The notes below the pieces were generated by a model. That model searched no databases. It was not told where the DNA came from and saw only the letters and a program-made list of their open reading frames with translations. The position numbers and the translations under genes were made by a program. A DNA stretch of 4,683 nucleotides, taken from the IMG/VR virus record IMGVR_UViG_3300030438_000128, one strand, 5' to 3'. Below, piece by piece: positions 1 through 4,683 of the stretch (position 1 is the stretch's first letter; every line of letters begins with the position of its first letter). Source of the DNA: a virus. Its lineage: Duplodnaviria > Heunggongvirae > Uroviricota > Caudoviricetes.

Positions 1-305
1 CTAAAAACTGGGGATAACGCCTTAAATGGCGAAGAAACGGTCTAAATAGGCTGATTCAAGGCATTTACGGGAGAAAAAATCGACTCAAACATGAAGAAAT
101 GAAATGACTGAGTCAGCCGAGAAGAATTTCCCCGCTTATTCGCACCTTCCCTAACCTTCTAGTCCGCTTTGAGCGAAAAGCAGACTGTCACGCGTTGAAG
201 TTAATTGTATTACTTAGATAAACACTATCATTTTCCTGACGTTAAGTTGTATCTTTGATAGGATTAAAAAACGTATAGATAGCTTATGCTACTGAGGGAA
301 TAAAA

Positions 306-1115
306 ATGACGAAAATTAGTGAACGATGGAAGCACAATGGCATTACTGAAGGTTATTGCAATATTTGTGGGAAATATGGCTTGCTCACAAAAGATCATGT
401 TCCTCCAAAGTGCGCCATAACCTTAGGCCCTGTTTTGCAGAAAACAGTTAGCGAATTTTTTGGTATTCAGGAACCAGTTAAACCATTAAATGCTAAAAAT
501 GGCTCTTATTTCAGAACCATTTGCAGCCACTGTAACAATAAGGTATTAGGTGGGCTCGATGTTGCAATTGAAAATGTAACAAAGTCCTTTAAAGAACAGT
601 TAAGTCGATATATGAATGGTATGAATGTATATCCATTCATTAGAATACCTTTTGATAGCATATCTTTCACTAAGGCTATGATTGGGCACGTGCTATCAGC
701 AACTTCAGTTGAAGATTGTAAAAAAGAACCCGTAGATAGCCCCTTCTATACACCTTTAAAGGATTATGTTTTGGGTAAAAATTCAAGTTTTGAGGAAACT
801 CATGATATTTACTACTGGTTTTACCCACACAGAATGCACATATCCGCTCAAAGTGTAGCATTTATGAACGAAGGACATGTGGCATTTATTTGTGCTTTAC
901 ATTTTTTTCCTATCGGTTTTATTATCACAATGAAAAATGAAGGAACATACCCTGCCCACTCTACAAAATTAGAACTTGAAGATAAATTCCTTACATTTAA
1001 TATGACCTCTATAAATTATGAGTATACGACATTTCCATTTGTAAATCTTAAGGGAAACCAAATGTATGCGATAAGCAACGGTCATACTTGTGTGAGTTAT
1101 CCAATAATTAAGTGA
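306..1115 (+). CDS. HNH-motif nuclease-domain protein with an uncharacterised ~190-aa C-terminal region; AT-rich prophage cargo gene
   Basis: 269-codon ORF from ATG 306 to TGA 1113-1115. GAGGG at 294-298 sits 7 nt upstream of the ATG. Residues 18-79 show C18-x2-C21, D30-H31-V-P-P, N62/N65 and C73-x2-C76-N-N-K, the spacing of an HNH (His-Me finger) zinc-ribbon nuclease core. Remainder has no motif I recognise. Composition is visibly AT-richer than the flanking genes (by eye, not computed). Confidence 0.8.
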   Translation: MTKISERWKHNGITEGYCNICGKYGLLTKDHVPPKCAITLGPVLQKTVSEFFGIQEPVKPLNAKNGSYFRTICSHCNNKVLGGLDVAIENVTKSFKEQLSRYMNGMNVYPFIRIPFDSISFTKAMIGHVLSATSVEDCKKEPVDSPFYTPLKDYVLGKNSSFEETHDIYYWFYPHRMHISAQSVAFMNEGHVAFICALHFFPIGFIITMKNEGTYPAHSTKLELEDKFLTFNMTSINYEYTTFPFVNLKGNQMYAISNGHTCVSYPIIK

Positions 1116-1169
1116 CGGCTAAATCATACAATCTACGCATGTTCACTTTCTACATATACCATCTATAAT

Positions 1170-1193
1170 GTCCGCTGTTGGCACAAAGCGGAC
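1170..1193. terminator. Possible bidirectional stem-loop between convergent genes
   Basis: Perfect 7-bp inverted repeat GTCCGCT (1170-1176) / AGCGGAC (1187-1193) with a 10-nt loop, in the 146-bp gap between the convergent stops at 1115 and 1262. No strong U-tract on either strand, so intrinsic terminator function is uncertain. Confidence 0.25.
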
Positions 1194-1261
1194 AACCACG
1201 CTAGCTCTACCCTGTGCCACAAAATGTCAATTTGCATCTGAACTAATGCACTTTAATCTCG

Positions 1262-1684
1262 TCACTTCAATAAATACCGAACATCACCCTGATAAAACGA
1301 CAATATGCGCTGCATAACTTCACTCTTCCGGCACTCGCGACAGATTATGTTCTGACGCCTGTCGTAGCGACGTATTTCTCCGTCAGGTAATGACCAGATA
1401 AGGTCCGGATCAACCGCAGATGGTTTCTTCAGCTTTGCCCTTGAGAGCTTTTTACGGGCATTTTGCCAGTCCTTACGCGCCTGTTCAGACGGGAATAACC
1501 CGTAACCAGAGTTGTATACATCGCCGCTGGCAACCAGCTCTCTTGCGAGAACGCTCATCAGATATCTTGTCGCACCTGTCTTGACTTCCAGTTGCCGTAA
1601 CGTCTCACGCCCACTCTGGCGTACGAGTTCAACAACCTGTCCTTTAATTTTTTCCCGCTCTTCTTGTGTAAAAACTTTTGCCAC
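1262..1684 (-). CDS. Hypothetical prophage protein, 140 aa, basic, with C-terminal CxxC; occupies the slot after the replication initiator
   Basis: ORF with GTG start (complement of 1682-1684) preceded on the - strand by AGGAGGG with a 3-4 nt spacer. Stop (TGA) is the complement of 1262-1264. Same strand as, and 40 bp downstream of, the initiator gene, consistent with one operon. No family recognised. Confidence 0.65.
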   Translation of the reverse strand: MAKVFTQEEREKIKGQVVELVRQSGRETLRQLEVKTGATRYLMSVLARELVASGDVYNSGYGLFPSEQARKDWQNARKKLSRAKLKKPSAVDPDLIWSLPDGEIRRYDRRQNIICRECRKSEVMQRILSFYQGDVRYLLK

Positions 1685-1724
1685 AAGCCCTCCTGAAAAT
1701 TACCTCATGACCAGAAATTAACAC

Positions 1725-2795
1725 TTACCCCCTGAAGCCCGGCGGAATTTCGTTATCCGGTTCAGAAATATGATTCACACAACGCTGGTTGTTCGTGCCG
1801 CTTACCGGGAGCAACCAGGGGTTCTCAAAATTCCGGTCCGGTCCAAAAAACGTCGTCGCTCGCTGAACAAATTCCGTTCCCGTTTTCCCGGTAGCCGCCA
1901 AGTATCTTGCGTAACGCCTCACGCCATCCAGCATGGCTTCTGGTGGCACCCCCTCGCGTAATCTGGCCTTCCAGGCACTGAAAGCGGATTTCTTCGGGTT
2001 TGCTCCGGCACGCAACGGGTACTCCCGCCAGACCTGTTCGAACACATCCGGATAATCCACTCGTCCCACAGACTGCCCGGTGTTTTCCGGGACTACCCGA
2101 TCGGCTTCCCGCTGAATGGCGGAATCGGCTTCGGGCTGCTGCAGTTGGTGTGATTGCTCCGGCCTTGCGGTCATCACCTGCTGCACAGCGCCCGAATCGG
2201 CTTTCAGCGCATACGCTGAATCGGCTTCCGGTGTCGTGCCTGCTGGCTGACCAAGATTGACGGTCTGAACATCCCCTGCCTGGTTCGTGGCGTTTTTTAC
2301 GCCATGGACCATAGTGTTTTGATCTTCGTGATCTGTATCTTTATCTGTATCTTTATCTGTCGTGACTCGTCGTGACATGTGCGTGACATTTCGTGACGCG
2401 CCGTGACAATCGCCATTTTGTTCCCGCTTTCTTTCCCTCTCTCGCTGCGCCCTCTTGCGCTCTGCAGGAGATTTTGCGGTTTGCGAAATATTGCCGTTGT
2501 CCTCTTTAAGCACCTGGCGTTTTTCCCATCCAGTGATTAAATCACCATCAAGTACCCGCCCCTGCATCGTCTGCAAAATTGAATCAATTACCTCTTCTGT
2601 CACGTCGAGCGCACTTGCCAAATCTTCTGTCGTGACATCAATGTGACCTCGCGTGACATTTCGTGACGCGCTCACCAGGAGGTGGATATACACTGCCATC
2701 ACTGTTGCAATTGGCTGCCCTGACACTCTGGCAATTGTTCGCCACTTAGGGTCATTTGGCATGTCATGCCATAATCTGAGCCAGGCGTTAGCCAT
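1725..2795 (-). CDS. Phage replication initiator / replisome organiser (lambda O / YdaU-like), with internal iteron repeats
   Basis: ORF track gives 1725..2801 from a GTG; the ATG two codons downstream (complement of 2793-2795) has a better-spaced GAGG RBS, so 2795 is the preferred start. N-terminus (WLRLWHDMPNDPKWRTIARVSGQPIATVMAVYIHLL...) resembles the N-terminal domain of phage replisome organisers; C-terminus (FEQVWREYPLRAGANPKKSAFSAWKARL...) resembles phage replication-protein C-terminal motifs. Both are recalled family resemblance, not searched. Charged low-complexity linker in the middle. Confidence 0.75.
   Translation of the reverse strand: MANAWLRLWHDMPNDPKWRTIARVSGQPIATVMAVYIHLLVSASRNVTRGHIDVTTEDLASALDVTEEVIDSILQTMQGRVLDGDLITGWEKRQVLKEDNGNISQTAKSPAERKRAQRERERKREQNGDCHGASRNVTHMSRRVTTDKDTDKDTDHEDQNTMVHGVKNATNQAGDVQTVNLGQPAGTTPEADSAYALKADSGAVQQVMTARPEQSHQLQQPEADSAIQREADRVVPENTGQSVGRVDYPDVFEQVWREYPLRAGANPKKSAFSAWKARLREGVPPEAMLDGVRRYARYLAATGKTGTEFVQRATTFFGPDRNFENPWLLPVSGTNNQRCVNHISEPDNEIPPGFRG
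2331..2360. repeat. 12-bp tandem repeat ATCTGTATCTTT x2.5, in-frame within the initiator gene
   Basis: Directly visible: atctgtatcttt (2331-2342), atctgtatcttt (2343-2354), atctgt (2355-2360). On the - strand it encodes the TDKDTDKDTD stretch of the initiator. Confidence 0.9.
2361..2407. repeat. Iteron-like cluster A: five CGTGAC hexamers at ~10-bp spacing, including one copy of a 21-bp exact repeat
   Basis: CGTGAC at 2361, 2371, 2382, 2392 and 2402. The 21-mer GCGTGACATTTCGTGACGCGC at 2381-2401 is identical to 2651-2671. The repeat is seen directly; origin function is inferred. Confidence 0.85.
2631..2671. repeat. Iteron-like cluster B: CGTGAC/TGTGAC hexamers plus the second copy of the 21-bp exact repeat
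   Basis: CGTGAC at 2631, 2652 and 2662, TGTGAC at 2642. The 21-mer at 2651-2671 matches 2381-2401 exactly, offset by 270 bp (90 codons, in frame), and both copies encode ASRNVT in the initiator. Confidence 0.85.
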
Positions 2796-2865
2796 ACTCA
2801 CCTCTTCTGATACCGAATCTTTTACTCACGAGTTGCCGGAAGCGATTCGATATGGCTATTATCAC

Positions 2866-3291
2866 TCAATGCACTGCCACAGCATTTCCTGCCGGGCCAC
2901 CACGGTTCATCTGATTGAAACCGGCGATTGCCACTGCGACAAAATCATCAGCGTCTCTCACCAGTCGCTCCCGCGTCTCCACCAGCTCCCGAAAATAAGC
3001 TGAACTGTGGCTGCGCATTCTGGCCACCAGCAAAGGTGGCATTGCCTTTTCGATCGCTGGTAACAACGCCTGAATTTTTTCAACTGCATCAGGGGTGTCT
3101 TTCTCTACCCAGCGGAAAATTTTCTGGGTATTGCGAGCCAGGGCTTCCGGATGGCTGTCGTCATACAGTTCTGGGAACGTCATACCCAGTTCAAAATAAG
3201 CCCTGGTTATTTCAGCTGCCGGAACTTTTTCACCGTCCGGATGCGCCCAGGCATTCATCGCCATGCGGATGTGTTCATGCTTGATTTTCAT
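2866..3291 (-). CDS. YdaT-like prophage regulatory protein (CII-like position), 141 aa
   Basis: ATG is the complement of 3289-3291, with AGGAG 8 nt upstream on the - strand. N-terminus MKIKHEHI... matches my recollection of the YdaT family of Rac-like prophages. Lies immediately downstream of the Cro-like gene, overlapping its 3' end by 17 nt. Confidence 0.75.
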   Translation of the reverse strand: MKIKHEHIRMAMNAWAHPDGEKVPAAEITRAYFELGMTFPELYDDSHPEALARNTQKIFRWVEKDTPDAVEKIQALLPAIEKAMPPLLVARMRSHSSAYFRELVETRERLVRDADDFVAVAIAGFNQMNRGGPAGNAVAVH

Positions 3292-3556
3292 GAATCAAGC
3301 TCCTAGAAAGTGGTTGTGTTAACGTTTTGGTATCTTCCAGCTCGGGCCAAATATTCATCCAATCAAAAGGCCTTAGTTGCTGACGTGTAACTTCACCATT
3401 ACTGGCTCGCTCAATAAGGACACATAACGATGCCCCTAACACTTGACCTTTACTCAATGCCTTTCTTAGATAACCGATGCTGGTACCACACTCGCATGCA
3501 AACATACGCTGTTCATCTGACGAAAGAGAATTGAGAAATATTCTTAATTCTTCCAT
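3275..3556 (-). CDS. Cro-like HTH regulator of the YdaS family, 93 aa
   Basis: ATG is the complement of 3554-3556, with AAGGAG 5 nt upstream. The segment CGTSIGYLRKALSKGQVLGASLCVLIERASNGEVTRQQLRP resembles the YdaS/Cro-type HTH pattern (recalled). Divergent from the repressor gene across an operator-bearing intergenic region. Confidence 0.75.
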   Translation of the reverse strand: MEELRIFLNSLSSDEQRMFACECGTSIGYLRKALSKGQVLGASLCVLIERASNGEVTRQQLRPFDWMNIWPELEDTKTLTQPLSRSLIHENQA

Positions 3557-3581
3557 AGCTACTCCTTAGTAAACACAGTAA

Positions 3582-3656
3582 AGAATACCCACAGGTAAAC
3601 AAAAGTCAATACCCACAGGTTGTTTACCTTGCGGTAATCGCATCTATTATTTACCT
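3582..3656. promoter_or_regulatory. Divergent PR-like / PRM-like promoter region with two operator repeats
   Basis: O1 TACCCACAGGTA (3586-3597) and O2 TACCCACAGGTT (3610-3621), centres 24 bp apart. - strand promoter candidate: -35 TTGACT (complement of 3604-3609), 16-bp spacer, -10 TATTCT (complement of 3582-3587). + strand promoter candidate: -35 GTTTAC/TTTACC (3622-3628), -10 TATTAT (3645-3650), ending 6 nt before the repressor ATG. Inverted repeat GGTAAACAA (3594-3602) / TTGTTTACC (3620-3628). Confidence 0.5.
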
Positions 3657-4076
3657 ATGGACAAATATGAATTTAGACGACAGCAACTCATCAAAATTCG
3701 TGATGAGAAATGCGATGGTAAAGCGGTTAACGTGGCCAGAAAGATCGGGCGCGAGCCTTCTTATGTATCAAGAATGTTGTACCCAGAGGGGAAAAAGGGA
3801 AAAAAACGGATCGCTGATGATATGGTGGAGATTATCGAAGAGTCCTTTGGGTTACCCCGGGGATGGATGGATGGTATCGTTTCATCATCAACGAACACAG
3901 CCTCCAGTTATGAAACAAGGGTTCTAACGCCACGACAACGTATTTTTTTAGATCTCTTAGACGAACTGCCAGAAAGTGAAGCGGATAACTTATTAAAAAC
4001 TCTTGAAGAGAAAAAACAGTATTACAATATGATCTACGAAGAAATCCGTAAAAAGAAAGCACAAAACGCATCATAG
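3657..4076 (+). CDS. CI/DicA-like HTH prophage repressor, 139 aa
   Basis: ATG 3657 with no Shine-Dalgarno upstream (possibly leaderless). HTH-like segment AVNVARKIGREPSYVSRML. C-terminal LTPRQRIFLDLLDELPESEADNLL... resembles the C-terminus of DicA-type repressors (recalled). Divergent from the Cro-like gene and flanked on both sides by TACCCA-type operator sites. Confidence 0.8.
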   Translation: MDKYEFRRQQLIKIRDEKCDGKAVNVARKIGREPSYVSRMLYPEGKKGKKRIADDMVEIIEESFGLPRGWMDGIVSSSTNTASSYETRVLTPRQRIFLDLLDELPESEADNLLKTLEEKKQYYNMIYEEIRKKKAQNAS

Positions 4077-4118
4077 CTCACCAAACAACTAGTCACCAGT
4101 TAAGACACCGCAAAAAGT

Positions 4119-4159
4119 TACCCATGGGTATTTACTTTTTAAATACCTATGGGTATCCT
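4119..4159 (+). promoter_or_regulatory. PL-like promoter with two 12-bp palindromic operators
   Basis: O3 TACCCATGGGTA (4119-4130) is a perfect palindrome; O4 TACCTATGGGTA (4144-4155) has one mismatch; centres are 25 bp apart. Candidate -35 TTTACT (4131-4136), 17-bp spacer, -10 TATCCT (4154-4159), reading into the downstream + strand small genes. Confidence 0.5.
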
Positions 4160-4341
4160 TCTTTTCATACCAACCCACCCCGCCCCACAGAATGCAGGGC
4201 AATACTTCGAGTTACCAGGCAGTGGTCAGGGGTTAAGTAGCCAGCCCGAGGCGTAAGAACATGACGGCAGGGTTCAACTTTAATAACTATGCAGCAGGTT
4301 TTTGTTCCGCTACCCCGGCGTTAAGGGGAAATGAGGTCAGC

Positions 4342-4497
4342 ATGGATACTATCGATCTTGGCAACAGCGAATCTCTGGTATGTGGCGTGTTCCCCAACCA
4401 GGACGGTACGTTCACCGCGATGACGTATACCAAAAGCAAAACGTTTAAAACCGAAAATGGTGCCCGTCGCTGGCTGGAAAGAAACTCAGGTGAGTGA
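4342..4497 (+). CDS. Small prophage protein, 51 aa (YdfA/YdaF-family-like)
   Basis: Internal ATG at 4342 of the 4261..4497 ORF, with GAGG 5 nt upstream. The product MDTIDLGNSESLVCGVFPNQDGTFTAMTYTKSKTFKTENGARRWLERNSGE matches my recollection of the 51-aa proteins next to racR/dicA in E. coli cryptic prophages. The longer 4261 start cannot be excluded. Confidence 0.55.
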   Translation: MDTIDLGNSESLVCGVFPNQDGTFTAMTYTKSKTFKTENGARRWLERNSGE

Positions 4498-4498
4498 T

Positions 4499-4627
4499 AT
4501 GGATTTCGACACAATCATGGAAAAGGCTTACGAAGAATACTTCGAAGGTCTTGCCGAAGGCGAAGAAGCTCTCAGCTTCAACGAATTTAAACAGGCGCTT
4601 TCCAGTTCGGCAAAATCTAACGGCTGA
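4499..4627 (+). CDS. Small prophage protein, 42 aa (YdfB/YdaG-family-like)
   Basis: Not in the ORF track (too short). ATG 4499 lies 1 nt after the upstream TGA (4495-4497), with AGGTGA 5 nt upstream. Translation MDFDTIMEKAYEEYFEGLAEGEEALSFNEFKQALSSSAKSNG, stop TGA 4625-4627. Matches recalled small proteins of Rac/Qin immunity regions. Confidence 0.5.
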   Translation: MDFDTIMEKAYEEYFEGLAEGEEALSFNEFKQALSSSAKSNG

Positions 4628-4656
4628 TAAGCGAAACAGCACCGCGAGGAATCAGT

Positions 4657-4683
4657 ATGCAGAAACGAGAACCCGTCATCATC
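4657..4683 (+). CDS. 5' end of a further + strand gene (MQKREPVII...), truncated by the window edge
   Basis: ATG 4657 preceded by GAGGA (4646-4650) with a 6-nt spacer; open through the window end. Only 9 codons visible, so identity is unknown. Confidence 0.35.

What the first reader, a model, noticed from the sequence alone, without database searches (positions are those of the whole stretch)
306..1115. AT-rich, convergently oriented HNH-domain gene inserted after the prophage replication module: candidate undescribed single-gene defence, exclusion or toxin
The 269-aa ORF is compositionally distinct from the neighbouring prophage genes (much AT-richer by eye). It runs opposite to the replication operon, has its own strong RBS and is followed by a stem-loop, which is the architecture of a prophage moron or cargo gene. 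The N-terminal ~80 residues carry an HNH signature (C-x2-C, D-H-x-P-P, Asn residues, C-x2-C-N-N-K). The ~190-aa C-terminal region (rich in F/Y/H, with HxxH-like spots such as YPHRMH and EGHVAF) matches no family I can name. Nuclease-plus-unknown-sensor single proteins at prophage cargo positions are a recurring form of anti-phage systems, so this is the most likely place for an undescribed function in the window. The defence role is inference; the motif and composition are seen in the sequence.
Basis: partly seen in the sequence, partly recalled or inferred. Interest (0 to 1): 0.8.

Follow-up and report, generated by a model that had tools for sequence, protein, structure and literature searches.

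The report
Mobile prophage nuclease gene, probable defence
This AT-rich 269-residue gene is real, self-contained cargo that moves between phages, satellites, plasmids and integrons and sits where those elements keep anti-phage genes; it most likely encodes a zinc-stabilised HNH-type nuclease fused to a domain of unknown fold, but nobody has yet shown what it does.

Summary
ORF 306-1115 (269 aa) has 34.9% GC against 48-54% for the adjacent replication genes, converges on them and has a GAGGG ribosome-binding site. The family has 1,761 representative clusters of about 270 aa. Invariant residues are C18, C21, H31, P33, P34, C73, C76, N77, D85, H128, W171, P202 and P244. The N-terminus is an HNH_5-like His-Me finger split by a ~35-residue insertion; no member tested reached Pfam's cutoff. 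The confident model (pLDDT 86) matches no solved structure. Pfam, NCBIfam and PADLOC have no family for it.

The gene is in 134 of 5,426 E. coli genomes. Family members occupy the P2 Z/fun slot, the P4 int-psu hotspot, integron cassettes, a filamentous prophage end and a plasmid. There is no conserved partner gene. Other cargo at the same slots includes ThsB, HerA, Lit, PDC-S33 and PDC-S39.

The "stem-loop" is not a terminator. It is one of two related 24-nt palindromic sites that bound the slot, and in two other records such sites adjoin an 87%-identical ~200-aa tyrosine recombinase.

Best reading: a single-gene defence or exclusion nuclease (confidence 0.55, function inferred). I could not test kinship with Sirona or Nemetona.

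The parts
162..185 (.). L-type 24-nt palindromic boundary site, GTCCGCT-TTGAGCGAAA-AGCAGAC. It marks the left edge of the transferable cassette.
   Evidence: The plasmid match starts at window 162. The same site type lies on the hokD side of every lambdoid slot variant. Erwinia keeps the stem through compensatory changes. No hits in shuffled loci.
186..305 (+). Upstream region that travels with the gene and presumably holds its own regulatory signals. It includes the GAGGG ribosome-binding site at 294-298.
   Evidence: Near-identical in the lambdoid, plasmid, Kluyvera and Erwinia copies, and from about window 220 in P2-like phage pro147. The consensus scan found no strong sigma-70 promoter here.
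306..1115 (+). 269-aa protein-coding gene (WP_000161640.1; PHROG 21495, unknown function).
342..575 (+). N-terminal Cys4-zinc His-Me (HNH_5-like) finger, residues ~13-90. Key residues are C18, C21, D30-H31, C73, C76, N77 and D85. A ~35-residue insertion (residues 36-66) splits it.
   Evidence: Residues invariant. The two halves of the HNH_5 profile match separately in distant members. The predicted order strand 24-32, strand 67-73, helix 74-80 fits a beta-beta-alpha finger.
618..1112 (+). C-terminal domain of about 165 residues, alpha/beta, with no detectable fold relative. Invariant residues are G127-H128, W171, P202 and P244; Y173 is conserved in at least 90% of members.
1170..1193 (.). R-type 24-nt palindromic boundary site, GTCCGCT-GTTGGCACAA-AGCGGAC.
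   Evidence: Conserved at the junction in all six contexts aligned. Exact in 84 IMG/VR contigs with 16 different cargo clusters. Present with one mismatch about 60 bp after gene G in P2 itself.

Best explanation
The gene encodes a stand-alone, horizontally mobile defence or superinfection-exclusion nuclease that a resident mobile element carries as lysogenic-conversion cargo.

The N-terminal ~90 residues form a zinc-stabilised His-Me (HNH-type) finger. C18, C21, C73 and C76 would hold the zinc. H31 would be the general base. N77, probably with D85, would hold the catalytic metal.

The C-terminal ~165 residues form a conserved domain of unknown fold packed against the finger. I infer that this domain supplies target discrimination: it either keeps the nuclease inactive until an infection cue appears, or it recognises a feature of foreign DNA. 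Once activated, the enzyme would cut invading nucleic acid, and possibly host nucleic acid too, and so stop the competing phage.

Shown here: the motif conservation, the fixed one-gene architecture, the mobility, and the position in defence hotspots. Inferred: nuclease activity, the role of the C-terminal domain, the trigger, and the anti-phage phenotype itself.
For: Architecture and chemistry:
- The family has 1,761 representative clusters, nearly all about 270 aa and matching over the full length.
- C18, C21, H31, P33, P34, C73, C76, N77, D85, G127, H128, W171, P202 and P244 are invariant across 64 members that share only 19-45% identity with the window protein.
- 17 of those 64 reach HNH_5 and one reaches Endonuclease_7 at E <= 0.01.
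- The two halves of the HNH_5 profile land on CxxC..DH and on CxxCN..D.
- The AlphaFold model is compact and confident, pLDDT 86.2 and pTM 0.88.

Autonomy:
- No neighbour is conserved across 45 loci.
- The Plesiomonas copy is a single-gene integron cassette, and the V. cholerae copy is followed by a VCR-like attC.

Position:
- The pro147 copy has the position and orientation of fun(Z) in P2, which P2's record describes as a nonessential lysogenic-conversion gene that blocks T5.
- The Serratia copy is the only gene between int and psu of a P4-like satellite. PMC9122126 defines that position as a defence hotspot.
- In the lambdoid slot the alternatives are PDC-S33 (RelA/SpoT), PDC-S39 and a HEPN-like two-gene cassette. 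Beside the same boundary site in other phage contigs lie ThsB, HerA and Lit.

Distribution:
- Present in 134 of 5,426 E. coli genomes, out of 1,074 that match the backbone junction.
- GC below the flanks in 42 of 45 loci.

Precedent: 6 of 8 unknown genes picked at random from P4 hotspots proved defensive (PMC13586616).
Against: - There is no experimental datum for any family member that I could find.
- PADLOC v2 has no hit. This is weak evidence, because Fun(Z) itself has no PADLOC hit either.
- Every HNH_5 match listed is below Pfam's cutoff, at 15-22 bits against 27.5.
- hhalign against T4 endonuclease VII was uninformative.
- The site-bounded cassette system also carries non-defence cargo in Erwinia: GNAT, DJ-1/PfpI and Tlde1. 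Integron cassettes carry many kinds of function. Position alone is therefore not proof.
- No clear promoter was found upstream.
Confidence: 0.55

Rival explanations
1. The protein is a modification-dependent (Type IV-like) restriction nuclease. The C-terminal domain would read a base or backbone modification carried by foreign DNA, and the His-Me finger would cut it, with no infection-triggered switch. This is still defence, but by a different mechanism.
For: It is a lone nuclease gene with no methyltransferase, antitoxin or other partner in 45 loci, and it is stably carried, so self/non-self discrimination must be intrinsic. Established knowledge: McrA-type Type IV enzymes pair an HNH with a modification reader, and Jablonska et al. 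place McrA and HNH_5 in one His-Me group (PMC5714182).
Confidence: 0.15
2. The nuclease serves the mobile element in some way other than phage defence. It could be an addiction or toxin function, an exclusion function against plasmids or rival elements, or a factor in inter-bacterial competition.
For: It rides on every kind of mobile element sampled: prophages, a satellite, a plasmid, integrons and integrase islets. Its neighbours often include toxin-antitoxin genes such as ParE/RelB, PemIK and hokD. Cassettes in the Erwinia array include a Tlde1 effector domain.
Against: There is no adjacent antitoxin or immunity gene, and no conserved small ORF. The protein has no secretion signal or toxin-delivery domain in Pfam. 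In phage and satellite backbones it occupies slots whose identified cargo is mostly anti-phage.
Confidence: 0.15
3. The protein is a selfish homing-type HNH endonuclease, or a nuclease that promotes movement of its own cassette, for example by cutting at the palindromic boundary sites.
For: Free-standing HNH genes in phage intergenic regions are classically homing endonucleases (established knowledge; PMC5714182 group 1). The cassette is bounded by palindromes, and one family member weakly matches Endonuclease_7, a junction- and cruciform-cutting fold.
Against: The same boundary sites flank many unrelated cargo genes that have no such nuclease: 16 cargo clusters in 84 contigs. The gene sits in at least six unrelated insertion contexts rather than next to one target gene. 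Pfam finds no NUMOD, IENR or AP2 DNA-binding modules. In integrons its mobility is explained by attC sites.
Confidence: 0.07
4. The protein is a non-catalytic zinc-ribbon protein, such as a DNA-binding regulator or adaptor, that only resembles an HNH finger.
For: All HNH_5 matches are below the curated cutoff. The fold searches do not recover any HNH structure. Databases call it merely 'metal-binding protein' or 'chaperonin'.
Against: The residues that are invariant are the catalytic ones and not only the cysteines: H31 (with D30 in at least 90% of members), N77 directly after the second CxxC, and D85. Degenerate fingers usually lose these residues.
Confidence: 0.08

Closest known systems
Sirona and Nemetona, single-gene integron-cassette anti-phage systems of Vibrio cholerae N16961 (Darracq et al., bioRxiv 10.1101/2024.07.02.601686)
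   Same: They are single small genes described as distantly related to His-Me (HNH) endonucleases. They sit in chromosomal integron cassettes, and Sirona is reported from 34 genera of Pseudomonadota. This family also occurs as single-gene integron cassettes in Plesiomonas and V. cholerae and spans many gammaproteobacterial genera.
   Different: Homology was not tested. The preprint text gives no sequences or locus tags per system name, and the stored supplement is cut before the homologue table. The authors relate their proteins to NinG (PF05766) and a type II restriction domain, whereas this family's matches are to HNH_5 and Endonuclease_7. The V. cholerae species representative has no close family member.
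P2 Fun(Z), the original occupant of the Z/fun lysogenic-conversion slot
   Same: It has the same position and orientation between G and FI in a P2-like genome. It is nonessential cargo, and it blocks an unrelated phage, T5.
   Different: There is no sequence relationship (BLASTP E 0.32). Fun(Z) is 528 aa and has no HNH motif.
HNH_5 (PF14279) and the group-1 His-Me finger nucleases such as McrA, Cas9 HNH and homing HNH enzymes (Jablonska et al. 2017, PMC5714182)
   Same: They share the CxxC...DH-x-P...CxxCN motif, the Cys4 zinc site and the predicted beta-beta-alpha order.
   Different: A ~35-residue insertion splits the finger, so the Pfam profile matches in two pieces below the cutoff. The fused C-terminal domain is not found in any described HNH family.
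Septu PtuB and other HNH effectors of multi-gene defence systems
   Same: An HNH nuclease acts as the killing or cutting module. One family member gives a marginal PtuB hit at E 0.005.
   Different: Those effectors need partner ATPases or sensors. This gene has no conserved partner and no significant PADLOC match.
Integron cassettes and pdif/Xer modules, as analogues for the L/R-site-bounded slot
   Same: Short palindromic sites bound single-gene cargo units. The units can be arrayed in tandem next to a tyrosine recombinase.
   Different: The sites are 24 nt and come in two types (L and R), unlike attC. The recombinase is about 200 aa, not an IntI. No recombination was demonstrated. These sites may already be described in Nilsson et al. 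2004 (cited in PMC9122126), which I could not read.

Membership tests
His-Me finger / HNH superfamily (Pfam HNH_5, PF14279) | Two CxxC pairs that form the structural zinc site | tested here: met
   C18, C21, C73 and C76 are invariant across 64 divergent members.
His-Me finger / HNH superfamily (Pfam HNH_5, PF14279) | Catalytic His (usually in a D/E-H pair) at the end of strand 1, followed by a hydrophobic residue, any residue and Pro | tested here: met
   H31, P33 and P34 are invariant and D30 is present in at least 90% of members. H31 lies at the end of predicted strand 24-32.
His-Me finger / HNH superfamily (Pfam HNH_5, PF14279) | Metal-binding Asn or His directly after the second CxxC, at the start of the helix | tested here: met
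   N77 is invariant. The helix at 74-80 follows strand 67-73.
His-Me finger / HNH superfamily (Pfam HNH_5, PF14279) | Score above Pfam's gathering threshold (27.5 bits) | tested here: not met
   The window protein scores 11.6 bits. Ten distant members scanned individually score at most 22.4 bits, and the profile matches in two separate halves. One search, which scanned all 64 members, reports E-values only (best 9.8e-5).
His-Me finger / HNH superfamily (Pfam HNH_5, PF14279) | Beta-beta-alpha-metal fold superposable on a solved HNH structure | tested here: inconclusive
His-Me finger / HNH superfamily (Pfam HNH_5, PF14279) | Metal-dependent nuclease activity | not testable with these tools
   This needs biochemistry.
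Known or candidate anti-phage systems in PADLOC-DB v2.0.0 | Significant match to a system protein model | tested here: not met
   There are no hits for the window protein. Among 64 members there are only three marginal hits at E about 0.005.
Sirona / Nemetona (His-Me integron-cassette defences) | Sequence homology to the V. cholerae N16961 proteins | not testable with these tools
   Sequences are not obtainable. PADLOC v2 predates these systems.
Anti-phage defence gene (functional class) | Variable presence at a fixed hotspot where alternative occupants are defence genes | tested here: met
   Lambdoid slot. Sixteen cargo clusters beside the R site, including PDC-S39, HerA, ThsB and Lit. P2 Z/fun slot. 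P4 int-psu hotspot.
Anti-phage defence gene (functional class) | Protection against phage when expressed | not testable with these tools
   No published test was found.
Free-standing HNH homing endonuclease | Constant insertion next to one target gene, with dedicated DNA-binding modules | tested here: not met
   There are at least six unrelated contexts and no NUMOD, IENR or AP2 domains.
Type II toxin-antitoxin toxin | Adjacent co-transcribed antitoxin gene | tested here: not met
   There is no upstream or downstream small ORF in the cassette and no conserved neighbour in 45 loci.
Integron gene cassette | A single ORF flanked by attC repeats in an array | tested here: met
   This is met for homologues only. 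In Plesiomonas L098 the gene at 8001-8813 lies between copies of a 128-nt repeat that occurs 18 times in the array. The V. cholerae copy is followed by a VCR-like site. The window copy is not in an integron.

The most novel reading that the evidence does not exclude
There are two linked possibilities.

(1) The family is a new single-protein immune nuclease in which a previously unseen C-terminal fold, carrying the invariant GH128/W171/P202/P244 set, gates a split His-Me finger. It would be unrelated to any validated system, including Sirona and Nemetona.

(2) The paired L-type and R-type 24-nt palindromes that bound its slot are heterospecific core sites for a ~200-aa tyrosine recombinase. That would amount to natural recombinase-mediated cassette exchange, moving defence cargo between P2-like phages, lambdoid prophages and plasmids.
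Probability: 0.2. Interest if true: 0.85.

Novelty: new variant of a known kind. Interest (0 to 1): 0.6.

Why it matters
If the gene is defensive, it adds a compact one-gene nuclease system, about 810 bp, with a new regulatory or sensing fold. The system would be spread across more than 25 gammaproteobacterial genera, and the curated libraries searched here (Pfam, NCBIfam, PADLOC v2) do not annotate it.

The gene is carried by porcine ETEC prophages and by plasmids, so it could affect phage-therapy host range.

Its context also exposes a concrete and testable route for swapping defence cargo between unrelated phage backbones. The route involves two conserved 24-nt sites and a small tyrosine recombinase. 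Recent hotspot surveys leave the exchange mechanism open: PMC9122126 speculates about cos-end and homologous recombination, and PMC13586616 does not mention such sites.

Tried and rejected
- **Curated libraries:** Pfam, NCBIfam and PADLOC on the protein gave no family above threshold.
- **PDB sequence searches:** profile searches with two alignments gave 0 hits even at E <= 10.
- **Fun(Z):** BLASTP showed no relationship.
- **Rfam:** nothing on the window, including the hairpins.
- **Terminator reading of the stem-loop:** rejected. There is no T-run, the scan does not report it, and the site is shared by unrelated cargo.
- **Literature by accession:** searches for WP_000161640 and YP_009207630 found nothing. 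Supplements of the DefensePredictor and Rousset papers have no occurrence.
- **Papers not held:** Brenes & Laub 2025, Nilsson 2004 and Odegrip 2006.
- **Sirona/Nemetona:** I tried to map the names to sequences through the text, the supplement and accession searches and failed.
- **Conserved partner gene:** none found. The commonest neighbour is a serine recombinase, in 8 of 45 loci.
- **Homing-endonuclease and toxin-antitoxin readings:** considered and set aside for the reasons given in the membership tests.
Full report
**What is in the window**

The window is the early region of a lambdoid, Qin/Rac-like prophage of Escherichia coli. It matches strain EFF60 at 100% identity, and 25 other genomes, mostly porcine ETEC, from position 151 onward.

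On the minus strand lie a YdaS/Cro-like gene (3275-3556), a YdaT/CII-like gene (2866-3291), a replisome organiser (1725-2801) and a DUF977/Ren-like gene (1262-1684). A repressor-like gene (3657-4076) and ydfA-like genes lie on the plus strand.

Positions 1-150 are the end of an IS5 copy that only EFF60 carries. In the other genomes the sequence continues to hokD and the nin-type genes.

**Check of the observation**

- Its GC is 0.349 and its GC3 is 0.296. The three replication-module genes next to it have GC 0.485-0.539 and GC3 0.49-0.55.
- It converges on that operon.
- The stem-loop exists, with an 8-bp stem at 1168-1195. No T-run follows it on either strand, and the terminator scan does not report it.
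- The cysteine and histidine motif is present.

**The protein family**

A word-indexed search found 93 relatives. An exhaustive profile search found 1,761 representative clusters at E <= 1e-3 and 341 at E <= 1e-30. Nearly all are 255-300 aa and match from end to end. This is one fixed architecture, not a shuffled domain.

Across 64 members that share only 19-45% identity with the window protein, the invariant positions are C18, C21, H31, P33, P34, C73, C76, N77, D85, G127, H128, W171, P202 and P244. D30 and Y173 are conserved in at least 90% of members.

H128 is the invariant histidine of the C-terminal part.

**The HNH assignment**

The window protein reaches only 11.6 bits on Pfam HNH_5, against a cutoff of 27.5. 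Seventeen of 64 distant members reach HNH_5 at E <= 0.01, and one reaches Endonuclease_7.

Individual scans show why the score stays low. Profile positions 1-22 align to the CxxC..DH segment and positions 33-52 align to the CxxCN..D segment. A family-specific insertion of about 35 residues separates the two segments.

The AlphaFold model (pLDDT 86.2, pTM 0.88) places H31 at the end of strand 24-32. It places C73 at the end of strand 67-73, and C76-N77 in the following helix. That is the beta-beta-alpha order of His-Me fingers as classified by Jablonska et al. (PMC5714182).

I therefore accept a Cys4-zinc His-Me finger at superfamily level. Three cautions apply:
- Pfam membership by score is not met.

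**The C-terminal domain**

Residues ~105-269 are modelled with high confidence as helices followed by a long antiparallel sheet. No solved structure resembles the model:
- Foldseek best E is 0.16.
- Two PDB profile searches returned nothing at E <= 10.

The only significant viral match is another uncharacterised 266-aa phage protein. AFDB could not be searched.

Source names for the family are 'chaperonin' and 'metal-binding protein'. Nothing I found supports the first name.

**Mobility and context**

The gene with its flanks is present in 134 of 5,426 complete E. coli genomes, whereas 1,074 genomes match the adjacent backbone junction. The same protein, at 95-100% identity, sits in three unrelated backbones.

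1. *The lambdoid slot between DUF977 and hokD*.
2. *The P2-like phage pro147*, between tail-sheath gene FI and tail-fibre-assembly gene G and opposite in orientation to FI. In P2 itself that is the position and orientation of fun(Z), which the record annotates as nonessential, lysogenic conversion, blocks growth of T5.
3. *A 110-kb plasmid*, next to a 200-aa tyrosine recombinase.

More distant homologues add further contexts:
- The only gene between int and psu of a P4-like satellite in Serratia fonticola. Rousset et al. define that locus as the P4 defence hotspot (PMC9122126).
- A single-gene cassette in a Plesiomonas chromosomal integron whose other cassettes include HEPN_AbiU2, Shedu SduA_C, Fic and a PLD nuclease.
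- A V. cholerae copy followed by a VCR-like attC.
- The end of a Vibrio filamentous prophage, after a DUF2726 gene.
- Integrase or resolvase islets in Pseudomonas, Pectobacterium and Motilimonas.

A scan of species-representative genomes found 37 loci in more than 25 gammaproteobacterial genera, plus one Chloroflexota MAG. Across 45 loci no neighbouring gene is conserved; the commonest is a small serine recombinase, in 8 loci. The gene has lower GC than its flanks in 42 of 45 loci.

**What else occupies the same slots**

In related lambdoid prophages the DUF977-hokD slot holds one of the following:
- a two-gene cassette with weak HEPN_RES_NTD1 and GNAT matches;
- a RelA/SpoT protein that matches PADLOC candidate PDC-S33 at 5e-119;
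- nothing.

Eighty-four IMG/VR contigs contain the exact right-hand boundary site. The sequence on the cargo side falls into 16 clusters.

Nine representatives were scanned against PADLOC:

| Match | E-value |
|---|---|
| PDC-S39 | 1.7e-102 |
| HerA | 3e-252 |
| ThsB | 9e-128 |
| Lit | 7e-11 |
| mREase-IV / PDC-S02-like | weak |
| No match (4 proteins) | - |

The gene therefore shares its address with defence genes in two phage backbones, a satellite and integrons. This is the main support for a defence role, and it is circumstantial.

**The stem-loop reinterpreted**

The element at 1170-1193 (GTCCGCT-GTTGGCACAA-AGCGGAC, 'R-type') is conserved at the junction in all six contexts I aligned. Similarity to pro147 and to the plasmid ends just after it. 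Similarity to lambdoid prophages with other cargo begins just before it. P2 itself carries it, with one mismatch, about 60 bp after gene G.

A related element at 162-185 (GTCCGCT-TTGAGCGAAA-AGCAGAC, 'L-type') marks the other edge. The plasmid match starts exactly there, and Erwinia keeps the stem through compensatory changes.

Every lambdoid slot variant is bounded by an L...R pair. In the 'empty' A20 slot the two sites are only 225 bp apart. Among 142 loci, 54 carry two sites, and shuffled controls give none.

An Erwinia aeris locus has nine sites arranged as tandem L-cassette-R units with R-(15 or 18 nt)-L junctions. A 202-aa tyrosine recombinase heads the array. It is 87% identical to the one beside the E. 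coli plasmid cassette. A 57%-identical homologue lies near the family gene in Onishia.

Each site has 7-8-bp inverted arms around an asymmetric 8-10-bp centre, and the centres come in two types. That is the layout of tyrosine-recombinase core sites, and two heterospecific sites flanking a slot would allow cassette exchange. This is a hypothesis; no recombination was shown.

Several points count against pushing the hypothesis too far:
- P2-like slots show only the R site.
- Erwinia cassettes include GNAT, DJ-1/PfpI and Tlde1 genes.
- The title of Nilsson et al. 2004, cited in PMC9122126, suggests that site-specific recombination at P2 variable loci has been proposed before. I could not read that paper.

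**Mechanism**

The best-supported reading is a single-protein defence or exclusion nuclease. The zinc-braced His-Me finger would be the effector, and the conserved C-terminal domain would provide discrimination or gating.

The absence of any partner, antitoxin or methyltransferase means self-protection must be built into the protein. That could work in two ways:
- activation by an infection cue;
- recognition of modified foreign DNA (the Type IV-like rival).

I give the defence reading 0.55 overall. The rivals are a Type IV-like mechanism (0.15), another element-serving nuclease function (0.15), a non-catalytic zinc protein (0.08) and a homing or cassette-mobility nuclease (0.07).

**Comparison with what is known**

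No PADLOC v2, Pfam or NCBIfam family covers the protein. It is unrelated to Fun(Z). Fun(Z) itself has no PADLOC hit, so absence from that library says little.

The closest described systems are Sirona and Nemetona. These are single-gene His-Me integron-cassette defences of V. cholerae, and Sirona is reported from 34 genera. I could not obtain their sequences, so membership is untested.

If the family turns out to be Sirona-like, this copy is a new member of a validated system. If not, it is a new family of a known kind.

**Verdict**

Novelty is 'new variant of a known kind' and interest is 0.6. The boundary-site finding is the most unexpected by-product and deserves its own follow-up.

Noticed in passing
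window 1-150 (the CTAA at 151-154 follows the element's end): This is the right end of an IS5 copy inserted between hokD and the cassette. It is present only in strain EFF60. All other matching genomes align from position 151 onward.
   Followed up: yes
window 162-185 and 1170-1193; L106 1096-10252; L002 3255-10705; L007 3765-4036: Two related 24-nt palindromic sites, L-type and R-type, bound the cargo slot in every lambdoid variant. In Erwinia aeris they form a tandem cassette array headed by a 202-aa tyrosine recombinase. That recombinase is 87% identical to one beside the E. coli plasmid cassette. This may be a natural cassette-exchange system.
   Followed up: partly
window 1142-1169 (+): A promoter-like site, TTCACT-16 nt-TATAAT (10 of 12 matches), lies inside the cassette and points outward through the R site, antisense to DUF977. 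It is conserved in the pro147 and plasmid copies. The number of such sites in the region is no more than chance predicts.
   Followed up: no
window 2360-2407 and 2629-2667: There are five copies of TCGTGAC (0.45 expected by chance) in two clusters 260 bp apart inside the replisome-organiser gene. They look like origin iterons, as in lambda O.
   Followed up: partly
window 3584-3620 and 4114-4160: Repeated operator-like sites flank the repressor-like gene 3657-4076. AATACCCACAGGT occurs twice, 24 bp apart, and there are palindromes TACCCATGGGTA and TACCTATGGGTA.
   Followed up: no
L005 1925-3904 (PMV-1); L089 (153-aa ORF); L054 (256 aa); L014 (251 aa): Other frequent occupants of the same slots have no PADLOC match. 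These are a two-gene cassette (333 and 320 aa as annotated in L005; weak GNAT and HEPN_RES_NTD1 hits; 19 of 84 viral contigs), a 153-aa ORF (13 contigs) and two cargo genes from P2-like phages. They are further uncharacterised candidates.
   Followed up: partly
L098 1-16813 (Plesiomonas shigelloides CP027852): This chromosomal integron array has 18 attC-like repeats of 128 nt. Its cassettes include HEPN_AbiU2, Shedu SduA_C, Fic, NUDIX and a PLD/NgoFVII-like nuclease.
   Followed up: partly
L097 1176-2762 (P2 fun(Z)): Fun(Z) is recorded in the P2 entry as blocking growth of T5, yet it has no match in PADLOC-DB v2.0.0.
   Followed up: yes
window 306-1115; clusters: Many database entries name this protein 'chaperonin'. 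No evidence for that name appeared in any search, so it looks like a propagated misannotation.
   Followed up: partly
L112-L114 and L117, about 60-2150 bp downstream of the family gene: In Citrobacter, Raoultella, Tenebrionibacter and a Serratia MAG the family gene lies next to a conserved pair of ORFs of 259 and 169 aa. By eye the pair resembles a nucleotidyltransferase plus a membrane protein. It was not annotated with any library.
   Followed up: no

What the first reader, a model, noticed from the sequence alone, without database searches (positions are those of the whole stretch)
2361..2671. Two in-frame iteron clusters inside the replication-initiator gene, with a 21-bp exact repeat exactly 270 bp apart: probable embedded origin
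There are five CGTGAC hexamers at ~10-bp (one helical turn) spacing in 2361-2407 and four CGTGAC/TGTGAC hexamers in 2631-2667. The 21-mer GCGTGACATTTCGTGACGCGC occurs identically at 2381-2401 and 2651-2671. Lambda-type phages place their origin iterons inside the O gene, and this layout fits that model, but here the iterons are split into two clusters 90 codons apart, each encoding the same peptide ASRNVT. A bipartite arrangement is atypical and could reflect DNA looping or a duplicated initiator-binding module.
Basis: partly seen in the sequence, partly recalled or inferred. Interest (0 to 1): 0.55.

Follow-up and report, generated by a model that had tools for sequence, protein, structure and literature searches.

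The report
Two-part origin inside phage initiator gene
A prophage replication-initiator gene carries two arrays of a 6-base repeat, one beside an AT-rich stretch (a classic phage origin) and a second written into the codons of the protein's own DNA-binding domain, and related phages across many bacteria keep both arrays and change them together.

Summary
On the gene strand, GTCACG occurs five times at 10-11 bp spacing at 2361-2407 and four times (one copy GTCACA) at 2631-2667. A 21-mer is shared exactly, 270 bp apart.

The gene (1725-2795, minus strand) encodes a phage "replisome organizer" initiator in a Qin-like E. coli prophage. Array B (2361-2407) lies in the interdomain linker and abuts an AT-rich GATAAA/GATACA tract (2320-2360). 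That is a lambda-style core origin. Array A (2631-2667), plus one inverted copy (2599-2604), lies in the codons for a loop of the predicted winged-helix domain.

Comparative evidence is strong:
- In 41 homologues (<85% nt identity to each other) third codon positions inside the hexamers are nearly fixed, while neighbouring ones are saturated (p=2e-6).
- Array B hexamers use all three codon phases.
- When the linker motif is GTAACG, CGAACG or GCAACG, array A carries the same motif.

The repeats are therefore DNA-level elements, most likely iterons for the encoded initiator. The role of array A (looping enhancer or control site) is inferred only. I found no published description. I rate it a new variant of a known kind; no binding or replication data exist.

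The parts
1725..2795 (-). Replication-initiator ('phage replisome organizer') gene. It is 356 aa from the ATG at 2795; the ORF finder also allows a GTG at 2801.
   Evidence: ORF list. PGAP annotates it as 'phage replisome organizer' in NZ_CP086678. PHROG 3729 'replication initiation protein' matches full length at E=2e-257, and the C-terminal half matches DnaD-like/primosomal PHROGs. No Pfam hit.
2508..2795 (-). Coding region of the N-terminal predicted winged-helix domain (residues 1-96 counted from the ATG).
   Evidence: AF2 model with mean pLDDT 77 and core above 90: helices 4-14, 16-25, 29-45, 56-63 and 67-77, then a beta hairpin at 78-88. Foldseek against the PDB gives only weak matches, all to winged-helix regulators. 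The domain is 50-78% identical in prophages across Proteobacteria.
2631..2671 (-). Array A: four direct hexamers (GTCACG, GTCACG, GTCACA, GTCACG on the gene strand) at 10-11 bp spacing. They encode A43-T55 (ASRNVTRGHIDVT), which spans the end of helix 29-45 and the loop before the HTH.
   Evidence: Synonymous sites inside the hexamers are fixed across homologues. The motif matches the linker motif in every motif class.
2599..2604 (+). Single hexamer in inverted orientation relative to the arrays (CGTGAC on the gene strand, codons D64-V65-T66, in the turn of the HTH).
   Evidence: It is present in about 56% of GTCACG-class loci, and the GTG codon is used in 97% of sequences that have Val there. 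In L024 and L133 the GTAACG arrays are accompanied by CGTTAC.
2418..2468 (-). Codons for the basic helix (P110-Q126, AERKRAQRERERKREQ) between the wing and array B. It is a candidate extra DNA-contacting element.
   Evidence: AF2 helix 110-126 at moderate confidence. Its sequence pattern differs between motif classes. This is inference only.
2361..2407 (-). Array B: five direct GTCACG hexamers at 10, 10, 11 and 10 bp spacing (read along the gene strand) in the interdomain linker (C130-T145). These are the proposed core iterons.
   Evidence: Homologues carry 3-6 copies at the same place, although the linker protein sequence cannot be aligned. The hexamers are spread evenly over the three codon phases (45/42/47).
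2320..2360 (.). AT-rich, purine-skewed tract (ACAGATAAAGATACAGATAAAGATACAGAT on the gene strand, encoding TDKDTDKDTD) that starts immediately after the last array B hexamer. It is the proposed DNA-unwinding element.
   Evidence: GC 0.325 at 2320-2359, the minimum in the 2200-2799 profile. Across 67 loci the 40 nt after array B are 70% AT against 44% for the whole gene, and 73% purine. The tract is kept in classes with different iterons.
2281..2311 (.). Imperfect inverted repeat (13-nt arms, 5-nt loop) just beyond the AT-rich tract. It may be a third origin element comparable to the ori-lambda palindrome, or an antisense terminator.
   Evidence: I9, 85% complementary; terminator-like on the + strand. 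Across 100 loci inverted repeats at this position are only weakly enriched: mean 5.6 against 4.5 in shuffles, with 23% of loci at p<=0.05.

Best explanation
The repeats are the initiator-binding sites (iterons) of a phage replication origin written inside the initiator's own gene, and the origin has two parts. Array B (five GTCACG, 2361-2407) together with the adjoining AT-rich GATAAA/GATACA tract (2320-2360) forms the core origin in the interdomain linker, as in ori-lambda. Array A (four hexamers, 2631-2667) and one inverted copy (2599-2604) lie 230-270 bp upstream, in the codons for a tolerant loop of the winged-helix domain. They form an auxiliary set of sites for the same protein.

Proposed mechanism: the N-terminal winged-helix domain binds as monomers, one per helical turn, on one face of each array. 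Protein-protein contacts join the two arrays by looping or wrapping the intervening ~230 bp. The resulting complex destabilises the AT-rich tract. The C-terminal DnaT/DnaD-like domain then recruits the host helicase; in relatives a phage-encoded helicase does this.

Shown here: the repeats exist, they are under DNA-level purifying selection, they sit in a conserved layout next to an AT-rich tract, and the two arrays co-evolve. Inferred: which protein binds, looping, unwinding and helicase recruitment.
For: (1) Gene identity: it is an initiator by PHROG and PGAP. It sits in a cro/cII/replication-order early-right module of a Qin-like prophage. A 98.6% identical gene occurs in the deposited phage genome vB_EcoS-689R5.

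(2) DNA-level selection: third codon positions inside the hexamers are nearly invariant. In one search, GTC, ACG, GGT and CAC are each fixed in 19 of 19 sequences. In one search, with 41 sequences classed from array B only, the major-codon share is 0.94 against 0.53 and the entropy 0.36 against 1.47 bits (p=2.4e-6). The spacer codon R51 uses all four third bases.

(3) Array B hexamers fall in all three codon phases (45/42/47), so the linker peptide follows the DNA and not the reverse.

(4) Covariation: classifying 103 distinct loci by their linker motif alone, the same motif appears in array A at 3.64 copies (GTCACG, n=67), 2.78 (GTAACG, n=9) and 2.77 (CGAACG, n=13). The other classes' motifs appear at 0-0.22 copies, and the rest of the N-domain coding region holds about 0. 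Ralstonia phage Firinga, only 37% identical, has GCAACG five times in A and four times in B.

(5) On a tree of the N-domain without the loop, the motif classes are scattered, which implies repeated joint switches.

(6) Long exact strings shared between A and B recur with different sequences in different lineages (21-36 nt), which indicates concerted evolution.

(7) An AT-rich tract follows array B directly in 82% of GTCACG-class loci, and GC is lowest at 2320-2359 within 2200-2799.

(8) Precedents: lambda and Stx-phage iterons plus an AT-rich tract in the middle of O (PMC7466680); six 11-bp repeats in phage L gene 18 (PMC8022706); SPP1 oriL inside gene 38, with a second G38P-binding region, oriR (PMC5737612).
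Against: There are no binding, footprinting or replication data for any family member, and I found no paper on this family. Because the sites lie inside the initiator gene they are always co-inherited with it, so covariation cannot prove that the initiator is the binding protein. The conserved core is only 6 bp and the flanks are weak, which is short for specific recognition. The A-to-B distance varies (249, 258, 267, 270, 360 bp) and helical phasing is not demonstrably conserved. Some family members (the L028/L030/L035 group, the ACTACG class and L239) have linker repeats but no array A, so A is not obligatory for the family. The winged-helix assignment rests on a medium-confidence AF2 model and weak fold matches. 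There is no Pfam or PDB sequence match.
Confidence: 0.7

Rival explanations
1. Array B plus the AT-rich tract is the whole origin, and array A is a control element rather than a positive origin component. The initiator bound inside its own 5' coding region would act as a transcriptional roadblock (autorepression), as a titration sink, or as a handcuffing partner that limits firing, like incA of P1, incC of F or the operator inverted repeats of iteron plasmids.
For: Array A has no AT-rich tract of its own. It is absent from some family members that keep linker repeats. Its copy number is highly variable: the loop ranges from 15 to 38 aa with extra direct and inverted copies, and tight GTCACGTGAC palindromes occur in the Pseudomonas and Bordetella versions. 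That pattern resembles dimer-binding operators in iteron plasmids (my own knowledge).
Against: The evidence does not separate this from an activating role. Lytic phage replication has less obvious need for negative copy control. All array A copies share the orientation and spacing of array B, as expected for one joint complex.
Confidence: 0.3
2. The hexamers are bound by a protein other than the initiator (another early phage protein such as the DUF977/Ren-like or YdaT/CII-like product, or a host factor). Alternatively they serve mainly as conserved DNA joints for recombinational shuffling of initiator modules.
For: Co-inheritance of the sites with the gene does not identify the binding protein. 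The N-domain plus repeat cassette is joined to different C-terminal domains and partner genes right after the AT-rich tract: a DnaT-like domain in E. coli, a primase-helicase next door in Pseudomonas, and dnaB next door in Firinga.
Against: The neighbouring genes differ between hosts while the arrays stay. The only gene product always present with the arrays is the winged-helix domain itself. A recombination-joint role does not explain one-turn spacing, fixed orientation or motif switching in both arrays.
Confidence: 0.08
3. The repeats reflect protein-level needs (a duplicated ASRNVT peptide module) or an mRNA secondary structure, not DNA sites.
For: Both arrays encode ASRNVT. RNAalifold finds a 6-bp pairing between the first hexamer and the inverted copy (-4.9 kcal/mol, z=-3.3).
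Against: The hexamers occupy all three codon phases. Synonymous positions inside them are fixed while adjacent ones are saturated. The linker peptide cannot be aligned between homologues yet the DNA hexamers persist. Direct repeats cannot pair with each other, and the predicted RNA stem involves only two of ten copies.
Confidence: 0.03

Closest known systems
ori-lambda inside gene O of lambda and Stx phages (also P22 gene 18 and phage L gene 18)
   Same: The origin lies within the initiator gene, between the N-terminal DNA-binding part and the C-terminal helicase-recruiting part. It has a run of direct repeats followed at once by an AT-rich tract, and possibly a palindrome beyond that. Repeat number varies between relatives (4 in lambda, 6 in Stx phages; six 11-bp repeats in phage L) (PMC7466680, PMC8022706). 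Array B plus 2320-2360 matches this layout.
   Different: The protein is not detectably a lambda O homologue, since no Pfam family matches. The repeats have a 6-bp core at one-turn spacing, not ~19-bp units with internal symmetry. A second conserved array lies 230-270 bp upstream inside the DNA-binding domain's codons, which is not described for lambda, P22 or L. No P-like or DnaC-like gene follows.
SPP1 G38P 'replisome organizer' with oriL embedded in gene 38 and a second binding region, oriR
   Same: NCBI names this protein 'phage replisome organizer', and replisome-organizer PHROGs match it weakly. SPP1 oriL is inside the organizer gene, with repeated boxes next to an AT-rich unwinding element, and G38P binds two separate regions (PMC5737612).
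   Different: The SPP1 regions lie far apart on the genome (my own knowledge) and only oriL is in the gene. Here both arrays are in the gene, ~260 bp apart. Pfam Phage_rep_org_N does not match. The hosts are Proteobacteria.
Iteron plasmids with auxiliary iteron arrays (P1 incC/incA, F incB/incC, R6K gamma ori with distant iterons) and phage P4 ori/crr
   Same: In these systems two separate arrays of the same initiator-binding repeat cooperate or control replication through initiator-mediated pairing or looping, and the initiators are winged-helix proteins (my own knowledge; reviews PMC4980987 and PMC6090056 were listed but not read).
   Different: Those arrays flank the rep gene or lie kilobases away in non-coding DNA, with 19-22 bp (8 bp in P4) units. 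Here both arrays overlap coding sequence, one of them the DNA-binding domain itself. Function as enhancer or brake is untested.

Membership tests
Lambdoid in-gene origin (ori-lambda type) | Origin located inside the initiator gene, between the DNA-binding and helicase-recruiting parts | tested here: met
   Array B and the AT tract lie at codons 130-160 of 356. That is after the predicted winged helix and basic helix, and before the C-terminal DnaD/DnaT-like half.
Lambdoid in-gene origin (ori-lambda type) | Three or more direct repeats followed immediately by an AT-rich unwinding tract | tested here: met
   Five hexamers at 2361-2407 are followed by GC 0.325 at 2320-2359. In 82% of 67 related loci the next 40 nt are at least 65% AT.
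Lambdoid in-gene origin (ori-lambda type) | Iterons of ~18-20 bp with internal dyad symmetry | tested here: not met
   Only a 6-bp core is conserved, repeated every 10-11 bp and without dyad symmetry.
Lambdoid in-gene origin (ori-lambda type) | Initiator homologous to lambda O (Pfam Phage_rep_O) | tested here: not met
   No Pfam family at E<=0.01 for the whole protein. No PDB sequence match.
Lambdoid in-gene origin (ori-lambda type) | Initiator binds the repeats and the fragment supports replication | not testable with these tools
   Requires EMSA or footprinting and an ori-cloning assay.
SPP1 G38P-type replisome organizer / oriL | N-terminal Phage_rep_org_N domain | tested here: inconclusive
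   No Pfam hit. PHROG 4880 and 5968 'replisome organizer' match at E=5e-6 and 3e-4, and NCBI uses that name.
SPP1 G38P-type replisome organizer / oriL | Repeat boxes plus unwinding element inside the organizer gene, and a second organizer-binding region | tested here: met
   The layout is met by array B plus the AT tract, with array A as the second region. Binding itself is untested.
Iteron replicons with auxiliary control arrays (P1, F, R6K) | A second array of the same iteron outside the minimal origin that the initiator pairs with the origin array | not testable with these tools
   A second array with the same motif is shown. Pairing or looping and its sign (positive or negative) need experiments.
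Iteron replicons with auxiliary control arrays (P1, F, R6K) | Rep-type initiator with tandem winged-helix domains | tested here: not met
   AF2 shows a single winged-helix-like domain, and no RepA, RepE or pi match appears in the PDB fold search.

The most novel reading that the evidence does not exclude
The binding sites for a DNA-binding domain are encoded in the very codons of that domain, and gene conversion keeps them matched to the origin iterons. This gives an intragenic, looped origin in which freshly made initiator, still near its template, is captured in cis by array A and handed to array B. In the most extreme form, the loop peptide dictated by the iterons (RNVTRGH.DVT, NATERGRTQ or GNAGVTQ) itself contributes to iteron recognition, so site and reader would change in a single mutational step.
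Probability: 0.15. Interest if true: 0.85.

Novelty: new variant of a known kind. Interest (0 to 1): 0.6.

Why it matters
Origins embedded in initiator genes are a textbook feature of lambda. This family adds a second, co-evolving iteron array that overlaps the coding sequence of the initiator's own DNA-binding domain. It is conserved in prophages and phages of Enterobacteria, Pseudomonas, Aeromonas, Bordetella, Ralstonia and others.

It is a clean natural case of two overlapping codes, protein and protein-binding DNA, under simultaneous selection. At least four motif switches are visible. Every array A hexamer can be destroyed by synonymous changes, so the role of the auxiliary array (looping enhancer or brake) can be tested directly without touching the protein.

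Practically, the hexamer arrays plus the GATAAA tract mark the origin and the replication specificity type of a widespread class of temperate phages. That includes phages assembled as ~50-kb 'plasmids' in clinical P. aeruginosa.

Tried and rejected
(1) Helical phasing between arrays. The A-to-B distances cluster at 249, 258, 267, 270 and 360 bp. The phase-difference resultant (0.7-0.8) is not separable from shared ancestry, so this is inconclusive.

(2) A conserved palindrome after the AT tract, as in lambda. It is present in the window (2281-2311) but only weakly enriched family-wide.

(3) mRNA structure. Only a 6-bp pairing of one direct copy with the inverted copy was found. Rejected as the main explanation.

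(4) Peptide-repeat explanation. Rejected on codon phases and synonymous sites.

(5) Protein family placement. Pfam, NCBIfam and PDB sequence searches gave nothing usable for the N-domain. Foldseek gave only weak winged-helix hits.

(6) A viral-contig scan with the protein alignment returned 80 identical E. coli copies. A degenerate DNA pattern that excludes the E. coli codon was needed to obtain diversity.

(7) Promoter scan. No convincing internal promoter on the gene strand in 2300-2800.

(8) Literature searches for the motif, the GATAAAG tract, and iterons in replisome-organizer or lambdoid genes found no description of this family.

(9) A specificity determinant outside the loop. The basic helix after the wing differs by class (Q, Y/F or W at one position), but L026 breaks the rule, so this is unresolved.
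Full report
**Observation.**
The window is 100% identical to E. coli EFF60 (NZ_CP086678) and lies in a Qin-like lambdoid prophage next to ompW. On the + strand CGTGAC starts at 2361, 2371, 2382, 2392 and 2402, and at 2631, 2652 and 2662, with TGTGAC at 2642. One copy lies in the opposite orientation at 2599-2604. That makes 10 copies in the window against 1.5 expected, and none of 200 shuffles reaches 10. The 21-mer GCGTGACATTTCGTGACGCGC occurs exactly at 2381 and 2651, and an 11-mer is repeated at the same 270-bp offset. All of these lie in one minus-strand ORF, which PGAP places at 1725-2795.

**The gene and its neighbours.**
The ORF matches PHROG 3729 'replication initiation protein' over its full length (E=2e-257). 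Its C-terminal half matches DnaD-like and primosomal PHROGs, and its last 24 residues weakly resemble the DnaT C-terminus. No Pfam family matches. Reading in the direction of transcription, the upstream genes are a DicA-like repressor gene (transcribed divergently), a YdaS/Cro-like gene and a YdaT/CII-like gene. A DUF977/Ren-like gene follows downstream. A 98.6% identical gene is annotated 'DNA replication protein O' in the deposited phage genome vB_EcoS-689R5, and no P-, DnaC- or DnaB-like gene follows it there.

An AF2 model of residues 1-139 has mean pLDDT 77, with the core above 90. It gives helices 4-14, 16-25, 29-45, 56-63 and 67-77, then a beta hairpin at 78-88, which is a winged-helix layout, and a basic helix at 110-126. 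PDB fold matches are weak and all are winged-helix regulators.

**Where the repeats sit in the protein.**
On the gene strand the unit is GTCACG. Array B (2361-2407) encodes C130-T145 in the linker after the basic helix. Array A (2631-2667) encodes A43-T55, which spans the end of helix 29-45 and the loop before the helix-turn-helix. The inverted copy encodes D64-T66, in the turn of the HTH. Within each array the hexamers fall in codon phases 2, 3, 1, 3, 1 (B) and 3, 1, 2, 1 (A). The recurring 'CH..SR.VT' and 'ASRNVT' peptides therefore follow from a 10-11 bp DNA period. They are not a peptide repeat.

**Comparative evidence.**
A scan of one genome per species found the N-terminal domain, mostly 50-73% identical, in Serratia, Rahnella, Pantoea, Pseudomonas, Bordetella, Aquitalea, Acidovorax, Chromobacterium, Gilvimarinus and others. 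A degenerate-DNA scan of viral contigs added 114 loci. Together these give 109 distinct N-domains, of which 103 are long enough to analyse.

The alignment shows both arrays at the same positions in most loci. The linker array is always followed directly by AGATAAAGATAAAG-type sequence.

*Synonymous sites.*
- In 19 diverse sequences the codons GTC, ACG, GGT, CAC, GTC and ACG are used in 19 of 19, while the intervening Arg codon uses A8/T5/C5/G1.
- To avoid circular selection I repeated the test on 41 sequences (<85% nt identity) chosen only by their linker motif.
- Third positions inside the hexamers have a major-codon share of 0.94 and 0.36 bits of entropy. The 48 other conserved degenerate codons have 0.53 and 1.47 bits (Mann-Whitney p=2.4e-6).
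- Array B hexamers are spread evenly over codon phases 1, 2 and 3 (45/42/47).

**Covariation of the two arrays.**
I classed loci by the dominant spaced 6-mer in the linker only. The same motif then recurs in array A:

| Linker class | Loci | Copies of own motif in A | Copies of other classes' motifs in A |
|---|---|---|---|
| GTCACG | 67 | 3.64 | 0.01-0.07 |
| GTAACG | 9 | 2.78 | 0.00-0.22 |
| CGAACG | 13 | 2.77 | 0.00-0.15 |

- The rest of the N-domain coding sequence carries about 0 copies.
- Ralstonia phage Firinga, only 37% identical, has GCAACG at gene positions 130-182 (five copies) and 401-431 (four copies), plus inverted copies.
- On a neighbour-joining tree of the N-domain with the loop removed, the GTAACG class appears in at least three places and the CGAACG class in at least two. 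This tree rests on a short alignment, so it is indicative only.
- Exact strings shared by A and B reach 21 nt in the window and 27-36 nt in other lineages, with different sequences. That pattern points to recurrent gene conversion or selection for identical site pairs.
- The loop encoded by array A varies from 15 to 38 residues. Longer loops carry more direct and inverted hexamers, and only the Arg-Gly pair is conserved.
- Some members (the L028/L030/L035 group, the ACTACG class with a different C-terminus, and L239) have linker repeats but no array A.

**The AT-rich tract.**
In the window, GC falls to 0.325 at 2320-2359, immediately after array B. Across 67 loci the 40 nt after the last linker hexamer are 70% AT, against 44% for the whole gene, and 73% purine on the coding strand. 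The tract is also kept in classes with different iterons. That fits a generic unwinding element placed next to specificity-determining repeats. An imperfect inverted repeat follows at 2281-2311, but such repeats are only weakly enriched family-wide.

**Interpretation.**
Array B plus the AT tract reproduces the ori-lambda layout: iterons and an AT-rich tract in the middle of the initiator gene (PMC7466680). The short ~11-bp repeats resemble those noted in phage L gene 18 (PMC8022706). The closest named relative, the SPP1 replisome organizer, also has its origin inside its gene and binds a second region (PMC5737612).

Array A is the unusual part. It is a second array of the same site, written into a tolerant loop of the DNA-binding domain's own coding sequence, and it co-evolves with the core array. 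The most economical reading is that the initiator's winged-helix domain binds both arrays. The two arrays then act together: either as one looped or wrapped complex that helps open the AT tract, or with A as a control site (roadblock, titration or handcuffing). I cannot separate these roles in silico. I give the general model 0.7, and about 0.3 to A acting specifically as a brake.

The helicase route differs by host:
- a DnaT/DnaD-like C-terminal domain and no loader gene in E. coli;
- an adjacent primase-helicase in P. aeruginosa phages, including ~50-kb circular 'plasmids';
- an adjacent dnaB in Firinga.

The N-domain-plus-origin cassette is therefore a mobile module.

**Rejected alternatives.**
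- A peptide-level repeat is excluded by codon phases and synonymous sites.
- An mRNA structure explains at most one direct copy pairing with the inverted copy (-4.9 kcal/mol).
- Binding by another protein cannot be excluded formally, because the sites are always inherited with the gene. However, the neighbouring genes change between hosts while the arrays persist.
- Helical phasing between the arrays is not demonstrable.

**Novelty.**
Literature searches for the motif, for the AT tract, and for iterons in replisome-organizer or lambdoid initiator genes found no description of this family or of a two-part in-gene arrangement. The phages that carry it are not model systems: E. coli Evi, Tritos and the vB_Eco series, Aeromonas pAEv1818, Pseudomonas phi1, P7869 and Marin, and Ralstonia Firinga. 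The core origin is an ordinary new member of the in-gene iteron-origin kind. The conserved, co-evolving second array inside the DNA-binding-domain codons makes the whole a new variant of a known kind. All functional statements remain inferences until binding and replication assays are done.

Noticed in passing
window 3586-3597, 3610-3621, 4119-4130, 4144-4155: Four copies of a 12-bp near-palindrome, TACCYAYRGGTA (7 strand matches against 0.05 expected). Two lie in the divergent promoter region between the Cro-like gene and the DicA-like repressor gene, and two lie just downstream of the repressor gene. They are probably the immunity operators, in an OR/OL-like split.
   Followed up: partly
window 1-150: The first 150 nt are the end of an IS5 copy: the terminal inverted repeat CTTATTCGCACCTTCC at about 135-150, followed by CTAA. 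Other E. coli genomes match the window only from 151 onward, and an IS5 transposase gene ends at window position 4 in the source genome. The insertion lies downstream of the replication module.
   Followed up: partly
window 306-1115 (+): A 269-aa ORF on the opposite strand to the early-right genes. It has CxxC...H and CxxC motifs. It matches only an unknown-function PHROG (21495), has no PADLOC hit, and scores E=0.29 against HNH_5. It is a possible moron or defence gene sitting where a helicase loader might be expected.
   Followed up: partly
window 1725-1800 (C-terminus of the initiator) and 1262-1684: The last 24 residues of the initiator resemble the C-terminus of primosomal protein DnaT (NCBIfam E=7.5e-4, far below the family cut-off). 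No P-, DnaC- or DnaB-like gene follows; a DUF977/Ren-like gene follows instead. How the helicase is recruited in the E. coli version is open.
   Followed up: partly
window 2281-2311 (+): A hairpin of 13 pairs followed by a T-rich tail, which reads as an intrinsic terminator on the strand antisense to the initiator gene, just beyond the AT-rich tract. It could end an antisense transcript or be part of the origin.
   Followed up: partly
L235 (CP137943, P. aeruginosa 50.9-kb circular 'plasmid') 4968-7726: A complete lambdoid phage genome deposited as a plasmid. It carries the same two-array initiator gene (arrays at 5129-5165 and 5388-5423), followed by a 609-aa primase-helicase. The initiator gene itself is missing from the PLSDB gene table.
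   Followed up: partly
L036, L038, L134, L135, L150, L214, L225: A subgroup has the same N-terminal domain but TACTACGTA/ACTACG-type repeats in the linker, no array A, and a different, longer C-terminal part containing a 'YVY..V...G.S.NPWAR' motif that looks nuclease-like. These may not be initiators of the same kind.
   Followed up: no
P0019, L023, L039: Sequences identical or nearly identical to E. coli or Castellaniella prophage genes are attributed to Staphylococcus saprophyticus, an Anaerolineaceae MAG and a Collinsella MAG. These are probably contamination or mis-binning in the source assemblies.
   Followed up: no
window 2418-2468 and homologues: The basic helix after the wing shows a class-linked residue: ERKRxQRERE with GTCACG, ERxRxY/FRE with GTAACG and ERAKxWRE with CGAACG. 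L026 is an exception. It is a candidate specificity determinant.
   Followed up: partly
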